Source of the DNA: a virus
Taxonomy: Duplodnaviria; Caudoviricetes
Virus record (IMG/VR): IMGVR_UViG_3300032038_000001
Location: 64,001-128,000 of that record
DNA length: 64,000 nt
Strand: one strand, 5' to 3'
Part shown: positions 1 through 64,000 of the stretch, piece by piece
How positions within the stretch are numbered: the first letter of the stretch is position 1
How the letters are laid out: every line of letters begins with the position of its first letter
Program-made: the position numbers and the translations under genes
Notes under the pieces: model-generated
What the model was told of the DNA's origin: nothing
Databases searched by the model: none
What the model saw: the letters and a program-made list of their open reading frames with translations, nothing else

Positions 1-1
1 A

Positions 2-871
2 ATGATATCAAAATTCTTTTTAAAAGACCATCTACCTAAAAAGGTAAAACTCATTTTAATAGACGAAGGTTCTATGGTAGATGAAAAAATAGCTAAGGAT
101 ATTGAAAGTTTTGGTTTACCAATTATTGTTTTAGGTGACTTAAATCAGTTACCACCTGTGTACGGTAATCCATATTTTTTACAAAATCCTGATTATGAAT
201 TAACACAAATAATGAGACAAGCAGAAGATGACCCCATAGTAAGACTTGCTGATGATATTTTGAACGGTAAAGAACTACATCCTGGTATATATGGAAATTC
301 AGCAGTAATAAACAGAAGCGATATTAATATTAATTATTTTACTAAATCTGATATAATTCTTTGTGGTACTAATAAAACAAGATTTAATATTAATAATTTT
401 TGTCGTTCTGATATAAAAAAAATAATCAAATTGGAATACCCTCACATTGGTGAAAAAGTTATTTGCAGAAAGAATAATTGGGATAAATGTATTGATGACA
501 CATTATATATGACCAATGGTACAACAGGGTATGTTGAGAATATATATAGGGATAGTTTTAATGGTAAAACTATGTGTATGGATTTCCGTCCAGACTTTTC
601 TAAAAAGTGTTTTAAAAATGTTACATTTAGCTATAAGCATATGTATGAAATTCCAGGAACACAAAATGATGAAGACTCATTTATTGATAAATTTAATGAT
701 AAAATGGAGTACGCATATGCTATTACTGTTCATAGCTCCCAAGGTAGTCAATGGGATAAAGTTTTATATTTTATGGAAAATATGATGAGAACAGAACTTG
801 ATAGAAGACGACTAAATTATACAGCTATAACAAGAGCTGCTAAACAGATAGTAATTGTGTTGAACAGGTAA
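2..871 (+). CDS. SF1 helicase, RecD/Dda-like (5' end probably outside window)
   Basis: Motifs DEGSMV, GDLNQLPPV, QIMRQ, YAITVHSSQGSQW and YTAITRA are present. Walker A is absent, so the gene is 5'-truncated. Confidence 0.9.
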   Translation: MISKFFLKDHLPKKVKLILIDEGSMVDEKIAKDIESFGLPIIVLGDLNQLPPVYGNPYFLQNPDYELTQIMRQAEDDPIVRLADDILNGKELHPGIYGNSAVINRSDININYFTKSDIILCGTNKTRFNINNFCRSDIKKIIKLEYPHIGEKVICRKNNWDKCIDDTLYMTNGTTGYVENIYRDSFNGKTMCMDFRPDFSKKCFKNVTFSYKHMYEIPGTQNDEDSFIDKFNDKMEYAYAITVHSSQGSQWDKVLYFMENMMRTELDRRRLNYTAITRAAKQIVIVLNR

Positions 872-876
872 ATATT

Positions 877-886
877 TATATATTAT
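877..886 (+). promoter_or_regulatory. early-type phage promoter motif TATATATTAT
   Basis: The same motif recurs upstream of genes at 3287, 4458, 10696, 15237, 27710, 33318, 38664, 39365 (+) and 26064, 27504, 51279 (-). Confidence 0.6.
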
Positions 887-898
887 TTTTGTAAAGGA

Positions 899-1240
899 GT
901 GATAAATATGGCATCATCAAGGAATGTCTACCAGCAGAAAACAGTTGTTTCAGTACCTAAACAAGAACTGATGGAAAATGTAGTTCTTAATACAAATTTA
1001 GGTAAGAAAGAACTAAGAATCGTCTTGTTTCTTCTTACGGAACTAGATGGTTGGTCAGAACCAATAAACGGTGGTTCTGACCCAAAAAACTTTAAAGTCA
1101 TAGATTTCAAGAGGATTGCAAAAACTCTTGATATGGACACAAAAGATGTTAAAAAATCTATAAAGAGTCTGGTACGTGAATGGATTATCGAACAAGGTAA
1201 CAGTAATTCTGGTACTGATGGTTATAGATTTAGATTTTAA
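899..1240 (+). CDS. winged-helix DNA-binding protein (putative)
   Basis: The segment DFKRIAKTLDMDTKDVKKSIKSLVREWIIEQG has an HTH-wing pattern. RBS AAGGAG; start is 899 or 908. Confidence 0.55.
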   Translation: MINMASSRNVYQQKTVVSVPKQELMENVVLNTNLGKKELRIVLFLLTELDGWSEPINGGSDPKNFKVIDFKRIAKTLDMDTKDVKKSIKSLVREWIIEQGNSNSGTDGYRFRF

Positions 1241-1248
1241 AAAAAGGA

Positions 1249-1701
1249 GTGATTAAAAAAATGAATGAGCCGCCATCTAAAAAAATTATGCTTTTTGGTT
1301 CAAGAAGTATAAACTTCTTAACAGACGAAGTAAAAGCAATTTTATTCGCACATATGTATCGTGGAGATCACATATTAATAGGTGACTGTATTGGTGCTGA
1401 TTACAGTGTTCAAAAGTTTTTGTTTGAACGTAATTACCCTTTCGTCACGGTATATACCAGCGGTCATATGCCTAGACATATAGCTAACGAGCATTGGTCT
1501 GTGAAGGCTGCCAAAGTCAAGCTTGAGGATTATGAGTCCGAGAGCGAATACTACAAAGTAAAAGATATGTTAATGGTATCAGATTGCGATGAAGCAATTG
1601 CAATATGGAACGGGGAATCCCGCGCTAGTAAAAATAATATAGATACATTAATTGCTTTGAATAAAAGTAACATTGTATTTATATATCCACAGTTGGTTTA
1701 A
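1249..1701 (+). CDS. SLOG-superfamily (DprA/YspA-like) nucleotide-binding protein
   Basis: IMLFGSRS, GDCIGAD and MVSDCDEAIAIWNGESRAS match SLOG-type motifs. Confidence 0.65.
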   Translation: MIKKMNEPPSKKIMLFGSRSINFLTDEVKAILFAHMYRGDHILIGDCIGADYSVQKFLFERNYPFVTVYTSGHMPRHIANEHWSVKAAKVKLEDYESESEYYKVKDMLMVSDCDEAIAIWNGESRASKNNIDTLIALNKSNIVFIYPQLV

Positions 1702-1726
1702 TAATTAAACAGAAAGGAAAATAGAT

Positions 1727-2139
1727 ATGTATAAAACTTTTAATTTTAAAAATGAAACAGAAGAGAAGAAGCTCTCGTTCATGTTGTAGATAATACAGTA
1801 CGAACTGTATTTTATGATAAAAACAATAAACCATATAATGTGGGAATAATCATCCCTCATGAAGAGTTTTTTAATGCAGAGATGACTTTTGCTTATGAAC
1901 AGCAGCCTGAACTGGACTTTATTATCGGGCTTGGTCCGAGAAAAAGAACAATCTCATTGAGGACTTCTAAACCCGATGTGAATGTTGGGATTATAGCAAA
2001 AGAAACATTTGGTGGGGGTGGTCATGCTGCTGCTGCAGGTGGACGGCCTGGTCATCCGTTATTCGTTAAACTAATAACTGAATATTATGACGGAATGGAT
2101 GGTAAAGTCATTCCTCCAATATATTCATCAGTTGAGTAA
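1727..2139 (+). pseudogene. DHHA1-domain protein, frameshifted near 1756-1787
   Basis: The C-terminal ISLRT...FGGGGHAAAAG is the DHHA1 signature. RBS GAAAGGAA and the ATG at 1727 are one base out of frame with the 1840-2139 ORF. Confidence 0.55.
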
Positions 2140-2145
2140 AAAAAA

Positions 2146-2691
2146 ATGAAAATATATTTGTTTTATAAAATAGGAGACGATGTAGGCATATATAACAAAC
2201 CAGTTATATATGCCTACACATCTCATAAAGAACTAGCCAAAAAATTTTGCCAAATGAGAAATATGGATTTATTCCTTGAAAAAATTGAGAATATATCCAA
2301 AAATGAGTATAACGCCTATACTCAAAGTTTACACAGTCGTGGTAAAGAACTGATAGAAACAACTCTTATTACTAACGGTGATTCTTATAATGATATAAGA
2401 AGAATTCCGATGGTTATCACACAACACGAAGAAGAGGTTGTTTGTTTAAGAACAGATGATGTGTATGCTGAGATAGGTAAACATACTAATTTTTGGTCAG
2501 GGTATTTTAATGATGAATTAAAGGATGCCCTCGATAAATTATACTATTTCGATTTAATGGCATTTTCATCTTCAATGGAACTATCGCTTGTTTCATTTTA
2601 TGATGAAAACAAACCGTTAAAACCATGTATCGAAATTGATCAATTGCAATATTTCATTTTTCATTTCGGTAATACAATGAAAGTTAAGTAA
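2146..2691 (+). CDS. hypothetical protein
   Basis: 181-aa ORF followed by a terminator. Confidence 0.75.
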   Translation: MKIYLFYKIGDDVGIYNKPVIYAYTSHKELAKKFCQMRNMDLFLEKIENISKNEYNAYTQSLHSRGKELIETTLITNGDSYNDIRRIPMVITQHEEEVVCLRTDDVYAEIGKHTNFWSGYFNDELKDALDKLYYFDLMAFSSSMELSLVSFYDENKPLKPCIEIDQLQYFIFHFGNTMKVK

Positions 2692-2700
2692 TTTTAATTT

Positions 2701-2737
2701 GAGGGGTGATTATAGATTTTCACCCCTCTTTTTTATT
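2701..2737 (+). terminator. intrinsic terminator
   Basis: GAGGGGTGA/TCACCCCTC stem followed by a T-tract. Confidence 0.75.
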
Positions 2738-2754
2738 GAAAGGATGATAAATAA

Positions 2755-3246
2755 ATGGGAAATATATTATCTAAAATTAATTCATCGGATGTAATTAACC
2801 CCTTTTCAAAAAATAATGAAAAAAATGCAGCAAAAGTTATAAATAGTGATCCAATTGCACAATCTAATATTATTAATGAAACTGGAACAGCAAGTAAACT
2901 ATTAAAGACTGTTGCGGATGGTCAGGTAATTAAATCGGCAATAAATGCTGGGCTATCTAATCCAGATATTCCTGTTGTAAAGGAATATGGAATACATGAA
3001 AATAGTGAATGTAAAGAAGATGATGCTATATTTATAGATTCACGAGATGACAACAATTTATATCATATAATTGCTGATAATAGTGCAGAAATATGGAAAT
3101 ACGATCCTCTTAAAACACATGGAAATATACGTGATGATGATGAATTCGTGAAATGCTGCGTAGAATATCTAAAAGAATTGAATACAGATGAACAGGAACG
3201 TATACTACGTAGAATACAACAAGAATTAGATAGAGATAACAAATGA
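2755..3246 (+). CDS. hypothetical protein
   Basis: 163-aa ORF with RBS GAAAGGA. Confidence 0.75.
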   Translation: MGNILSKINSSDVINPFSKNNEKNAAKVINSDPIAQSNIINETGTASKLLKTVADGQVIKSAINAGLSNPDIPVVKEYGIHENSECKEDDAIFIDSRDDNNLYHIIADNSAEIWKYDPLKTHGNIRDDDEFVKCCVEYLKELNTDEQERILRRIQQELDRDNK

Positions 3247-3303
3247 TAATATCTATATCAATATACGTATATTAAAAAGATAAATATATATATTATTTTT
3301 AAT

Positions 3304-3432
3304 GTAATATATAGGTGAGTAAAAACATCTATATGTTATAAAGAAAACATATACGGTTCTTTACCACATGTCAAGTGGATTTCATTACCCGTAGTCAAAA
3401 GAAATGAAAAAAGTACATAGGAGGTACTTAAA
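3304..3432 (+). ncRNA. structured 5' leader, copy D (5' hairpin + pseudoknot + SD-loop hairpin)
   Basis: Pairings: GTAATATATAGGTG/CATCTATATGTTAT; TACGG/CCGTA; CCAC/GTGG; TTTCATT/AATGAAA; AAGTAC/GTACTT around ATAGGAG. The GTCAA linker is present. Architecture matches 25886, 27322 and 39381. Confidence 0.65.
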
Positions 3433-4368
3433 ATGGAAGTAAAAGTAACAAAAATAGTAAGAGGGTCAATTTTCACAGTCGATGACCACAACCCGACCGG
3501 CGATATCCCATCACACAATTATATCGTCATAAACATGGGTGCTGACAGCATACCATGTGCTAAAGTAATGTGTATGGGGATAACCTCATGCCGGAACGCA
3601 TCACCGACAAATATTTTTCATGACATGATGCCTATAGTCATGAGTAATGGCTATAAATGTTATGTCGATACAACGAAAGTTTACTTCTTTAGACCCCAGG
3701 AGGTAAACTTAAATAGATTTAAGGGCAGTATTGATCTATTGATAGTAGAAAAGCTGTTAAAAGTTTTTCTAATACGGGTGGGTCTACTGCCTTTAGAGGA
3801 GTATTCAGTATTAAAGAAGGAACTGGGGTTGATAGATATATCGACCCCACAGAAGAACAAGTCTCCTCTAACTTCTGTAGATGAGGAAGACACGGTTTCT
3901 GTAACTTCTTCCTCATCTACAGAATCTTCTAAGATTTCTTCATCTGATAAAGATGAAAAGAAAGTCAAAGAAGAAAGTAAAAAGGATGAAATAGCAACAC
4001 CATGGTACCCACGGTTGATAGCTGAGTATACAGACGAGCAGCTCGAAAGAGCTCTTGTCATACTGAAATCTGGCGACGCCGAATGGTGTGCCAGAGAGAT
4101 GCGTTGCAACAGTCACAGCGCAGTAAAACATAAATTAAAGAGGATTACTGAGGAGATTAATCTAAGAACTCCTCAAAAATTCTCTGAAAAATTCCAGAAA
4201 TTCGGCTCAAAACCGGAATTCTGGGAAAAAAGTGACTTAGAGCGCTTCTCTAAGCTCTTTACAAGTGACAGAGAACAACTCGAAGTCGAAAGTGGTCAAA
4301 AGACCACACAGTTGTTCAAAATATTTGATACAGTCAAAAAGGAATTGAAAAGGAGGGGAATAAGATAA
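3433..4368 (+). CDS. protein with N-terminal PemK/MazF-like domain, Ser/Glu-rich linker and helical C-terminus
   Basis: RGSIFTVD..P.G....HNYIVI....VMCMGITS resembles the PemK pattern RGDI.WVD..P..G.E..K.RP.LV.....V.VAPITS. Confidence 0.5.
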   Translation: MEVKVTKIVRGSIFTVDDHNPTGDIPSHNYIVINMGADSIPCAKVMCMGITSCRNASPTNIFHDMMPIVMSNGYKCYVDTTKVYFFRPQEVNLNRFKGSIDLLIVEKLLKVFLIRVGLLPLEEYSVLKKELGLIDISTPQKNKSPLTSVDEEDTVSVTSSSSTESSKISSSDKDEKKVKEESKKDEIATPWYPRLIAEYTDEQLERALVILKSGDAEWCAREMRCNSHSAVKHKLKRITEEINLRTPQKFSEKFQKFGSKPEFWEKSDLERFSKLFTSDREQLEVESGQKTTQLFKIFDTVKKELKRRGIR

Positions 4369-4371
4369 TAT

Positions 4372-4419
4372 AAAAATAAAAGATGGATGATTTATAAATC
4401 ATCCATCTTTTATTTTTTT
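4372..4419 (+). terminator. bidirectional-type intrinsic terminator
   Basis: AAAAGATGGATGATTT/AAATCATCCATCTTTT flanked by A and T tracts. Confidence 0.75.
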
Positions 4420-4457
4420 ATATTTTTTACCACACATCAATAAAATGTTGATTTGGT

Positions 4458-4474
4458 TATATATTATTTTTTTG
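4458..4474 (+). promoter_or_regulatory. early-type promoter TATATATTAT-N6-G for non-virion RNAP beta-C
   Basis: Exact motif, with RBS GAAAGGAA and ATG 4511 downstream. Confidence 0.65.
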
Positions 4475-4510
4475 CATAAATTGATTAAACATGAAAGGAA
4501 GATAAAAATT

Positions 4511-6303
4511 ATGCCAGAAGTACAAAAGTATTCATTAACAGACGAATTACAGAAAGCAAACGAAAAGTATCAGGGATCTGCGGCATTACTTGGTATGTCG
4601 GTTTTAACAACTCCCGGATATATAAATTCGATGCGTTCAGTAATGTTTACTGCTCACCTTAAGCAGTTCTTGAATCTTCAGAATCCTGAGTTTCCTTTTG
4701 TTTTCACCAATGCTGAAAATGTTGTAGGAAGACATAGTTCTGGATATAAGAAAGCAAAAAATAAGTTGAAAGTGTACAGAAAGGTAGCCAAATACGATGA
4801 GATATTGGATACACCCAATATCTATAAGCTGTTTGTATTCGATACTGAAAAGAAGTGTTATGATGTTATTACACGTAAATCTGTTGAAGATTTAACAGAA
4901 CATTTCGGTTTTGAATACAACAACGATGTTATTGACTCGTTTGACGAGGGTGATACAATTAATAAAGGCACAGTACTTTATAAGTCAACATCGTATGATG
5001 AAGACATGAACTATGCATATGGTAAGAATGTTACTATGATGTATACTCTTGACCCTTACACATCAGAAGATGCTGCTGTTGTAAGTAGAAGTCTTGCTGA
5101 ATCAATGACATCTATTGAAACAGAAGTAATCAGTATCGGTCTTAATGATAATGATTACTTTGTTAATTTACAAGGAGAAAAATATTCTCTTATTCCCGGA
5201 AAGAAAGGAAAGTATAAACCTCTTCCTGATATAGGAGAAGTTGTTAGTGGTCATCTTGCCGCAATAAGACGTCAGTTTAATAATCAGCTGTTATTCGATT
5301 TTAATGCTGACAGTCTTAATCAGATTCATGAGGGTGACCTTGTTTATTATATTGGTAATGGTAATGAAGTAATTGACTATACAATATATAATAACAATGA
5401 GAATATTGTTGATAATGCTTTTACAGAGCAGATTAATAAATATCTCAACGGACAGAATAAGTATTATCAGGAAATTCTTGAAGCATGTGAAGAGATAATA
5501 AAATCGGGATTTGAATATAGTCGTGAAATAGATTATCTCTATAAACGTGCAAAAGATATGCTTGATAGTAAGAAAAAGTGGCGAGAAGGCGAGAATGCGT
5601 TTTCTAACATGGTAATCGAAATACAAGTTAAGAAAGTTGTTCCTCTTGCTAAAGGGCAGAAAATAACCGGTCGTTATGGAAACAAATCAGTTATTTCGGA
5701 AATACGAGAAGATGAAGATATGCCGTTTACTGAAGATGGTAGACGAGTTGATTTACTTCTCAATTTGTTAGCGTTGATAAATCGTACAACATCATTTCCA
5801 ATGTACGAAATCATATCAACATCTATTGCATACAAGGTACGTAATAGAATGAAGGAGTTAACCACTTATAATGAAAAAGAAGAACTTCTTTTTGATTTCA
5901 TCAAACAGTACAATGAAGTTGAATATGAAAGGATGTGGAAACTTTATTGTGATATGAGTGCTGATGAAAAGAAAGATTTTATAGATGATGCTATAGAAAC
6001 TGGAATTTATCTTCATCAGCCACCTCTGTGGGAAACAAAACCTATTTTCCATAGAATACAAGGTATACTTCAAAAGTATGATTGGCTTAAACCAGATAAT
6101 GTCTATATCAATAAATGGGGTCGTAAGATGAAGATTCTTAATAATTATTGGATAGGCGATATGTATGTTCTTAAACTCAAGCAGACTGATAGAAAAGGAT
6201 TTATAGTACGAAGCACTGGTGCAATAGATACCAAAGGTCTTCCTACTAAAAGTTATAAGTCAAGATCACACCTTGAGCAGTATTCCGGTAACGCGATCCG
6301 CTT
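4511..6303 (+). CDS. rpoB: non-virion RNA polymerase beta subunit, C-terminal half, exon 1
   Basis: Motifs SEDAAVVS, GQKITGRYGNKSVIS, VDLLLN and GDMYVLKLKQ; exon ends at NAIRF. Spliced to 7496 it gives RFGEFE (cf. RFGEME) and a 749-aa product. Confidence 0.9.
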
Positions 6304-6433
6304 TAACTACACCAGAGCGGAAATACTAGTAATAGTATTTAGTAAAACTCTTTTAATTGCTGGGAAATCTCTCTGAGACAATCAGCAGCGAAGTTAAAAT
6401 ACTCTAAAAACTCTTTTATTATTTAAATAATAT

Positions 6434-6445
6434 AACAGAATTATA
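6434..6445 (+). promoter_or_regulatory. late-type promoter AACA-N6-TA for intron endonuclease
   Basis: AACA GAATTA TA lies upstream of RBS GGAG and ATG 6473. Confidence 0.5.
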
Positions 6446-6472
6446 AAAATATAATAATGGAGTTGATTATAT

Positions 6473-7273
6473 ATGACGGATATTAATTTAGATGAAAATC
6501 GAAATTATAATGAAGAGATATGGCACAAAATAATATATGATGATTTAAAAGGGAACTATTCAGTTAGTAATATGGGTAGAGTTAGAAATGACACTACTGA
6601 AAAGGTTTTAAAACCATGGGTTACTAATAAAGGATATTTAGCTATATACTTACCAGCAAAGAAAAACACTGGAAAAAAAGTATGTAGATTTACTATTCAT
6701 TGGTTGGTCTTAGCTATGTTTACTGATGAACATGAAAAAATATACGATTCTAGATGGATAGTAAATCATAAAGATGGTATTAAACACCATAGCTATTTAT
6801 CAAATTTAGAATGGGTCACTTATAGTGGAAATTATAATCATGCAATTGAAAACGGACTATGTAATAATTATGGAGATGAAACAAAAAATTCATCACATAC
6901 TTCAGAAGAAGTAAGAAAAATTGCAGAATTATTAGTTCTTGATAAATCATACCAAGAAATTATTGAAATTATGGGATATGAAAATAATTTTAATACACGA
7001 AATTTTCTCAGTAGTATTGGAACAAGAACTAAGTGGAAGAATATAACAAAAGATTATAATTTTAAAACACATACGAAATCAACTATATATAAATATTCCG
7101 AAAAAACTATTCATAAAATATGCAAATGTATAGAAGACGGTTATAGGAATTATGAAATAATTAATGAGCTTCATATAACAGATAAAAAAGAAGCTAAAAA
7201 ATATTTATCTCTCATTTATAGAATTAAAAAGCATACAGCTTTTAAAGAAATATCTAAAAAATATAATATGTGA
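6473..7273 (+). CDS. NUMOD4/HNH homing endonuclease (intron-encoded)
   Basis: EIWHKI..NYSVSNMGRVRN (NUMOD4), HWLV and VNHKDG...NLEWVT (HNH). The ORF is looped out by AAAATACTC/GAGTATTTT. Confidence 0.92.
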   Translation: MTDINLDENRNYNEEIWHKIIYDDLKGNYSVSNMGRVRNDTTEKVLKPWVTNKGYLAIYLPAKKNTGKKVCRFTIHWLVLAMFTDEHEKIYDSRWIVNHKDGIKHHSYLSNLEWVTYSGNYNHAIENGLCNNYGDETKNSSHTSEEVRKIAELLVLDKSYQEIIEIMGYENNFNTRNFLSSIGTRTKWKNITKDYNFKTHTKSTIYKYSEKTIHKICKCIEDGYRNYEIINELHITDKKEAKKYLSLIYRIKKHTAFKEISKKYNM

Positions 7274-7495
7274 GTATTTTAAAACGTTCAACGACTATCG
7301 AAAGGGTAGTTATAAGAGAAATCTTATAATGAGTAACTGAGTAGAGTAGTGCCTTTATAGGTTAGTATTATAGTGAGATTAGCTGTAAGTAAATCTATTA
7401 AAACGAAACGGAGAGCTCCTGTATTATGGTAACAATAATATGGGATGATGATATAGTCTAATCTTTATAGCGATATAAAGTAGTAGTAAAAAATG

Positions 7496-7952
7496 TGGTG
7501 AATTTGAGACTCTTAACTTCACAATAGGAATACTTCCTGATGATATAGCGTTATTCAATGCTATGTATAGAACATCAATTAAGGGAAGAAAAGACCTTGT
7601 GAAGTTACTATTCCAGCCATCTGATGGAGATTCTATACAGAAAATTGATTCATCATATACATCTCGTGTTGCTGAGATATTTAATGTATATCTTAAGTCT
7701 CTCTCTATTGATTTAGAGTTTGTAGATGAAGATAATGTTATTTATTCATATGATGATACAACTCTGACTAATCATGAACTTAATGGAGTTGAGTATTTTT
7801 GTACAGATTATCAGTTCCTTCTTATTAAAAGAAGAGCTGAAATACGTGAAGAAATTCTTTCAGAGAATGCCATGTTGGCTGAAGAAGAATTGGAAAGAAT
7901 GATTGACGAGGAACTTAAGAGACGGAACTATCTTACTGGTTCTGTAGATTAA
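7496..7952 (+). CDS. rpoB: non-virion RNA polymerase beta C-terminal half, exon 2
   Basis: GEFETLNFTIG...AMYRTS...IFNVYLKSLSIDLEF resembles the beta C-terminus FNVL..EL.SLG. Confidence 0.88.
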
Positions 7953-7959
7953 AATAATA

Positions 7960-8004
7960 ATACACATGAGTGATAAATTAAAAAATCACTCATGTGTATT
8001 TTAT
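7960..8004 (+). terminator. intrinsic terminator
   Basis: TACACATGAGTGAT/ATCACTCATGTGTA followed by a T-tract. Confidence 0.75.
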
Positions 8005-8028
8005 TAATATTTACTTGGAGGTAAAAAA

Positions 8029-8685
8029 ATGACTAATAGTGAATTATATACAAAAATAAAAGAAAAAACTAATACTCCTTTACTGTTTGCCGAGATGGAA
8101 ATGTTGAGTAATGTTATAAGACGTGAGAGTGTGGACACTCTCATAAAAATCTTTAAAAATTCCCCATATTATTTTGATAGTATTGAAAGTCTATGCGATA
8201 TAATAATTTTCAAAAAAGAATGGACTGAATTATACGAAAAGATATTAAACTTAAAAAAAATTGATGATAATTCAGACGATATAAACAGACTGACTAATGA
8301 GTTGTATGACTTAGAGAAAAAATATACTCCTTTACACTCAGCATTAATATCGGCTATAAGTAATGTTAACGAATATGTAGATAAGATTGACGAAAATCTT
8401 TTATCTAGTATATTATATTCCATTTGCTTTGAATATGCTATTTCGGGTAATTATACACATTTTCTTTCCTGTAATATTCATCACTACAAGGATAATACGT
8501 ATATCAGTACTAGATTTAAATGTAATCTTGTAAATGAATTTGATCATTTACACATGATTAAACTTATTAAAAAAGTAAATAAATTTTTAGGTAATGAATA
8601 TGAATTTGATAATAAGTATATTAAATATACTATTATTGACGGTTATTTTAGATTAACAATAAGAATACCGGATTCAGTCGGTTAA
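8029..8685 (+). CDS. hypothetical protein
   Basis: 218-aa ORF with RBS GGAGG. Confidence 0.75.
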   Translation: MTNSELYTKIKEKTNTPLLFAEMEMLSNVIRRESVDTLIKIFKNSPYYFDSIESLCDIIIFKKEWTELYEKILNLKKIDDNSDDINRLTNELYDLEKKYTPLHSALISAISNVNEYVDKIDENLLSSILYSICFEYAISGNYTHFLSCNIHHYKDNTYISTRFKCNLVNEFDHLHMIKLIKKVNKFLGNEYEFDNKYIKYTIIDGYFRLTIRIPDSVG

Positions 8686-8718
8686 GAGAGTTTTCCTTTT
8701 CAAATATAGGGAACATAG

Positions 8719-8762
8719 AAAAGAAGAGAGTGATGATATATCATCACTCTCTTCTTTTTTTT
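8719..8762. terminator. bidirectional terminator between convergent genes
   Basis: AAGAAGAGAGTGATGA/TCATCACTCTCTTCTT. Confidence 0.75.
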
Positions 8763-9253
8763 TATATTTTTCTTATTGTTGGTTTAAGACCTTGACCAGC
8801 ATAGAGCTTTTTAAATCCAATTGCATCAGATTCAGAAAGGAATGTCTGTCCGAGTATATCTTTTCCATCATATTCATAACTTACATTTAGAGCTCTAAGC
8901 CTATTTGTTATCTTAGCTAACTGAAGAGGTGACGCATTTACTGCAAATACCAGCTGATACCTTTCAGTTTTATGTGTAATAGTTCTACTATTATGAGCTC
9001 TTTTAGATACAGGCTTCTTGGTTTCTGAAATAGATGGAGATGAAACAGTATTTTCAATAACTGGTTCTTCCTTATTGTTGTTATCCATTACAGTCTGTAC
9101 CTGATAATCAGATTCTTCATTAACTGATAAAGGAACATTTTCAAATGAAATTTCATTAGTTTCAGTCACATCATTTACAACTTCATTATCAATGATATTA
9201 TCTGGAGCTTTATATAAATTTTGTGACTTATTATTTCTATTTTTCTTAGCCAT
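8762..9253 (-). CDS. hypothetical protein, disordered N-terminus and possible SPOR-like C-terminal domain
   Basis: RBS AAGGAGG. The C-terminal pattern YQLVF..........L......Y...LGQTFLSESDA......GLKPTI loosely resembles SPOR. Confidence 0.6.
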   Translation of the reverse strand: MAKKNRNNKSQNLYKAPDNIIDNEVVNDVTETNEISFENVPLSVNEESDYQVQTVMDNNNKEEPVIENTVSSPSISETKKPVSKRAHNSRTITHKTERYQLVFAVNASPLQLAKITNRLRALNVSYEYDGKDILGQTFLSESDAIGFKKLYAGQGLKPTIRKI

Positions 9254-9377
9254 AAGAAATCCTCCTTTTATAAAATGTTTATTATATTGTGGGTATTTTT
9301 TATATTTATTACATCATATTCTCATTTTTTATAATGACAAATATTTAAGTATTTTTTTTTTGAAAGATGGTGAGTAT

Positions 9378-9815
9378 ATGAGAGAATTTGCACGTTCTGA
9401 ACATATGAGAGAAAAATGTCATTATTGTGGTTGTAAGAATAAACTTTATACTGATATTATTGATAAACAAACTGGTAAAATTGCTGGTCACACGCTTAGA
9501 TGCTGTGCCTGCGGAAGAATAGTAACGTTCATTGACCCTAATTATTATGGTATAACAGAAAAATCTAATATTCCAATAATTGACTTTATGAATGGTAAGT
9601 TTATTGCTGGAAAGCAGAAATGTATATTTGAACAATATTGTCCCCATAAAAACTGCGGACTTTACGGTTCAAGACCTCCTCATAAAACAAATCCTGATTC
9701 TGATAAACATACTAAATGCGATTGTAATTGTGAGTGTTGTGAGAACACTGGCTGTGAATTTCAATATCTTAATAAACTACATATTAAAGCTTCAAATGGA
9801 CCACGTTTTAAGTGA
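9378..9815 (+). CDS. Cys-rich putative Zn-binding protein
   Basis: Motifs CHYCGC, CCACG, CxxxxxCPxxxC and CDCNCECC. Likely start is ATG 9378 after GGTGAG. Confidence 0.7.
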   Translation: MREFARSEHMREKCHYCGCKNKLYTDIIDKQTGKIAGHTLRCCACGRIVTFIDPNYYGITEKSNIPIIDFMNGKFIAGKQKCIFEQYCPHKNCGLYGSRPPHKTNPDSDKHTKCDCNCECCENTGCEFQYLNKLHIKASNGPRFK

Positions 9816-9852
9816 TTAAAAAAATATTTAAGAAAGGTAAGTGTGATCCATA

Positions 9853-10656
9853 ATGTTAAATGATGAGTATTCGTATGAGCCAACTGATATTGACGACGAG
9901 CTCTTTCTGTCTGAGGTACCTCTTAATCTACTACAAAAATCTATTGAAACACAATTTCAAGACCCACTCGAAAATAGAAAGAGAGATTATATCCAGACGT
10001 ATATAACAAAATATGATTTTTCAAAACAAAATCTTGAAGGTGATGAGGCTGAAGAACTAGAGCAAATGAATGCTAGGTTCTTATCATTCATAACAAAAAT
10101 ATTTGATGTTTATTTAGGAATAGGATTTCCAGAATTAGAAGATATGGATGACGAAGAAGCACATGAACTTATTCTACAAACATATCGTTTCTTCATAAAA
10201 AATATAAAGAAGAATTTTGTTTATCTCATTTTTAATTACATTGATCAAAACTTGGAAGAGCTGGTTAATGATGATGAAATTTGTCCTAAGAAGAGAGATG
10301 TCACAACTCTCAATTTTAAAGGTGAAATTGAAAATGAGAATGATATTACAATCATATCTAATCTAGGTTCGGTTGTTTCTTATATTTTAAATCAAGACTT
10401 CTCCGTTGATGATTTCTTCGATTTAATAAAGTCTAACAGTAATTGTCTTGAAACAGAATATGTGGAAGAAAAGTTTGATGAATTTTTAATAACTGGAAAT
10501 TTTGTAAATAATTATATCAATATGGTTGATTCTAGTTTTAGAATTGAACTAGAATCAAAGATAAGAAATAAAATACTGAAAAAGTATCCTAAAAGAACAA
10601 GAAAAGAAATTGAAGACGAAATTGAAAATACGGAAATTGTTGATAACGAAGATTAA
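9853..10656 (+). CDS. hypothetical acidic protein
   Basis: 267-aa ORF with RBS. Confidence 0.8.
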   Translation: MLNDEYSYEPTDIDDELFLSEVPLNLLQKSIETQFQDPLENRKRDYIQTYITKYDFSKQNLEGDEAEELEQMNARFLSFITKIFDVYLGIGFPELEDMDDEEAHELILQTYRFFIKNIKKNFVYLIFNYIDQNLEELVNDDEICPKKRDVTTLNFKGEIENENDITIISNLGSVVSYILNQDFSVDDFFDLIKSNSNCLETEYVEEKFDEFLITGNFVNNYINMVDSSFRIELESKIRNKILKKYPKRTRKEIEDEIENTEIVDNED

Positions 10657-10767
10657 TGCTTAATGTGGTGGTTCATTAAGAAACTATTAATCAATTATAT
10701 AATATTTATTTGTATAAACACTAAGGTTTATATATAATCTTTTTAAAATCTGAAAGGAGTAATATCT

Positions 10768-11460
10768 ATGTTTTTTGGAAAAAACAATAATAACGGAGGA
10801 GTAAATGTTAACACATCATTTTATACCTCGTATAGTAATGAGTCATTACTTACTGTGGGTGGATGGAACCGAAATCTGTCAATAAAGCTTGCACCCTCAA
10901 CAGGTAAAGATGCAAATGGTCTAACACAGTATACTCAGGACCAGAATCAAATAATTAACACGAGTATACGGGAAGAAAATGCAATAGCTCTTCTTGAAGG
11001 CTATAAAGAAGTAATTCTTCCAGCTATTAAAGATAAGAAAGATGCTAAGATCACTATTTCAATAGGAAGTGGTGATACTAAAAAAGCACTTTCTATTATG
11101 TATAAGGATGGTAATGCAATCCTTGAACTGGCTACAAATATCAACGAGTCAGGTGTAACTGACGAAAGTCATGTTTATAAGCATACTTTTAATAAGAAGG
11201 GATATGCTGTTGATTATAAATGGGAAGATGGAACAGCGGAAGTAGTAGATACTGAAGCAGACCTTATTAACTTCATGAAGAAGATAGAGAAGATGCAGGA
11301 TTTAGTACCTACAACTGCTCATAGTATCAAGTATTCAGAAGCAAATAAGGCAGCATATAAAAATAATAATCAGAATAACAGTGATTATCAATCAAACTAT
11401 TCAGCACCGTCAAATACATTTAACGGTTCTGATATGGGCGATTTCCTGCCTTATTCGTAA
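10768..11460 (+). CDS. hypothetical protein, possible ssDNA-binding protein
   Basis: Beta-rich core, Asn/Gln-rich linker and an acidic-hydrophobic tail (DMGDFLPYS) reminiscent of SSB tails. Early motif TATATAATAT-N6-G at 10696-10712. Confidence 0.45.
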   Translation: MFFGKNNNNGGVNVNTSFYTSYSNESLLTVGGWNRNLSIKLAPSTGKDANGLTQYTQDQNQIINTSIREENAIALLEGYKEVILPAIKDKKDAKITISIGSGDTKKALSIMYKDGNAILELATNINESGVTDESHVYKHTFNKKGYAVDYKWEDGTAEVVDTEADLINFMKKIEKMQDLVPTTAHSIKYSEANKAAYKNNNQNNSDYQSNYSAPSNTFNGSDMGDFLPYS

Positions 11461-11534
11461 ATAAAAACCAAACGAGTGAAATTTAATATTAAATTTCACT
11501 CGTTTTTTTTGTAATAGAAAGGGGTTGATTAGTT

Positions 11535-12242
11535 ATGTCTGAACGTCATATATATGTCACATCTGATACCATATTCACAAATTCTCAATGTCTGTTTGTT
11601 GAATATAATGACGTTATTAAAATGCCAATGTTTGTACTCTTGTTAATTTTAAAAAATAATGAGAGTATGAAAAATATATTTGATATGAGAGAAATTGACT
11701 ATCTTTCACTTCCTGAGTTATATGAATGGTATACCACACGAAAACATATAAATTTTTTAGAAGATTTACCATTAAAGGTAAGTAATCTACCTGATAATTT
11801 TTTTGATGAGACATTGAATGATTTAATGCTTAAATCAAAAGATTTATATAATAACATTGGTGAATTAAGCTTTGCTGATGTAATACGTATGGTGATTGCT
11901 CAAGAAAAATTAGTTAAACGAATAGTAATTTATAATAAGGAAAATAATGATTTTATTCGTAATGATGTGCATGAAATGTACGGCGATCATGTTGAATTTA
12001 TATATGGAGATTTTCGAGAGGTTATTGAAAATATCCCTAATGATTCGACATATGTATTTTCAGATATAAATAAAATTAATATATTAGCAGAAATGGAAAG
12101 ATTAAATTTCGCATCTATTCTGATACCACATGGATATAGATATAATTCAATTGATAGTGAAACTTATAAAGTAAATTTTGAAGAATTACTTTCAAAGTTT
12201 ACATTTAAATATGAGTTTTTTAATCCAATTGCTATCAATTGA
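11535..12242 (+). CDS. hypothetical protein, possibly degenerate HAD fold
   Basis: LFVEYNDVI and YVFSD loosely recall HAD motifs I and IV. Confidence 0.55.
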   Translation: MSERHIYVTSDTIFTNSQCLFVEYNDVIKMPMFVLLLILKNNESMKNIFDMREIDYLSLPELYEWYTTRKHINFLEDLPLKVSNLPDNFFDETLNDLMLKSKDLYNNIGELSFADVIRMVIAQEKLVKRIVIYNKENNDFIRNDVHEMYGDHVEFIYGDFREVIENIPNDSTYVFSDINKINILAEMERLNFASILIPHGYRYNSIDSETYKVNFEELLSKFTFKYEFFNPIAIN

Positions 12243-12302
12243 TTTATAATAATCTAGAATACAATTTTTATAACAAGTTTTTTTGAGAGGAGTAGATTAA
12301 AT

Positions 12303-14396
12303 ATGAATAACTACGAAATTGATAAAAATATCAAGGAAGCTACTGTTGGAGTTGATATGAGCTCTGACGACGGTAGACGCTTTAAAAAAGAACCTAGGAT
12401 AAATGTAATATCAAAAGAAGAATTTGAAGAAAGAACTCAACAGGTATTTCATCTCCTGTGGAAGCATCTTTCAAAGTCGTTTGGTCCATATGGTGCTCCG
12501 ACTTTAATAAATAATTATCCTTATAGACACGTAACAAAAGATGGATATACAATAATGAAGCATCTTTCTATGGATTGCTCAGAAACTCTGGTTGACCAGG
12601 CTATTGCTGATATGGCGGCAGATATATGTGGTAGACTTAACTATTCAGTTGGTGATGGTACCACATCTGCAGTTATTGCAACAAATAGTATTTTCCAGAA
12701 TTATTGTAATTCTAAAAAGTGGTTTAAGGATAACTATATTCTTCCTCGTGACATACTTCAAAAGTATGCCATTATTAAAGAAGAACTTATTAAGCGTCTT
12801 CATGAAAAATCAAGACCAGTAACTAAAGAGAATTTATATCAGATAATTCATGATGTTGTCTATATATCAAGTAATGGTGATGAACAGATAACTGATTATA
12901 TATCTGATTTATATAGAGAACTTGGTTGCCCTGCTATTTCTTGTGCACTTTCTCCTGATGGTGTGACAAGAAAAACTTTGATAAGCGGCTATAAGTTCGA
13001 AGCAACGCTTACTGATAAGCTTTATATTAATTCAGATGATAATACATTAAAGTTAAATGAAGCAGATATTGTCATCTTTGAAACAAAGATAACACGTGAA
13101 ACTTATGAAACGATTCTCATGCCTCTCAATAATAATTGCAGAGCTAGAGGAAGACATCTTATAGTTATGGCACCTTATTATGATGAGATTGCTCTTAAAC
13201 AGGTTATTGCTCGTGATTTAAATAATGAGTATTCCAAGAATAAGGATATTAATATGATTCTTATGACATATCGTGCAACATCGGCACATGCTAAGAGAAT
13301 TATAAATGATTTTGCAGTTCTTGCAAATACACTTATAATTGATAGAGCTATAGAAAGGTCTATTAAGGACGATATTGCAGGTGGTAGACAAGTATTTGAG
13401 ATATTTAATATTGATAATAGAGATATACCGTCTATAAATAATATAGCGTTCCCCATTGATAATTCTACTGGTGATGTCCATGTTGTATATGACAATCCCA
13501 TTATTTTTACAGGTATAAATGAAGTTCCTGAAGGATTTTCTATTCCTAATCTTATAGATAATCCAATAAGGCTAGGATATGCAGGAGATATTTCTCTTGG
13601 TCTCGATTCTTCTGTATTCGGTAAGTTCTTCTATGATGAACATCGTTTTGATACAATATATCATGATGCAAAGGATATACTCGAAGCGACTGAGAAGAAG
13701 TATCAAAAGCTTGGAACATTCAATTACGAAGTTTCTCAGGCACAGGAAAGATTCTATTCATTGAATCTTAAGATGGGACTCATTGAAGTTGGTGCGGATA
13801 GTGAACTTTCACAGAAGCTGTTAAAAGATGCTGTGGATGATGCTATTAAGGCAGCAGCAAGTGCTTTTAATTTTGGAGTAATTAATGGATGCAATGTTGA
13901 CCTTATCTCGTGTATTGAAGAATCATTGCAGAGTAAACTTCATGAGAATACTGTTGATACTACTGACATAGTATTATACAAGATTCTCAGAGGTGGATTT
14001 AGAGATGTGTATAAGACAATACTCGATAGTGCTATAGGAAATTTTGAGATCGAAATCAATAAGTGCCCTAATGGTTTTCCTAAGGAACTTCATATTGGTA
14101 TGATTAAAAATATATTCCCTGATTATGATAAATTAAATGAACTTATCATGTCATTACTTAGTAAGGAAGATTCGTCTACAGATGAAGAAGTACACATCAA
14201 AACTTCTTTAATTGATCTTATTATAGACTATTCTGTTAAGTATGGTCTCGTGTTTGATGTAGCATCTAAGACTTTTACTAATAGAGTAATTAATTCTTGT
14301 AGAACTGATGAAGAAATCCTTAAGGCAACGATTGATTTGATTTCGCTGTTAATTACTGGAAATCAGATGGTTGTAACACAGAAACATAATTTCTAA
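12303..14396 (+). CDS. groEL: GroEL-like phage chaperonin
   Basis: SFGPYG, VTKDGYTI, VGDGTTSA and DAVDDAIKAAASA..GV..G. Confidence 0.92.
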   Translation: MNNYEIDKNIKEATVGVDMSSDDGRRFKKEPRINVISKEEFEERTQQVFHLLWKHLSKSFGPYGAPTLINNYPYRHVTKDGYTIMKHLSMDCSETLVDQAIADMAADICGRLNYSVGDGTTSAVIATNSIFQNYCNSKKWFKDNYILPRDILQKYAIIKEELIKRLHEKSRPVTKENLYQIIHDVVYISSNGDEQITDYISDLYRELGCPAISCALSPDGVTRKTLISGYKFEATLTDKLYINSDDNTLKLNEADIVIFETKITRETYETILMPLNNNCRARGRHLIVMAPYYDEIALKQVIARDLNNEYSKNKDINMILMTYRATSAHAKRIINDFAVLANTLIIDRAIERSIKDDIAGGRQVFEIFNIDNRDIPSINNIAFPIDNSTGDVHVVYDNPIIFTGINEVPEGFSIPNLIDNPIRLGYAGDISLGLDSSVFGKFFYDEHRFDTIYHDAKDILEATEKKYQKLGTFNYEVSQAQERFYSLNLKMGLIEVGADSELSQKLLKDAVDDAIKAAASAFNFGVINGCNVDLISCIEESLQSKLHENTVDTTDIVLYKILRGGFRDVYKTILDSAIGNFEIEINKCPNGFPKELHIGMIKNIFPDYDKLNELIMSLLSKEDSSTDEEVHIKTSLIDLIIDYSVKYGLVFDVASKTFTNRVINSCRTDEEILKATIDLISLLITGNQMVVTQKHNF

Positions 14397-14422
14397 GAGA
14401 TTGAGAGGGGATTTTTTAAATA

Positions 14423-15235
14423 ATGGCAAAATCCAAATATCAATCCATTGGCGAATTTATGTATTCCCCTTTTGGTCTTAATTCGTCAATGGAAAAAAAT
14501 AATAAATACGAAAGCTTGTATAATACATTTGTTAAAGCAAACAAGATATACATTGCTGGATATACTAATATTGAGGACTCATATTACGTTCACGTTAAAA
14601 TTCCGTCAGAATCCCAAAAAGATGGAAAATATGAGTATGATGTTGTAATAAGATTTTTCACAGATAAACCTGAACTTAAACGTGCTAATAGTTTAAGAGC
14701 ATATTATATGCAATTTTTCAGTAATAGTCCTAGTTTTATATATAAATACGCCGCTTTATATAAAAAAGAAGACTATTTAATCAAAGTTTTATATGATAAA
14801 CTTGATCCTGAATATAGCAATGTGATGCCCACTAAAACTAATGCAGATATGGAATTATCATATGATAAATCTATTTATTTTGCTTGTAAATTTTTATCAG
14901 ACGGGCGATTCAGATATTTAAATAAAGTTGGTCTTTTGCTTCAAAAAAAGAAGACACCTGCTAAGTTTTTCTCAGATATCTCCGATTTTCAGTCAATTAA
15001 ATTTGACCGCGAATTAATGGATGTTGAGAAAAAACTCAAGAGAGATATTCAAAATAAACGAACACCTGAGGAACATAAAGATCGGAAAAAACTTAATGAT
15101 TTAAAAAAAATACAGGCAGGTTCATCAACATTGAAAGACAAGACTCATACCTCTATATCTCGTAAACCTAAAATTACGGGCAATTCACATAAAAAAACAA
15201 AAATAGTTGCAAGAAAAACTACTAAAAAGAATTAG
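14423..15235 (+). CDS. hypothetical protein with basic C-terminal tail
   Basis: 270-aa ORF with RBS GAGAGGGG. Confidence 0.8.
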   Translation: MAKSKYQSIGEFMYSPFGLNSSMEKNNKYESLYNTFVKANKIYIAGYTNIEDSYYVHVKIPSESQKDGKYEYDVVIRFFTDKPELKRANSLRAYYMQFFSNSPSFIYKYAALYKKEDYLIKVLYDKLDPEYSNVMPTKTNADMELSYDKSIYFACKFLSDGRFRYLNKVGLLLQKKKTPAKFFSDISDFQSIKFDRELMDVEKKLKRDIQNKRTPEEHKDRKKLNDLKKIQAGSSTLKDKTHTSISRKPKITGNSHKKTKIVARKTTKKN

Positions 15236-15287
15236 TTATATATTATTTTTTTTGCAATTAATTATGTTTAGAGAGGGGCATATTCAC

Positions 15288-17030
15288 ATGGCAAAAAAGA
15301 AAAAAAATAGTGACGGAATCAATGGCTGGAAACCAACAAAAGAAAGTCAGATGATAGTCACTCAGGATGGTAAACTTTTTGTTTGCAACTTTGACAAAGT
15401 CTTCGGTTATCCAAACTTGGAAGTTTATAATCGATTTATTATAAACAGACAGGCGTATAAAAATCAGTTGCCGGTAATCATCAATTATATCAATTATTTT
15501 ATTAATTTTTACGACACTGATCATGAGCTTGTACTCGGATATTTGAAGGTTAAGTATGCACTGGACAAAAATAAGGAATTCAATCAGGACAATATGAAAG
15601 CATATATAGCTTTTTTATATGAAGTTATATTAACGCCGACTATTGTTGATAAGATAATTAGACTCACCGAGGATAATTATCATGAAGACATTGAAGCTGA
15701 AAGTGACGATAAAAAGAAATATCAGAAAAACAAGAAAAAATACCTTGAAAGTCTGGAATTCACTAATCAGCATGTTAAGATATTACTTTCAATATCATTA
15801 GCAATGAGAATTCTTTGTCCGGTGATTTTTCATTATTTCAGTATTAATAATATTAATGCTGGTAAAGATGATAACGAGTTATTTGATTTTTATCTTGGAT
15901 TATTTAAGCTATTCGGTTACGGTACAACTTTTGAGCTATATGATTCTGATAATAATCTTTTGAAATCTGACATTGACAGAAGTGTAATAGATGAAGCTCT
16001 TAAAAACGGTGAAATCTATTTCGATTCAACACTTAATAATCGTGAAGGATATAGAATAAAGGACAGTAATAACTATTATGCTCTTACACGAATCGATATG
16101 TATAATAAACTTTTCGTATATGTAAAAGCTAAAGTTCTTGAAAGCTACAGTAATAACTCGATAATTTTTGATCAGAGAGAAATAATGGGAAAAGATATAT
16201 ATTGGGTTATTAATAACTTCACGAAAAATATGTTAGTAAGTTCTATCATAGTCAAATATAAATTTGGTAGTAAAGAAGAAAAAACAAATATAATCGGTCT
16301 CAATAAGACTGTTTTAAAATATCAACTCAATTACTATCTCAAGGAACAGTATAAGAAAACAATGATTGAGGTTACTGATACAAAGAATTCTGATGAATTA
16401 TCTGGTGCGGATAAGATGCTTATGAATCTTACTAAACTTGATGAAGGAATTATGGTCTATGCTGATATAAATATTGACTCTACAGTCAATATGATAAAGA
16501 AGTTAATAGACATTCCGATATCTGATGAAGAAGTAAACTATTATATGAAACATCACGTGCCCTCTAAAATACAGATACAGTTGGTGTATTCATATTATAC
16601 AAAATATTTTCACTCGTATAGAGATTTAAACCTTTTAACACGACGTGATTATATAACTTTACTGTTATTATTGAAGAAAAAGTTACTTATTGAGTTAGGA
16701 TATGAGGAAGAAGATGGCACAATTCATCAAGCTGCATTACCTTATATTCTCACAGGTAATCTGGAGGATAAGTTAAACACTAGGATTATACGGAATAATA
16801 AGTTTATTTCTAAAGTGGAAGAATCCTATCTCTATAAGAACTTGGTTGAAACTAAGTTTTTCTTATTACAACAGATAAAACCTGATTATGTTTTATCTCT
16901 TCTGAGCAGTATTATCAATTCTAAATTCACATACATTGTATATGAAAGACCTGATTTATTAGGTCATGAGATAAACTATTCTGAAGATAAAATAAGTGAT
17001 GAACTTTTATTCTTCTTAAACAGTATATAA
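15288..17030 (+). CDS. probable promoter-specificity (sigma-like) subunit of non-virion RNAP (AR9 gp226 / phiKZ gp68-like)
   Basis: Large helical protein with its own early motif (15237). It lies two genes after the chaperonin, the same spacing as AR9 gp228/gp226. There is no motif-level proof. Confidence 0.5.
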   Translation: MAKKKKNSDGINGWKPTKESQMIVTQDGKLFVCNFDKVFGYPNLEVYNRFIINRQAYKNQLPVIINYINYFINFYDTDHELVLGYLKVKYALDKNKEFNQDNMKAYIAFLYEVILTPTIVDKIIRLTEDNYHEDIEAESDDKKKYQKNKKKYLESLEFTNQHVKILLSISLAMRILCPVIFHYFSINNINAGKDDNELFDFYLGLFKLFGYGTTFELYDSDNNLLKSDIDRSVIDEALKNGEIYFDSTLNNREGYRIKDSNNYYALTRIDMYNKLFVYVKAKVLESYSNNSIIFDQREIMGKDIYWVINNFTKNMLVSSIIVKYKFGSKEEKTNIIGLNKTVLKYQLNYYLKEQYKKTMIEVTDTKNSDELSGADKMLMNLTKLDEGIMVYADINIDSTVNMIKKLIDIPISDEEVNYYMKHHVPSKIQIQLVYSYYTKYFHSYRDLNLLTRRDYITLLLLLKKKLLIELGYEEEDGTIHQAALPYILTGNLEDKLNTRIIRNNKFISKVEESYLYKNLVETKFFLLQQIKPDYVLSLLSSIINSKFTYIVYERPDLLGHEINYSEDKISDELLFFLNSI

Positions 17031-17132
17031 ATATATAAAGAGTGTATAGAAAAATTTCTATGCACTCTTTATTTTTTATATTATTAATTACATCATCATA
17101 ACTTTATATACACAAGGAGGAAATATACAAAA

Positions 17133-17651
17133 ATGTCAGTAGAAAAACGAAATGAGTACATAAGTTGGCATGAATATTTTATGCTATTAGCTCAAGTGTC
17201 AGCTTTAAGAAGCAAAGACCCTAGATGTCAGGTCGGATGCTGTATCGTAGACCCAAATAATAATAAAGTTATTTCTCTTGGATATAATGGTTTCCCAAGA
17301 GGAATTAACGACGATACATTCCCATGGTCTAAATCATCAAATAAATATAGTGAACAAAAATTTGCATATGTAGTTCATGCTGAACTTAATGCAATATTGA
17401 ATGCTGGTAGAGCACTTAATGGTACACATATGTATGTAACCCACTTTCCATGTAACGAGTGTTGTAAAGCAATCATTCAGGCAGGGATAACCGACATATT
17501 TTATCTAAATGATTATGATGGAGGAAGTGAGTCTACAACTGCATCAATCAATATGATGAATGCAGTTAAAATAAATATACATCGGATTAAAAAATCCGAT
17601 TTTGATTTAGTTGATTATATGGATAAATATAGTAAAGATAGAAATAATTAA
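17133..17651 (+). CDS. dCMP deaminase
   Basis: SWHEYFM, RSKDP..QVG, GYNGFP, VHAELNA and PCNEC. Confidence 0.95.
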   Translation: MSVEKRNEYISWHEYFMLLAQVSALRSKDPRCQVGCCIVDPNNNKVISLGYNGFPRGINDDTFPWSKSSNKYSEQKFAYVVHAELNAILNAGRALNGTHMYVTHFPCNECCKAIIQAGITDIFYLNDYDGGSESTTASINMMNAVKINIHRIKKSDFDLVDYMDKYSKDRNN

Positions 17652-17694
17652 TCTATATTATTCATATAAAAATAATTGGTACTTTAAACCAACA

Positions 17695-17736
17695 TAATAC
17701 TTGATGCAATGATATGCATCAAGTATTATTTTTTTA
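17695..17736 (+). terminator. intrinsic terminator
   Basis: TAATACTTGATGCA/TGCATCAAGTATTA followed by a T-tract. Confidence 0.75.
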
Positions 17737-17830
17737 TTTGTTCTTTAATTAAGAATTTCTTTTTATAAAATTAAATAAAAAATGGAGAATTACATTTATT
17801 TAATTCATTTCAGAAAGGAAGAATTAAAAT

Positions 17831-18061
17831 ATGACAATTACTGTTTATAGTACTGGCTGTCCTAAATGTAAAGTACTTGAAACAAAATTAAAGCAAAAAA
17901 ATATTAAATATACGATAAATAATGATATTGAAGTAATGAAATCACTTGGATTTTCAACAGTACCGATGATGGTTGTTGAATACGTTGACCGAGATACCGA
18001 AACATTTGATTTTAAAGGAGCCATTGAATGGGCTAATTCTATGGATTATCAAGTTGAATAA
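17831..18061 (+). CDS. nrdH: glutaredoxin-like protein NrdH
   Basis: VYSTGCPKC and cis-Pro TVP; directly upstream of nrdD. Confidence 0.85.
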   Translation: MTITVYSTGCPKCKVLETKLKQKNIKYTINNDIEVMKSLGFSTVPMMVVEYVDRDTETFDFKGAIEWANSMDYQVE

Positions 18062-18089
18062 ATTTTTTTAGAAAGGATTTGAATATATC

Positions 18090-20024
18090 ATGGATATTCG
18101 GTTAAATACTGGTAGAGATTTTGATTTTGCTATTGATAATTTACGAAGAAAGTATGGAGAGAGTTTTGAATATCTTAATGGACTTCATCCGACACAATTA
18201 AATTTTTCCAACTTTATTGATGCTTTTATTGATAAAAACGTTGCTGATGTTACTATAGACGGAAATGCGAATGCACATCATAAAGATGTTGTTTCATTGG
18301 AAGCTGAAAAAGATAAGTCTATAGATAAGCTTTTTGCAGCGAACAAAATTTTTTATGAAATGGAAAAGAAGTATGGACAACAAACTGCTAGAGAATGGCT
18401 TGAAACCGAATGGACTGGTGGATTTTATTTACATGATTTCCCATCAGCAACATTAAAGCCATATTGCTATGCATATGATTTAGACAGACTTGCAAGAGAA
18501 GGTCTATTCTTTATTGAAAATTATAATTATAAACCCGCGCAGCATTTAACTACATGGTTTGATGATGTGATAGAATATATTTCATACATGTCAAATAGAA
18601 CTTCTGGTGCTGTAGGGTTGCCTAATGTACTAGTATGGGCATTTTATTTCTGGAAAAAAGATACTGAAACTGGATACTGTATTAAGAATCCTGAATATCA
18701 TATAAGACAAAATTTCCAGAAATTTATTCATAGACTGAATCAGCCGTTTATGCGTGTTGACCAAAGTGCGTTTACGAATGTATCAATTTTTGATAGATAT
18801 TACTTGGAAGAATTATTTGGCGGACTTGAGTTTCCCGATGGTTCTCTGGCTATTGATTATATTGATGAGATACTTAACCTTGAAAAAATTTACATGGAAG
18901 TAACATCTGAAGTTCGTAATGAAAATATGTTCACATTTCCTGTATTAACTTATTCTCTTTTATATGATTACGAAAATGAGAAATTTGTTGATGAAGAATT
19001 TGCAAGGTGGTGTTCTGATCATAATTGTCAGTGGAATGATAGTAACTTCTTCATTTCGGATAATGTTGGTGTACTGAGTAATTGCTGTAGACTTCTCAGT
19101 GATACATCTAAACTGGATGCATTTATTAATTCTATTGGTGGTACAGCATTGTCAATAGGTAGTGTTAAGGTTAACACTATTAATCTTATGCATATATTCT
19201 ATGAACTTGGTGATAATATTGATAAGGCAGCTTATCTTAAAATACTTAAGGACCGAGTTATTCTTTGCTGTAAAACACTTGATAGAGTACGACACATAAT
19301 TAAAAGAAACCATGAAAAGGGCATATTACCCAACTATGTTGAAGGCGGAATTGAGATGAGCAAGCAGTATTGCACTGTTGGTATGCTTGGTCTTTATGAA
19401 GTAATTAAATCTTTTGGTTTTACATCTGAAGATGAGTTTGGAAACATTTCATATACTGATGAGGGAATACAGTTTGCTGAAGAGATTTTTAGTGTTATAA
19501 ACACTACAAAGGATAACTTTACCGATGAATATTCGTTTAACCTTGAGTCAGTACCTGCTGAAAGAGCAGCTGTTATTCTTTGTGCAAAAGATAACTTACT
19601 GTTTAATAGGGACAGTGATACATTTATATACTCTAATCAATGGATTCCTCTTACTGCTAAGTGTACAATTCAAGAGAAGATAAGGTTATCGTCAATTCTT
19701 GATAAAAAATGTGGTGGTGGCGCAATCGCTCACATTAATATAGAAAATAATTTTCCCAATACGGATATGGCTTGGGATATGCTTAATGAAATTGCAAGAA
19801 AAGGCGTTATGTACTTTGCATTCAACACAAGAATAAATGTGTGTGAAAATCACCATGGCTTTGTTGGAACAAATATATGTCCAACCTGCGGAAAACCTGT
19901 ATATGATACGTATCAGCGTATAGTTGGATTCCTTGTTCCGTCAAAAGCATATTCTAAAGAAAGGTTTAAAGAGTTTAATGCGAGACAATGGTACTCATTT
20001 GCACAACTCAGGAATGAAGGATGA
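18090..20024 (+). CDS. nrdD: anaerobic (class III) ribonucleotide reductase, no ATP cone
   Basis: YLHD..PYC, FTFPV, SNCCRL, ESVPAE, Zn-site C..H...CPTCG and glycyl-radical loop RIVGFL. Confidence 0.95.
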   Translation: MDIRLNTGRDFDFAIDNLRRKYGESFEYLNGLHPTQLNFSNFIDAFIDKNVADVTIDGNANAHHKDVVSLEAEKDKSIDKLFAANKIFYEMEKKYGQQTAREWLETEWTGGFYLHDFPSATLKPYCYAYDLDRLAREGLFFIENYNYKPAQHLTTWFDDVIEYISYMSNRTSGAVGLPNVLVWAFYFWKKDTETGYCIKNPEYHIRQNFQKFIHRLNQPFMRVDQSAFTNVSIFDRYYLEELFGGLEFPDGSLAIDYIDEILNLEKIYMEVTSEVRNENMFTFPVLTYSLLYDYENEKFVDEEFARWCSDHNCQWNDSNFFISDNVGVLSNCCRLLSDTSKLDAFINSIGGTALSIGSVKVNTINLMHIFYELGDNIDKAAYLKILKDRVILCCKTLDRVRHIIKRNHEKGILPNYVEGGIEMSKQYCTVGMLGLYEVIKSFGFTSEDEFGNISYTDEGIQFAEEIFSVINTTKDNFTDEYSFNLESVPAERAAVILCAKDNLLFNRDSDTFIYSNQWIPLTAKCTIQEKIRLSSILDKKCGGGAIAHINIENNFPNTDMAWDMLNEIARKGVMYFAFNTRINVCENHHGFVGTNICPTCGKPVYDTYQRIVGFLVPSKAYSKERFKEFNARQWYSFAQLRNEG

Positions 20025-20509
20025 GAATTAGATATATTCGTGATGAAGATTTTTCAAATTATAAAAAAATCTCCATGTTGATAGGAATGGGAGTATGTGA
20101 TTGGAAATGTTGCGAAGAAGCTAATATACCTGTATCTGTATGTCAAAATTCGGAACTTGCTAGAGTTCCTGAATTAGATTATCCTATTGAGGAAATTTTT
20201 AAACGTTATATAAATAATCATATAACAAAATCAATTGTACTTGGTGGACTTGAACCATTACTTAGAAAAGATGATGTACTCGAATTAATTAAATATTTTA
20301 GAGATAATCAATGTGAAGATGATATAGTTATATACACAGGTTACTATCAATCAGAGGTGGAGAAATTCATTACAGATTTACTGAATTTGCATGTAAAAAA
20401 TGTTTATATTAAATTTGGTAGATATGTACCAGAACTCCCATCTCATAAAGATGATGTACTAGGTGTTCAATTGATAAGTAGTAACCAGTATGGAATTCAA
20501 ATATGTTAG
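20021..20509 (+). CDS. nrdG: class III RNR activase (radical SAM)
   Basis: CDWKC..CQN, GGLEPL, YTGY, KFGRY and SSNQ; overlaps the nrdD stop. Confidence 0.9.
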   Translation: MRIRYIRDEDFSNYKKISMLIGMGVCDWKCCEEANIPVSVCQNSELARVPELDYPIEEIFKRYINNHITKSIVLGGLEPLLRKDDVLELIKYFRDNQCEDDIVIYTGYYQSEVEKFITDLLNLHVKNVYIKFGRYVPELPSHKDDVLGVQLISSNQYGIQIC

Positions 20510-20632
20510 TATAAACAATACATTATTATAACTATTCCTTTCATTTTTTTTATTACTCCTATTATATATATATGACGAAGAGACTGTGTGCGAAGGTCTC
20601 TTCGTCATTACCCCTTTATATATCTTTAAAAA

Positions 20633-20644
20633 AACAATCCATTA
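20633..20644 (+). promoter_or_regulatory. late-type promoter AACA-N6-TA
   Basis: AACA ATCCAT TA upstream of the fibre gene. The same motif occurs upstream of other structural genes. Confidence 0.6.
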
Positions 20645-20690
20645 AATAATGATATTATTACAAATATAATATGGAAAGGAATGATTTATA

Positions 20691-23600
20691 ATGGCTATGG
20701 CTAAAGGATATGTTAGTACTACATACCAAATCACAAGTACAACACAACTCTCACCATCTATTGGCTATGATGGTGATATAGCATTTTTAGTTGATGATAG
20801 AAATAAGAGAGCAATTGCTCAATTTTTTAAAAGAGATGGAACATGGCAGCGGGTTAATAATAACGCAACTGCTAAAGAAATAGATGCCACTGAACTATAT
20901 GAAATGATTCTGGAAAATGGTCAACGTATAACTGATTTAAATCGTGGTATGCAAAATTATGAAGAAACAACTGATGGTACTTTAAACAATCATGCCGCAA
21001 CATTAGTTAATCATACAACATCAATAAATGAACATGAAAATGAAATTACAGAAATACAGGAAATCATTGAACATTTAGATCCTAGTGGTGGTGGCGTTGG
21101 TAAAAGCACTACTGGTGTGGAGTATGATGTTGATGGGACTTCTTATACTGGAGATGTTGGTGCTGAAGTTTTTAATAATTATGAAGATAATAAAGGTATT
21201 GGAAAATATTCACATACTGAAGGTAAAGGTAATATAAGTATTGGGCTTGCCGCTCATACAGAGGGCTATCAAACAAAAACTTCTAATACTGGCGCACATG
21301 CTGAAGGAATAATGGGTAAAGCCACTGGTATAGGTGCTCATGTTGAGGGTGCATCAACTACAATTACTGTTGATGATGAACCCGTTGAAGTGGGGTCTGA
21401 GGCATCAGGTAAAGGCTCTCATGTTGAAGGTATTTATAATATTACAGCAGCTGATGCATCTCATGCTGAAGGTAGTAGTAACCGGATTATTAGTAATGCT
21501 TCTCATGGATATAATGGATTTGCAGCACATATAGAAGGTGATAATAACGTTATTACTAATTCGGATAGTGCACATGCTGAAGGAACTCATAATGTCATAA
21601 CCGATGCCGCATATTCTCATGCTGAAGGCAATCTCACTACAGTTACTGGTTTAGGTTCTCATGCTGAAGGATATAAATCTACCGCAAGTGGTGAGTATTC
21701 ACATTCTGAAGGAAACTATACTACAGCTAGTGGAGCGGCATCTCACGCTGAAGGAAGTGGAACTAGTTCAAAAGGTATTCAATCTCATGCCGAAGGTAGT
21801 GGTTGCCAATCTATTTCTCCTTATTCTCATGCCGAAGGTGCTGGAACTACAGCAGGATCAGTTTCACAAACAACCGGTAATCCCGTAGGTGCAGGTCAGC
21901 ATGCCGAAGGCGGTGGTTGTAAGGCAATCGGAAGTTATTCACATGCAGAAGGTAGTGGTTCAACTGCAAATAGTGATTACTCACATGCAGAAGGTAACGC
22001 TAGTACAGCTAGTGGTTTAGGTTCTCATACTGAAGGATATAAATCTGCTGCAAGTGGTGAGTATTCACATTCTGAAGGAAGCAGTACTACTGCTAGTGGA
22101 GCTGCATCACACTCCGAAGGAAGTGGAACTAGTGCAAAAGGTACTCAGTCTCATGCCGAAGGAGGCGGAACAACTGCTAGTGGAGGTCAGTCTCATGCCG
22201 AAGGAGCTGGTTGTCAAGCTATCTCTCCTCAATCTCATGCTGAAGGTCTTGGAACTGTAGCGGGATCAGTTTCACAAACAACTGGTAACCCTGAAGGTTC
22301 CTGTCAGCACGCTGAAGGTGGTGGTTGTAAGGCAATCGGAAGTTATTCACATGCAGAAGGTAACGGTTCAACTGCGAACGGTGCTCAATCTCATGCCGAA
22401 GGTAACATTAGTACAGCTACTGGTATGGGTTCTCATGCTGAAGGAAGCGGAACACATGCAAATGGTGCTCAATCTCATGCTGAAGGAAATGGTTCAACCG
22501 CGAATGGCGATCAATCTCATGCCGAAGGTGGTGGAACGACTGCCACTGGTATGGGTTCGCACGCTGAAGGTGGTGGATGTCAGGCTATTTCTCCTCAATC
22601 TCATGCCGAAGGTGGTGGAAGTATAGCAGGATCAATTTCACAAACAACTGGCAAGCCCATAGGTTCCTGTCAGCATGCTGAAGGCGGTGGTTGTAAGGCA
22701 ATCGGAAGTAATTCTCATGCTGAAGGATTCGGTTCAACTGCGAATGGAGATTATTCACATGCTGAAGGTTACATCAGTACAACTACTGGTGTAGGCTCAC
22801 ATGCTGAAGGCGGTGCTTGTCAGGCAAATGGAAATTATTCTCATGCCGAAGGTAACGGTAGTACAGCTACCGGTATGGGTTCTCACGCCGAAGGATCAGC
22901 AACAAATGTAAACGGTGACTGTTCACACGTTGAAGGTTCTGGAATAACTGCAAATGGTAACTTTATTCATGCTGAAGGTGCAGGTTATACAGTTACTGGC
23001 GGTTCGTCTCATATCGAAGGTACACTACATACTGAATTAACTGCAAACATATCTCATATCGAGGGTACTGCGCATACAGGTAACATGCATATATCTCATG
23101 TTGAAGGCGCAAATAATACAGTGAATAACGAATATAATCATGTTGAAGGAACCGAAAATATAGCATATTCAAAATCAGATCGTGTTCATATTGAAGGTGA
23201 TCGAAACCATAATAATGGTGACAGAATACACATCGAAGGTATGTATAATGTTGTTAACGACAATGATGTATGTGATCATGTAGAAGGGTATAATAATGAA
23301 ATTAAGGGTATAGTAACAACCACAACTGTAGAACGTGATGAAGTACGAAAAAAAACACCATCATATTGTCATGTTGAAGGTAGTAGAAATATAATAAAAA
23401 CTAATCAATATGGTGATGATTCATCATTAGCAAGTCATCGTTATAGTCATATAGAAGGCTACCAAAATATAATTGAGGGTGGTCATGGAAGCCATGTTGG
23501 AGGAGCACAGAATATATCAGCATCTAGATGGCAGACAGTAATCGGTGTTGGTAACTTACCTGATACAAATAATGAATTTGCATTTATTATAGGTAATGGT

Positions 23601-23888
23601 TCTGCTCCTGATCCAGTAACAGGTGAACTAACTAACCAAGAAGAAATATCAGATACTTCGCCAGCTGCAGGTGAATCAGATACTATTGATTATATAATAC
23701 AAAATAAACGTAGTAATGCGTTTACTGTTAGTTGGGATGGTACTGTTAATATTGCTACCGCATTATATGTAAATGGCCAGCAAATCACACCTGGTGGCGG
23801 CGGTGGCGGTGGAATGGACGATGCTGTTATTGCCGATAATATAACTAACAGTGAAGTTGACGACATGATAAATGAAATTTGGGCATAA
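20691..23888 (+). CDS. tail fibre / adhesin with coiled coil and YadA-head-like 14-aa SHAEG beta-roll repeats
   Basis: Dozens of SHAEGxxTxAxGxx repeats, followed by FAFIIGNG...RSNAFTVSWDG. Confidence 0.8.
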   Translation: MAMAKGYVSTTYQITSTTQLSPSIGYDGDIAFLVDDRNKRAIAQFFKRDGTWQRVNNNATAKEIDATELYEMILENGQRITDLNRGMQNYEETTDGTLNNHAATLVNHTTSINEHENEITEIQEIIEHLDPSGGGVGKSTTGVEYDVDGTSYTGDVGAEVFNNYEDNKGIGKYSHTEGKGNISIGLAAHTEGYQTKTSNTGAHAEGIMGKATGIGAHVEGASTTITVDDEPVEVGSEASGKGSHVEGIYNITAADASHAEGSSNRIISNASHGYNGFAAHIEGDNNVITNSDSAHAEGTHNVITDAAYSHAEGNLTTVTGLGSHAEGYKSTASGEYSHSEGNYTTASGAASHAEGSGTSSKGIQSHAEGSGCQSISPYSHAEGAGTTAGSVSQTTGNPVGAGQHAEGGGCKAIGSYSHAEGSGSTANSDYSHAEGNASTASGLGSHTEGYKSAASGEYSHSEGSSTTASGAASHSEGSGTSAKGTQSHAEGGGTTASGGQSHAEGAGCQAISPQSHAEGLGTVAGSVSQTTGNPEGSCQHAEGGGCKAIGSYSHAEGNGSTANGAQSHAEGNISTATGMGSHAEGSGTHANGAQSHAEGNGSTANGDQSHAEGGGTTATGMGSHAEGGGCQAISPQSHAEGGGSIAGSISQTTGKPIGSCQHAEGGGCKAIGSNSHAEGFGSTANGDYSHAEGYISTTTGVGSHAEGGACQANGNYSHAEGNGSTATGMGSHAEGSATNVNGDCSHVEGSGITANGNFIHAEGAGYTVTGGSSHIEGTLHTELTANISHIEGTAHTGNMHISHVEGANNTVNNEYNHVEGTENIAYSKSDRVHIEGDRNHNNGDRIHIEGMYNVVNDNDVCDHVEGYNNEIKGIVTTTTVERDEVRKKTPSYCHVEGSRNIIKTNQYGDDSSLASHRYSHIEGYQNIIEGGHGSHVGGAQNISASRWQTVIGVGNLPDTNNEFAFIIGNGSAPDPVTGELTNQEEISDTSPAAGESDTIDYIIQNKRSNAFTVSWDGTVNIATALYVNGQQITPGGGGGGGMDDAVIADNITNSEVDDMINEIWA
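21190..23500 (+). repeat. 42-bp (14-codon) coding tandem repeats with larger internal duplications
   Basis: TCTCATGCYGAAGG recurs. The block at 21648 is duplicated at 22014, and the GS(V/I)SQTTG(N/K)P insert occurs at 21855, 22263 and 22629. Confidence 0.9.
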
Positions 23889-23904
23889 AGGATGGTGAAT
23901 ATTA

Positions 23905-24651
23905 ATGTCTATGATAAAAGATTCAGAACTCAGTTGGTCTTGTAATGAAGATTATTATGTAAATACAGCAGGTACTGTACTATCTGCTCATGGAACGGGT
24001 GGTACCCAATTAACAAAAACAAATAACGGTGGTGCTATTGGTGTTGAGATTAAAATGAAAAATTCATCTAATCAACTATGGTATGGACCAATGATAATTT
24101 CTACAATAGAAGCATATGCTAGATATACTCCTTCAGATTCCAATCCTTTGAAACGTTGTGCAATTAACGGTGTAACATGGTACGTTTCCACAGCAAGTTA
24201 TTGGAATTCCGATGAAGATCCTAATCATTTATTACCGTATTTAGATTTAAACGAAGCGGGTGTTCCACAGGAATACATAGATGATTTAAGTTCAGATTCA
24301 GCAGTGGAATATATTGCTAGGCTAATAATACAAGCTGCTGAGTTGACTATATTACATAAACTTCCTAGTGCGGGATATCTAAATAAATTTGTTAAGCGTG
24401 CTCTTATTAAAAATAATGAGCGTATTGTCTCATTAATTCCTAATTTAACTTATGATCAAGCACCAACTGAAGATTCTAATAACTTAGTTCGTTCTGGTGG
24501 TATATACGATTTTGTCGAACAAGAATTTACTAACAGAATAGGTAATATAAACATCGTTAAATGCACTCAGGCAGCATATGATGCTATGACCTCTCATGAC
24601 TCCAATACATTATATATAGTATTGCCAAATTCGGAGGCGAGTGGTGGATGA
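23905..24651 (+). CDS. tail-fibre-associated protein
   Basis: The C-terminal TQAAYDAMTSHDSNTLYIV motif is typical of phage fibre adaptor domains; YDQAPTEDSNNLVRSGG is also present. Confidence 0.65.
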   Translation: MSMIKDSELSWSCNEDYYVNTAGTVLSAHGTGGTQLTKTNNGGAIGVEIKMKNSSNQLWYGPMIISTIEAYARYTPSDSNPLKRCAINGVTWYVSTASYWNSDEDPNHLLPYLDLNEAGVPQEYIDDLSSDSAVEYIARLIIQAAELTILHKLPSAGYLNKFVKRALIKNNERIVSLIPNLTYDQAPTEDSNNLVRSGGIYDFVEQEFTNRIGNINIVKCTQAAYDAMTSHDSNTLYIVLPNSEASGG

Positions 24652-25303
24652 GTGTTTTAATTGGTGACACAAAAGCAAAACTTTATCTTGGAGATATATT
24701 ATTAAATGATGACACACCTGTTACTAGACTTCCAGATTTTAAAGGGTATGTTAATTCAGATAATGGAGTACCTATAGCAAAAACAGATACAGATTTTGAT
24801 ACATCAAAAGCTTTGATATAATTTTCTGTTTTTGGTATGGTAGTAATCCAACTGAAACATCTGGAGCTGCTATAGGAACATATGACCTGAATAGCTATTA
24901 TAAATACCCATCTATAGAAATACGTCTTGATACTGGAATATGGTATGGTGTTAGTGCGGATGGAAATTATAGCTGGGATTTAATAACAAAATCAGTAGGA
25001 CTTAGTTTCGTACAAAATTCATATAATTATATGAAAATATCACAAGATACATCTGATGAAAATCATAAGCTAATAAATGTATATCATAGTACAGATGGAA
25101 ACACGTGGTCTCTAATTGATTCTACAGATATAGGGTCGTCTACAGTATTTAATACATCAAGCGTTAAAATGTGTTTTGGTGGAAATGCACTTGCTAGTAG
25201 ATTAACCTTTCCTTCTGAAGAAGATTTTCATATGGTGATAGAGCGCTGTAAAGTGATTTCTGAAGGAATAACTATATTTGGTTATGATGATACTGCTACA
25301 TGA
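24648..25303 (+). pseudogene. fibre-associated beta-sandwich (LamG-like) protein, frameshifted at 24800-24818
   Basis: The ATG overlaps the upstream stop. MSVLIGDTKAKLYLGD... stops at 24821, while the -1 frame is open from 24800 to 25303. One extra A in the A4 run at 24806 fuses them (about 218 aa). Confidence 0.6.
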
Positions 25304-25513
25304 ACTAGTTTCCTTAAGAAGCTTGGCTATAAGGAAAATGGTATAGCAGATAAGAATTTCAATAATAAACTTTATGATGGTATAAAGTAAAAAAAAGAAC
25401 GCTGTGTAAGATTAAATCTTACACAGCGTTATTTTTTGCCAACAGATGGAACATAGATAAAAAAAGAAGCACCGCATATAATGCGGCTGAAACCCATGCG
25501 GTGCTTCTTATTC

Positions 25514-25885
25514 TTAGCGTCTGGGGAAACCTAACAGGCTAATATCCCAACCGAATATTTCCTGATAGATATGACGTTTTCTCTCGAAAGGTACGTCGTT
25601 AAACGTACCCTTCTTAGCATAGCAATATATAGTGTCTGTAAGACTATCTATAATATCATTGAGCTGGTCATTTGCCCAAACTCCAGTTGACTCAAGGTAT
25701 GCTAGCTGATAGACGTTAGGAAGTAATGCCGTTTTGAACAGCGGCATTAACTTATCTTCATTGTTGTCGATATACAGCAAAGATACCGATGATGTGCATT
25801 TCGCAAAAAGTTCGGTATATGTTGTAGCATCTTCATCAACGAGAGAGTTAATAGCTGTGAGAATGTTCTTTACTACGGTATTCAT
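25514..25885 (-). CDS. hypothetical early protein behind structured leader
   Basis: 123-aa ORF with RBS AAGGAGG; terminator at 25464-25509. Confidence 0.8.
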   Translation of the reverse strand: MNTVVKNILTAINSLVDEDATTYTELFAKCTSSVSLLYIDNNEDKLMPLFKTALLPNVYQLAYLESTGVWANDQLNDIIDSLTDTIYCYAKKGTFNDVPFERKRHIYQEIFGWDISLLGFPRR

Positions 25886-26048
25886 ATCATTAGTCCTCCT
25901 TTAGAACTATACTTTGTTTTCTTGACAAGAGTAAACAAAGGAACATATAAAATGTTCGAAAAACTCTTTTAATAATTTTTATGTAATCTTCGTTAATAAT
26001 TAACTCGACGCCTTCGCTATGAAGTTGAGGTAATTATTTATTGATTAC
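25886..26048 (-). ncRNA. structured 5' leader, copy C
   Basis: Cap motif AACTTCATAGCGAAGGCGTC (26026-26007). Pairings AAGAGT/ACTCTT, GAACA/TGTTC, CTTTGTTT/AAACAAAG and TAGTTC/GGACTA; GTCAA linker. Promoter TATATACTAT-N6-G. Confidence 0.75.
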
Positions 26049-26090
26049 ACCGATATAGTATATAATTATAATATTTGATTTTACGGAAAA

Positions 26091-26136
26091 ATAAAGAGAG
26101 TGATAGATTAACTTCTATCACTCTCTTTATTCTTTT
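26091..26136. terminator. bidirectional-type terminator
   Basis: ATAAAGAGAGTGATAGA/TCTATCACTCTCTTTAT. Confidence 0.7.
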
Positions 26137-26151
26137 TGTATCTTGTATATA

Positions 26152-26715
26152 TCACTTTTTTTGAGCAATTATATCATAAAAATGCCATTTTTTATTATTT
26201 GATTCTCTGATATATTCGATTTCATCTAATTTTATTATTTTATATTTTTGTAGATATTTTTTTACCTCCTCTATAGTGAAAGTATTGATTGACTGATTAT
26301 TTTTCCAATCATCTCTATCTCCAAATAGTTGCCCTACAAAATATCCATTATTATTTATAGAATTATAAATTTTATTCCATAAATTATCAAAATATTTTGG
26401 ATTACAAAAAGGAATACTAAAAAACGCTGTAATCGCATCAGTTTTAGGTAGTTTAATATTTTCAAATTCATGTTCTAAAAATGTTACATTTTCTTTTATA
26501 CTTTCATCAGCTCTAGATAATATATACTGTTTATTTAATTGTCTATCTACAGCCAAAACCTTAATACCATGATTTAGCATATATATAGTTTCATTTCCAC
26601 TACCACACCCTAAATCAATAGCATCTTTTATTTTATAATTATTTAAAAAATATATTAATAATTTGCTTACATCGTTATTATATGTTCTTTTTTGGTAATT
26701 TCTCCAATCTTTCAA
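26152..26715 (-). CDS. class I SAM-dependent methyltransferase (TehB-like)
   Basis: AIDLGCGSG, VLAVD, FFSIPFC and GYFVGQLFG. Confidence 0.85.
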   Translation of the reverse strand: MKDWRNYQKRTYNNDVSKLLIYFLNNYKIKDAIDLGCGSGNETIYMLNHGIKVLAVDRQLNKQYILSRADESIKENVTFLEHEFENIKLPKTDAITAFFSIPFCNPKYFDNLWNKIYNSINNNGYFVGQLFGDRDDWKNNQSINTFTIEEVKKYLQKYKIIKLDEIEYIRESNNKKWHFYDIIAQKK

Positions 26716-26931
26716 ATATTTTCAACTCCTTTCTCATTGATTAGACCGTTAAGTGATGTAAGAATGTTCTTCATTAACAATTAGCTCGACACAGTTATTA
26801 TAATATTTGTTACTGAGATAGAATATAATTATAATAATTGATTTTATGGAAACACAATTATATAAAAAAAAGAGCGAGTGTTGCAATTCGCAACACTCGC
26901 TCTTATATAGCCTTATCGTAGCTGCATTATA

Positions 26932-27321
26932 TTATATGACAGTCTTAAGTGCAGATATGATAGCTTCTGCGTTGTCGAGGATGATATCCTCAATATCATG
27001 AGTAGTACTAACATCAGGACCCCCAAACCCGTCGTTGAGGTCATTGACTTTAACTCGGATTATCATGGATCCTGTTGCGGACCCCTCCTTATTTGTGGTT
27101 GTTATTTCACAATCTCCAAAACTATCCAAGTGGGTGCTGTTGGGAACTACAGTATGAAGACGGATTAAACAGTTATTGGTCATAAGAATTTTCTTATTTC
27201 TCCATCCAATAATTTGGTTTTCTCCGTCATAGATTTCTGTACTGGTCTGAAATTCAGTTTCTGCTATGAGCGATATTAACGCTCCAACTGCAACTGCAGA
27301 AATCTTGTTGAAAGTATACAT
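26932..27321 (-). CDS. hypothetical early protein behind structured leader
   Basis: 129-aa ORF with RBS AAGGAGG; hairpin at 26871-26903. Confidence 0.8.
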   Translation of the reverse strand: MYTFNKISAVAVGALISLIAETEFQTSTEIYDGENQIIGWRNKKILMTNNCLIRLHTVVPNSTHLDSFGDCEITTTNKEGSATGSMIIRVKVNDLNDGFGGPDVSTTHDIEDIILDNAEAIISALKTVI

Positions 27322-27488
27322 ATGATTACCTCCTTGTAATCATACTCTGTTTTATTGACTGTGGTAAACAGAAGGAACATAGAAGTTCCGAGAAACCACA
27401 TTGTTGTTTTTATGTAATAAGTTATATATATAACTTAACCTGATACCTTCGCTATGAAGTTAGGGTAAGATATTATATATTTTATTAC
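27322..27488 (-). ncRNA. structured 5' leader, copy B
   Basis: Cap motif AACTTCATAGCGAAGGTATC (27461-27442). Pairings TGTGGT/ACCACA, GGAAC/GTTCC, TTCTGTTT/AAACAGAG and TATGATTAC/GTAATCATA around AAGGAG; GTCAA linker. Promoter TATATATTAT-N6-G (27504-27488). Confidence 0.75.
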
Positions 27489-27583
27489 CTAGAGATAATA
27501 TATACATAAAATTATTAGGTTTACGGTTTTATAATAAAAAATCATATATATATAAACAAAACTATAGTAATAAAAAATCATAC

Positions 27584-27654
27584 TGGGGTATCGCCAAGAG
27601 GTAAGGCAACGGACTTTGACTCCGTCATCATCAGTTCGAATCTGGTTACCCCAA
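27584..27654 (+). tRNA. tRNA-Gln (anticodon TTG), CCA not encoded
   Basis: Acceptor TGGGGTA/TACCCCA; D-arm GCC AAGAGGTAA GGC; anticodon arm ACGGA CTTTGAC TCCGT; T-arm ATCAG TTCGAAT CTGGT. Late motif at 27555-27566. Confidence 0.93.
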
Positions 27655-27789
27655 TAAAAATAGGAAGTATAAATATTATACTTCCTATTTTTCATTTATC
27701 ATAAATGGTTATATATTATTTTTTTGGTATTGTAAAAATTGTTTTGCATTATCATAAAAACTTATCATTAATAAAATTTTAAAGGAGTA

Positions 27790-28506
27790 GTGATTTTTAT
27801 GTCAGAAAAAACTATGAAGTATTTGGAGTATTACAAGTTGAATGCTTCAGAAAACGAGGATGATATACGTATCATCTGTGAAACAGCTAACAAGAGGCTG
27901 TCGACTTTTAATACAAAGTTTTCAGACTGGAAACTTCTCGGAGCGTTTTTCTGTAAAACCTTCGAATCAATCCTGATGAGTCTTAAGAAACTTGAAAAGG
28001 AATGGTCGAGTTTCGAGATAAATTTCTGTGATCGCTTTGTTGTCGGATACTCCACGTCTGATAACGAAGACGATGAAAAGAACGGAAATTTTGTGCCTTA
28101 TATTAGACACATAAGCGCAGAAAAGAAAGAATATAATTATGATAGCGAATCAACTGCAAATAGTAAGTTCGCGTCATGGGTAATGGACAATCTGAATTCG
28201 CAGGTCGATTTAATAAATAAGATTGCTGGTGAAGCAATACCGAATTTAAAGGAAATTGGTATTGCTTTAACATCATCAGATGCCGTAATAGTAATATTCA
28301 CGGTTATATATGAAACTATTGTTTCGTATCTCAAAGCTAAGAGAGCAAATGAGGGAGAATTTGAATACGAAATCAATTTCCTAAACTGCTTCTATATTGG
28401 AGTACAGGAAAGTGAAGATGGTGCTGGCGACGTATACATCAGACCTAACATCGCGAACAAGCTTTTCATAAAAGATGATACTGTAGCATCATCTAAATAC
28501 GAATAA
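27790..28506 (+). CDS. hypothetical early protein
   Basis: 238-aa ORF with early motif 27710-27726 and RBS AAGGAG. Confidence 0.8.
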   Translation: MIFMSEKTMKYLEYYKLNASENEDDIRIICETANKRLSTFNTKFSDWKLLGAFFCKTFESILMSLKKLEKEWSSFEINFCDRFVVGYSTSDNEDDEKNGNFVPYIRHISAEKKEYNYDSESTANSKFASWVMDNLNSQVDLINKIAGEAIPNLKEIGIALTSSDAVIVIFTVIYETIVSYLKAKRANEGEFEYEINFLNCFYIGVQESEDGAGDVYIRPNIANKLFIKDDTVASSKYE

Positions 28507-28583
28507 TATCACAAAAGTCGGACGAGATTATATCAACTCCGACTTTATTTTTTAATACAATTCATAATTTATGATATGAAAGG

Positions 28584-30386
28584 ATGGAGATTAATGTGAA
28601 AAAGTCACTTAAACACTATGTATCACATTTTGAAGACGAATTGAATCTCCCACTACTTAATAAATCTAATGACAGACCCCTTGTAGATTATATTATTGAT
28701 GCATGGAAATCTCTGGAGGTTGTCGATTCTATTAAGTGTGTTGATTTTATATACACCGACAAAGAATCTGATATAGATATTAATAAGCATATCTATAAAA
28801 GAGATAAAACAAAGAAGAAGAAAGATCGATATGACTACAAGTTCATTAGCGATAATCGTTGTGGTAAACTTACAGTTAAATTAGAGATTTCTATACCAGA
28901 AGTAAATCCTGATACTGGTGAAAAATATATTCATACTCATAAGATGACCAAGTCAATGCTTATTCCTCTGCAGGATGAAGATGGATATTATTTTATTAAG
29001 GGTAAGAAATACTATATAATTTATCAGATGCTCGAGAAGTCAACATATACTTCAGCATCTACACTTACTCTTAAAAGCTTAATGCCAGTAGCAGTTAAGC
29101 GTAATGTTATAGAAGTTTCTGAATCCACCAGAAACAATATAACTGATGAGAAGCTTAAACAAAGTGGTTTTAAAGCTACTGATACCGAGGGTAAAACTTA
29201 TATGTTACCTGTATATTATGTTTTCATGTTTAAGAAAGAAGTTCCGATAATTCTTTTCTATCTTTCTCATGGACTTTCATATACGTTAACATTTTTAGAA
29301 GTTCATAATGTTATGAGTTTCATTCCCGAGATTCCTTCAGTACTTGATCCAGATATGATTTATTTTCAGTTGAGCAGTAAATGCTATATTGAAGTAAATC
29401 GCAAGCTTTTCAATAAATATCCGTATATTCAGTCTATCGTTGGTGGTTTTCTCACAGTTTGTACGAACCGAGTAACAATTGACCAACTTGATGACCCAGA
29501 AATATGGATTAGAAAAATATCTAATCCCAATAACTATGAAAAAGGTTTGGGAATATTGAAGTTCTTCAATCGTTTGATTGATGAGACTACAAAATCAACA
29601 GTTCTTATTCATCCATATCATAAAGATAATATCTACACAATGCTTCGTTGGATGATGCAGGAATTTAATGAATTGAGATTAAAAGATAATCTTGATTTAA
29701 AAAATAAGCGATTAAGATGTAATGAATATATCGCATCATTGCTTACTGTTGAATTTAGTAAAAGACTCAACAGGATATTATCAAAAAGGGATAAAGCAAC
29801 TTATGAATCGTATAAAGAATTATTTAAATTCCCTGGTGATATTCTGATACAGAAATGCCATTCATCTGGAATATTAAGATTTGATGACTCTGTAAATGAT
29901 ATGAATTTCTTTTCAAAGACCAAGTACACAACTAAAGGTCCACATTCATTGGGAAATAAAAACTCTAATAATGTCGGTATTAAGTATCGTTCACTTCATC
30001 CATCATTTTTAGGTTATATTGATATTCTTGTATGCGGTAATAGTGACCCTGGAACAAGTGGTGTATTAAGCCCATTCACGGATATGAAAAGTTTATATTT
30101 TGACGATTCAAATGAACCAGACGATTTTGCATATCGTCTAAGTAAAGACCTTGAAGAAATATTTTCAAAGAAAGGAATTGAGTATATTAAATTTGATTTC
30201 GAAAATGAAAAGGATTTTTATGATACTCTCCTTGCTATGAAGAAATATATTTCTGATAATGTATCTGTTTCAGGAACATCAAGAGAAGGACACTATGAAA
30301 TAGTTGTCGATGAAAATATTGATACACTTGATGAAACAGATAACGAGTTCGAATCTAATGAGGAGACTACTCCTTCAGAAGAATAA
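28584..30386 (+). CDS. rpoB: non-virion RNA polymerase beta subunit, N-terminal half
   Basis: IPL...GYYFIKGKKYYIIYQ, LKNKRLR and YRSLHPSFLGYID....SDPGTSGVL (cf. RDVHPTHYGRVCP..TPEG.NIGL). Confidence 0.88.
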   Translation: MEINVKKSLKHYVSHFEDELNLPLLNKSNDRPLVDYIIDAWKSLEVVDSIKCVDFIYTDKESDIDINKHIYKRDKTKKKKDRYDYKFISDNRCGKLTVKLEISIPEVNPDTGEKYIHTHKMTKSMLIPLQDEDGYYFIKGKKYYIIYQMLEKSTYTSASTLTLKSLMPVAVKRNVIEVSESTRNNITDEKLKQSGFKATDTEGKTYMLPVYYVFMFKKEVPIILFYLSHGLSYTLTFLEVHNVMSFIPEIPSVLDPDMIYFQLSSKCYIEVNRKLFNKYPYIQSIVGGFLTVCTNRVTIDQLDDPEIWIRKISNPNNYEKGLGILKFFNRLIDETTKSTVLIHPYHKDNIYTMLRWMMQEFNELRLKDNLDLKNKRLRCNEYIASLLTVEFSKRLNRILSKRDKATYESYKELFKFPGDILIQKCHSSGILRFDDSVNDMNFFSKTKYTTKGPHSLGNKNSNNVGIKYRSLHPSFLGYIDILVCGNSDPGTSGVLSPFTDMKSLYFDDSNEPDDFAYRLSKDLEEIFSKKGIEYIKFDFENEKDFYDTLLAMKKYISDNVSVSGTSREGHYEIVVDENIDTLDETDNEFESNEETTPSEE

Positions 30387-30457
30387 AAAACAGAATGAAG
30401 ACAGGAGGTATGATATCTTCTGTCTTCATTATTATTTAAATAATAAGGAGAATTATA

Positions 30458-30756
30458 ATGATGGATAAAATTTCTACATTGATATATACAGGTATAAGTG
30501 CTAATGATGGTAGTAGTATATATATATGTATTTTCAATACTGTAAAAAATCTGGATCTGGTATTGGATTATTATTTGATTATAATATGAATATAAAAGCT
30601 AGAGTTACTTTTGATGATGTTGAAGATGAAAAAGAATTTGAAAACTTTATTAAATCAAATATGATAACATTATATAACGCTAAGCAAATTTCATTTAATG
30701 ATTTCGTTTTAGCACTTAATGCAGCATCAATGAAAGTCTCACCCATTAAATGTTAG
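30458..30756 (+). pseudogene. hypothetical protein interrupted at a (TA)n tract
   Basis: RBS AAGGAG and ATG 30458 are out of frame with ORF 30526-30756. Removing one TA unit at about 30517-30527 fuses them (98 aa). Confidence 0.5.
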
Positions 30757-30821
30757 TAATATTTATATAATATTACTTTATATGTAAAAATGTTTTTATA
30801 TTATGAAAGGACGAATAATGC

Positions 30822-30995
30822 GTGAAAAAGATATTTGAAATAATAACTAATATATCTGTAATATTAATTATTATACTAGGTTGTATAATAATTGGATTAG
30901 TTATAAAATTTTTAGTAGTTATAGGAGACGTTTTATTATACGGTCTCGCTGGAATATGTTTATTAATTATTATTCTACTATGTATTTCTCGATAA
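30822..30995 (+). CDS. small membrane protein (57 aa, not in ORF track)
   Basis: RBS GAAAGGA and GTG start. Translation MKKIFEIITNISVILIIILGCIIIGLVIKFLVVIGDVLLYGLAGICLLIIILLCISR has two hydrophobic helices. Confidence 0.6.
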   Translation: MKKIFEIITNISVILIIILGCIIIGLVIKFLVVIGDVLLYGLAGICLLIIILLCISR

Positions 30996-31020
30996 AATAA
31001 TAAAAAAGAGGTGAAAAAAA

Positions 31021-31515
31021 ATGGATGTTGTAATATATTCAGATGGTGCTGCAAGAGGTAATCCGGGACGCGGCGGATATGGAACGATAATACTATATGA
31101 AGATAGTGAAGGTAATAAGTTTCAGAAGGAACTAACTGCTGGTTATATAAAAACCACAAATAACCGAATGGAACTAATTGGTGCCATCAGAGGTCTTCAA
31201 GCATTAAACACACCATGCAAAGTATCGCTTTATTCAGATAGCCAGTACCTATGTAATGCATTCAATAAGGGATGGATATGGAGCTGGCTTAAAAAGAAAT
31301 GGAAGAAAGCTGATGGCCAGTCAGTAAAAAATGTAGACCTTTGGAAAGATCTTTTAAAACTCATAAAAATACATGAGGTTAAATTTATATGGATCAAAGG
31401 TCATGATGGAAATGAATTCAATGAGCGGTGTGATAAGTTAGCTACAGATTCTGCTGATAACAATGCTACTCTTGAAGATAAAAATTATTCGGACGAGGGT
31501 GAGGCGGATGTATAA
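31021..31515 (+). CDS. rnhA: ribonuclease HI
   Basis: YSDGAARGNPG, TTNNRMEL, SDSQY, VKNVDLW and WIKGH.GN..NERCD.LA. Confidence 0.97.
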   Translation: MDVVIYSDGAARGNPGRGGYGTIILYEDSEGNKFQKELTAGYIKTTNNRMELIGAIRGLQALNTPCKVSLYSDSQYLCNAFNKGWIWSWLKKKWKKADGQSVKNVDLWKDLLKLIKIHEVKFIWIKGHDGNEFNERCDKLATDSADNNATLEDKNYSDEGEADV

Positions 31516-32236
31516 AGCATCTATGGAACTTGGTAGAATTAATAAAGTTATAAAATTAAAATTTGAACTTATTATTCAGTCCGATGATGAGAAAAAAAAT
31601 TATCAAAAGTTGATCAATAAGTTTAATTTTAATGGTAATAATTATCTTAAATTAAATCCAAGACCATTTGTTGTGGTAGACATATCTTCAAAAATTGATG
31701 AAGCATGGTCGACAAATCAGTCGTTTTCATTAACTAAACCATATATGTTTATGTTTATAAGTGCACTATCATCAATGATTTCTGAGTATAGAACGATAAA
31801 AGATTTATTTTACTATAATACCAATAATGATTTGGTGTATAATAATAGATATACTGAATTGGTAAGTAAAAATATATCTGTTTCATCAGGTAAACATGTG
31901 CGATTAGAACCATGTGTTATTAGAAATGATGAAGTACAAGATAAAGCATATGAAGGTTGTATCATGTATATTAATACAAGAGATAACTTTGCATATATGA
32001 CATACACAGAAATGGAGTATCTACTATATTCTTTAAAAAATGTAAACATGGATACCATGGCACTAGAACTAATCAATCATGTTACCATTTTAAAAAATGT
32101 AGAAATAAATAGTAAAAAATTCAAGTCATTGTCTGAGATATTAGAAACTAAACTTGTAAATAATAAGCAAAGCGATGTATCTAAGGTTACTGAAGAAACA
32201 GAAAAAATATCTAATTCTAAGGATGATGAAGATTGA
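31508..32236 (+). CDS. hypothetical protein
   Basis: Long ORF; likely ATG 31508 after GAGG, coupled to rnhA. Confidence 0.75.
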   Translation: MYKASMELGRINKVIKLKFELIIQSDDEKKNYQKLINKFNFNGNNYLKLNPRPFVVVDISSKIDEAWSTNQSFSLTKPYMFMFISALSSMISEYRTIKDLFYYNTNNDLVYNNRYTELVSKNISVSSGKHVRLEPCVIRNDEVQDKAYEGCIMYINTRDNFAYMTYTEMEYLLYSLKNVNMDTMALELINHVTILKNVEINSKKFKSLSEILETKLVNNKQSDVSKVTEETEKISNSKDDED

Positions 32237-32529
32237 ATAAGTTCAAAAAGATACTATTCTCAATTTTTGATTCTGTTGGTGGATTTCTTATCATGCTAAT
32301 ATCAATACCAATACTATCAATAGTCTTAATACTATTAGGTATTATTGGTCTAACATATGCTGTTTTAATAATTTTACAGTATATAGAAATTTTTATAGTA
32401 AAAATATGGCATTCTATAGATATTATATTAGCATTTATAGAAGTCAAAAAATTAAAAAATAATTATGATATCATTATTGATTTGAAATCAATAAATGAAT
32501 ATTTGAAAGGAAGTAATTATAATGAGTAA
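32233..32529 (+). CDS. small membrane protein
   Basis: Long hydrophobic stretch; overlaps both neighbours. Confidence 0.65.
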   Translation: MNKFKKILFSIFDSVGGFLIMLISIPILSIVLILLGIIGLTYAVLIILQYIEIFIVKIWHSIDIILAFIEVKKLKNNYDIIIDLKSINEYLKGSNYNE

Positions 32530-33205
32530 AACATTTTTCACTGCAGACACACACTTCGGTTCTGAGAGGACTCTAACACTATCTAGGAGACCCTTTGATA
32601 ATGTTGAAGAGATGAATCGGAATCTGATAGAGCAATACAATAAACTTGTATCAGATGATGATACTGTTTATCATCTCGGAGACTTTGGTGATTACAGTTT
32701 TGCAAAACAGTTATCAGGTAAAATTGTTCTTGTATGGGGTAACTATGAACTTAGAGAATTCATTAACGAATTTTCTGTCAGGTCTCTGTTTAGAATACCT
32801 GATACTTTTTCGGATGAAGATGTGTGGTCATATATAACAACACATGAGCATGATGCTGAAAAGATGGAAGCTCTTTCTAATTATGAAAGAGAGTTTAATA
32901 GCAAACTTTATGAAAAAGGTAATTTTCATAATATAATAAATTTTGATGGTATGGGTCTGAATATTCAGAAAGGTACTAAAAACCTGTGGGTACGTTTGTG
33001 TCATGAGCCCACACAGTGTTTAGTGGATGTTGACCTTAACTCAGAAATGAATTTGTTTGGTCATATTCATGGAAGACAGCTTGTAAAACAATATGGTTTG
33101 GATGTTGGTGTTGATGGTCATCATTTCAGACCTATAGATGTTGATACAGTTTTCTTCTATCAGGAAGCAATACTGAAACATTATGATGTAAATGTATTTC
33201 TCTAA
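32522..33205 (+). CDS. calcineurin-like metallophosphoesterase
   Basis: ADTHFG, LGDFG, GNYE (H replaced by Y), HEP, GHIH and DVGVD. Confidence 0.9.
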   Translation: MSKTFFTADTHFGSERTLTLSRRPFDNVEEMNRNLIEQYNKLVSDDDTVYHLGDFGDYSFAKQLSGKIVLVWGNYELREFINEFSVRSLFRIPDTFSDEDVWSYITTHEHDAEKMEALSNYEREFNSKLYEKGNFHNIINFDGMGLNIQKGTKNLWVRLCHEPTQCLVDVDLNSEMNLFGHIHGRQLVKQYGLDVGVDGHHFRPIDVDTVFFYQEAILKHYDVNVFL

Positions 33206-33366
33206 TTAAAAAAAGAGAATGGTGACATAAAAATCACCATTCTCTTTTTTATTTTATAAGCAATATTGTTGTTTACTTTTTTGTGTTTTATTTTATACTT
33301 CACTTTATTCTAATAAATATATATTATTTTTACGGAATAAGTTAATCAAAAAAGAATGAAAGGATT

Positions 33367-34053
33367 GTGTTAACTATGAAATTTCCACAGTTTTTATTAG
33401 CCGATGACGAGAGGACATTCCAAGTCATTGGAGAAATAACCAAAAACGATGATGAAGCAACTGGCATCTTTGTTGATGGAAAAGGGTATATTGATGAAAA
33501 TGGATATATCTGGATTCATTCAGGTTCTGGTAAACCTAAGAATGCAAATCAGTTACCATATTTTTGGTTTGAAAATGGTAAGAAGAAATTTTCCGAACCA
33601 AATAAAAAAGTTTTTGATGTCTATAATTCATCAAAGTTGAAAGACATGAGTATCGGTATTATAGTTGATAATACCAAGGAAGGTGAGGAACTTTATTCTG
33701 AACAGGCAATAAATGATATGAATTCTGCTGCAGAAGTCTATGTTCCTACGTATAAAGACACTGATGATTTTCTAAAGAAGTTAATTAAGACTGCTATTGT
33801 AGAAAAAGGTGTAGACATTGCTAGGCTGAAATATAAAATGCCTGAGAAGTATATACTTCCTAATATGAAAGCAGCTCTCAATGGAGATACAAAAATGTCA
33901 GTGTTATATTTTATAACATGGGCTGAATTATTAGGTCTTGACTTTATGGTTGTACTGAATGATAACGGCTCGGATCCTATCGACCCGTTAAAGCAGTCAC
34001 TCATATACGATAGTACAAAGGATAGAGTTTTAAGGGAGAGTGAAATGAAATGA
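33367..34053 (+). CDS. hypothetical early protein, coupled to ppk
   Basis: Early motif 33318-33334; the stop overlaps the ppk start. Confidence 0.8.
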   Translation: MLTMKFPQFLLADDERTFQVIGEITKNDDEATGIFVDGKGYIDENGYIWIHSGSGKPKNANQLPYFWFENGKKKFSEPNKKVFDVYNSSKLKDMSIGIIVDNTKEGEELYSEQAINDMNSAAEVYVPTYKDTDDFLKKLIKTAIVEKGVDIARLKYKMPEKYILPNMKAALNGDTKMSVLYFITWAELLGLDFMVVLNDNGSDPIDPLKQSLIYDSTKDRVLRESEMK

Positions 34054-36059
34054 AATTAAATCTCGATACCTATGAAATGGTATTTAAAAAGGAACCAAAG
34101 GTTCGTGGTAAATTTATTAATAGAGAACTTTCATTGATTGATTTTGATGAGAGAGTCTTATTTTGTGCAACTGATAAAGAAGTTCCTTTAAATGAAAGGT
34201 TAAACTTTTTATCAATTACGGATTCTAATCTTACCGAAATGATATCCGTGAGATTTGCCAATGCATTTCATAATAAAGATACTGAGCCTTATGGTAAGAT
34301 TCTCAAGAAAATTATCTCATTTAAGAAAGCTCAAAATGATGTTTATACTTCATTAAAAAATGAACTTGGGAAAAATGGAATAAAATTCATGAAAGTATCT
34401 AATCTTGATAAAAAAGAAAGAGCAAAACTTTATAATGAATATATGAGAAACATTTTTCCTTTGTTAACACCTGTGAATGTTAGAATAAATGATATTCCGG
34501 ATATATCATCGGGTGAGTTATGTCTAGCAGTCACGATAATGAATGGTTCTATTGATGAACTTATTATGATACCATTAGGTAATATAGATAAGATTTATCA
34601 AATCGGAAATAAAGTGCTAATGATAGAAGACATAATATTCAGTTTTATGTCTGATACGTTATTCATTAATAAAGAAATAACGTCGAAAGGTATTTTTAGA
34701 ATTATTCGTGATGGGTCTGTTATTCTATCTCATGATACTAGTCGTTTTATAGTAGATAGAATGACTGATACTATAAAGAGACGTGAGCATGGAACTCCAA
34801 TATTTGTTGAGGTCAATAAAGAGGCTTCCGATAGTTTAACAGATATGATTATGAATATTTTCAAGATACCTAATAATCATATCTACAGTGATTCAAGTAT
34901 CATTTATTATCAAAGGTTTTCTCAGCCTTTACTTGATTCTAAGGAATCGTATAAGGCATTTAAGCCGTATGAATATGAAAATGAAGAGAATTACCATGAC
35001 ATGTTTGATGCAATAAGCCATGAGGATATATTACTTCATCATCCATATGATAGTTATGAAACCGTTGTGAAGTTTATTCAACATGCTGCTGTTGATAAAG
35101 ATGTTAAAGCCATCAAACAAACACTTTATAGAGTTTCATCTGTTGATTCTCCAATAGTTGAAGCTCTTTGTACTGCCGCTAGAAACGGTAAAAAGGTTTC
35201 AGTACTGATAGAAATAAAGGCTAGGTTTGATGAGGAAAATAATATCAAACTCATATCCAAACTTCAAAACGCTGGTGCCGTAGTTATTCTTGGTAATGAA
35301 TATCTAAAAACACATTGTAAACTTTGCGTTATAATACGTAAAGAAAATGATAAATTGAAGATATACAGCCATGTTGCTACTGGTAACTATAATGAAAAAA
35401 CATCTAGAATTTATACAGATATTTCATATTTTACCAGCCGGCAAAAAGTTGGAAATGACTTACTGCATATATTTAACATTCTATCTGGACATTCTAATCC
35501 TGATGAAAAATTACAAAAGATATACTATTCTCCAGTCACACTAAGAAAACAGCTCATTAGTTGTATTGATAGAGAAATAGCACTTGCTAAGAAAGGTAAG
35601 AAAGCTGAAATATTTATGAAAATAAACTCTTTATCCGATAAAATAATGGCTGATAAAATCTATGAAGCTGCTGATAAAGGAGTTAGTGTATATATCATAT
35701 GCAGAGGAGTATGCAGCATTGTACCAAGAAAAAATCTATATATCAAATCTATTGTAGGTAGATTTCTTGAACACAGCAGAATATATTATTTTGGTAATGG
35801 TAAAAACCATGAATATTATATATCTTCTGCTGATCTTTTGACTCGTAATCTTGATAAACGAGTTGAAACGTTAATTTCACTTAAGGACTCTGCTGTAGTA
35901 AAACAGCTTAAGTGGATAATTGACGTGTATAAGAATGACAATTCAAATTCTTTCATTATGCTTAAAGACGGAAAATGGCATAAAAAGAAAGGTGACTTCT
36001 CATGCCACGATTGGTTTATAAAGCATACTAATGACAGAAAAAAGATTAAGAAAGGATAA
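34050..36059 (+). CDS. ppk1: polyphosphate kinase 1
   Basis: INRELS, LLHHPYDSY, IKQTLYR, EIKARFDEENNI, KTHCK (phospho-His), TGNYN, IVGRFLEHSR and SSAD..RNL..RVE. Confidence 0.95.
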   Translation: MKLNLDTYEMVFKKEPKVRGKFINRELSLIDFDERVLFCATDKEVPLNERLNFLSITDSNLTEMISVRFANAFHNKDTEPYGKILKKIISFKKAQNDVYTSLKNELGKNGIKFMKVSNLDKKERAKLYNEYMRNIFPLLTPVNVRINDIPDISSGELCLAVTIMNGSIDELIMIPLGNIDKIYQIGNKVLMIEDIIFSFMSDTLFINKEITSKGIFRIIRDGSVILSHDTSRFIVDRMTDTIKRREHGTPIFVEVNKEASDSLTDMIMNIFKIPNNHIYSDSSIIYYQRFSQPLLDSKESYKAFKPYEYENEENYHDMFDAISHEDILLHHPYDSYETVVKFIQHAAVDKDVKAIKQTLYRVSSVDSPIVEALCTAARNGKKVSVLIEIKARFDEENNIKLISKLQNAGAVVILGNEYLKTHCKLCVIIRKENDKLKIYSHVATGNYNEKTSRIYTDISYFTSRQKVGNDLLHIFNILSGHSNPDEKLQKIYYSPVTLRKQLISCIDREIALAKKGKKAEIFMKINSLSDKIMADKIYEAADKGVSVYIICRGVCSIVPRKNLYIKSIVGRFLEHSRIYYFGNGKNHEYYISSADLLTRNLDKRVETLISLKDSAVVKQLKWIIDVYKNDNSNSFIMLKDGKWHKKKGDFSCHDWFIKHTNDRKKIKKG

Positions 36060-36700
36060 TGATGAATATTATGAATAATACTATTAATGAAATATTTAAT
36101 GTAATGAATTTTGTGGTTAATGATATTGCTTCAGAAACGATTTCAACTGTTTCTGAAGCGTGTGAGTTAATATCAGCCATATCTAAGTTTATGATAGGTA
36201 AAAAAGATGACTCTGCTAAGGCTGAAATGTCTAGTATTATTTCGTCTATAGATGATCTTAATTTACTAGGATTACATCTTTTTAAAATTGAGTTATCACT
36301 AAGCTATGCTAATGAACAGATAGCTTTGATATCTGGTTCATCAGATAGTGCATGGAAAATAATGTATCTGATATCAGAACTTTTTCAAAGTTTAAATTCA
36401 GCAGGAAACAAAGCTAATGATGTCGATGTTAATAAGAATAATCAATCTGATGAAAAAACAGAATTAAAGAATAAAATTAATGAACTTAAAGAACTTGCGG
36501 AGTTTTTCGATATTGCTGTTATATCAGCACAACAGCTTAACCGTGTAGGTGCAAGTGTTGTAGATACTACTGCGATAGAAATGAGAACTGAAATTATCAC
36601 ACTTGTTCAGTCTTACTGTAATATGTACGGCTATAATGTACAGTTCATTACATTAAATGAAGACGGAAGAATTGTAACAATAGATAACGTTACAAATTAA
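36059..36700 (+). CDS. hypothetical protein containing a short DnaB-helicase-like segment
   Basis: INELKELAEFFDIAVISAQQLNR matches DnaB motif H3. No Walker A or B is present. Confidence 0.65.
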   Translation: MMNIMNNTINEIFNVMNFVVNDIASETISTVSEACELISAISKFMIGKKDDSAKAEMSSIISSIDDLNLLGLHLFKIELSLSYANEQIALISGSSDSAWKIMYLISELFQSLNSAGNKANDVDVNKNNQSDEKTELKNKINELKELAEFFDIAVISAQQLNRVGASVVDTTAIEMRTEIITLVQSYCNMYGYNVQFITLNEDGRIVTIDNVTN

Positions 36701-36778
36701 AAATATGAATAACTATTATCTCTGATACAAGGAGATAATGTTAATAAAAACATTTTTATATTGAAAGGACGGATGGTT

Positions 36779-37096
36779 ATGAATTTCATGACTGCAAAAA
36801 CAAAAATTGAGGATATGCTGAGCACTCGCCAGCAGATTTTCAAGGAGACTGCTGACCTTGTGGCAGGGTCAATTATTGACCGTGCACAAACAAAGGGAAT
36901 CAATAACATTGATTCCAACGTAAGAGACATAGACACTCTCCTTGCAGGTTTCTCAGCGGAAGAGAGAGTGACAATTCTCGAAATGGCTATCGTAAAGCTT
37001 GCTGCAAACGGTAAGTTTGGTTATAATAACGATAGCGGTAAGAAGAAAGACGGTGGCGGAAACTACAATCGATTTCTTGGAGGAAATCGTTATTAA
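36779..37096 (+). CDS. hypothetical protein
   Basis: Late motif 36749-36760 and RBS GAAAGGA. Start is uncertain (36773 or 36779). Terminator at 37104-37148. Confidence 0.7.
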   Translation: MNFMTAKTKIEDMLSTRQQIFKETADLVAGSIIDRAQTKGINNIDSNVRDIDTLLAGFSAEERVTILEMAIVKLAANGKFGYNNDSGKKKDGGGNYNRFLGGNRY

Positions 37097-37166
37097 TTAA
37101 AACAAGGGGTTGAGAATATAAAAGTATTCTCAACCCCTTTATTTTTTATAAGGAAGTGATAATTAT

Positions 37167-38612
37167 ATGTCTGAAATACGTGTATTTCATTCACATATTG
37201 AAGTGTATCCATATAAACAAGGTGATATGTTTCCATTGGAAAAGATATTATCTAAATTTGATACTATTACACACAGATATATTCCCATTGGATATTTTAT
37301 TCAAAATAATATTCTGTATTTACCAAGGGGAATTAGTTTATCTATGTTGCAGGGTATGTTTAATAATATACCAACTATAGAAAGAGAACATGACCCCTGT
37401 GCCAAAATAAAAAAATGCAAGATGACATATGAACCAAAAAATCGTATACAAGAAGAAGCAATATCATTTCTTACTTCTACTGGAAAATTTCAACCGGGAG
37501 CTGAATTTTCACAATTTAGTTTAAACTTAGATACCGGTGATGGTAAAACGTTTTGTATGTGTAGTGCTATTCTTAAGTTAGGACTCAAATCTATAATAAT
37601 TACACATAAAGAACGAATCAAAGAACAATGGATAAAAACTTTCATAGAAATGTCTACAGTTAGTGAAACGCAGTTATATGATATAAGTGGTTCAGAATCT
37701 ATTGATTTAATAATGAAAGGTAATGTAAAAGCAGATATATACTTTGTCAATCATCAAACGTTGAGTTCATATGCAAGAGTTCATGGGTGGACAGCTATAC
37801 GAGATTTTTTTAAGAAAATTAAAGTTGGGATAAAAGTAGTTGATGAAGCCCATAAGTTCTTTGAAAACTCATTGATGATAGACTACTTTTCAAATGTAAA
37901 GAAATCATTTTATCTCACTGCTACATTTACTAGAAGTGATCCTAAAGAAATAAAAATATTTAAATCAGCTTACTCGTCAGTATATCGTTTTGGCGAAGAG
38001 ACGATGGATTATGAAGAAAAACGTAAGCACATAGTATTTATAGTTGTTTATTATCACAGCAGACCAACACTGCAACAACGAAATCTTATTTCAACATCTT
38101 ATGGATTTTCATCATATAGATATATTGATTATGCATTAAATGAAGAAAATAACAGTATGATGAAGGTTCTTCAAAGAATAATTACTCAGACAGAAAATCT
38201 TAATGGTAAGACTCTTATTATATCTCCAAAGATTGAATCTGTTGAATATATTGCAAAAGAACTTGATAAGTATACAGATAAAACAGTTGGTACTGTTCAT
38301 AGTAAGAACAGTGTTAAACAGAATGAACGTGGAATTAATTCGGATATCATATCATCTACAGTAAAATCAATAGGTGAGGGTGATGATATTAAAGGATTAA
38401 GGATACTGATTAATCTAGAACCAATAGGGTCAAAAGCATTAGCTGACCAATTACGTGGTAGATTACGTGAGTATTCTCATGATGATGATACATTCATGTT
38501 TTATCCAGTAGACACATCTATCAATGAAACTGTGGTATTTTTAAAAAGAATTATGCCAGTAATGAAAAAGAAATGTAAAGAAATAATAATGATACACATG
38601 GATGATATTTAG
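37167..38612 (+). CDS. SF2 DEAH-box helicase (UvsW-like)
   Basis: TGDGKT, VVDEAH, LTAT, GEGDDI and QLRGRLR. Confidence 0.9.
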   Translation: MSEIRVFHSHIEVYPYKQGDMFPLEKILSKFDTITHRYIPIGYFIQNNILYLPRGISLSMLQGMFNNIPTIEREHDPCAKIKKCKMTYEPKNRIQEEAISFLTSTGKFQPGAEFSQFSLNLDTGDGKTFCMCSAILKLGLKSIIITHKERIKEQWIKTFIEMSTVSETQLYDISGSESIDLIMKGNVKADIYFVNHQTLSSYARVHGWTAIRDFFKKIKVGIKVVDEAHKFFENSLMIDYFSNVKKSFYLTATFTRSDPKEIKIFKSAYSSVYRFGEETMDYEEKRKHIVFIVVYYHSRPTLQQRNLISTSYGFSSYRYIDYALNEENNSMMKVLQRIITQTENLNGKTLIISPKIESVEYIAKELDKYTDKTVGTVHSKNSVKQNERGINSDIISSTVKSIGEGDDIKGLRILINLEPIGSKALADQLRGRLREYSHDDDTFMFYPVDTSINETVVFLKRIMPVMKKKCKEIIMIHMDDI

Positions 38613-38709
38613 ATAAAATTAAGAAACGGATTACTTTAATCCGTTTCTTAATTTTTTTTTAGGTATATATTATTTTTATATATTTAAAATAAATTTAGGA
38701 GGTTTTACT

Positions 38710-39294
38710 ATGATGAAAAAACTTTTACAAAAAATATTTGGTGGTGATATTTTAATTATTAATGCGTTTATATCATCTCTAATGTTTGCAGTAGTGTTAC
38801 CGTATAATCAAAAAGCCATCTTTTCAGTATTACCTGAAAAATACTATTCAATGTCAGTAATACTTGAGTGTATTGGGGTGGTTGTGTATTCTAAATTATG
38901 GAATACTTATCGAGAAAAATTATATAAAAGATTTGTTTTGTTTTCGGTATTCGATTCATTACATTTCATTGTATCACTTCTCTTATATTTGCTAACAAAA
39001 AGCATAGTAGTTTACTATATAATAGACACCATACTTTTTACTATATTTTCCAGAAATGTGATTTCTGGATGCAATACATTGTTAGCAAAGAGATATAGTG
39101 ACCCTGAAAAGCGGAATTGTTATGATAACAATATAGCATCAGTCTCTGGTGTTGCTACAATATTAGGTAGTAGCTTGTCAATAATGGTTTCGCATATAGG
39201 ATTTATATTCGTTGTTATAATAATTACAATATTGAATTTGATTGACAATATCTTATTCATAGTTGTAAAAATAAAACAAGACAAACATGAATAA
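38710..39294 (+). CDS. multi-pass membrane protein (half-MFS-like)
   Basis: About six hydrophobic helices; early motif at 38664. Confidence 0.65.
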   Translation: MMKKLLQKIFGGDILIINAFISSLMFAVVLPYNQKAIFSVLPEKYYSMSVILECIGVVVYSKLWNTYREKLYKRFVLFSVFDSLHFIVSLLLYLLTKSIVVYYIIDTILFTIFSRNVISGCNTLLAKRYSDPEKRNCYDNNIASVSGVATILGSSLSIMVSHIGFIFVVIIITILNLIDNILFIVVKIKQDKHE

Positions 39295-39380
39295 AGATGA
39301 AAGAATATAGGTATGCGCCTATATTCTTTTTTTATTATAAAACCGTAAACTTAATAATTTCATATATATAATATTTTAGT

Positions 39381-39552
39381 GTAATAAGATAAATGATATC
39401 TTAATCTAACTTCATAGCGAAGGCGTCAGATTAAGATATTATATAGATTATTACATAAACAGCAGTAAGTGGTTTCTCGGAACTTTTATACGTTCCCTCT
39501 GTTTACCACAGTCAATAAAACAGAGTATAAGTACAATAAGGAGGTACTTATT
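39381..39552 (+). ncRNA. structured 5' leader, copy A
   Basis: Cap motif AACTTCATAGCGAAGGCGTC (39408-39427) sits inside TTAATCT/AGATTAA. Pairings GTGGT/ACCAC, GGAAC/GTTCC, CTCTGTTT/AAACAGAG and TAAGTAC/GTACTTA; GTCAA linker. Promoter TATATAATAT-N6-G (39365-39381). Confidence 0.75.
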
Positions 39553-39885
39553 ATGACATTAACAGAAAAAATGGAATTAGCAGAGTTGATTCGTGGTATC
39601 GTTCGTGAAGAGCTGCAGAGAGTGCTTGCGGAAAATAATAAAACTGTAGACAGCGGCACTACTACAACTACCATCGGCAGCACTGAAAATGCAAAGGCTT
39701 ATTTGAAGAAAATAAGCCCGATGATGAGTGAGTATGTGAGCCGATATACCCTCTATGATATCAGCAAAGAAATGAAGTCAGTACTTACAGCTGACGAAAT
39801 AAAGTACGTCATTATCCACCTGGACTCAAATAACTTGTGTAGCAAGAAAAACAGCAGAGACCTAAGTGAGATGCTGTTTAAGTAA
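39553..39885 (+). CDS. hypothetical early protein behind structured leader (110 aa)
   Basis: ATG 39553 follows AAGGAGG; terminator at 39889-39932. Confidence 0.8.
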   Translation: MTLTEKMELAELIRGIVREELQRVLAENNKTVDSGTTTTTIGSTENAKAYLKKISPMMSEYVSRYTLYDISKEMKSVLTADEIKYVIIHLDSNNLCSKKNSRDLSEMLFK

Positions 39886-39930
39886 CAATAAGTGCAGTGT
39901 GAACAATTGTTCACACTGCACTTTATTTTT

Positions 39931-40131
39931 TTATTCAATTACAAAATATTTTCTTAAATAATCTTCCTGTGATAAATATTTTTTTTCATTTAGTTTACCA
40001 TGTTTTTTATTATAGGCTTCTTCTCTTCTAGTTTCGGCATCAGCACGTATTTTATCAATATCATGTTTTCGTTTATTCTCTCTTTTACGAGATATAAAAT
40101 TAAACTGTCTTCTACTAGAATATCTAAGCAT
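39931..40131 (-). CDS. small basic hypothetical protein
   Basis: RBS AAGGAG; directly downstream of beta'. Confidence 0.65.
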   Translation of the reverse strand: MLRYSSRRQFNFISRKRENKRKHDIDKIRADAETRREEAYNKKHGKLNEKKYLSQEDYLRKYFVIE

Positions 40132-40146
40132 ATAAATTTCTCCTTA

Positions 40147-42996
40147 TTATAATAACATTGAGTCTACATCAATTTGTCTGGATTTTACTAAGTTTTCATG
40201 GAATTTTTTCATTCCTAAACGTTTGGTAGTTTCAGCAGGACGGGAACATAATAAACCTATATTAATTTTACCAAGTTTATAATAGAAGTCACCTGCACAT
40301 TTGTTACACAGGCATTTAGTATTTCCATATCCTACACAGAACATGGGGCTTCTTAATTTAACAGTTTTGCCGATATATTTAGGAAGTACCTCGTTTGTCA
40401 AACAAATAAGTTTTGAACCTTCAATAATATATCTATATGCAAAATCGTCATAACCTTTTTGAGGTATAGTAATAGTTAAATATCCTAAACTTCCACAATC
40501 TGAATCTTTAGGTCCTAATACTTCTGCTTGCATTGCAGAGATAAGTTCTTTTGAAAGATAACCAGATACTGCTGTACCCTTTGCTTTAGGATAAGCTCCT
40601 CCAATAATTTCATTAGAGTGTGCAGGAATATCTTTTTTATCAAGACCATCAAGTAATGCATTAGTTAGAATATTAAATCCACCATACATTTCATTTTTAA
40701 TTGCACCTCTCATAAGGTACATGTTTTTATAGTTATTACCTATTGAACCACGAGCACCAGACACATAAAGATCCATACCAATATCATCTTTAAGAGCTTC
40801 TTTTGTTTTAGCAATAAGTTCTTTTTCAATGAGCTCAGATGCTTTCGGGTCTCCATTAGCGAGTTCATTTTTATACTTTTCTAAGAGCTCCTTTTTCAGT
40901 TTCTTTACTTCGGGTGGAACTTTAAGAATTGTTGGTGTAAATGATGTTGTTATTACTGCATGAAATTGGAGACCTAACCAGTCACGCATATCTGTATATT
41001 TATACATCTGATCAACTGTTATTTTGTCATCTTTTAATCCTGCAGTTATAGTATTTTCTACTTTTCCAAATCCACCATCATCAAGTACGTAATTGACATA
41101 TCCAAGTATATTTCCTAATCCAACTTCTTCAATCATTAATTTATTAAAAATAAATCTACCTAAAGTTGTTTTTGTAGGACTTGATACTAATGGATATTCA
41201 CTTGGAGTTATTGTTAATATATCAGTACATGAATATTTTGATTTACTTGCTTTTATAGGTTTTTTAACTTTTTCTTCAGGTTTCGTAGTTTCTACTGTTT
41301 CAATATTAACAGTATTACCAAACCACTCAACTAATTTAGAAAAAGTTATATCACCGGGTTTTAATGAAGTGAAGTATTCGGCATCTTCATTACTAAGGAC
41401 TCTATCAGAAGATTTTGGCTCTTTAGTCATTGTGTAGAATGTCTGTATAGCCTCATTTTCAACTTTACGTATATTTTTACCAGAAGCATTTATAAAGTAC
41501 GATTTACTATTCATAGCACGTCTACATTCTTCATTAGCTTCCTGAGTAAAAACAATTTTAACAGTCGTTTGGTCACCATCATAGTCGCCATCGAGTCCAG
41601 GTAAATATGAATTCGAGAACTGGACAGAATCAATGAATTTACTAGCCATTTTATCTGCGGGAACATCAAATTCTATACTTGGATACCACGGATATACTTG
41701 GCCATTGTATGAAGCTACAATAGTCTTTGTTGTTGATACTACTCTTATTTTTGCTAAGAATATACCAAACTCATCAAGTAGAGGATAACGTGTTACAAGA
41801 CAGTATTTATCTTTTGTAACATCATACGCAGCCATATATAAAATATCTGTCCATGTCAGATATCTATTAGCTTGTGTTGCTAACTCTACTTGAGTGTTAG
41901 GATCTAATATTTTTCCTTTAAATCTTAAATAACCTTTTTTATTAGTACCTTCTAATGGAACTTCAATCTTATTAAATCTTGACTCAGGGTCTTTGATATA
42001 GAGATCAATCATTTTCTTAAAATATTTTTCGTTAAATGTTGATGACGGATCTTTTAACTTAACTAAGCCAGTATCAGCATTGTTAAAACCATATACAGCA
42101 TTTGCTATTTGACTATTGTCAATAACCTCTCTCTCAAAAAAGTTTTTGACCCAATACATAATAAATGGATACGCCAAGCTACAAACTTGTGATATAGGAA
42201 TTGCTGCATGTCTGAAATCAGTTAACATGTCTTCAGGTCTTTCAGCATGAAACGTGGGTGCTGTTATAACAGTACGTGTACAATAGTCAACGTTTCTTCC
42301 TAATAAGTATTTACGTAGTAATCCATTTTTCTTTTCAAGCTTTGTTTTAAAATAATCATATATTTCAACAAGAGTATTCTGTATATTAAAATTAGTAGCA
42401 CTAAACTGGAAATCAAAGACATCTTTATCTTTAACAAGATTGGTATATCTAATTAATTGCGAATATAATTGATTTATATTTCCAGTTTCACCGCTACCAC
42501 TTTTACTATATGTTACATCTCTATAAAAAGCAGGTATTACTAAGCAATAATGAATAAATATTTCATTTTTTTTACTTTTGGTAATAAGGTCAATTCTTTC
42601 ATTACGCATGCCTTGTTCTATAGAGTATTCCCATTTTATTTTATTCCAGTTATTATAAAGGAAATCTAAACCAGTATCTCCATTATCATCTTTTACAAGT
42701 CTTCCATCCTTATCAATAGAATAATACTCCTCACCGTTTATAATTCTTTCTACATTTCTATACAAACGTTTCAATGCTTTATAAATATGAGGATGAAAAA
42801 AATAACCATGAAGATTGATATATGCAAAAGTTTCTTTTCTGGATTTTGTTGTTATTCCAAAAATTTCATTAGATATTAATCCATTTGGATGAGGTATACC
42901 TCCTCTTTGAAATAAAACACCAGATGTAACTTCTTGTAGATGATTCAATTCAATGAATTCTTCCATATTGAATAAATCAATTTTCAAATTTATCAC
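40147..42996 (-). CDS. rpoC: RNA polymerase beta' subunit (probably virion RNAP)
   Basis: GLISNEIFG, VIPAFYR, KNGLLRKYLLGRNVDY..R.VI, catalytic DGDYDGD, SGARG, SGYLSK, RSPMFC..C..C.G and a trigger-loop-like AETTKRLGMKKFH. Late motif at 43015-43026. Confidence 0.93.
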   Translation of the reverse strand: MINLKIDLFNMEEFIELNHLQEVTSGVLFQRGGIPHPNGLISNEIFGITTKSRKETFAYINLHGYFFHPHIYKALKRLYRNVERIINGEEYYSIDKDGRLVKDDNGDTGLDFLYNNWNKIKWEYSIEQGMRNERIDLITKSKKNEIFIHYCLVIPAFYRDVTYSKSGSGETGNINQLYSQLIRYTNLVKDKDVFDFQFSATNFNIQNTLVEIYDYFKTKLEKKNGLLRKYLLGRNVDYCTRTVITAPTFHAERPEDMLTDFRHAAIPISQVCSLAYPFIMYWVKNFFEREVIDNSQIANAVYGFNNADTGLVKLKDPSSTFNEKYFKKMIDLYIKDPESRFNKIEVPLEGTNKKGYLRFKGKILDPNTQVELATQANRYLTWTDILYMAAYDVTKDKYCLVTRYPLLDEFGIFLAKIRVVSTTKTIVASYNGQVYPWYPSIEFDVPADKMASKFIDSVQFSNSYLPGLDGDYDGDQTTVKIVFTQEANEECRRAMNSKSYFINASGKNIRKVENEAIQTFYTMTKEPKSSDRVLSNEDAEYFTSLKPGDITFSKLVEWFGNTVNIETVETTKPEEKVKKPIKASKSKYSCTDILTITPSEYPLVSSPTKTTLGRFIFNKLMIEEVGLGNILGYVNYVLDDGGFGKVENTITAGLKDDKITVDQMYKYTDMRDWLGLQFHAVITTSFTPTILKVPPEVKKLKKELLEKYKNELANGDPKASELIEKELIAKTKEALKDDIGMDLYVSGARGSIGNNYKNMYLMRGAIKNEMYGGFNILTNALLDGLDKKDIPAHSNEIIGGAYPKAKGTAVSGYLSKELISAMQAEVLGPKDSDCGSLGYLTITIPQKGYDDFAYRYIIEGSKLICLTNEVLPKYIGKTVKLRSPMFCVGYGNTKCLCNKCAGDFYYKLGKINIGLLCSRPAETTKRLGMKKFHENLVKSRQIDVDSMLL

Positions 42997-43094
42997 ATCC
43001 TTTATATTAAATATTAACCTATTGTTTTTAATGGGTATTTTTAGAAACAGACAAATATATAAATATTTTTTTAGAAATGAGGGTAATGATAGAT

Positions 43095-44435
43095 ATGTTT
43101 AATAATGACTTATTTACTGAAGCATATTCAGGTAAAACTAAGACTCTTTTGAAAATAGAAAAACTTTTGGATGATATGTGTAATAGAATGAAAGTAGACC
43201 CGGATGCTGACTATACCAATTCGTTTGAAAATAAGCAAATCTGTAATCTTTTTAAAGAACAATTTGGATTTAAAAATGTATATATAATTTGGAAAAGAAC
43301 TCCTAGAATGGCTCCCAATGCATTTACATTAATGAGCGTTAATGTATTATGGAGAGATAAAGGAAAATTCTATGATAAGAACAAAAAAAATTTTTATGAT
43401 AAACAACATAAACATACAGTATATATTGAAGTATCACAATCAATGGCTAGAGATATAGACTTGAGTGGTGCTGAATATTTAGCTATAATTTTACATGAAA
43501 TTGGACATAATTTTGATACAAGCCCTTATATGGTAATTTCTGTAATATTTACTTGGATTAAATTATTGGCTGAGGTTATAACCAAAACTGTTATAATAGA
43601 TCCTGAAACACAAGAGGAAATAGTCATGAAGGGAATCAATCCTCAAGCAATTTTATCAATGGTAGTTAATACTAATCCAGGTAAAACCGTTTATGGATCA
43701 ATTCAACAAGCATTTGAATACATCAAGGATAAATTTAAACCTATAAAAAGATTTATGTCATTTTTAAGGATGATAACCAGTGAATTATATAAAGCTATAG
43801 TAAAAGTTACTACTCCTATTTTAATAGTTCCTCAGACTATAATGTATGGTATATTAAGTCCTGTATATCATTTAATGACTGTTCCGACACGTAAAACAGA
43901 AATATATGCTGATTCATTTGCATTATATTATGGCTATAGTGTTGAACTTTCCAGGGCACTTGATAAACTTACTGACGGACTAATGATACGTAATAGTAAA
44001 GGAAAAGTTGTTGATCTCACTGGTATTAACAGGGTACTTACAGATATTGCCATGACACAATATTATTTAACACTGGTTCTTATTGGTGCAGACCACGGGT
44101 CTAATGAAACACGTTTATTAACAAATATGAAAATTATTGAAAAAGAATTAAACGAAAATAAATATCCACCCGAAGTAGAAAAAGATCTGAGAAATCAGAT
44201 AAATGGATTAAAAGAAGTATATAGTGTATTTAAATCTGGAGGGGAACAATCATTAACTCTTTTAGGTGGTGCACGTGAAATAGTTGAATCAATATTTGGG
44301 GGAAGATCTGATTATATAGCTAAGTTTTTCCCATCATATATTGCAACTAAAAATGATGAACCTTTAAATTTAGAAGAATCTACTAATACAGAAATCGATG
44401 ATATAATTGATTCAATTATATCAAATGATGAGTAA
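43095..44435 (+). CDS. zincin metallopeptidase-like protein (M48-like), probably virion-associated
   Basis: PNAFT, ILHEIGH, E.YADSFA..YGY..EL..AL.KL and DHGSNETR. Start is uncertain (43077-43095). Confidence 0.75.
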   Translation: MFNNDLFTEAYSGKTKTLLKIEKLLDDMCNRMKVDPDADYTNSFENKQICNLFKEQFGFKNVYIIWKRTPRMAPNAFTLMSVNVLWRDKGKFYDKNKKNFYDKQHKHTVYIEVSQSMARDIDLSGAEYLAIILHEIGHNFDTSPYMVISVIFTWIKLLAEVITKTVIIDPETQEEIVMKGINPQAILSMVVNTNPGKTVYGSIQQAFEYIKDKFKPIKRFMSFLRMITSELYKAIVKVTTPILIVPQTIMYGILSPVYHLMTVPTRKTEIYADSFALYYGYSVELSRALDKLTDGLMIRNSKGKVVDLTGINRVLTDIAMTQYYLTLVLIGADHGSNETRLLTNMKIIEKELNENKYPPEVEKDLRNQINGLKEVYSVFKSGGEQSLTLLGGAREIVESIFGGRSDYIAKFFPSYIATKNDEPLNLEESTNTEIDDIIDSIISNDE

Positions 44436-44481
44436 ATAAAAAAGAATCTGATACTTATCGTTAGTATCAGATTCTTTATTG

Positions 44482-45081
44482 TCATGTATTAGAAGAAGGA
44501 TTATGTGGCATAGCTCTCATCTCAACCATTAGATTAGCGATAAATGAGTCACCATTTTCTTGTAGGTATTTTTGATATCTATCCTCAAGTGCTTGTAAGA
44601 CATATACTTCAATATATCCTTTTGCTTGACTATCATAATATTGCAGGGTGATAAAAGATCGTATGCTTTCTTTATCGGATTCTATCAATAAATTCATGTT
44701 AGAATGGACTACATCTATTTTTGTATTTATTTGCTCTTGTTTTTCTTCGTATTTTGTCATCCTCGTTATTATTGCTTGATCTTTTTCTTCACTTAATTCT
44801 TTAAATTCACTCATCTTTGTATTAATATCGGTAATAGTACTATTAAAATTAGCAGACATATCTCTTACACTTTGAGCAAGTTCTAACATTTCATCTTTAA
44901 ATTCAGTATTATCGCGACTTTCATTTGCCTTTTGTAATATTTCAGCATCATGTTCAGCTATTTGTTTTTTTAATGTTTTATAAGCCTTAAGTATAAAACC
45001 ACCACAAACAACAATAACCGATAGAGCTATACCGAGCCCTGGAGCGACTGAATTCATAAAATCAATAAATGTTCCCTCCAT
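44482..45081 (-). CDS. membrane-anchored coiled-coil protein, lysis-cassette-like
   Basis: N-terminal TM helix, coiled coil and C-terminal LEDRYQKY...NGDS motif. Late motif at 45119-45130. Confidence 0.6.
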   Translation of the reverse strand: MEGTFIDFMNSVAPGLGIALSVIVVCGGFILKAYKTLKKQIAEHDAEILQKANESRDNTEFKDEMLELAQSVRDMSANFNSTITDINTKMSEFKELSEEKDQAIITRMTKYEEKQEQINTKIDVVHSNMNLLIESDKESIRSFITLQYYDSQAKGYIEVYVLQALEDRYQKYLQENGDSFIANLMVEMRAMPHNPSSNT

Positions 45082-45266
45082 AATTCATATACCCTCCTTA
45101 GGTAGAAAAATGTATTATTATTGAATTGTTTTTATATGACTACAAGCTACTCAATAATTATAAATATATACAACATATAAATAAGGTTTTTTTATTATGC
45201 ACTAATTTTTCGTCCTTCCTGTGAAAATAATGTGATAGCAAAATAATTTGCTATCACATTATTTTT

Positions 45267-47897
45267 TTACTTCCTATTAATATCGAGATAATTGGCTAAA
45301 TAATACTTATCTTCTCGGTTTTTATTAAACCCAAGATCAATTATATCAACTGGATATGATGAGAACATGTCGTTATGAGTTATTAGAAAACTTTGTTCAG
45401 AACCAATTCTATCTATTTGATTTTCCAGTATTCTTATAAATTTTTCTCTGTTCTTTATATCTAATGGTCCATCAATTTCATCTAATAGCATTATATTATA
45501 TTTACTTAATGTTTGTGATGCTAAACCGAATGATAGTGCTATTGATAAGAAACTCAATTCTCCTTGTGATGCATATTTAACATCGTTTATTAACTCTCCT
45601 CTATTATAAAAGGGAATTGAAAACTCGGTAGGAGTAATTTTAAAATCGTCCAGATATATTTGACCATTAAAGGCTATATCCAATAATTCATTTGTTATTT
45701 CAACAGTATTACCAAGATAGCTTTTTATATAGTATAATGGCATTCCTTTTTTCGATGACAATGCCTCTTTGGTTAATGTCATTTCATCAAATTTTATATT
45801 GTATAAATCTAATTCTTTTTTAATAGAATCATATTGATCAATATTTGATTGTAATTTTTGTATTTCAGATGATAAGGTATCGATACTAAATTTAACTTTA
45901 TCAATATCACGTTCACATTCTCTAGCATTATCTCTGTTTTTTATATAAGAATTATAGTCATTAAAAAGTTTTTCATAAAGAGCTTCTAACTCATCATGTT
46001 TTTCGAAAGTTTCTTTCAAATCATTATATGTCTCAATCGTATTTGTATCATCTTTGATTCTCTCAGATAATTTTGATATTATCTTTTTAAGATCTATAAT
46101 CTGTTCTTGATATTCATTTATTTGATTACTAATGGATTCCATTTGTTCTGATATATATTTAAAGTTAGATGTCTTTTCATATCTTGATATGGATTTTTCA
46201 AGTTCTACCATTTTACTAGTTAACGATACATAATTATCATATTCTGTTACGGTTGAGAGAACATCATTCATTGCAGTTTCATTAAATATCCGAGTGCATG
46301 CTGCGATTGAATTGTAGATATTTACTGTTTTAAAATCATTTTGTATACTGGGTGGTAATCTCTCTATTATAGATTTATAATCTGCAAATGAAAGTAATAC
46401 ATCTCTTATATTTTGATATGCATATTCCATATCTTTATAAAAAGATAAATCTTTTTTAGACTCATGTTCAACTTCACTATTCTCGAGTAAATTCTTTACT
46501 TGAATCCATAACTGTTTTGCTTCACACTTATCATTATTACAGTTTTCAAATATTTTAGTATCATTAACTGTACTCATTCTTCTGGAGACAGTTTTTAAAA
46601 ACAACATCTGACTATCTTCATCAGAGTCTAAACCCATAATATGAGTATTTATATATTGTATCACATTACGATTATCTTGTAATAATGAAATAATCTTCGA
46701 CACAACTTTTTTTCCAAATTCATAAGTTTTATCAAGTTTATTTTGTGTATTTTTTATAAATACATAAAATTTATCAAATTCATCTTTGGTGAAATCATAG
46801 TTATATTCACCTAATAAAATTTCTATTGACGCTATTTTTTCTGTTAATTTTCTACGTTCCTCGATTAGAGATTGAAGTTCTTTGTCATTATTCTCCTCTT
46901 TTTGATATTGTACTTCAAGACTACGGTGTTGTTCCTGAAGTTGATTAAGTGTAGATAAATGATTTTGAATTAATATATTAGAGGAATCGATTTGTGCTTG
47001 ATTGCGTATATTTTGCTTTTCCAATTCAATGATTTTAGATGCATAAAAAGAAGCATCTGTTGATTCTAAATCATTAGCATTTTCGAGAATTTTATTCATT
47101 TTATCTAATTTCTTTAATGTACTAGATAACCTATCTTTTAGTGTTGCAGTATCTTCTATTTTTTCTATTTCATGATTATATATTGATAAAAGACCTGATA
47201 ATTTACCAAACTTTTCTTGCTCTTCTTCAACTCGTGCTTTCAAAATAACCAAACGTTGTTTTGCCTCTTTTTTATCTTGTATACCTAATTTATTCATTTT
47301 ATCAACCAAATGTGATATCATCGCTTTTACTTGAATTAGGTCATTATTAATTTTTTTATAATATGAGAGAAAAATTCCTATTTCATCAAGAAGTTTACTC
47401 ATGAAAGTTTTACGTTCAGTTTCTGTTAGGTTTATCATCGAGGTAACGTTACTACCTATTCTTATAAGTTTAAGATGATCTGGTTCGATACCTAACTCTA
47501 TTCTTACAAGTTCTTTAAATGATGTAACATTTCCATTCTCATTTAATTCATTACCATTTTTAGATATATAAGATTTAACGGAATGATTTTTATTAGTTTC
47601 TTTATGAGCTTTATATATATGCTTAATTATATAATAATCATTATTATAAGAGATATGGATTTCTTTATATCCATCTAGACCTGAAAGTATAAGATTTAAA
47701 CTATCACGTACGTCTAAATTTCCTACACCTGCAAATGGATGGAGTAGACTTAATATGGTAGTCTTACCCGAACCATTTGGTCCAATAAGTAAACAAACTT
47801 TATTCATTGTATTACTAAAATCAATACTGAATTCATTACAGTCCATTGCATTCTTTATAGCTGCAAAGTTTTTAAATATAATTTTTTCAATTTTCAT
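45267..47897 (-). CDS. sbcC: SbcC/Rad50-like SMC ATPase
   Basis: GPNGSGKT, long coiled coils, ASQGE, LLDEIDGPLD and ITH. Start is ATG 47897 after GAAAGGAA. Confidence 0.9.
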   Translation of the reverse strand: MKIEKIIFKNFAAIKNAMDCNEFSIDFSNTMNKVCLLIGPNGSGKTTILSLLHPFAGVGNLDVRDSLNLILSGLDGYKEIHISYNNDYYIIKHIYKAHKETNKNHSVKSYISKNGNELNENGNVTSFKELVRIELGIEPDHLKLIRIGSNVTSMINLTETERKTFMSKLLDEIGIFLSYYKKINNDLIQVKAMISHLVDKMNKLGIQDKKEAKQRLVILKARVEEEQEKFGKLSGLLSIYNHEIEKIEDTATLKDRLSSTLKKLDKMNKILENANDLESTDASFYASKIIELEKQNIRNQAQIDSSNILIQNHLSTLNQLQEQHRSLEVQYQKEENNDKELQSLIEERRKLTEKIASIEILLGEYNYDFTKDEFDKFYVFIKNTQNKLDKTYEFGKKVVSKIISLLQDNRNVIQYINTHIMGLDSDEDSQMLFLKTVSRRMSTVNDTKIFENCNNDKCEAKQLWIQVKNLLENSEVEHESKKDLSFYKDMEYAYQNIRDVLLSFADYKSIIERLPPSIQNDFKTVNIYNSIAACTRIFNETAMNDVLSTVTEYDNYVSLTSKMVELEKSISRYEKTSNFKYISEQMESISNQINEYQEQIIDLKKIISKLSERIKDDTNTIETYNDLKETFEKHDELEALYEKLFNDYNSYIKNRDNARECERDIDKVKFSIDTLSSEIQKLQSNIDQYDSIKKELDLYNIKFDEMTLTKEALSSKKGMPLYYIKSYLGNTVEITNELLDIAFNGQIYLDDFKITPTEFSIPFYNRGELINDVKYASQGELSFLSIALSFGLASQTLSKYNIMLLDEIDGPLDIKNREKFIRILENQIDRIGSEQSFLITHNDMFSSYPVDIIDLGFNKNREDKYYLANYLDINRK

Positions 47898-48303
47898 AAA
47901 AATATTCCTTTCATTATAAAAGTCATTATTTTTAAGTTTTTTCAATAATATAAACATATAAATAACTCATATTTGTTCGTTTTTTTAAAATTCCAAGTTT
48001 TGACGTTAGAATATTCATATATGTTGGATACACCTCCACATATAATCTATTATGATTATAAGCTAACTTAAAAAATTTCCATCTAACGTTAGGCTTGTTA
48101 TTATATATGCCCAGCGGTATAATGACTGCAACTTTAACTAACTCTTTGACCGCACTGCTCAAAACGATCACTTTAGTTATTGGCTTAATTGCAATAACAC
48201 TGTCATTTGTTTTTTGGTCCTCCGATGTACAATATTACAAGTCATTATACTACTCCTAAAAAATTGTGAGAGTGTACTATAAAGTACACTCTCACATGTT
48301 TTT

Positions 48304-49617
48304 TTATTTTAGATTATAAATAGATTTTATCATATCGTTAACATTCTCAACATTTACACATACTAAAATTCTATATGTGTAGTATGGTGATTTATTATTA
48401 AAATATATTGTCATTGTTCTATAATCAATTCTGTAATCAGTATTTTCATGTTGTATTATACCTTGTCTTCGAACTTTTATATCTAAAAATTCAAGTAAAG
48501 GTAAACCGTTATCAAGGTGATATTTTATATTAGCTCTCAGTGAATTATTGAGAAGTTCGTCTATACAAATAGAGTCAAATTCTTTTTCAAGTCTGCACGA
48601 AGCTTTACTAAATAAGTGCCACCCTGGTCTAAGATTTAAATCTTCTCGTGTAAGAACATCTGTAAATACTGGTATAAGTTTATCAGATTCAGCATCAATT
48701 TTAGGAAGTTTGATATTATAGATATTATCATTGAATATGTAATAAAAGCCTGTACTATAGAATTCGAGTCTCATGGAGAATGATACCTGATATTGATTCA
48801 TAATATGACCGTTCTTTTCACCTTCATCCCAACTCAAATCTGAGAACATTGTATCTATATGAGTAGGATAGTATCTATAAAATTCTCTAGTACCACTACT
48901 ACCTTGAAGTTTATATGTGACAGGTGACATTGAGTTTTGTTCAAGATATTGTAAGAATGTTTTAGTGGAATTATCAGCATCAAATAATGGTATACCTGAA
49001 ATATCGGATACTATTTTTAACATTTCTTGTGGAATGTAACTCTCTAAGAACACTGGTTCAAATCTTGAACTATTCCATACAATGGCGTTTTGTAAATAAT
49101 GAACATAATCGATTTGATTCATTAATGTTGAAAATATCATTATTACATCGACATATAATATCGAACGATTTTGTTGATATTTTATTATTAGATCATTCCG
49201 GGGATCCTCAAAGAACGGCTGAAGATTTGTGGCACCTCTAGTATGATATAAATTATACTGTCTCTCTATAAGAGGTGTTCCTTTAAGAAAACGTTCCTCA
49301 TCCTCTGTTCCTATTCTCGGTCTAAAGATTATCATCGGTTTCGTTTTCTTAAGGAATTCATGATTAGTACTTCTTATTTGTCTATGAGCAATTTTTGAAT
49401 TAACATGAATTGTTTTAAACAAATCTTCGGGCATTATGTCAAGAACATGTTTTTGCGCCCATGCTAATACATTACCATATGTATGTGACATACTTGTCAT
49501 CATACTCACAAATCGTTTATTTGGATTATATCTATTATCAAGGACTGATGCATCTACCATATGAAGACGTTTTTCTTCTTCTTCTTTTTCTTTTTGTAAT
49601 CGTTGATATAAATACAT
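48304..49617 (-). CDS. hypothetical late protein (probably structural)
   Basis: 437-aa ORF with late motif 49656-49667. Confidence 0.7.
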   Translation of the reverse strand: MYLYQRLQKEKEEEEKRLHMVDASVLDNRYNPNKRFVSMMTSMSHTYGNVLAWAQKHVLDIMPEDLFKTIHVNSKIAHRQIRSTNHEFLKKTKPMIIFRPRIGTEDEERFLKGTPLIERQYNLYHTRGATNLQPFFEDPRNDLIIKYQQNRSILYVDVIMIFSTLMNQIDYVHYLQNAIVWNSSRFEPVFLESYIPQEMLKIVSDISGIPLFDADNSTKTFLQYLEQNSMSPVTYKLQGSSGTREFYRYYPTHIDTMFSDLSWDEGEKNGHIMNQYQVSFSMRLEFYSTGFYYIFNDNIYNIKLPKIDAESDKLIPVFTDVLTREDLNLRPGWHLFSKASCRLEKEFDSICIDELLNNSLRANIKYHLDNGLPLLEFLDIKVRRQGIIQHENTDYRIDYRTMTIYFNNKSPYYTYRILVCVNVENVNDMIKSIYNLK

Positions 49618-49730
49618 TAAAAATTTCTCCTTTCACTTAAGGATTTGATGTATGTTAGTATTTTGTTTTTGAATGAAAATATAACACTGTATTAATATTT
49701 TATTAGAAAAAATAGAGAGGGGTCATACTA

Positions 49731-50177
49731 ATGAAGAAAAAACTTATTTGTATTCTTGGTGATGAAAAATCAAAGAAATCAGAATTTGTAGCTCAAGCTA
49801 TTAAATATGCAGATAATGAGAATTTCATAATGGACTATGTGATAGACGATAATATCGATTTGGAACATAGGAAGATTTTAAAAATGACTAATCCTAAAGA
49901 AATGAATGATATAATGACAAGTGTAATCAATCAAGACCTTCAAGTTATAGTTATTTTTATAGACAACCCATTTATTAAATTGAGTGACGAGTACAAAAAA
50001 ATTAAAAGAATAATGAAATGTAAAGGATATAATAATAACAAAACCAATAAAATTACTTTTGATTCTTATGGTTTTACATTTATCAACTTACCAATTATAA
50101 GAAAGTATGAAATAAAAAGATTTGTTAACAATTGTAAGAAATTTATTAATAGTAACGCATATAATCCTGAAATATAA
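49731..50177 (+). CDS. hypothetical protein with degenerate P-loop-like N-terminus
   Basis: LICILGDEKSKKS; late motif 49683-49694. Confidence 0.6.
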   Translation: MKKKLICILGDEKSKKSEFVAQAIKYADNENFIMDYVIDDNIDLEHRKILKMTNPKEMNDIMTSVINQDLQVIVIFIDNPFIKLSDEYKKIKRIMKCKGYNNNKTNKITFDSYGFTFINLPIIRKYEIKRFVNNCKKFINSNAYNPEI

Positions 50178-50222
50178 AAAAAAGAGAGTGTGTGAATAAA
50201 TTTATTCACACACTCTTTAATA

Positions 50223-51215
50223 TTAACCAATAAATTTCTTGATATATCTATGGATATATTTATTATCCATGACCCAATCGAGAAAATACAATGCTGAAAT
50301 AGCTGTGGGTATTTCGTCATATTTACTAATGGCATACCTGCTTCTCATTATCGGTTTACTTTTCATAAACGCTTTATAAAGTTCTGGGCGTTTATTAAAT
50401 TTAGTATCTTTTATTGCGTCACCAAGAGCGACCAATATATATTCATTATTGTCATTTATTTTTATCCCCTCAATTTTCTTAAACTTTGGGAGATTTGTTA
50501 AATCATAATCCCCCGATGCTAGAATATAGCTTAACCTGACAATCGTGAATATAACTTTATCATCTTCTCCGGAAGAGAAGAAGAATGATCTCGGTACTAA
50601 TTCGATAAGATCATTCATCGCTTTTATAATAAGGCGGTTTTTATCCTTATTGTTAGAATCTTTTCGCCTATATGATGAATATAAAATATTCTTTAGAAGT
50701 ATATTCCTATATTCATAATCATTAGTTACCTGCCTTATTAGATATATTACATCATCATATATATCTGAAATTTTCTGGTAACTTTCTTCATATTTATTAA
50801 AGTTACCAAACCTATTTTTTGTCATTTTCTCCAATGACCCAGTTATTAAAGACTGTATATAATGACTTAAAACCCTCAATCTAAATGTATAGGTTTTTGG
50901 GTCCATTGTCACATCCCAATGTAATATAGACTGAGACATGAAATTTTCGTCATTGATATTTATTCCATCATCTTTAATAACTAATTCATCATCATTCGTT
51001 GTTTCGAAATACGTATCACGTGGTATACCATTAATATCACATAACACTGTAGCTAAACTTGTTTCCAAATTTGCTGCTGAAATTTCGAATTGGTTTTTTG
51101 GCTCATACCCAATATCATGGTGTTTTAACCTAACACCATTATCTTTATCAAGAATATTACGGTTCTCGATAAACTCTAACATGTCATCCGATATAGCCTG
51201 CTTCTTCTTACTCAT
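50223..51215 (-). CDS. hypothetical early protein
   Basis: 330-aa ORF with early motif TATATATTAT-N6-G at 51279-51263. Confidence 0.8.
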   Translation of the reverse strand: MSKKKQAISDDMLEFIENRNILDKDNGVRLKHHDIGYEPKNQFEISAANLETSLATVLCDINGIPRDTYFETTNDDELVIKDDGININDENFMSQSILHWDVTMDPKTYTFRLRVLSHYIQSLITGSLEKMTKNRFGNFNKYEESYQKISDIYDDVIYLIRQVTNDYEYRNILLKNILYSSYRRKDSNNKDKNRLIIKAMNDLIELVPRSFFFSSGEDDKVIFTIVRLSYILASGDYDLTNLPKFKKIEGIKINDNNEYILVALGDAIKDTKFNKRPELYKAFMKSKPIMRSRYAISKYDEIPTAISALYFLDWVMDNKYIHRYIKKFIG

Positions 51216-51322
51216 TTAATATCATTCCTTTCATTTATTTTTGATAAGAGTAAAATATTATACATAGTGATAATATATAAATAAAAGAAACGTATGTAGT
51301 TTTATCTACATACGTTTCTTTG

Positions 51323-51772
51323 TTAAAACCACTTATATTTTTTATATTCTTCATTAAAGAGTATGTACCTGAGCCAATCATCTACTAAAATTGCTATTAA
51401 AGAAATAAACACCCAAAGTATTGAAAAATACAAACATATCTGACCGTTTATATTAAATGGTAAATTAGAATAATCCCAAACATTTAAACCGAGTTTGATA
51501 TTTACAATATACCCAGTTGTATATTCAAAGCATGTTATTATGAAACCACTTATAAGCATTTGTTTTATTACTGGCATATCCCAAGTATACCAATTATTTA
51601 ATCCACCAATAACTATTCCACATACTCCAGCTAAAATAAACATAGATATATGTGAATAACCTCTAAAAAGAATTTCTAGATTAACATAGATAGAACCATT
51701 TGTAATAAACAAAACTAAGTATTTAAAAATACATTTAAGTATAAATTGAATTTTCTGTTTCATAAATATCAC
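51323..51772 (-). CDS. CmpB/ABC-permease-like membrane protein
   Basis: LEILFRG.SH.SMF and E...G...N....VWDYS..PFN..GQIC..FS..W. Confidence 0.75.
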   Translation of the reverse strand: MIFMKQKIQFILKCIFKYLVLFITNGSIYVNLEILFRGYSHISMFILAGVCGIVIGGLNNWYTWDMPVIKQMLISGFIITCFEYTTGYIVNIKLGLNVWDYSNLPFNINGQICLYFSILWVFISLIAILVDDWLRYILFNEEYKKYKWF

Positions 51773-51958
51773 CTCCGAAAATTTTTTGAGACGGCATGAT
51801 TAACTTAATCATGCCGTCTCAAAATAAGGGCGATTACACAAAAAAAATGTGTAATATGTCAGTACTTTAGGTTTAAAGTACTTTAAAAAATATGATAAAA
51901 TAAATATTAAATTGTCGGTGTTAAAACCAAATGCATGATTTTATCATAATGTTAATTA

Positions 51959-52660
51959 TTATTCAGGAGTATTGACATTAACAGGTTCATATTTTGAAAA
52001 ATCAATGTCTACCTGAAGAATTTCATCAACAGATTCAGCATTTTTAATGAGAATTTCATTATGCTGCTGATACGTAACAATTGGTTTCACATACTCAAGC
52101 ATCTTAAGATACAGTGTAACAAGTTCTTCAAATGTATACGGTACACACTCCTTACCAGTTTCATTCCATGTTAATGGAATTTCTATACCGATACTCTGTG
52201 CATATGTATATGCTTGAAGAACACCTGTAAGCTGATTCTGCTTATCAGATGTAACTGTATAGAGTTTATGGTTATATACCATAGGATTATTATATAAATA
52301 TTTCTCGAGATTATTTTTATTTTTCTTGATTATATACTCCTTAACTTCATCAAGAGATAAATCATTGATATTTACTTCATATCTAAGTTCTGCAACGTTC
52401 TTAGAAAGATTATTGATTATCTCATCATAAGATAATGGAGGATAGACCTGAACACCATGCTCATCAGTAAAGATATTGGTATTCGGGTCATAGTAATGTT
52501 TATAGGCTTGAACATCATTATTTACTACTACTGCATAATCAAAGATTAAGTTTCTCTTAAAATCATCGAGTGCAGTTTTAGAGCTTATATCAATTATCAT
52601 TTGAACTTGAAATTTTTCAATATCATCTTCAATAATGCGTTTTATAAGTGCGCCTTTCAT
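51959..52660 (-). CDS. tail-fibre-assembly-like protein (DUF4376-like C-terminus)
   Basis: YTVTSDKQNQL...WNETGKEC..YT.EEL..L....QQ..E..I; late motif 52695-52706. Confidence 0.55.
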   Translation of the reverse strand: MKGALIKRIIEDDIEKFQVQMIIDISSKTALDDFKRNLIFDYAVVVNNDVQAYKHYYDPNTNIFTDEHGVQVYPPLSYDEIINNLSKNVAELRYEVNINDLSLDEVKEYIIKKNKNNLEKYLYNNPMVYNHKLYTVTSDKQNQLTGVLQAYTYAQSIGIEIPLTWNETGKECVPYTFEELVTLYLKMLEYVKPIVTYQQHNEILIKNAESVDEILQVDIDFSKYEPVNVNTPE

Positions 52661-52759
52661 TATATAAAACCTTCTTTCTTCTGAGGAAAACTATTAACTT
52701 ATTGTTTTATAAATAAAATTAACAAGGTAGTGATAAAATGACACCACCTTGTTAATTTA

Positions 52760-53635
52760 TTATATTTTAAATGAATTAAAGAAATCATCAACTTTATGAA
52801 CAGTTTCAGGATTAATATTAGAATATATAATATTATCTTTATCTTTAATTATTGCATGCCTGTGTGAGTTATCTATACCAACTAATGATTCCATAGGGAG
52901 ATCAAATGATTCCATAATCATTTGTGTATTCACATCAGTTCTTCCTACAGCTTCTAAAATTTCTTTAAGAGGAATCATTACATCATTTACTTTTTCCTTT
53001 AAATCATTTACTGATTCAGTAACCGTGTGAATAACTTTATTAATCGGTTTTACTCCACTTATTGCGTGAGCTTCTTTATGAGATGGATACCAGACTGCAT
53101 CATATGTTATGAGTCTTCTTACGATAACTGTTGGCTTATTATTAATAAGCTTTAATGATGCTATAGCTCTGCAGCTAAATGATGGTTTCCATCCAGCCAA
53201 TATTTCTTTACCAAATCCGATACCAATATCATTTTGAGCTGATTGAATCTTTCCTTGTAATAAGTTACCATGCATTTTAGGTTCCATAATTTTGAATGCT
53301 CGTTTTGCAGGAGGAACATTTTGTATTCTCTCAGGACTAAGTTTCTCATCAGCTTTTTCAGGTGTTGGATGGTCAAACTCACCAAACCAGCATCCATCAC
53401 GCAGTAAACATTGAATTTTTTCTTGTTGAATACACTCCCATATATTATCAGCTTTATACATTCTCTGATTACGATTAATCACATCAAATGACTGAAGGTT
53501 AGTATCAAAAGTTACATAAAATAAGTTATTATTATTACATACATCAATATTATTGATGAATTTTTCACCACTAACATGTTCAGATATATACATTAATCCC
53601 ATATCGTCAGTTAATGTATTTTTCACTTTTATCAC
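52760..53635 (-). CDS. prohead (head maturation) protease, T4 gp21/phiKZ gp175-like
   Basis: NRNQRMY, GEFDHP, SFSCRA and ITYDAVWYPSH.EA. Confidence 0.88.
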   Translation of the reverse strand: MIKVKNTLTDDMGLMYISEHVSGEKFINNIDVCNNNNLFYVTFDTNLQSFDVINRNQRMYKADNIWECIQQEKIQCLLRDGCWFGEFDHPTPEKADEKLSPERIQNVPPAKRAFKIMEPKMHGNLLQGKIQSAQNDIGIGFGKEILAGWKPSFSCRAIASLKLINNKPTVIVRRLITYDAVWYPSHKEAHAISGVKPINKVIHTVTESVNDLKEKVNDVMIPLKEILEAVGRTDVNTQMIMESFDLPMESLVGIDNSHRHAIIKDKDNIIYSNINPETVHKVDDFFNSFKI

Positions 53636-53681
53636 ATCCTTTTATTAGTTTTTTTTATTATAATACTGTATTAAAGTTATT

Positions 53682-54470
53682 TTATTCAATAATCTCTATT
53701 GCTATTTTACCATTAAAATAAAATTTACGTTCACCATTATATAAATATCCATCATTATACCAGTCAAGTTTAGCTGTTGATATCGGTATATAATAAGCAT
53801 TTGGAATATAATCATCATCACCCACAACATCTATAGGGTGTGCTACAGTCATATGTCCCGTTGATTGTTGGTATGTCATATTATCATAATAGAATTCATT
53901 AGTAGTAGTATCAATAGTGGTTGTACATAAATAATTAGTACCAGATGAAGCAGCACCTGTAGGTACGGGAGACATATTTCTAAATACAGTTGATGGACGT
54001 ATAACTCCAATATTATTTTTCTTTGTTTTTGCAAATATAATGGTACCTTGTGAGATATTTGCATAAGACGCTACATCAGTAATATTGCATATACTAAATC
54101 CAACACTATTATTATTTATTTTAAATATATATCCTATAAAATTATAGAAATGATTATCATAGTCATTAGTACCACCGCTAGCATCTGAATCATAGTATCC
54201 AGTAGATGATGAAGTGTATGAACGCAAAACTAATAAAGTACGATTATAAGGATTATTAATGATAGCCTTAAATGTATATAATATTTTATCGTTTTTAATG
54301 AAGCTGATTTCAGGTACAGGAAGTTCATCAGTAGTGCCTTCGCTGTATACATTACAAGTGATTGAATCAAAAAAATCAGGCATATTATTTTCAAACCAAG
54401 ATTTTATATTTAAAAACAATGATGCATAATTAGAACATTTTCCAATAAAACATGTTTTTTGTACACCCAT
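53682..54470 (-). CDS. tandem paralogue family, member 4
   Basis: Shares G.IIF.KT and PI...DDY.P..Y...FYFNG.IA with neighbours. Confidence 0.75.
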   Translation of the reverse strand: MGVQKTCFIGKCSNYASLFLNIKSWFENNMPDFFDSITCNVYSEGTTDELPVPEISFIKNDKILYTFKAIINNPYNRTLLVLRSYTSSSTGYYDSDASGGTNDYDNHFYNFIGYIFKINNNSVGFSICNITDVASYANISQGTIIFAKTKKNNIGVIRPSTVFRNMSPVPTGAASSGTNYLCTTTIDTTTNEFYYDNMTYQQSTGHMTVAHPIDVVGDDDYIPNAYYIPISTAKLDWYNDGYLYNGERKFYFNGKIAIEIIE

Positions 54471-54488
54471 AGATATTCACCTCTATTT

Positions 54489-55346
54489 TTAATGATCTAA
54501 TTGTACCGCTATAAAACCATTATAATAAAAAGGTAATCCTTCAATGTCAATAATAGCATCACTATAATAGTTCATTGTAAATTGTGCCATAGATACAGTA
54601 TAACATGTTGGACAGTAATCATCATCACCTATTACCATAATTGGAGACAGTACAGTTTTTTCTGAAAGTGTGGGCTCAAAATAAATATTTGGATAACTCA
54701 TTGTGTCATCAACGCTTTCTATCGTAGCACAATATAAATGATTATATTGTTCAACTGGTATTGTTGCTGAACTAATCGGTATTTTTACAGCCGTTCGAAT
54801 ATTAGAAGGTTGTATCATTGCGATATTACCATTATTAGTAATTGTAAAAATTATGATTCCTGGACTTCTCCATTTTTCATTTCCATCATTAATATTCTCA
54901 AAAGTAAATGCAATTGTTGTATCATTTATTAACAAAATTTCTGATATAAAATTTGAATACTTAAAAGTACCAATTTGTCCGCTGTTACTTACACCACGAT
55001 TGCTTGCAGGTTCCCATAATGAACCTTTTGAATATATATATTGGAAAATATCGTATGTAAGGTAATCAGATCCAAGATTACCTAGATTTTTATATCTAAA
55101 TAGTACAATATCATCTTTTTTAAAATCAATATAGTTATCTGCCGAATTAAATGATTCATTTTCAATATTCATATTATCACTATTTCCAGCATACCAATTA
55201 ATGTATACCGAGTCAAAAAATTTTGAGAAAAATGATGAATAGTCTTCTTCTATTATTTTTTTTATTTTTAAACATGGCTTAGCGAATGAATATCCATTAT
55301 CTCTATAATTCTTTTCCCTATTTATTTTTATTCTCTGAAAATTCAT
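54489..55346 (-). CDS. tandem paralogue family, member 3
   Basis: SPGIIIF, YNHL, KTVLSPI..IGDDDY.P and FYYNGFIAV. Confidence 0.75.
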   Translation of the reverse strand: MNFQRIKINREKNYRDNGYSFAKPCLKIKKIIEEDYSSFFSKFFDSVYINWYAGNSDNMNIENESFNSADNYIDFKKDDIVLFRYKNLGNLGSDYLTYDIFQYIYSKGSLWEPASNRGVSNSGQIGTFKYSNFISEILLINDTTIAFTFENINDGNEKWRSPGIIIFTITNNGNIAMIQPSNIRTAVKIPISSATIPVEQYNHLYCATIESVDDTMSYPNIYFEPTLSEKTVLSPIMVIGDDDYCPTCYTVSMAQFTMNYYSDAIIDIEGLPFYYNGFIAVQLDH

Positions 55347-55360
55347 TATATAAATTCACC

Positions 55361-56182
55361 TCACTGTAATTCAATAGCAATAACGCCATTGTAATAAAAT
55401 TCTCTCATCCCTATTTTTATTACACAATCTGAATTAGACCGTAGTTTAGCACTACTTGTTTGAAGTATGGATGTGTGTGGTAAATAATCATTATTTGGTA
55501 ATGCTATTGGAGTGAAGCAGGTCTTTGTTCTTGTTTTACTCTCATAGCCATATGGTAAGTTAATGGCACTACTCGTCACATTTTTTGTAATTACCTGCAA
55601 ATAATTATATTCTGTTTGTCTAGTACCATTTAAATACGTATCATTTACATGTATGCCGGCATAATGCAAAGATGGATTAACCGTTGCTATTTCAGCATCA
55701 TGTGTTTTCATAAAAATTACTACTCCAGGTCTTCTGTATTGAAAATCAAGCTCGACATTGTTGCATAAAGAAAATGCAACAATATTTTCACTAATTTTAA
55801 TTATTTCATAAATACAATTACAATACTCTGGAGAGGAACTATTTTTCATTAATGCCCAGTTACCCGAAACATCACTACCATCAGCACCATATGGTTTAGT
55901 ATAATATCCATCTAATGTTTTTGATTTGAAAAGTAGTCTACTATATCTCACATCAAGACTACTATTACCCGGGTATGTTGAAATAATACTTTTAATTATT
56001 TCTTCATTTTCATAGAAGTTTATAACAGCTCCTCTGTTGTTATAAGATTTTACTGCCAAAGAATCATCAACCGCAATATTATCGAAAAAATTTGGCATAT
56101 TTTCTTCAAACCAAGATTTTATATTATTAAACATTGCAGTATAATCATTAGGATTTTCTATTAGAAAGCGTTCTATACCCAT
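55361..56182 (-). CDS. tandem paralogue family, member 2
   Basis: NIKSWFEENMPNFFD, RPGVVIF, YNYL and FYYNGVIAI. Confidence 0.75.
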   Translation of the reverse strand: MGIERFLIENPNDYTAMFNNIKSWFEENMPNFFDNIAVDDSLAVKSYNNRGAVINFYENEEIIKSIISTYPGNSSLDVRYSRLLFKSKTLDGYYTKPYGADGSDVSGNWALMKNSSSPEYCNCIYEIIKISENIVAFSLCNNVELDFQYRRPGVVIFMKTHDAEIATVNPSLHYAGIHVNDTYLNGTRQTEYNYLQVITKNVTSSAINLPYGYESKTRTKTCFTPIALPNNDYLPHTSILQTSSAKLRSNSDCVIKIGMREFYYNGVIAIELQ

Positions 56183-56257
56183 ATAGATATTTCACATCCT
56201 CTCATATTTATATAAAATGATATACGTATATTATATTTATACGTATATCATATATTT

Positions 56258-57094
56258 TTATTCTGTATTAATTTTTACTGCTATAAATCCATTATAATAA
56301 TATAAATCACCATTAATATCAAGAATAGCATCATCATGTGGATCTACAATATATTGTGTAACTGGTGTATAATATACATCTGGAACATATTCATTACTAT
56401 TATTAACTAATATAGGATTTAAAATAGTTTTACTACCATATACTGGTTTCCATGGTATATTATTATAAAATGATGTACCAGACATGGAATATGGAGACAA
56501 AACCTCAAGGTGATTATATGTATCAGGTGTTGACCATTCTACATACCAATGAAAAACATTACCGATTATTTTACTTGGTTTTATAGTACATATATTACCT
56601 TTATTAGTTTTTGTTATTATAATTATACCAGGTGATTTTCTACTATCTAAATTTTCTGGTACATATGATGTAAATGAAAGTGCGACAGTATTTTTATTGA
56701 TTACAATAACTTCATACAAAAATGTTATATTTGTACAAAAATGCATATCGTTTTTTCTAGCGGTATTAGCGCCTGATGAAACATTACCACCTATTGAATT
56801 ATCATATACTGAAACAAAAGAATTATAAAAAGTATTAGTTTTTACACGTGAACGTAAATTTAGACCATCTGCTTTTTCAATAGAATCATTCACATTAAAT
56901 GTATAATAGGTTAAAAAGTTAAAATTATCATAGAAAAATTCGAAAATTCGTTCTTTAGTTAGACTTGGGTTTGTTCTTGTTGATGTTGTAAAAAAGAGAC
57001 TACCATTATTATATAATGATAAAAATAGTTCTTGTAATTCATGCTGATTATCATCAATTTGATCGGATTTTGATAATATGTATCTTTGTATCAT
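56258..57094 (-). CDS. tandem paralogue family, member 1
   Basis: SPGIIIITKT, YNHL, KTILNPI and YYYNGFIAV. Confidence 0.75.
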   Translation of the reverse strand: MIQRYILSKSDQIDDNQHELQELFLSLYNNGSLFFTTSTRTNPSLTKERIFEFFYDNFNFLTYYTFNVNDSIEKADGLNLRSRVKTNTFYNSFVSVYDNSIGGNVSSGANTARKNDMHFCTNITFLYEVIVINKNTVALSFTSYVPENLDSRKSPGIIIITKTNKGNICTIKPSKIIGNVFHWYVEWSTPDTYNHLEVLSPYSMSGTSFYNNIPWKPVYGSKTILNPILVNNSNEYVPDVYYTPVTQYIVDPHDDAILDINGDLYYYNGFIAVKINTE

Positions 57095-57124
57095 TTTTTA
57101 TCACCCTCATTTCAACTCACTTTA

Positions 57125-57847
57125 TTATATATAATACAACGGGGTCATATCTAAATGATATGTGTCAGCCCATTTGTTAATAAGTTCTTCTCTAGCAGAT
57201 TCTGCATTAGACCAATCGTCTAATTTAAGATTGATATTTCCTATTGCAGTATTTAATTCTGAGTACATCTTAAGTGTAGGATATAAATTTGATTTTACAT
57301 CTAACATAGCTAATTGTATGAATGAGTCCCTACAAGTTTCTGGTATCGATGCTAATGATTTATCATGTTCAAATCCTAAATCCAGCACTATTGAAGAACT
57401 ACTATATATATTATAAAGATATAATTTTCTAGGGTATTCAAATTTAAATGTCATTTTCGGCATCATTGTACTGATAAGATGTGCACCAGCATTTGCAAGC
57501 ATTGTTTGATTAATTACATTACCTGTCATAAGTGGCATACCACCACCATAATATCCTAAACCAGAAAGGCATGAATCATCATAGGTGACATCAAAAACGT
57601 ATAATAATTTTCGATTTTTAAAATCTGGAAGTAAATATACTTCATACTGGTCTGTTTTTTCTAACCTTTCAAGGTCACTTGTCTTAAGTTGCAGTCTATC
57701 TCTGCATGGACTATATAAAGAGAAATCAGGAATTGTTATATCTTGTAAAATAGTTAATATAGTTTCATCTATATTTTCAAAGGGTGTAGCTATTGCCATT
57801 AATCCTAATGATAACTTGATACGTGTTATTATATTAGACATATTCAT
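57125..57847 (-). CDS. hypothetical late protein (possibly neck/structural)
   Basis: 240-aa ORF; late motif lies in the palindrome at 57883-57899. Confidence 0.65.
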   Translation of the reverse strand: MNMSNIITRIKLSLGLMAIATPFENIDETILTILQDITIPDFSLYSPCRDRLQLKTSDLERLEKTDQYEVYLLPDFKNRKLLYVFDVTYDDSCLSGLGYYGGGMPLMTGNVINQTMLANAGAHLISTMMPKMTFKFEYPRKLYLYNIYSSSSIVLDLGFEHDKSLASIPETCRDSFIQLAMLDVKSNLYPTLKMYSELNTAIGNINLKLDDWSNAESAREELINKWADTYHLDMTPLYYI

Positions 57848-57882
57848 ATATCATTTCACCTCTTATATGGATATTTCTTGTC

Positions 57883-57899
57883 TTAAAACATTGTTTTAA
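57883..57899. promoter_or_regulatory. palindromic back-to-back late-type promoter
   Basis: TTAAAACATTGTTTTAA reads AACA-N6-TA on both strands, between divergent genes. Confidence 0.55.
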
Positions 57900-57931
57900 T
57901 CATACGTTATTTATGGATGGTGATATAAAAT

Positions 57932-58339
57932 ATGAAAAAGAATATACGTCAGTATTCTGACCAAATAAAATTAATTATTATATCAAATTCTACTTATATA
58001 AAGAAACGATTATCTATATTTCCAAAGTCTTTAATAAGTAAAATCAATAGAATGAAATTAGATGGAGAAATAGAAGTGAGAGGTAAATCATATACACGAA
58101 ATGAACTTATAAAAGAGGTATTGATAAAATATAAATCATTACATAGAGAGTCTCTCGCTTCATCATATAATAATATCAGACATTCATTTATAAGAGAAGC
58201 AAAACAAAACAAAGATAATGTTCAAGATGTATATGAGAAGTATCGTAGTATGTTAACCGAAAGACTTAAAAATGATAAGAGTGATTTGTATTTCTGTTTG
58301 GATGCATTAAAAGTAGTTGAGAAGAGTTTAAAAAAATAA
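57932..58339 (+). CDS. basic hypothetical protein
   Basis: 135-aa ORF with RBS GGTGA. Confidence 0.7.
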   Translation: MKKNIRQYSDQIKLIIISNSTYIKKRLSIFPKSLISKINRMKLDGEIEVRGKSYTRNELIKEVLIKYKSLHRESLASSYNNIRHSFIREAKQNKDNVQDVYEKYRSMLTERLKNDKSDLYFCLDALKVVEKSLKK

Positions 58340-58394
58340 AGAAAGAAGTGAGAAAATAATTTCTCACTTCTTTCTTTGTTTCGGTTTTTTTTGA

Positions 58395-58715
58395 TTAATC
58401 CACGAGAAGGAATTTATCGGCAGCTTTTTCCATTAATGCAACAGCCTGATCAGCATCGATTTCATCATCGGTGAACTTCTCACAAATTGCATCAACTACT
58501 TCATCAAACTTTGATGTATCTTCATCATAATATGACTCAGTTAAATCATAATCTGTATCAATGTCATCAAAAATAGATAAGGACTCACTCTCATCAAAGC
58601 ATCTATCTTTAGCTTTTTCAATAAGGGTTGCTCCCTGTTCATCATCGATGTCACCGTTATTATACTTCTCACAAATAGTACTTACAATATTCATATAACT
58701 TCTTGTATCATTCAT
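58395..58715 (-). CDS. small acidic protein with two helical repeats (probable internal head protein)
   Basis: ICEKYNNGDIDDEQGATLIEKA and ICEKFTDDEIDADQAVALMEKA. Confidence 0.65.
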   Translation of the reverse strand: MNDTRSYMNIVSTICEKYNNGDIDDEQGATLIEKAKDRCFDESESLSIFDDIDTDYDLTESYYDEDTSKFDEVVDAICEKFTDDEIDADQAVALMEKAADKFLLVD

Positions 58716-58749
58716 AATTTTTTAACCTTCTTTCTTTAAAATAAAAATA

Positions 58750-59151
58750 TTATTTTTTTGTTTGACTAGGTTTATTATCATCCTTCTCGATTTGTTGGAT
58801 TTCACCAAGTACCTTATTTATAAGTTCATCAATTTTTTCAATAATTAGTTCTTGATTTATATATTTAGATAATTCTGGGTATTTTTCATATATTTTTGAA
58901 ATAACCTCAGCACGTTTTACTACACCTGCATGAATTATATGCTTTTTTATATACTTAATTTCAGCTTCATATACATATTCAGCTATAACGCCAGAAATTT
59001 TATGAATCGTATTTTGAATTTTTTTAATATCATTGTATTTAATCAAATTTCTGATAATATCAAATATAAAATAAACTAATATTACTATACCTATACACAA
59101 AATCCAATTATCAGCTATCATTTTAAAGAACTCTTTAACATTTTGAATCAT
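58750..59151 (-). CDS. holin-like protein (LL-H type)
   Basis: N-terminal TM, YVYEAE...GVVKRAEV and IDELI. Confidence 0.55.
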   Translation of the reverse strand: MIQNVKEFFKMIADNWILCIGIVILVYFIFDIIRNLIKYNDIKKIQNTIHKISGVIAEYVYEAEIKYIKKHIIHAGVVKRAEVISKIYEKYPELSKYINQELIIEKIDELINKVLGEIQQIEKDDNKPSQTKK

Positions 59152-59672
59152 TATTGTTCCTCCTCAATAATATCTTCACATTCAGTGTAGTTATTATGTA
59201 AGTCAGATTTATCGTTTTGATTATCAATACGATAATATTCTAATTCAGTGTTCTTCTCAGATTTGTTTTCAAAATATGATTTAACGCAATAGAAAAGAAA
59301 TGACATCGTTTCAGCAACCACTGCCGAAATCAGTGAACTTAAGATAGATAAATCTTGAAAATGATACATTACATACATTGAATATATCTCTATAACAGAG
59401 CAATTAATAATTATAAAAATCATCAACTTCTTTGTCATAGTTATAATACCTTTACCATTTTTCTTTTCGGGACCATACTCATTGTATAAATTTACCAATG
59501 TTTCTTTCTCTTTATTTTTAATAGCTTTTAGTATTGTTTTTTTACATTTTTTATTAAATTTATCAAGTCGTTTATTTTCTTTATCAATATCTTCTTTGTC
59601 CCATTTTATCCCTAGATTTTCTGCTTCTTTAAATACTGTTGATACTACATTTTCTTCATCCTTTTTATCCAT
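59151..59672 (-). CDS. two-TM membrane protein, lysis-cassette-like
   Basis: TKKLMIFII...KSYFENK; translationally coupled to the holin-like gene. Confidence 0.55.
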   Translation of the reverse strand: MDKKDEENVVSTVFKEAENLGIKWDKEDIDKENKRLDKFNKKCKKTILKAIKNKEKETLVNLYNEYGPEKKNGKGIITMTKKLMIFIIINCSVIEIYSMYVMYHFQDLSILSSLISAVVAETMSFLFYCVKSYFENKSEKNTELEYYRIDNQNDKSDLHNNYTECEDIIEEEQ

Positions 59673-59686
59673 CTCTCACACCCTCT

Positions 59687-60175
59687 TTATTTTTTCTTTA
59701 ATTCTCTAATCTCTTTATGAACAGACATTATGTTCTTAAGAAATACAGCTGCGCCAATATCGGTTAAAATATCGAGGACTGATGTACCGCCGGTCATTGC
59801 TGTAACCTTAAGATCAACAGTTGTCATTTGGTCAAACAATATCTTTTCTTCTTTTTTAAAACGTTTATAATCCATCTTATTTTTAGGCATTTCTGTAAAT
59901 AATTGATCTATTGATGAATTGAGTCCTTTTATCTGTGCTTTGAGCTTTTTAGCTTCATTATTACTAGCATCTGATAAAGCACTTTTAGCAACGATTAATG
60001 TTAGTAATCCGATAATATTAATTGATAATTTTTTGTAAAGTTTCTTTTTCTTTTTACTTAATTCAAGGTCTTTTTTCTGCTCATCAGTAAGTTTATCTTT
60101 TTCAGATTTATCTTTATCAGCATTCTCAATTTCTGATTCGAGAACAAGCTCCTCAAATATCATATCAATATCCAT
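59687..60175 (-). CDS. hypothetical virion-type protein
   Basis: Acidic N-terminus with VLES, plus hydrophobic helices. Confidence 0.6.
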   Translation of the reverse strand: MDIDMIFEELVLESEIENADKDKSEKDKLTDEQKKDLELSKKKKKLYKKLSINIIGLLTLIVAKSALSDASNNEAKKLKAQIKGLNSSIDQLFTEMPKNKMDYKRFKKEEKILFDQMTTVDLKVTAMTGGTSVLDILTDIGAAVFLKNIMSVHKEIRELKKK

Positions 60176-60257
60176 AGTATTTTCACACTCCTTTTAAATT
60201 GTTTTTTATCTTATTGTCAAAAAAAGAGTGAAGTATATCTTCACTCTTTTTTTATAT

Positions 60258-60986
60258 TTATATTTCTTCTTTAAGTTCTTTAGGTAACATAAGACCTTTA
60301 GTTACTAAGTCTGTATTAAGACCCATACCAAGAAAATATACTGATGTAGTATTTAATGTAGTCTTATTAAGTACATCCTCATCCAAATCATTAAGCGATA
60401 CATATCCATTTAAAGATATATCTCTAAGCATCTGTTCTTTCATATAAATATCATCAGCTCTGGGGCCATTAAGTTCTTTTAATGTATTAGTAAGACCAAG
60501 AGAAATAAGCATTATGTTCTCAAGGTCAGACTCTCTACCATTTTTATCACCACCAGTTACCTGACCAGTGATAGCAGAACGTTGATCAATATTAGTTGAA
60601 ATACCATTCTTTTTACTAACAGTTTGTTGCGTTCTTTTTATGTTGATATAACCTACAGGAACTGGTTCTTTTGTACCTATTACCTTACTCTTATCCATTG
60701 TCAAATGAGGCATAAATACATCTTCAAATAATGGAACATTGATAACTTTAGCTGCTCGTTCAATGTCTTCCATATTTATACTATGTTCATAATCAACAAT
60801 ATCAAGAATTAAGTATGCGTTTTCATTAGCAAATAATGCTTTAAAATAATTATCAAATTGAGCATCAGACATTGGTGAGAACAAATCTTTGTATTTTTTT
60901 GTATTAGTCCCTGATTTATCAAATGCATCAAAAAAATCATAAATTAATTTTTCCATTTTCTTTCTTTTATTGCTGGATATTGCCAT
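60258..60986 (-). CDS. rpoB: RNA polymerase beta extreme C-terminal subunit (probably virion RNAP)
   Basis: PVPVGYINIKR.QQ...K...RS.ITGQV.G...GR....E...L...G....LKEL...RADD parallels beta GYMY.LKL.H...TQQP..G...GQRFGEME...LQE..T.KSDD. Confidence 0.8.
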   Translation of the reverse strand: MAISSNKRKKMEKLIYDFFDAFDKSGTNTKKYKDLFSPMSDAQFDNYFKALFANENAYLILDIVDYEHSINMEDIERAAKVINVPLFEDVFMPHLTMDKSKVIGTKEPVPVGYINIKRTQQTVSKKNGISTNIDQRSAITGQVTGGDKNGRESDLENIMLISLGLTNTLKELNGPRADDIYMKEQMLRDISLNGYVSLNDLDEDVLNKTTLNTTSVYFLGMGLNTDLVTKGLMLPKELKEEI

Positions 60987-62238
60987 TTATATCACCTGCT
61001 TTCAAAGAATAGCCTTCATTACACATTTTTATTTTCAAGCTATCTCTATATACTTGACCATCTATATCTTTTACAGATAATAATGATATGCCGTATATAT
61101 TATTATTATCATTATAAATTCTAAATAATAAGAAAACTTTTTCATTTATTTTTGCAATAAAACGTCTTATATGACCATTGTGACTTCTCACAGTTAATGT
61201 CTGAGGTTTAATTCTGCCCATAAGGTATGTATACATATCCTCATTAAGCTCGAAATCAATTCTGTTTTCCTCACCGAAGAACATAACTATTTCATCAGGA
61301 GTGAGTTCTTCTATTTTATATACTAATTTGGAATAATCATTTAATAACTCAGTTCCATCAAGAGTTCCAGATTCACCAAAAATTTGGTAGTTATTAGTTG
61401 AAATTGATATAGTATCAGTAAAATCTCCCTCGAAATATTTTAAAGGTAGATTATAAGATTCATTAACATCAATTTCTTTTTGTATACCATTTATAATATC
61501 AAGAGTGTCAATATTAGACTTTTCCATTTCAAAAATTATATTTTTAACTTTAGAAGACATAAATAAGTCATGGCGTAATCTTATATAATAAAGATATACT
61601 TTTGAATATTTGACAGGATCTATCTGAATAGATCGTAATGTTAATGTTATTAAACCAGCTATTTCATTTTCATAAGTTTTTTCCTTATTTTTTTTATCAA
61701 TATAAGCTAAAAGTTGTGTCTTTATAACATCTTGATATGGTCTACAGCTTATCATGTTAAATGGGTTAAAATCATTTATTCCAGTAGTTAATGTATTATA
61801 TATTGAATACTCCTCAAATTTCCAGGGAATAATATTAAATACTAATATTGTGATAATTTTATCATGACTATATAGAAAATCCCTCTTCTCATATTCTTCA
61901 GAAATCAAATCAACTATATGATTTATTGTCATAAATATATCTCTCATATCTTGACCAGAAAATGCAGGTGATATAATTAATCCACGAATCATATTATTAA
62001 GAAGTTTATTATTAGGAAGATCTTTCGATAGAATCCTTTCAATTTCATTTTTCACTACTTGAATATATCCATCAGTAACTATTTCTTCATTATATTCAGA
62101 TGCTAAAACCCTGCAATATGTCTTAAGAGATAAATCAAAACTATCAAAATGCTCAAAAAAAGTTTTTCTGAGACCGGGTTCGCAATAACGAAGGGCATCT
62201 TTTAAGATACTCATTTTATCCTGTGTATCGTATATCAT
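60967..62238 (-). CDS. hypothetical protein
   Basis: 423-aa ORF in the late operon. Confidence 0.75.
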   Translation of the reverse strand: MIYDTQDKMSILKDALRYCEPGLRKTFFEHFDSFDLSLKTYCRVLASEYNEEIVTDGYIQVVKNEIERILSKDLPNNKLLNNMIRGLIISPAFSGQDMRDIFMTINHIVDLISEEYEKRDFLYSHDKIITILVFNIIPWKFEEYSIYNTLTTGINDFNPFNMISCRPYQDVIKTQLLAYIDKKNKEKTYENEIAGLITLTLRSIQIDPVKYSKVYLYYIRLRHDLFMSSKVKNIIFEMEKSNIDTLDIINGIQKEIDVNESYNLPLKYFEGDFTDTISISTNNYQIFGESGTLDGTELLNDYSKLVYKIEELTPDEIVMFFGEENRIDFELNEDMYTYLMGRIKPQTLTVRSHNGHIRRFIAKINEKVFLLFRIYNDNNNIYGISLLSVKDIDGQVYRDSLKIKMCNEGYSLKAGDINGNIQQ

Positions 62239-62255
62239 ATTTTTTTTTCACCTTC

Positions 62256-63038
62256 TTAAAGCATTATAATGTTACCATCAATATTTTCATAATAATTAGT
62301 TTTCATCTGTTCAAGAAATGCTATCATTTTTTCATTTCTTTTGTCAACTATTTTTATATAATTGAATGAATTCATGTTTGATTTCATAACTTCATCTTTA
62401 AGTGCTTCTTTAACTTTATCAACTTCTTGAATCTTTTTCATTGTATTTGGATTACTTCCACCATCTTTTATTTCAACCTCAAGGTTTAATGATGTAATAA
62501 AGAAGTCTGGTATATAGAAATGCTTCTCACCATTATACATATAATAATAAGTATGTGGTGATGGAGATATAACATCAGTTGGATCAAATGCTAAAGTTTT
62601 ATCAAGAAACTCTAAAAAGCTTCTTTCATATGAACCAACATAAACTGATTTATGTACATGATCTCTCCATACATATTCACCACTTATTTTTCTTTTAGCA
62701 AGCATGATCCTCTGCTGTTCAGGGTCATTGAGTAGATTGGTTTTACCATATTTACCTATCATTCTATTCTTGAAAGTTTCAACATATTTTTCTTTACACT
62801 TTGGATTATTACAAAACCTATTGTATTTATGTGTTTTATCATTCCAAGTAGTAGGTTTCTTACAGATTACACAATTTCCATGTGTTTTACCAGTTCTTAA
62901 AAAATATGCAAATTGCCACCCATCCATATCTTCTGGAATCATTTCGGAATGGTCTTTTTCAAGATGAGCAACTAAATCACTTACATCATAATAATACATA
63001 TTACAGAACTTACAATATACACGTCTTTTAGTAGCCAA
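62256..63038 (-). CDS. Zn-finger plus TnsA-like PD-(D/E)xK nuclease (head-completion-nuclease-like)
   Basis: CKFC..H...H, CVIC..C...C, SYER.FL and YIPDF....L.VEIK. Late motif 63070-63081. Confidence 0.75.
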   Translation of the reverse strand: MATKRRVYCKFCNMYYYDVSDLVAHLEKDHSEMIPEDMDGWQFAYFLRTGKTHGNCVICKKPTTWNDKTHKYNRFCNNPKCKEKYVETFKNRMIGKYGKTNLLNDPEQQRIMLAKRKISGEYVWRDHVHKSVYVGSYERSFLEFLDKTLAFDPTDVISPSPHTYYYMYNGEKHFYIPDFFITSLNLEVEIKDGGSNPNTMKKIQEVDKVKEALKDEVMKSNMNSFNYIKIVDKRNEKMIAFLEQMKTNYYENIDGNIIML

Positions 63039-63147
63039 AAGAATTCACCAACTTTCATAAATTACTCGTTAATCTAATGTTTTTATAAGGTATTTTTACA
63101 CATGAACTTTATTATAATATATTTTTTTAATGAGGTGATTATAAATT

Positions 63148-63750
63148 ATGAACACATTTATTTTACAAGAAGCTGTTGTAAGAAGATTCTCAGATGGAGA
63201 AATTACATATGAACAGGCGACTTTCCTTCTTGATGCAATCACTAATAGGTATGATTATATTACAGAAGGAGCAAACATTGATTATATTAAGCAGTTTAGA
63301 AAAACTTTAAAAGAATATAAGATGCATGTAAAAATATTAAAGAAAATAGCTAATAAAGGTGAGTTAAAAGATAAACCTGAATTTGAAAAAGAGAAAAAGG
63401 CAGCTATAAAAGCTCTTGAAGAAGGCTTAAGTATTATAAAGTCTACACCATCGGATTTAGTCTCGACTATTCTTTCATACTTTGCTATTGGTTTAATAGA
63501 TACTATACAATGGACGATACCCATATTATTAACGTTTGGTCTTGCAGCCTATGTAGTAGCTATAAAACAGACTGTTGAAATAATTACTGGTATTGTTACA
63601 GCAGTCAAGAAAAAAGATGAAGAGGATATAACTGATAATCTTAACTTATTTAAAACACGATATAAGATGTATATTAATCAATTTAAGAAGTCCATTGATG
63701 CAATTGAGAAAAAGTATTTTGCTAAAATTAACGGTGAAGAAAAGAAATAA
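63148..63750 (+). CDS. hypothetical virion-type protein
   Basis: ILQEA and ITEG motifs plus hydrophobic helices; terminator at 63754-63802. Confidence 0.65.
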   Translation: MNTFILQEAVVRRFSDGEITYEQATFLLDAITNRYDYITEGANIDYIKQFRKTLKEYKMHVKILKKIANKGELKDKPEFEKEKKAAIKALEEGLSIIKSTPSDLVSTILSYFAIGLIDTIQWTIPILLTFGLAAYVVAIKQTVEIITGIVTAVKKKDEEDITDNLNLFKTRYKMYINQFKKSIDAIEKKYFAKINGEEKK

Positions 63751-63888
63751 TATAAAAAAAAGACGAGATGTATTTAATATATACATCTCGTCTTTTTATT
63801 TTACATTAAAATAATTTTATTATATTAAAATTCATCACGGTGACATTGTAATAAGTCACATGATAATCTAACGAAAGGGTGATTAATC

Positions 63889-64000
63889 ATGGCGGTTGAT
63901 CCAACTTATGGAGTCAATAATTTTAATAAAGCAAAAGTCTTAACAGAAGAAGAAACATATGTGCATAACATATTAACAATTTTACTCGGTAAACCAGGAT
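63889..64000 (+). CDS. partial ORF, possible baseplate gp25-like protein
   Basis: MAVDPTYGVNNFNKAKVLTEEETYVHNILTILLGKPG runs off the window; IL.LL.KPG is gp25-like. Confidence 0.45.
   Translation, partial: MAVDPTYGVNNFNKAKVLTEEETYVHNILTILLGKPG

What the first reader, a model, noticed from the sequence alone, without database searches (positions are those of the whole stretch)
3304..4368. PemK/MazF-like ORF directly behind a pseudoknot leader
Seen: the N-terminal ~120 aa follow a PemK/MazF-like pattern (RGSIF.VD..P.G, H.YIVI, GITS), the usual RP is replaced by HN, and no adjacent antitoxin ORF is evident. Established: type III ToxN/AbiQ RNases have a MazF/Kid fold and are inhibited by pseudoknot RNAs encoded just upstream. 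Inference: the protein could be an early host-shutoff RNase, or an inactivated RNA-binding regulator, whose ligand is the leader pseudoknot. In that case it might autoregulate and control or protect the other three leader-bearing mRNAs. Alternatively the pseudoknots could decoy a host type III toxin.
Basis: inference. Interest (0 to 1): 0.72.

Follow-up and report, generated by a model that had tools for sequence, protein, structure and literature searches.

The report
Jumbo-phage MazF-like protein without antidote
A family of giant uncultured phages keeps, right beside its RNA polymerase gene, a protein shaped like a bacterial RNA-cutting toxin but with an altered active site and no antidote gene; the knotted RNA in front of it is real but is a general leader shared by ten early genes, not its dedicated antidote.

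Summary
Observation confirmed. ORF 3433-4368 (311 aa) has an N-terminal MazF/PemK fold: its AlphaFold model (pLDDT 89.5) matches type II MazF/Kid/CcdB (Z 10.5), far better than type III toxins (Z 4.3-7). His28 replaces the catalytic Arg and Thr/Ser51 is kept; both hold in 40/40 homologs down to 20% identity. Two three-helix repeats follow. In an AR9-like 250-kb phage it is a stand-alone early-type transcription unit with no antitoxin ORF. In 8 distant phage lineages it sits directly upstream of the RNA polymerase beta gene. The leader is a real, covarying H-type pseudoknot plus ribosome-site hairpin, but it has ten copies before unrelated early genes, no tandem repeats and no terminator. Seven distant orthologs lack it, including one phage that carries the motif elsewhere. 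So the type III toxin-antitoxin reading fails. Best reading (about 45%): a phage-owned His/Thr MazF-variant RNase for early RNA turnover, working like T4 RegB; a non-catalytic nucleic-acid-binding regulator is next (25%). No activity is shown. The scan had already described this leader in the same genome (e1-5642577) and a MazF-plus-extra-domain orphan in another jumbo phage (e1-954151).

The parts
3284..3296 (+). Early (virion RNAP-type) promoter motif, 12/13 match to the AR9 early consensus; predicted start at 3303-3304 (G is 7 nt after the motif, 6 in AR9)
   Evidence: sequence; AR9 consensus from PMC5312081; inference
3304..3339 (+). 5' hairpin of the leader; shorter than and unlike the ~75-nt hairpin of the other nine copies
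3352..3409 (+). H-type pseudoknot with a hairpin in loop 1: stem 1 = 3352-3356 with 3389-3393; inserted hairpin 3364-3378; stem 2 = 3380-3386 with 3403-3409; conserved GUCAA loop 3394-3398
   Evidence: covariation; 81/81 nt invariant in close relatives
3411..3429 (+). Ribosome-site hairpin with most of the Shine-Dalgarno (3419-3424) in the loop; present in all ten leaders (-4.6 to -6.8 kcal/mol against a median of -1.5 for 104 other starts)
3433..4368 (+). 311-aa ORF, single copy in the genome, under purifying selection (dN/dS 0.13-0.20 N-domain, 0.05-0.06 C-domain)
3433..3837 (+). MazF/PemK-fold domain (residues 1-135); H28 (3514-3516) at the catalytic Arg position and T51 (3583-3585) at the catalytic Thr position; Y30, I50, P67, N72, G98 also invariant
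3844..3996 (+). Variable Ser/Glu/Lys-rich linker, probably disordered (indels; dN/dS 0.5-0.7 where measurable)
   Evidence: disorder is inference
4015..4362 (+). Two homologous three-helix repeats (W..EL..F...Y ... E..RR), Myb/SANT or HTH-like in pattern; no significant family or fold match
   Evidence: repeat against repeat 97% probability; HTH lead, score 0.78 only
4372..4417 (+). Intrinsic terminator (20-bp stem, T tract) closing the single-gene unit
4511..6376 (+). Non-virion RNA polymerase beta C-terminal subunit, first exon, with its own early-type promoter near 4455-4470; the fixed downstream neighbour of the family
25883..25979 (-). Leader copy B, before a 123-aa orphan
27319..27411 (-). 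Leader copy C, before a 129-aa orphan
39457..39555 (+). Leader copy D, before a 110-aa orphan

Best explanation
The gene is a clade-wide early gene of AR9-like jumbo phages that encodes a domesticated MazF-variant endoribonuclease. Shown: type II MazF fold, His at the Arg position, Thr/Ser kept, two helical repeats, fixed position before the RNA polymerase beta gene, promoter-like motif and terminator of its own, no antitoxin ORF. Inferred: it is made early by the virion polymerase and cuts single-stranded RNA with a His/Thr pair; the lytic phage needs no antitoxin; it helps remove host mRNA or retire early phage mRNA, as T4 RegB does; and the C-terminal repeats aim or restrain it by binding nucleic acid or a partner. 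The pseudoknot leader is a separate, portable cis element of ten early mRNAs (translation or stability control) that sits before this gene in one sub-clade only.
For: Fold match to MazF, Z 10.5, with the top 11 hits all MazF/Kid/CcdB-type toxins. H28 in 40/40, T/S51 in 40/40, D18 and N29 in 39/40, at 20-35% identity, in register with MazF R29/T52. Arg25/Thr48 are the essential MazF residues (PMC8634880). His is a common RNase acid/base (own knowledge). Purifying selection. The beta gene follows 132-192 nt downstream in 8 distant lineages, and distances of the two proteins correlate (Spearman 0.66, Mantel p 0.006). Leader absent in 7 distant orthologs and present in ten copies before unrelated genes. 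Host mRNA falls during AR9 infection (PMC5312081). RegB is the precedent for a phage RNase that cuts early mRNAs and its own ribosome site (PMC3014915).
Against: No activity data. R-to-A kills MazF, and I found no characterised MazF with His at this place. The fold also serves a non-RNase (CcdB, Z 9.4). The phage shows no strong sense-strand avoidance of any 4-6-mer, and UACAU is not depleted (ratio 1.02), so there is no sign of a self-avoided cut site. AR9, PALS2, phiR1-37 and LPJP1 have no homolog near their beta gene and tblastn finds none among cultured phages, so the AR9 host-mRNA drop cannot be credited to this family. The register with MazF rests on a weak profile alignment.
Confidence: 0.45

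Rival explanations
1. Non-catalytic regulator: the MazF fold is a dimerisation or RNA-binding module and the two helical repeats bind DNA or the phage RNA polymerase, making the protein a transcription or early-to-late switch factor linked to the neighbouring polymerase gene.
For: Catalytic Arg is lost; fixed place next to the beta gene; the C-domain is the more constrained part among close relatives (dN/dS 0.05-0.06), basic (+6) and HTH-like by features; no k-mer avoidance.
Against: An invariant polar H-N-Y and T/S-S at exactly the catalytic positions is hard to explain without chemistry. The HTH assignment is not significant. The protein diverges far faster than the polymerase (27-35% against 62-87% identity), which is unlike a stoichiometric subunit.
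Confidence: 0.25
2. The leader is the protein's ligand: it binds or cuts the ten pseudoknot leaders (for example the loop-displayed ribosome site), including its own, forming a feedback regulon. Compatible with either of the two readings above.
For: The leader lies directly before the gene and is 81/81 invariant while synonymous sites in the gene differ at 42-48%. All ten leaders show the ribosome site in a hairpin loop. Precedents: T4 gp32 pseudoknot operator and RegB self-cleavage (PMC3014915). Both phage lineages known to carry the motif also carry the gene.
Against: Leader absent before 7 of 7 distant orthologs, including L010 which has the motif before another gene. No motif in 85.7 kb of G001, which has the gene (36% complete). 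Copy A is the most divergent of the ten. The downstream spacer is also 99% conserved. Genome-level co-occurrence says little for a clade-wide gene.
Confidence: 0.15
3. Counter-defence decoy: a dead MazF mimic that poisons host MazF through mixed dimers or otherwise disturbs host MazEF.
For: MazEF acts in phage defence in Bacillus and phage phi3T proteins bind and inactivate MazF (PMC10769878). The gene has the most diverged alleles of its neighbourhood (pS 0.42-0.48 against 0.09-0.15 for core genes), as host-facing genes often do.
Against: Kept at one locus across all eight distant lineages; only 10-17% identity to host-type MazF; the helical repeats and invariant His are unexplained; pN stays low.
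Confidence: 0.1
4. Type III-like toxin-antitoxin pair, or pseudoknots as decoys of a host ToxN/CptN.
For: An H-type pseudoknot lies upstream of a MazF-fold gene; CptN is a moderate structural match (Z 7.0).
Against: No tandem array; no terminator between RNA and gene; fold nearer type II; no Rfam type III antitoxin match even at E 10; the RNA is a leader joined to ribosome sites of ten unrelated genes; no locus co-occurrence.
Confidence: 0.04

Closest known systems
Type II MazF/PemK/Kid endoribonucleases (S. aureus MazF 4MZM, B. subtilis MazF 4MDX, M. tuberculosis MazF-mt1/mt3, Kid 1M1F; Pfam PF02452)
   Same: Fold (Z 9-10.5, TM about 0.6), beta-strand order, G11, P-T loop, I-T-S motif with the catalytic Thr.
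   Different: Catalytic R-P replaced by invariant H-N; 10-17% identity; below the Pfam cut-off; extra linker and two helical repeats; no MazE; clade-wide early gene of a lytic jumbo phage.
Phage PemK-like proteins with C-terminal extensions (BFVD A0A8S5UCH8, A0A8S5UF15, Brochothrix A9 gp171; ESM Atlas viral cluster TM 0.74)
   Same: MazF fold plus extra C-terminal part, in phages.
   Different: Uncharacterised; 10-20% identity; not found by the family profile; whether they keep R-P was not checked.
Type III toxin-antitoxin systems ToxIN, AbiQ, CptIN (PMC5086642)
   Same: Distantly shared fold; H-type pseudoknot RNA upstream of the gene.
   Different: No repeat array, no intervening terminator, single copy fused to the ribosome site, same RNA before nine other genes, weaker fold match.
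T4 RegB and T4 gene 32 operator (PMC3014915)
   Same: Works-like models: antitoxin-free early phage RNase that cuts its own ribosome site; pseudoknot in a phage mRNA leader.
   Different: RegB has another fold (RelE-like; own knowledge); the gene 32 pseudoknot is a single operator for a DNA-binding protein. Only analogies.
Rfam pemK leader motif and cow-rumen-4 (RF02948)
   Same: pemK motif: structured RNA before PemK genes in Bacillota (recalled, not verified in a paper). cow-rumen-4: similar ribosome-site hairpin loop (19.8 bits against a cut-off of 48.5 on copy D).
   Different: No Rfam family reaches its cut-off; the pemK motif does not appear at E up to 10 on leader A or D.

Membership tests
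MazF/PemK type II toxin | MazF/Kid/CcdB fold | tested here: met
   Foldseek E 9e-5, VIA Z 10.5, rmsd 3.5 over 109 residues
MazF/PemK type II toxin | PF02452 match above the curated cut-off | tested here: not met
   Query none; best homolog 20.7 bits against 23.1
MazF/PemK type II toxin | Catalytic Arg (R25/R29) | tested here: not met
   His in 40/40
MazF/PemK type II toxin | Catalytic Thr (T48/T52) | tested here: met
   T 37, S 3 of 40
MazF/PemK type II toxin | Adjacent co-transcribed protein antitoxin gene | tested here: not met
   Single-gene unit; upstream neighbours vary among orthologs
MazF/PemK type II toxin | Homodimer with RNase activity | not testable with these tools
   Needs biochemistry
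Type III toxin-antitoxin system | Tandem array of antitoxin repeats upstream | tested here: not met
   No array in 3247-3432
Type III toxin-antitoxin system | Intrinsic terminator between RNA and toxin gene | tested here: not met
   None between 3304 and 3432
Type III toxin-antitoxin system | Toxin of ToxN, CptN or TenpN family | tested here: not met
   No Pfam, NCBIfam or PADLOC hit; Z 4.3-7.0 against 10.5 for MazF
Type III toxin-antitoxin system | H-type pseudoknot RNA upstream | tested here: met
   Covariation; single copy only
Type III toxin-antitoxin system | RNA and toxin gene travel together | tested here: not met
   7 of 7 distant orthologs lack it; nine copies precede other genes
Type III toxin-antitoxin system | RNA neutralises the toxin and is processed by it | not testable with these tools
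   Needs experiments
Myb/SANT or HTH DNA-binding domain (C-terminal repeats) | Significant profile or fold match | tested here: inconclusive
   Three-helix repeats with Trp pattern; Myb E 0.17 in 1 of 22; no fold match above Z 5; feature score 0.78
Rfam RNA families (pemK motif, ToxI and others) | Score at the family cut-off | tested here: not met
   Only a tRNA in the window; weak chance-level rows at E up to 10

The most novel reading that the evidence does not exclude
A His-catalysed MazF-variant nuclease domesticated by jumbo phages recognises the ten pseudoknot leaders, including its own, and cuts or is held by them: a RegB-like feedback regulon in which a type II-fold toxin is governed by a cis pseudoknot RNA.
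Probability: 0.12. Interest if true: 0.8.

Novelty: new variant of a known kind. Interest (0 to 1): 0.5.

Why it matters
MazF-fold proteins are known as toxins paired with antitoxins. This is a family of at least 40 sequences that swapped the essential Arg for an invariant His, gained two helical repeats, has no antitoxin gene, and is held beside the RNA polymerase gene throughout a jumbo-phage clade. If active, it shows a new catalytic solution in the fold, offers a new sequence-specific RNase, and is a candidate for how these phages clear host or early mRNA. The negative result also matters: a pseudoknot before a MazF-fold gene does not make a type III system.

Tried and rejected
Rfam at cut-off and at E 10: nothing real. 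Pfam, PHROG, NCBIfam, PADLOC and PDB sequence searches: no significant hit for the query. Homodimer prediction of the N-domain: no verdict, score 0.14, not used as evidence. Fold searches with the C-domain: nothing above Z 5, which does not show a new fold. Codon-shuffle k-mer test: no clear self-avoided RNA site; UACAU not depleted. Each leader holds one UACAU (the B. subtilis MazF site), but in nine it is the paired 3' arm of the 5' hairpin and the copies are paralogs, so I rejected it as evidence. Nine bacterial pattern hits are chance; the model rejects them. Cultured phages: no homolog. Whole-genome co-occurrence could be run only on G000 and the partial G001 (errors in 69, 135). The supplement describing the pemK motif was not held. 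P0011's locus came without DNA, so its downstream gene was not identified. L034 has only 52 nt upstream, so its leader is untestable.

Full report
Setting. The window is bases 64001-128000 of a 250,395-nt virus record. The gene after the finding is an RNA polymerase beta C-terminal subunit interrupted by an HNH-type gene, about 31% identical to the non-virion polymerase gene g089 of Bacillus phage AR9. So this is an uncultured AR9/phiKZ-like jumbo phage. Its relatives come from metagenomes; the host is unknown, and rumen origin rests on an earlier AI note and my recall of the sample numbers.

The transcription unit. A 12/13 match to the AR9 early promoter lies at 3284-3296 (consensus in PMC5312081), predicting a start at 3303-3304. 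A 129-nt leader follows, then the 311-aa ORF and a 20-bp terminator. The polymerase gene has its own similar promoter motif. There is no co-transcribed small ORF that could be an antitoxin. Early expression is inferred; no reads could be obtained.

The protein. Family scans give nothing for the query. Searches found ten close homologs at 75-99% and about thirty distant ones at 20-37%. An AlphaFold model of residues 1-137 (pLDDT 89.5) matches MazF proteins by Foldseek (best E 9e-5) and by VIA-align: the top eleven rows are MazF, Kid, CcdB or similar toxins at Z 8.2-10.5, then CptN 7.0, ToxN 4.3-4.7 and AbiQ 4.5. Phage PemK-like proteins with C-terminal extensions are the nearest viral models. 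A profile alignment with E. coli MazF and ChpB puts H28 on R29 and T51 on T52; it is weak alone but agrees with the fold. Across 40 sequences H28, Y30, I50, P67, N72 and G98 are invariant, position 51 is always Thr or Ser, and D18 and N29 are in 39. Arg25 and Thr48 are essential in MazF (PMC8634880). The Arg has thus been replaced by one fixed residue that can do acid-base chemistry rather than left to drift; I read this as an altered, probably live, site, which is inference. After a variable linker come two homologous three-helix repeats with a Myb/HTH-like pattern but no significant match. Both domains are under purifying selection.

Genomic place. In eight distant lineages (L010, L011, L012, L013, L024, L026, L028, L034) the polymerase beta gene starts 132-192 nt after the gene. 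In two of them a UvsX-like gene lies upstream, the slot between g086 and g089 in AR9. Distances between N-domains follow those between polymerases (Spearman 0.66, Mantel p 0.006, nine loci), as expected for vertical descent. The four cultured relatives checked have no homolog in that region, and tblastn finds none in cultured phages. Among close relatives the gene has the most diverged synonymous sites of its neighbourhood (pS 0.42-0.48 against 0.09-0.15 for helicase, polymerase and chaperonin), which suggests old alleles or exchange and would fit a host-facing role.

The leader. It has a 5' hairpin, an H-type pseudoknot with a hairpin in loop 1 and a conserved GUCAA loop, and a hairpin that shows the ribosome site in its loop. 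On nine copies, 9 of 18 pairs change on both sides, three of them in the pseudoknot stem; no shuffle or slid control reaches this. Most of that signal comes from copies A and B. A covariance model finds ten copies in the genome, all ending at the start codon of a short gene; none of the other nine genes matches the family profile, though three of them resemble each other. Copy A is the most divergent, yet its 81-nt core is invariant in close relatives. The U-rich loop 1 could form triples with stem 2; this was not tested. No Rfam family matches. The scan had already described this leader (e1-5642577).

Do gene and leader belong together? Close relatives (78% or more) keep leader A. None of seven testable distant orthologs has it: their upstream regions are plain promoter-plus-ribosome-site spacers or an overlapping gene, and an unfiltered model search finds nothing there. 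L010, whose polymerase is 83-87% identical, carries a clear copy (52 bits, E 1e-7) before a different gene and none before its ortholog. An 85.7-kb partial genome with the gene has no copy. The leader is therefore a portable element found before this gene in one sub-clade, not an obligatory partner. Type III systems need a repeat array and a terminator before the toxin gene (PMC5086642); both are missing.

Mechanism. Most likely (0.45) the protein is an antitoxin-free phage RNase used early, in the way T4 RegB is, which cuts early mRNAs and its own ribosome site (PMC3014915). Against this, no cut site is visibly avoided in the phage coding strands and no His-type MazF is known to me. Next (0.25) is a non-catalytic regulator that uses the fold as a scaffold and the repeats to bind DNA or polymerase. 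Action on the leaders in trans (0.15) is compatible with either and is the most interesting open case. A host-MazF decoy (0.10; precedent PMC10769878) and a type III-like pair (0.04) are less likely.

Verdict. A real and undescribed variant of the MazF/PemK superfamily, not a member of type II or type III toxin-antitoxin systems by the tested features. The exciting link to the pseudoknot is weakened by the comparative data but not excluded. New variant of a known kind; interest 0.5.

Noticed in passing
G000:C1 12371-14412, 131610-133658 (outside the window): Six more leader copies in two clusters on the minus strand; three precede related proteins with an N-terminal hydrophobic segment (311, 177 and 185 aa).
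   Followed up: partly
L010:7128-7219: A divergent copy of the leader in another phage, with stem 1 like copy B, before an unrelated gene; extends the motif beyond this species.
   Followed up: partly
window 1261-4368: Block of genes with raised synonymous divergence (pS 0.2-0.48) between conserved helicase and polymerase genes; ORF 1840-2139 is only the DHHA1-type C-terminal part of a gene that is 349 aa in relatives (L001, L003, L004), so it may be broken or partly deleted here.
   Followed up: no
window 6377-7562: Polymerase beta gene is split by an insertion with a NUMOD4/HNH endonuclease ORF (6473-7273), probably a group I intron; absent in L001, L012 and L034, at other sites in L003, L024 and L026.
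   Followed up: no
whole genome G000: GATC is depleted about twofold in coding sequence (z -18.6), suggesting avoidance of a host restriction enzyme and DNA that is exposed to it.
   Followed up: no
window 39531-39550 and other leaders: The ribosome-site hairpin resembles the 3' hairpin of Rfam cow-rumen-4 (below cut-off); possibly related phage leaders.
   Followed up: no
all ten leaders: Each has one UACAU (B. subtilis and S. aureus MazF site): 95-101 nt upstream of the start in nine, inside the ribosome-site hairpin in copy A. Probably a by-product of the hairpin pairing.
   Followed up: partly
window 20691-23888: 1065-aa ORF with about 30 copies of a 14-residue (42-nt) repeat, likely a tail-fibre or adhesin-type protein.
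   Followed up: no
window 26716-26860 (-): Remnant resembling the 5' part of the leader cassette before a 187-aa methyltransferase-like ORF; not detected by the model.
   Followed up: no
window 899-1240: 113-aa ORF with weak winged-helix hits after the RecD-like helicase; 98% conserved in close relatives.
   Followed up: no
window 27584-27654: A single tRNA gene, next to leader copy C on the opposite strand.
   Followed up: no

Follow-up and report, generated by a model that had tools for sequence, protein, structure and literature searches.

Repeated leader RNAs with a predicted pseudoknot in front of unrelated early genes of an AR9-related phage

Introduction

5′ pseudoknots that promote or control initiation are familiar from plasmid repZ/repA and from rpsO, all of them single-gene elements. 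A further case is tisB, where a pseudoknot is required for binding of 30S and protein S1 beside a sequestered RBS (PMC7708055), and pseudoknotted RNA is also what the ToxN/CptN-type proteins of type III systems bind (PMC5086642). The repetition of expression signals in front of many genes has been described for the PeSL cassettes of the T4-type phages RB49 and phi1, in which a repeated early promoter and SD shuffle orphan genes (PMC2839356). According to the AR9 transcription study, the early promoter of that phage consists of an AT-rich motif, six bases and then the +1 G, its early transcripts are poorly enriched for triphosphate ends, and there are long early 5′ UTRs as well as an early-UTR motif that its authors left untested (PMC5312081).

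Here we analyse a 64,000-nt window (positions 64,001 to 128,000 of IMG/VR record IMGVR_UViG_3300032038_000001) from a 250,395-bp virus record that carries multisubunit RNA polymerase beta/beta′-like genes related to those of AR9, PBS1, SA1 and Fusobacterium jumbo phages. The SD sequences of the phage are Firmicute-like, and its near relatives are gut-metagenome contigs from ruminant gut (AUXO records, bovine gut runs). A first-pass annotation of the window, made from the letters alone, had proposed that four early genes share a three-domain structured leader serving as a portable expression cassette. Our analysis indicates that the leader is a real RNA family within a PeSL-like mobile cassette, apparently undescribed.

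Results

Leader copies and their transcription units

The four annotated leaders, A (39381-39552, +), B (27488-27322, −), C (26048-25886, −) and D (3304-3432, +), are present with the stems attributed to them, including the S1 stems GTGGT/ACCAC (A), TGTGGT/ACCACA (B), AAGAGT/ACTCTT (C) and TACGG/CCGTA (D); they are, however, four of a genome total of ten. Each leader belongs to a one-gene unit made up of an AR9-type early promoter, the leader, the gene and an intrinsic terminator, and the units in the window are arranged as follows.

39343-39381 (+), copy A early promoter: CCGTAAA box 39343-39349, AT-rich motif 39366-39374, predicted +1 G 39381
39381-39454 (+), copy A domain 1: a long hairpin that opens at +1 and contains the conserved asymmetric loop and, at 39408-39427, a pentaloop hairpin
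39469-39525 (+), copy A domain 2: H-type pseudoknot with S1, U-rich L1, inserted hairpin P, S2 and GTCA-containing L3
39528-39550 (+), copy A domain 3: hairpin with the SD GGAG in its loop, −6.1 kcal/mol
39553-39885 (+), gene A: 110-aa orphan, intrinsic terminator from 39890
27488-27526 (−), copy B early promoter: predicted +1 G 27488
27414-27488 (−), copy B domain 1: 5′ hairpin
27345-27400 (−), copy B pseudoknot
27321-27344 (−), copy B SD-in-loop hairpin: −8.5 kcal/mol, extends to the A of the start codon
26932-27321 (−), gene B: 129-aa orphan with 7 homologues, all close; terminator from 26902
26152-26865 (−), methyltransferase unit lying between B and C: an early promoter, then a short, degenerate leader that has no pseudoknot, then the gene for a 187-aa SAM methyltransferase
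26048-26086 (−), copy C early promoter: predicted +1 G 26048
25983-26048 (−), copy C domain 1: 5′ hairpin
25912-25968 (−), copy C pseudoknot: S1, P and S2 sequences unlike those of A and B
25891-25909 (−), copy C SD hairpin: −5.6 kcal/mol
25514-25885 (−), gene C: 123-aa orphan, terminator from 25509
3288-3296 and 3304-3339 (+), copy D promoter motif and 5′ hairpin: predicted +1 G 3304; plain hairpin, conserved loop absent
3352-3409 (+), copy D pseudoknot: divergent allele
3411-3429 (+), copy D SD hairpin: −4.6 kcal/mol
3433-4368 (+), gene D: 311 aa, N-terminal 130 aa with a MazF/PemK/ToxN fold; terminator from 4378

The +1 sites are predictions by analogy with the AR9 spacing (PMC5312081). With this spacing, +1 falls on the G that opens the 5′ hairpin in A, B, C and most homologues, and a CCGTAAA box is usually present upstream of the early motif. 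The annotated start at the G following that motif holds as motif, six bases and G in A, B and C, whereas seven bases intervene in D.

Nine of the ten copies share 75-99% identity from +1 to the start codon, and the similarity of A, B and most other copies is therefore attributed to recent duplication; D shares 53-60%. A model built without D recovers D at E=1.5e-12, the next-best match in the genome lying at E=0.0135. The fold of copy A has a z of −5.4. Many early genes of this phage lack the knot. Outside the window, at about 164270-164480 of the genome record, an early promoter precedes another structured RNA, which has complementary loops and is unrelated to the present leaders. Other genes in the window include a Gln-type tRNA with a CTTTGA anticodon loop (27584-27654), on the strand opposite to the copy B promoter that it adjoins, a phage-encoded polyphosphate kinase with Pfam PP_kinase domains (34050-36059) and a GroEL-like chaperonin (12303-14396).

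A pseudoknot that covaries across lineages

At the core of the leader is an H-type pseudoknot whose loop 1 harbours an inserted hairpin; a weak hairpin that displays the SD comes next. In related phages there are about 30 copies, whose stems differ in sequence and still pair; they include four in G001 (77% RNAP identity), one each in L304 and L309, three in L332 and more in closer strains. The L309 and L332 copies were found at E values of 1e-8 to 5e-10 by a model that had not been trained on them. In a plain MAFFT alignment, S1 and S2 are 92% paired and both sides have changed in 9 of 14 pairs, while S1, P and S2 together, again aligned with MAFFT and not fitted to structure, reach 90% pairing and show compensatory change at 13 of 18 pairs; the corresponding pairing is 73% in shuffles and 43-56% in slid controls. 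None of 500 shuffles, which ignore kinship, matched the observed pairing or covariation score. Each helix shows several pair types in separate lineages, and domain 1 is 85% paired with covariation in 10 of its 15 pairs. Selection on RNA structure, which the first-pass annotation had argued from compensatory changes, is thus supported by the crossing helices and domain 1, which covary across lineages. The changes that carry information are those in C, in D and in the other phages, whereas A and B both belong to the 75-99% identity group and compare by shared ancestry.

Some details of the annotated fold had to be revised. The supposedly invariant GTCAA linker is constant only in GTCA, as GTCAC and GTCAG also occur, and the fifth S1 pair, at the S1/S2 junction, is not conserved, being U-A in 15 of 22 copies and unpaired in 6. 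The 5′ hairpin does start at the predicted +1, but the annotation had missed that in A-C it has an asymmetric loop, AA facing GYRUC, that is conserved, together with a pentaloop of the AUAGC type; D has neither. Extended versions of domain 1 occur in G001 (L156, L158, L160, L162) and at L304:17860-17960, with a further bulged stem and a pentaloop added on top of the same AA/GYRUC loop; judged by sequence, these variants look like a conserved protein-binding site. Several unpaired or junction bases of the knot are invariant as well, namely GUU at the S1 end, one U in L1, and GUCA with an A-run in L3. We infer that they would fit base triples or a binding surface, and they could serve equally as a protein site or as a ligand site. 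Between D orthologues with 76-79% protein identity, the knot has not changed.

Separable domains and a fixed distance to the start codon

The three domains of the annotated fold are separable and need not occur together. Domain 1 is found without the knot in G001 (near 42.6, 85.8 and 136.2 kb) and in G004, and the knot is found without domain 1 in L309 and L332, where it starts 11-13 nt after +1. The genes of a 108-aa family carry the knot in L188/L388 and the 5′ hairpin alone in G001. The 5′ hairpin is optional and the SD hairpin nearly constant. Of the 29 copies, over which the SD hairpin averages −5.3 kcal/mol, 26 are predicted to form it; its stem exists in at least five sequence versions, and GGAG sits at the end of the loop. 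With the knot formed, GGAG is predicted to be 80% unpaired on average. From the end of S2 it is 21-29 nt to the AUG and 8-14 nt to GGAG in all 29 copies, whereas the distance from +1 to S1 varies from 11 to 109 nt, and the knot is therefore tied to the start codon rather than to the 5′ end.

Further leader variants were seen in the same collection. In L158 (G001 about 85640-85700, −) a different and smaller pseudoknot-like module with CCCC/GGGG and a GTCAA linker takes the place of the main knot after domain 1, and a copy at L388:2800-2930 keeps the knot while its promoter core and domain 1 are deleted between short repeats. In two different phages (L305:9830-9900, −, and L181:7680-7730), a repeated early-leader module consists of a GTCAG..GGATAAAGAC hairpin followed by an A-rich run and the SD.

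Mobility of the cassette units

The cassette genes are mutually unrelated except for one three-member family and have no Pfam or PHROG annotation; gene D alone has a recognisable fold, the others being orphans, and the host-takeover role that the first-pass annotation gave them is conjectural. L391/L392 have an additional unit, carrying a 118-aa gene, between 108-bp direct repeats that are 627 bp apart, and the syntenic L388 has one repeat. The methyltransferase unit is absent between the B and C orthologues in L185/L391, and gene B is headed by a different leader allele in each of three strains. The proposal of a portable expression cassette is borne out by the one-gene units, the whole unit between direct repeats and the leader swaps at gene B, and comparison of the strains shows, at the sequence level, that recombination between leaders is how units come to be duplicated, exchanged and inserted. 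Among low-depth contigs from sequencing runs, one RNA contig falls inside gene B. Three cassette genes at L139:2800-4330 and L140:2680-3610 have a common N-terminal membrane anchor, two being full-length paralogues and the third alike over its first 60 residues only, a pattern that suggests recombination inside the gene start.

Distribution and novelty

No copy matched any Rfam family, in line with the first-pass annotation, which had recognised no known riboswitch or ribozyme: the scan gave no match at E<=1 for the window copies, with riboswitches, ribozymes, leaders and ToxI among the families covered, and none at E<=3 for seven further loci. BLASTN against cultured phages returned nothing beyond short AT-rich or SD matches. 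Neither G002, which is complete, nor G003, both distant relatives, yielded a copy with the models; nor did AR9 over its first 50 kb or the partial sequences that flank the RNAP genes in L305-L308, L310 and L311, and models R1 and R2 had no match in T7 1-1500. Exact-pattern scans of viral and genome collections gave nearly all chance matches, the genuine ones being L004, G001 and L332 only; there was no bacterial copy among the genome-collection matches (best E 0.02-0.07). The leader is described nowhere in the literature searched, although it may be among the unnamed predictions of a survey of 10,000 viral RNA candidates (PMC10690425).

A translation-initiation element as the preferred reading

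The knot keeps its place relative to the RBS whatever the gene and wherever the 5′ end lies, and on this ground we rank a role in translation initiation first, tisB offering a precedent for such a function (PMC7708055). We tentatively favour the view that the leaders are cis-acting 5′ RNAs of early units in which the knot is a constitutive, ligand-independent translation-initiation element. At the sequence level, each self-contained early unit consists of a virion-RNAP-type promoter, the leader, one fast-turnover gene and a terminator. The knot would lie where the 30S platform and mRNA exit meet it once the SD is engaged, and could dock or pre-position the small subunit, directly or via protein S1 or another protein, while the RBS would be locked beside it in a local hairpin independent of the gene. 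A newly captured gene of any kind would in this manner be strongly translated at once, and the 5′ hairpin from +1, together with the knot, might as a secondary benefit protect the message from 5′-end-dependent decay. The fixed SD spacing could also stem from co-transfer as one block, or from a repressor or nuclease site that overlaps the RBS, and the many early genes that lack the knot speak against this reading. A more ambitious version, which we hold to be possible but doubtful, is that of a portable IRES-like phage RNA that attracts Firmicute ribosomes through its structure, or is recognised by a MazF-fold protein of the phage, with the result that early genes stay translated during host shut-off and a mix-and-match leader kit sets the output of captured genes.

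Gene D and the alternative readings

Two alternatives are unlikely in our estimation, and neither excludes the other or an initiation role. In the first, the knot and the SD hairpin form an operator through which a phage protein switches the early set off (or on) together, the candidates being the gene D product or a RegB-like nuclease acting at GGAG. Residues 1-130 of the gene D product have a confident predicted fold (pLDDT 87, compared with 48 for the full-length model), for which Foldseek returned MazF, CcdB and the type III toxin CptN, with a probability of 1.0 for MazF and CptN and a TM of 0.5-0.63 to both; the Pfam PemK match is weak (E=0.002, in one homologue). The domain (window 3433-3822) stands alone, with an invariant His-Asn-Tyr motif among homologues instead of the usual Arg-Pro, and is fused to helical C-terminal repeats; the gene lies behind an early promoter and no antitoxin gene was seen. 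The family counts about 19 divergent homologues and none in cultured phages. Proteins of the ToxN/CptN type bind RNA pseudoknots in type III systems (PMC5086642), which makes the modelled gene D product a candidate partner of the knot, all the more as gene D itself carries the element. The invariant unpaired bases point the same way, as does the co-occurrence of knot and D homologue in the present genome and G001 and the absence of both from the complete G002, a pattern based on three related genomes. Against it, the D homologue P0138 of the G001 lineage has a short leader without a knot, in one contig and at its edge. For a nuclease, the precedent is T4 RegB, which cleaves GGAG of early mRNAs (PMC1702504), but RegB needs a single-stranded A-rich run after GGA, and the SD hairpin pairs that run. 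A MazF site was also considered, as UACAU occurs once in all ten leaders of the genome; it was rejected, the motif being absent from several lineages and not depleted in coding DNA.

The second of these, no more probable than the operator, is that the knot mechanically blocks RNase J, as a bacterial xrRNA, and leaves a stable RNA, still fit for translation, whose 5′ end lies shortly before the RBS. A pseudoknotted viral xrRNA stops RNase J1 in vitro (PMC5760640), and the poor triphosphate enrichment of AR9 early transcripts (PMC5312081) would be in keeping with this, as would the Firmicute-type SD of an AR9-like phage and the knot-only leaders, in which the knot begins so soon after +1. Such a block needs no fixed SD distance, yet the SD distance is the conserved one, and in most copies the long hairpin already pairs +1. 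The strand order of the knot is also unlike that of the three-way-junction xrRNAs of flaviviruses, which counts against a block.

A riboswitch that senses a small molecule of host or phage and controls translation appears very improbable. The combination of a U-rich L1 and an A-rich L3 in a pseudoknot beside the RBS resembles preQ1- and SAM-II-type architectures, which counts for it, and an alternative fold of copy A pairs S1/L1 with the SD. However, Rfam gave no match, the SD lies outside S2, and when the knot is disallowed the SD pairs with knot strands at >50% in just 6 of 29 copies; moreover, the downstream genes share no pathway or function. The ligand sensor offered by the first-pass annotation is accordingly disfavoured, there being neither a gene theme nor a conserved alternative fold.

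Still less credible is a decoy role, in which the knots would imitate type III antitoxin RNA and titrate host ToxN/CptN/TenpN toxins. Antitoxins of this type are H-type pseudoknots with single-stranded tails (PMC5086642), and many abundant copies with A-rich flanks would be made together after infection, but the leaders have no tandem repeats and no terminator before the gene, their inserted hairpin and 57-nt size are unlike ToxI/CptI (L1 of CptI being one base; PMC5086642), no ToxI match was found in Rfam, and the fixed SD/AUG coupling would be unexplained. Finally, the reading least likely of all, that only the DNA repeat matters (as promoter and recombination substrate) and the pairings are leftovers of duplication, agrees with the identity of the nine similar copies and the insertion of units between direct repeats, but explains neither crossing helices with compensatory changes across lineages nor a D knot that stays constant while gene D drifts, and is on sequence grounds largely refuted by the covariation.

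Discussion

The leader combines a covariation-supported fold that is absent from Rfam with up to ten copies per genome. The phages that host it have their own polymerase and are already free of host transcription, and the leader gives a direct means of asking how they capture ribosomes and keep their first messages safe. If the element is a gene-independent enhancer or an RNase J block, it would provide a ready 90-nt expression part for Firmicutes, and the natural alleles with and without each domain are built-in controls.

Among known systems, the ribozymes of the HDV-like/theta type have a nested double pseudoknot with P3/L3 between P2 and P1, whereas here the 5′ strand of S2 runs straight into the 3′ strand of S1 in all copies. 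The likeness to ToxI/CptI, an H-type pseudoknot upstream of a MazF-fold gene (PMC5086642), applies to copy D only; there are no tandem repeats and no terminator before gene D, and nine of the ten copies precede other genes. With xrRNAs the leader would share a compact pseudoknot and, by analogy, a candidate RNase J1 stop, but xrRNAs are eukaryotic viral 3′ UTR elements of another topology (PMC5760640). In tisB, too, initiation at a structured RBS is promoted or controlled by a pseudoknot in the 5′ region, yet this is a single-gene element that acts from about 100 nt away under antisense control, and the likeness proposed here is one of function (PMC7708055). The promoter consensus and the +1 G are shared with AR9/PBS1, for which the part of the AR9 study considered here reports no pseudoknot and our models found none in the first 50 kb of AR9 (PMC5312081).

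Closest are the PeSL cassettes, with which the leaders share a dispersed, repeated early promoter and SD before orphan genes, and gene gain and loss between repeats, here in L391/L392 versus L388; a further trait of PeSL cassettes is the excised mini-circle. The stem-loops of PeSLs lie inside the promoter and terminate upstream transcription (PMC2839356), whereas here there is no sigma70 promoter with an internal G/C stem-loop, the terminators are separate and follow each gene, and a leader of 100-170 nt is transcribed from a phage virion-type polymerase promoter and is pseudoknotted. The PeSL idea of gene shuffling would thereby be extended from promoters to whole translation modules.

What the first reader, a model, noticed from the sequence alone, without database searches (positions are those of the whole stretch)
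39401..39434. Near-invariant 20-nt cap AACTTCATAGCGAAGGYRTC on a covarying stem (three copies)
Seen: AACTTCATAGCGAAGGCGTC occurs at 39408(+) and 26026(-), and ...GGTATC at 27461(-). The closing pairs covary (TCT/AGA, CCT/AGG, CTC/GAG). It can fold as CTTC-ATAGC-GAAG with an asymmetric internal loop. Copy D lacks it, so it is a separable module. Exact conservation inside otherwise drifting leaders implies a protein- or ligand-recognition site. Speculation: GCGAAGGCG also matches bacterial 16S rRNA helix 23a (GGCGAAGGCG), which hints at rRNA mimicry or r-protein binding. An antitermination (nut/put-like) site for the virion RNAP is an alternative.
Basis: partly seen in the sequence, partly recalled or inferred. 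Interest (0 to 1): 0.7.

Follow-up and report, generated by a model that had tools for sequence, protein, structure and literature searches.

The report
Conserved apex of early-mRNA leader hairpin
The 20-base motif is real: it caps a long hairpin that probably forms the very 5' end of nine early messenger RNAs of an uncultured 250-kb jumbo phage, and it is the most conserved part of that hairpin, so something specific probably recognises it, but what that is remains untested and the proposed ribosomal-RNA mimicry is not supported.

Summary
Observation confirmed. AACTTCATAGCGAAGGYRTC occurs three times in the window (0.01 expected by chance) and nine times in the 250,395-bp jumbo-phage genome. 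It is not free-standing. It is the apex of a 67-78-nt AU-rich hairpin inside a ~215-nt promoter-leader cassette: a CCGTAAAC box, an AR9-like early promoter TATATAnTAT-N6-G, the hairpin starting at that G, a pseudoknot, an SD displayed in a hairpin loop, then the ATG. Each cassette drives one small ORFan gene ending in a strong terminator. The stem covaries. The cap stays 93% identical across the deepest split between copies, where the arms are 41-64% identical. It is exact in orthologous leaders whose proteins are only 64-71% identical.

Best reading (inferred, about 0.45): a 5'-terminal protective or processing hairpin whose asymmetric apex is a sequence-specific recognition site, giving joint post-transcriptional control of an early gene set.

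- The 9-nt match to 16S rRNA is within chance (p 0.06-0.15) and falls on the variable positions.
- Antitermination has no terminator to act on.
- "Copy D" is a decayed remnant, not proof of modularity.

This scan had already noted the same leader family in this genome. The element matches no Rfam family.

The parts
39340..39350 (+). AAACCGTAAAC box, about -40 to -30 from the inferred start site; upstream element of the cassette promoter
   Evidence: Present, with at most 1 mismatch, upstream of 8 of the 9 copies. A related CGTAAAA box sits in copy C, in remnant D and in the distant relative L196 in front of a different leader.
39365..39381 (+). Early-type promoter core TATATAATAT-N6-G; the G at 39381 is the inferred transcription start
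   Evidence: TATATA[N][ACT]AT-N6-G is present in all nine copies. The same motif, TATATATTAT-N6-G, recurs upstream of many other genes and in relatives. It matches the mapped AR9 virion-RNAP early consensus AAATATATATTAT-(6N)-G+1 (PMC5312081). The start site is inferred by analogy and has not been measured.
39381..39454 (+). Copy A hairpin: lower helix GUAAUAA/UUAUUAC, a 2 x 2 loop (GA/GA), a middle helix, three covarying closing pairs, then the cap
   Evidence: MFE -26.2 kcal/mol. Covariance model R1 scores 95.5 bits on the sense strand and 54.8 on the antisense strand. Compensatory changes occur at 8 stem pairs, about 5 of them cleanly.
39408..39427 (+). The cap (the finding): AA / CUUC-AUAGC-GAAG / GCGUC
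   Evidence: Invariant in 17 distinct sequences: AACTTCATA, AAG and TC. Variable: loop positions 4-5 (G/A, C/T) and the Y and R of GYRUC.
39469..39525 (+). H-type pseudoknot domain of the same leader (GUGG/CCAC crossing CUCUGUUU/AAACAGAG, with a GGAAC/GUUCC insert)
   Evidence: 100% paired, with 3 of 4 pairs of the knot helix changed on both sides (GUGG/CCAC, AGAG/CUCU, AUGG/CCAU).
39530..39555 (+). SD (AAGGAGG, 39538-39544) displayed in the loop of a small covarying hairpin, followed by the ATG at 39553
   Evidence: Read directly from the sequence. The stems differ between copies (AGUAC/GUACU, AUGAUUAC/GUAAUCAU, UAGUUC/GACUA).
39553..39885 (+). 110-aa ORFan driven by copy A; terminator at 39890-39923
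   Evidence: No Pfam or PHROG family. Orthologues are 64-71% identical.
27413..27488 (-). Copy B hairpin (cap 27442-27461, GUAUC variant); drives the 129-aa ORFan at 26932-27321
   Evidence: 95.6 bits.
25982..26048 (-). Copy C hairpin, from the divergent lineage (cap 26007-26026); drives the 123-aa ORFan at 25514-25885
   Evidence: 56.3 bits. The arms are 41-64% identical to the other lineage, yet the cap is 20/20 identical to copy A.
26716..26852 (-). 'Copy D': a decayed cassette. The promoter and the 3' arm are kept, the cap is deleted, and the leader is fused into a gene fragment.
   Evidence: no hairpin, z = +0.56.
3290..3435 (+). Second leader type: an early promoter of the general TATATATTAT type (no CCGTAAAC box in this copy; the L037 example has it), a 15-bp 5' hairpin with a different apex, a different pseudoknot and the same SD hairpin
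   Evidence: z = -7.67. A second example is in L037.

Best explanation
The 20-nt motif is the apical cap of a long AU-rich RNA hairpin with 22-30-nt arms. The hairpin begins at the first transcribed base of an AR9-like early promoter of the virion-RNA-polymerase type. Nine promoter-leader cassettes in the phage genome carry it, so nine monocistronic early ORFan mRNAs would start with the same structure.

Proposed mechanism: the base-paired 5' end shields the mRNA from 5'-end-dependent decay. The invariant, asymmetric apex (AA / CUUC-AUAGC-GAAG / GYRUC) is a sequence-specific docking site for a trans-acting factor, most likely a protein of the phage or the host. Through that site the stability, processing or timing of this whole set of early messages would be controlled together.

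Shown here: the copies, the fold, the covariation of the stem, the higher conservation of the cap, and the cassette anatomy. Inferred: the transcription start, that the element acts as RNA, that it protects the message, and that a binding partner exists.
For: 1. Anatomy. All nine copies share the order promoter, hairpin, pseudoknot, SD hairpin, ATG. Each is followed by one small ORF and a strong terminator.

2. Start site. The hairpin's first G is the G of TATATAnTAT-N6-G in every copy. The same motif precedes many other genes here and in relatives whose RNAP beta' is 57-78% identical. It equals the mapped AR9 early consensus with its +1 G (PMC5312081). The neighbouring beta' gene is most similar to the AR9 virion-RNAP subunit.

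3. Real structure. On the MAFFT alignment 98.1% of cells are paired and 11 pairs changed on both sides, against at most 2 pairs for the slid controls. On the 17-sequence model-fitted alignment, eight stem pairs show more than one standard pair type through changes on both sides.

4. Selection on the cap. Between the divergent lineage (window copy C at 26007-26026, L040, L124c) and the other 14 sequences, cap identity is 0.93. The arms are 0.41-0.64 and the pseudoknot blocks 0.27-0.88. The 16-nt core is exact in all orthologous leaders that were found through their protein, at 64-71% amino-acid identity, and in extra copies that were not used to fetch their loci (L124, L136).

5. Asymmetry. The invariant positions are not palindromic, and model R1 scores about 40 bits higher on the gene strand.

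6. Arm length varies from 22 to 30 nt. This argues against rigid docking of the cap onto the pseudoknot and favours an external partner.

7. Established background. 5'-terminal stem-loops stabilise bacterial mRNAs, and RNases E, J and Y prefer accessible 5'-monophosphate ends (review PMC7509114; PMC4838370).
Against: - There are no transcript data, so the start site rests on analogy with AR9. AR9 early mRNAs themselves have short leaders and rarely start with a hairpin: 4 of 21, below the shuffled expectation of 0.35.
- G-U against A-C counts in the stem give no strand signal (5 against 13; 4 against 5). The stem alone therefore cannot distinguish an RNA hairpin from a DNA hairpin.
- No candidate binding protein was identified. 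The phage encodes no detectable RNase III domain or dsRNA-binding domain.
- The relatives that carry the cap are close at the core-gene level (beta' 99% identical). The conservation argument therefore rests mostly on diverged paralogous copies.
- The cap always occurs together with the type I pseudoknot (17 of 17), so an intramolecular role is not excluded.
Confidence: 0.45

Rival explanations
1. The hairpin is a host RNase III-type processing site. The long dsRNA stem is the substrate, and the conserved asymmetric internal loop and cap set where, or whether, one strand is cut, as in the RNase III sites of T7 and SP82 early mRNAs.
For: The arms are 22-30 bp of interrupted dsRNA, long enough for bacterial RNase III. 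The 2 x 5 asymmetric loop and the tandem GA/GA loop are conserved. [quoted passage not shown]
Against: The element lies at the 5' end of monocistronic units, not between cistrons. The phage encodes no RNase III or dsRBD. Known bacterial RNase III determinants lie in the stem rather than the apical loop (from memory). Cutting would remove the 5' protection.
Confidence: 0.15
2. The nascent hairpin acts on the transcribing polymerase, in the manner of TAR, put or nut. The cap recruits a factor, or contacts the virion RNAP directly, to change elongation, pausing or early shut-off.
For: The position is right: it would be the first 75 nt of the nascent RNA at an early promoter. An apical loop plus a bulge-like loop on a +1 hairpin resembles HIV TAR (from memory).
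Against: There is no terminator or obvious pause site between the leader and the ORF. Every unit has its own promoter and terminator, so read-through is not needed. Other early promoters of the same class lack the element. No nut or put family matched in Rfam.
Confidence: 0.1
3. The cap makes an intramolecular tertiary contact with the adjacent type I pseudoknot, so hairpin and knot form one folded leader domain.
For: The cap hairpin and the type I pseudoknot always occur together (17 of 17). The two type II leaders have neither.
Against: Arm length varies by about 8 bp, and the linker is the least conserved segment (0.54-0.69). The Y/R changes are not tied to the closing pairs (CTC/GAG occurs with CG, TA and TG), though covariation with more distant leader columns was not tested. 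No convincing complementarity was seen on inspection of the sequences.
Confidence: 0.1
4. The element works at the DNA level. The centre of a long palindrome would be a site for a recombination or DNA-binding protein, or a breakage hotspot, that shuffles promoter-ORFan cassettes in the manner of PeSL elements.
For: The cassette organisation resembles PeSL elements, where a crossover was mapped inside the stem-loop's loop (PMC2839356). Three different decayed copies have a breakpoint at the cap and keep only the 3' arm intact (window copy D, L186 near 3490, L192 near 4320). Relatives differ by inserted or replaced ORFans at this locus. The stem shows no G-U strand bias.
Against: The invariant cap positions are not symmetric, unlike typical dimer-binding sites. 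The element is always downstream of the inferred start and next to a pseudoknot that shows clear RNA covariation. Breakpoints at palindrome centres are expected from palindrome instability alone.
Confidence: 0.1
5. There is no function specific to the cap. It looks conserved only because of recent duplication or gene conversion among copies.
For: The copies form sub-families that are nearly identical, such as 103408 and 133692, or 13449 and 131736. The phages that carry the cap are closely related (beta' 99% identical).
Against: In the same molecules the flanking arms have diverged to 41-64% identity, with indels and compensatory changes, while the cap stays at 93%. Conversion tracts limited to 20 nt at a hairpin apex are implausible.
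Confidence: 0.07
6. The cap mimics 16S rRNA helix 23a (GGCGAAGGCG) and binds a ribosomal protein.
For: GCGAAGGCG is identical to E. coli 16S positions 725-733.
Against: 6% of shuffled caps share a word of 9 nt or more with 16S, and 15% with 16S or 23S. The match shrinks to 7-8 nt in the GTATC, GCATC and GTGTC variants, and only 8 of 17 distinct copies keep it. No ribosomal-protein leader family matched at E <= 10. Complementarity to rRNA is at most 7 nt.
Confidence: 0.03

Closest known systems
PeSL (promoter-early stem-loop) cassettes of T4-type phages RB49 and phi1 (PMC2839356)
   Same: A conserved composite of a strong early promoter, a stem-loop and an SD is repeated in front of many unrelated ORFans. 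The units are transcriptionally insulated. Relatives differ by insertion or replacement of ORFans at these elements.
   Different: PeSL promoters are sigma70-like and their stem-loops are G/C-rich terminators or attenuators placed around the promoter. Here the promoter is of the AR9 virion-RNAP type. The stem is AU-rich, about 75 nt long, lies downstream of the inferred +1, has no U-tract, carries an invariant asymmetric apex and is followed by a pseudoknot.
5'-terminal stem-loop mRNA stabilisers (for example the E. coli ompA 5' hairpin; B. subtilis examples reviewed in PMC7509114)
   Same: A hairpin that starts at or within a few nucleotides of the 5' end of the mRNA.
   Different: Known stabilisers are short and need no particular loop sequence. 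This one is 2-3 helical turns long and its apex is conserved. No half-life data exist for it.
RNase III processing hairpins of phage early mRNAs (T7 R sites; SP82 sites cut by B. subtilis RNase III, cited in PMC4838370)
   Same: Repeated hairpins with similar sequence, conserved internal loops and stems of 20 bp or more, found in early transcripts of a phage.
   Different: Those sites lie between cistrons of polycistronic RNAs. This element is at the 5' end of monocistronic units. Cleavage has not been tested.
The rne 5'-UTR sensor hairpin (RNase E autoregulation; cited in PMC7509114), and HIV TAR or lambda boxB as protein-recognised promoter-proximal hairpins
   Same: A conserved loop or internal loop on a 5'-UTR hairpin serves as a specific protein recognition site that sets the fate of the message or the behaviour of the polymerase.
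   Different: There is no sequence or Rfam similarity. The partner is unknown. No downstream terminator exists that would call for antitermination.
Early (virion RNAP) promoters of Bacillus phage AR9 (PMC5312081)
   Same: Core TATATAnTAT, a 6-nt spacer and a G start.
   Different: AR9 early leaders are short and mostly unstructured at the 5' end (4 of 21 begin with a helix). AR9 has no cap hairpin.

Membership tests
Any Rfam 15 family | Covariance-model score at or above the family's gathering threshold | tested here: not met
   The window and seven related loci match only tRNAs. On the leader at E <= 10 the only hits are plant miRNA precursors, through the long AU stem (at most 20.9 bits against 90-100), and cow-rumen-4 at 19.8 bits against 48.5, on the pseudoknot and SD part.
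PeSL cassettes | A conserved early promoter plus stem-loop plus SD, repeated upstream of ORFans | tested here: met
   Nine copies. All nine downstream proteins lack a Pfam family.
PeSL cassettes | A sigma70-like promoter, and a stem-loop that acts as a terminator or attenuator | tested here: not met
   There is no TTGACA-type -35 element at 16-18 bp, and the sigma70 scan of copy A's region listed no site at the cassette promoter. The promoter matches the AR9 early consensus instead. The hairpin is AU-rich, has no U-tract and lies downstream of the inferred +1.
PeSL cassettes | Recombination between copies shuffles ORFans (mini-circles) | not testable with these tools
   Only indirect evidence: extra or replaced ORFans and half-hairpin remnants at the orthologous locus in relatives.
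5'-terminal stem-loop stabilisers | The helix begins within a few nucleotides of the mRNA 5' end | tested here: inconclusive
   The helix starts at the G predicted as +1 in all copies. The start site is inferred from the AR9 consensus and has not been measured.
5'-terminal stem-loop stabilisers | The element lengthens mRNA half-life | not testable with these tools
   No expression or decay data are available.
RNase III sites of phage early mRNA | A dsRNA stem of about two helical turns with a conserved internal loop | tested here: met
   Arms of 22-30 nt. The 2 x 5 loop and the GA/GA loop are conserved.
RNase III sites of phage early mRNA | Intercistronic position and demonstrated cleavage | tested here: not met
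   The position is the 5' end of monocistronic units. Cleavage cannot be tested here. The phage has no RNase III or dsRBD.
nut/put/TAR-type antitermination RNAs | A promoter-proximal RNA element with terminators downstream inside the operon that must be read through | tested here: not met
   No terminator lies between leader and ORF. Each unit ends at a strong terminator and the next unit has its own promoter.
16S rRNA helix 23a mimic / ribosomal-protein operator | Conserved similarity to the rRNA site beyond chance | tested here: not met
   The 9-nt identity has p = 0.06 (16S) to 0.15 (16S or 23S). It is lost in 9 of 17 distinct copies.
AR9-type early (virion RNAP) promoter | AT-rich core TATATATTAT-like, a 6-nt spacer and G at +1 | tested here: met
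   All nine cassettes and at least 16 other sites upstream of genes. Consensus from PMC5312081. Recognition by the virion RNAP itself is inferred.

The most novel reading that the evidence does not exclude
The cap is the address tag of a phage-specific RNA regulon. Nine strong early promoters flood the cell with mRNAs, or with released 75-nt hairpins, that carry one identical apical motif. A dedicated phage or host factor binds that motif. It might switch off, license, localise or protect the early ORFan messages together. Alternatively the abundant hairpin might act as a decoy for a host RNA-sensing or RNA-cutting defence. That would be a bacterial-virus counterpart of TAR-type or VA-RNA-type elements.
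Probability: 0.2. Interest if true: 0.75.

Novelty: new variant of a known kind. Interest (0 to 1): 0.45.

Why it matters
Post-transcriptional control in jumbo phages is almost unexplored. This lineage attaches one elaborate leader (5' hairpin with an invariant apex, pseudoknot, displayed SD) to a set of fast-evolving early ORFans. Such genes are typically involved in host takeover or counter-defence.

If the apex is a protein-binding tag, it gives a direct experimental handle: a pull-down bait, or a reporter leader. That could identify a new RNA-binding regulator and define a co-regulated early gene set. The cassette could also serve as a portable strong expression module for low-GC hosts.

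If the cap only tunes hairpin stability, the finding is a modest addition to the list of phage 5'-UTR structures.

Tried and rejected
- **rRNA mimicry.** Tested against E. coli 16S and 23S with shuffled caps and for antisense complementarity. Rejected as chance.
- **Exact 16-mer scans.** In IMG/VR, 21 of 22 hits were unrelated chance matches; only L012 is a true relative. In metagenomes, 7 true relatives were found among more than 117 hits.
- **Pseudoknot 21-mer scan of IMG/VR.** No hits.
- **BLAST against 50,697 deposited phage genomes.** No match.
- **Covariance model R1.** Searched over the whole genome and 20 related loci. It found the nine copies and their relatives but no cap-less or divergent homologues. 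It found nothing in about 22 kb around the beta' gene of four phages at 57-78% beta' identity, which is too small a sample to show absence.
- **G-U against A-C strand bias in the stem.** Uninformative.
- **Whether other early transcripts start exactly with a helix.** About half of the candidates do by MFE. My constrained-fold control did not work, so this carries no weight.
- **Antisense or sense partners of the cap elsewhere in the genome.** One 12-mer, CGAAGGCGTCAG, lies in the ORF-free 'RNA B' region at genome 51719-51730. The genome-wide expectation for any 12-mer match is 0.23, and no orthologue was available to test, so I treat it as chance.
- **Protein-based searches of IMG/VR with two cassette proteins.** No relatives.
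- **Whole records of relatives.** Those assembled from metagenomes could not be searched.
- **One script timed out** and was replaced by an analytic estimate.

Full report
**Observation**

The pattern AACTTCATAGCGAAGGYRTC is present at window 39408-39427 (+), 26007-26026 (-) and 27442-27461 (-). That is three matches against 0.01 expected from shuffles.

The window is bases 64001-128000 of a 250,395-bp IMG/VR virus record with 31% G+C. This record holds nine copies of the 16-nt core: five exact, three with one change and one with two. Eight are on the minus strand and one on the plus strand.

The phage is an uncultured jumbo phage. The neighbouring 949-aa gene (window 40147-42996, minus strand) is a multisubunit-RNAP beta'-like protein. 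It is 29-37% identical to those of Fusobacterium, Bacillus (AR9/PBS1) and Staphylococcus jumbo phages. Its best AR9 match is annotated as a virion-RNAP subunit.

**What the motif belongs to**

Each copy sits in a conserved cassette of about 215 nt. The order of parts is:
- an AAACCGTAAAC box;
- an AT-rich core, TATATAnTAT;
- six bases, then a G;
- a 67-78-nt hairpin that begins with that G and carries the motif at its tip;
- a short A-rich linker;
- an H-type pseudoknot;
- an AGGAGG Shine-Dalgarno sequence presented in the loop of a small hairpin;
- the ATG.

Each cassette drives a single small ORF (46-311 aa) that ends in a strong intrinsic terminator. None of the nine products matches a Pfam family. 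The three in the window match no PHROG family either.

Other agents of this scan had already described the pseudoknot part of this leader family in the same genome. This report concerns the hairpin apex.

**Promoter and inferred start site**

The core with its spacing, TATATA-N-[ACT]-AT-N6-G, is present in all nine cassettes. The closely similar TATATATTAT-N6-G lies upstream of many other genes of the phage. It also occurs in relatives whose beta' is only 57-78% identical.

The motif is the same as the experimentally mapped early promoter of phage AR9, AAATATATATTAT-(6N)-G+1. In AR9 this promoter is used without new protein synthesis and is therefore attributed to the virion RNAP (PMC5312081).

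By that analogy, transcription starts at the G that is the first paired base of the hairpin (window 39381 for copy A). This is an inference. I found no transcript data.

AR9 itself does not have such leaders. Of 21 AR9 early promoters, only 4 give transcripts that start with a helix, below the shuffled expectation. The long structured leader is therefore an innovation of this lineage.

**Structure**

In 9 of the 10 copies folded (the genome's nine plus L012), the hairpin takes the same shape:
- a lower helix, GUAAUAA/UUAUUAC;
- a 2 x 2 loop (GA/GA);
- a middle helix;
- three closing pairs;
- a 2 x 5 asymmetric internal loop (AA opposite GYRUC);
- a 4-bp helix, CUUC/GAAG;
- the pentaloop AUAGC.

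Genome copy 12502, which has two substitutions in the cap, folds its apex differently.

On 17 distinct full leaders (alignment A2), 98.1% of cells are paired. Eleven pairs changed on both sides, against 0-2 for the slid controls. The three closing pairs switch among UCU/AGA, CCU/AGG and CUC/GAG with no unpaired case. The pseudoknot helix switches among GUGG/CCAC, AGAG/CUCU and AUGG/CCAU.

On the alignment fitted to covariance model R1, eight pairs of the long stem show compensatory changes, about five of them cleanly. The cap's own helix never varies, so it is neither supported nor contradicted by covariation.

**Conservation of the cap**

Among the nine copies within this genome, the cap (mean pairwise identity 0.90) is no better conserved than the pseudoknot blocks (0.83-0.97).

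The deep comparison gives a clearer answer. Between the divergent lineage (window copy C, L040, L124c) and the other 14 sequences, the cap is 0.93 identical. The four arm segments are 0.41-0.64, the linker 0.54 and the pseudoknot blocks 0.27-0.88.

Because the relatives were first found with the exact 16-mer, I added samples that were chosen without reference to the cap:
- extra copies in loci that had been fetched for a different copy (L124 with three copies, L136 with two);
- orthologous leaders found through the downstream protein at 64-71% amino-acid identity.

All of these carry the exact 16-mer.

The variable cap positions are loop positions 4 and 5, and the Y and R of GYRUC. All four Y/R combinations occur (GCGUC, GUAUC, GCAUC, GUGUC).

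One caveat applies. The phages that carry the cap are close at the core-gene level (beta' 99% identical). In about 22 kb around the beta' gene of four more distant phages, the model found nothing.

1. rRNA mimicry. GCGAAGGCG does equal E. coli 16S positions 725-733. However, 6% of shuffled caps share a word of 9 nt or more with 16S, and 15% with 16S or 23S. The match includes the freely varying Y/R positions, so it holds in only 8 of 17 distinct copies. There is no notable complementarity to rRNA and no ribosomal-protein leader hit in Rfam.

2. Antitermination. No terminator lies between leader and ORF, and every unit has its own promoter and terminator.

3. Copy D as proof of a separable module. 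Copy D keeps the promoter and the 3' arm. It lacks the cap, has a diverged 5' arm, and has a deletion running from the 3' arm into codon 6 of a copy-C-like gene (KNILTSLNGLINE against KNILTAINSLVDE). It does not fold.

Two further remnants in relatives (L186 and L192) also keep only the 3' arm, with a breakpoint at the cap. This is what instability at a palindrome centre would produce.

Real evidence for modularity comes from a second leader type, seen at window 3290-3435 and in L037. It has an early promoter of the same type, the same GUAAUA start and the same SD hairpin. Its 5' hairpin is shorter and different (z = -7.7), it has no cap, and its pseudoknot differs.

**Mechanism**

What is shown is an RNA-type structure with a selectively maintained, asymmetric apex, repeated in front of nine early-type ORFan genes.

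The reading I favour has two parts. The paired 5' end protects these messages from 5'-end-dependent decay; 5'-terminal stem-loops are established stabilisers, and RNases E, J and Y prefer accessible 5'-monophosphate ends (PMC7509114; PMC4838370). The apex is a docking site for a trans-acting factor that handles the whole set together.

The variable arm length (22-30 nt) and the poorly conserved linker argue against a rigid intramolecular contact. The asymmetry of the invariant positions argues against a symmetric DNA operator.

Rivals that remain open:
- a host RNase III-type processing signal: the stem length and internal loops fit, but the position does not, and the phage encodes no RNase III or dsRBD;
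- a polymerase-directed element of the TAR type;
- a tertiary contact with the pseudoknot, given that the two always occur together;
- a DNA-level role in cassette shuffling, as proposed for PeSL elements (PMC2839356).

The stem's G-U against A-C counts do not discriminate RNA from DNA.

**Comparison with known elements and novelty**

No Rfam family matches, and no deposited phage genome contains the element.

In organisation it is closest to the PeSL promoter-stem-loop-ORFan cassettes. It differs from them in three ways: the promoter class, a transcribed AU-rich hairpin with an invariant apex, and a pseudoknot.

I class it as a new variant of a known kind, namely structured 5' leaders in mobile phage expression cassettes. 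Its partner and function are unknown.

Noticed in passing
window 4458-4474, 27710-27726, 33318-33334, 38664-38673; elsewhere in the genome, and L194-L197: A general early-promoter-like motif, (GGT)TATATATTAT-N6-G, lies upstream of many genes of this phage and of relatives at 57-78% beta' identity. It is the same as the AR9 virion-RNAP early consensus.
   Followed up: partly
window 39340-39350, 27509-27519, about 26082-26089; L196 near 9940 (-): A CCGTAAA(C/A) box about 30-40 nt upstream of the inferred start marks a sub-class of these promoters. In L196 it precedes a completely different leader, so it is older than the cap hairpin.
   Followed up: partly
window 3290-3435 (+); L037 about 6520-6690 (+): A second ('type II') leader with a different 5' hairpin and pseudoknot. 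On the window copy the Rfam 'drum' model (RF02958) aligns over its full length at only 16.4 bits (threshold 43, E 0.45), sharing ACCACA and AAAGAAA. This is a weak lead that the leader pseudoknots may be distant relatives of drum RNA.
   Followed up: no
window 39462-39550: Weak match to the Rfam cow-rumen-4 RNA (RF02948; 19.8 bits against threshold 48.5). It comes mainly from the hairpin that displays AUAAGGAGG in its loop.
   Followed up: no
genome 51719-51730 (outside the window; L152 12119-12130): The 12-mer CGAAGGCGTCAG, which is the 3' half of the cap plus two closing bases, also occurs in the ORF-free 'RNA B' region. The expected number of any 12-mer match in the genome is 0.23, and no orthologue was available to test conservation.
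   Followed up: partly
window 39451-39455, and the same place in 16 of 17 leaders: UACAU spans the 3' foot of the hairpin (UUAC paired, AUAAA single-stranded). From memory, this is the cleavage motif of the B. subtilis and S. aureus MazF endoribonucleases. The phage carries a MazF-like gene behind the type II leader (window about 3435-4368).
   Followed up: no
window 26716-26852 (-); L186 3455-3554; L192 4290-4386: Three independent decayed cassettes keep the 3' arm of the hairpin intact, with the breakpoint at the cap. In relatives an extra 110-aa ORFan is inserted at this locus. This is consistent with palindrome-centre breakage and cassette shuffling.
   Followed up: partly
window 21200-23150 (+): A long array of 42-bp (14-codon) repeats inside a coding region, each unit encoding an S-H-A-E-G-like motif. 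It has more than 29 copies and local G+C of 42%. It is probably a repetitive fibre or surface protein.
   Followed up: no
window 27584-27654 (+): tRNA-Gln (UUG), immediately upstream of and divergent from cassette copy B.
   Followed up: no
L162-L183 (phage AR9): AR9 early transcripts have short leaders. Only 4 of 21 start with a helix, so 5'-terminal hairpins are not a general feature of AR9-type early mRNAs.
   Followed up: yes
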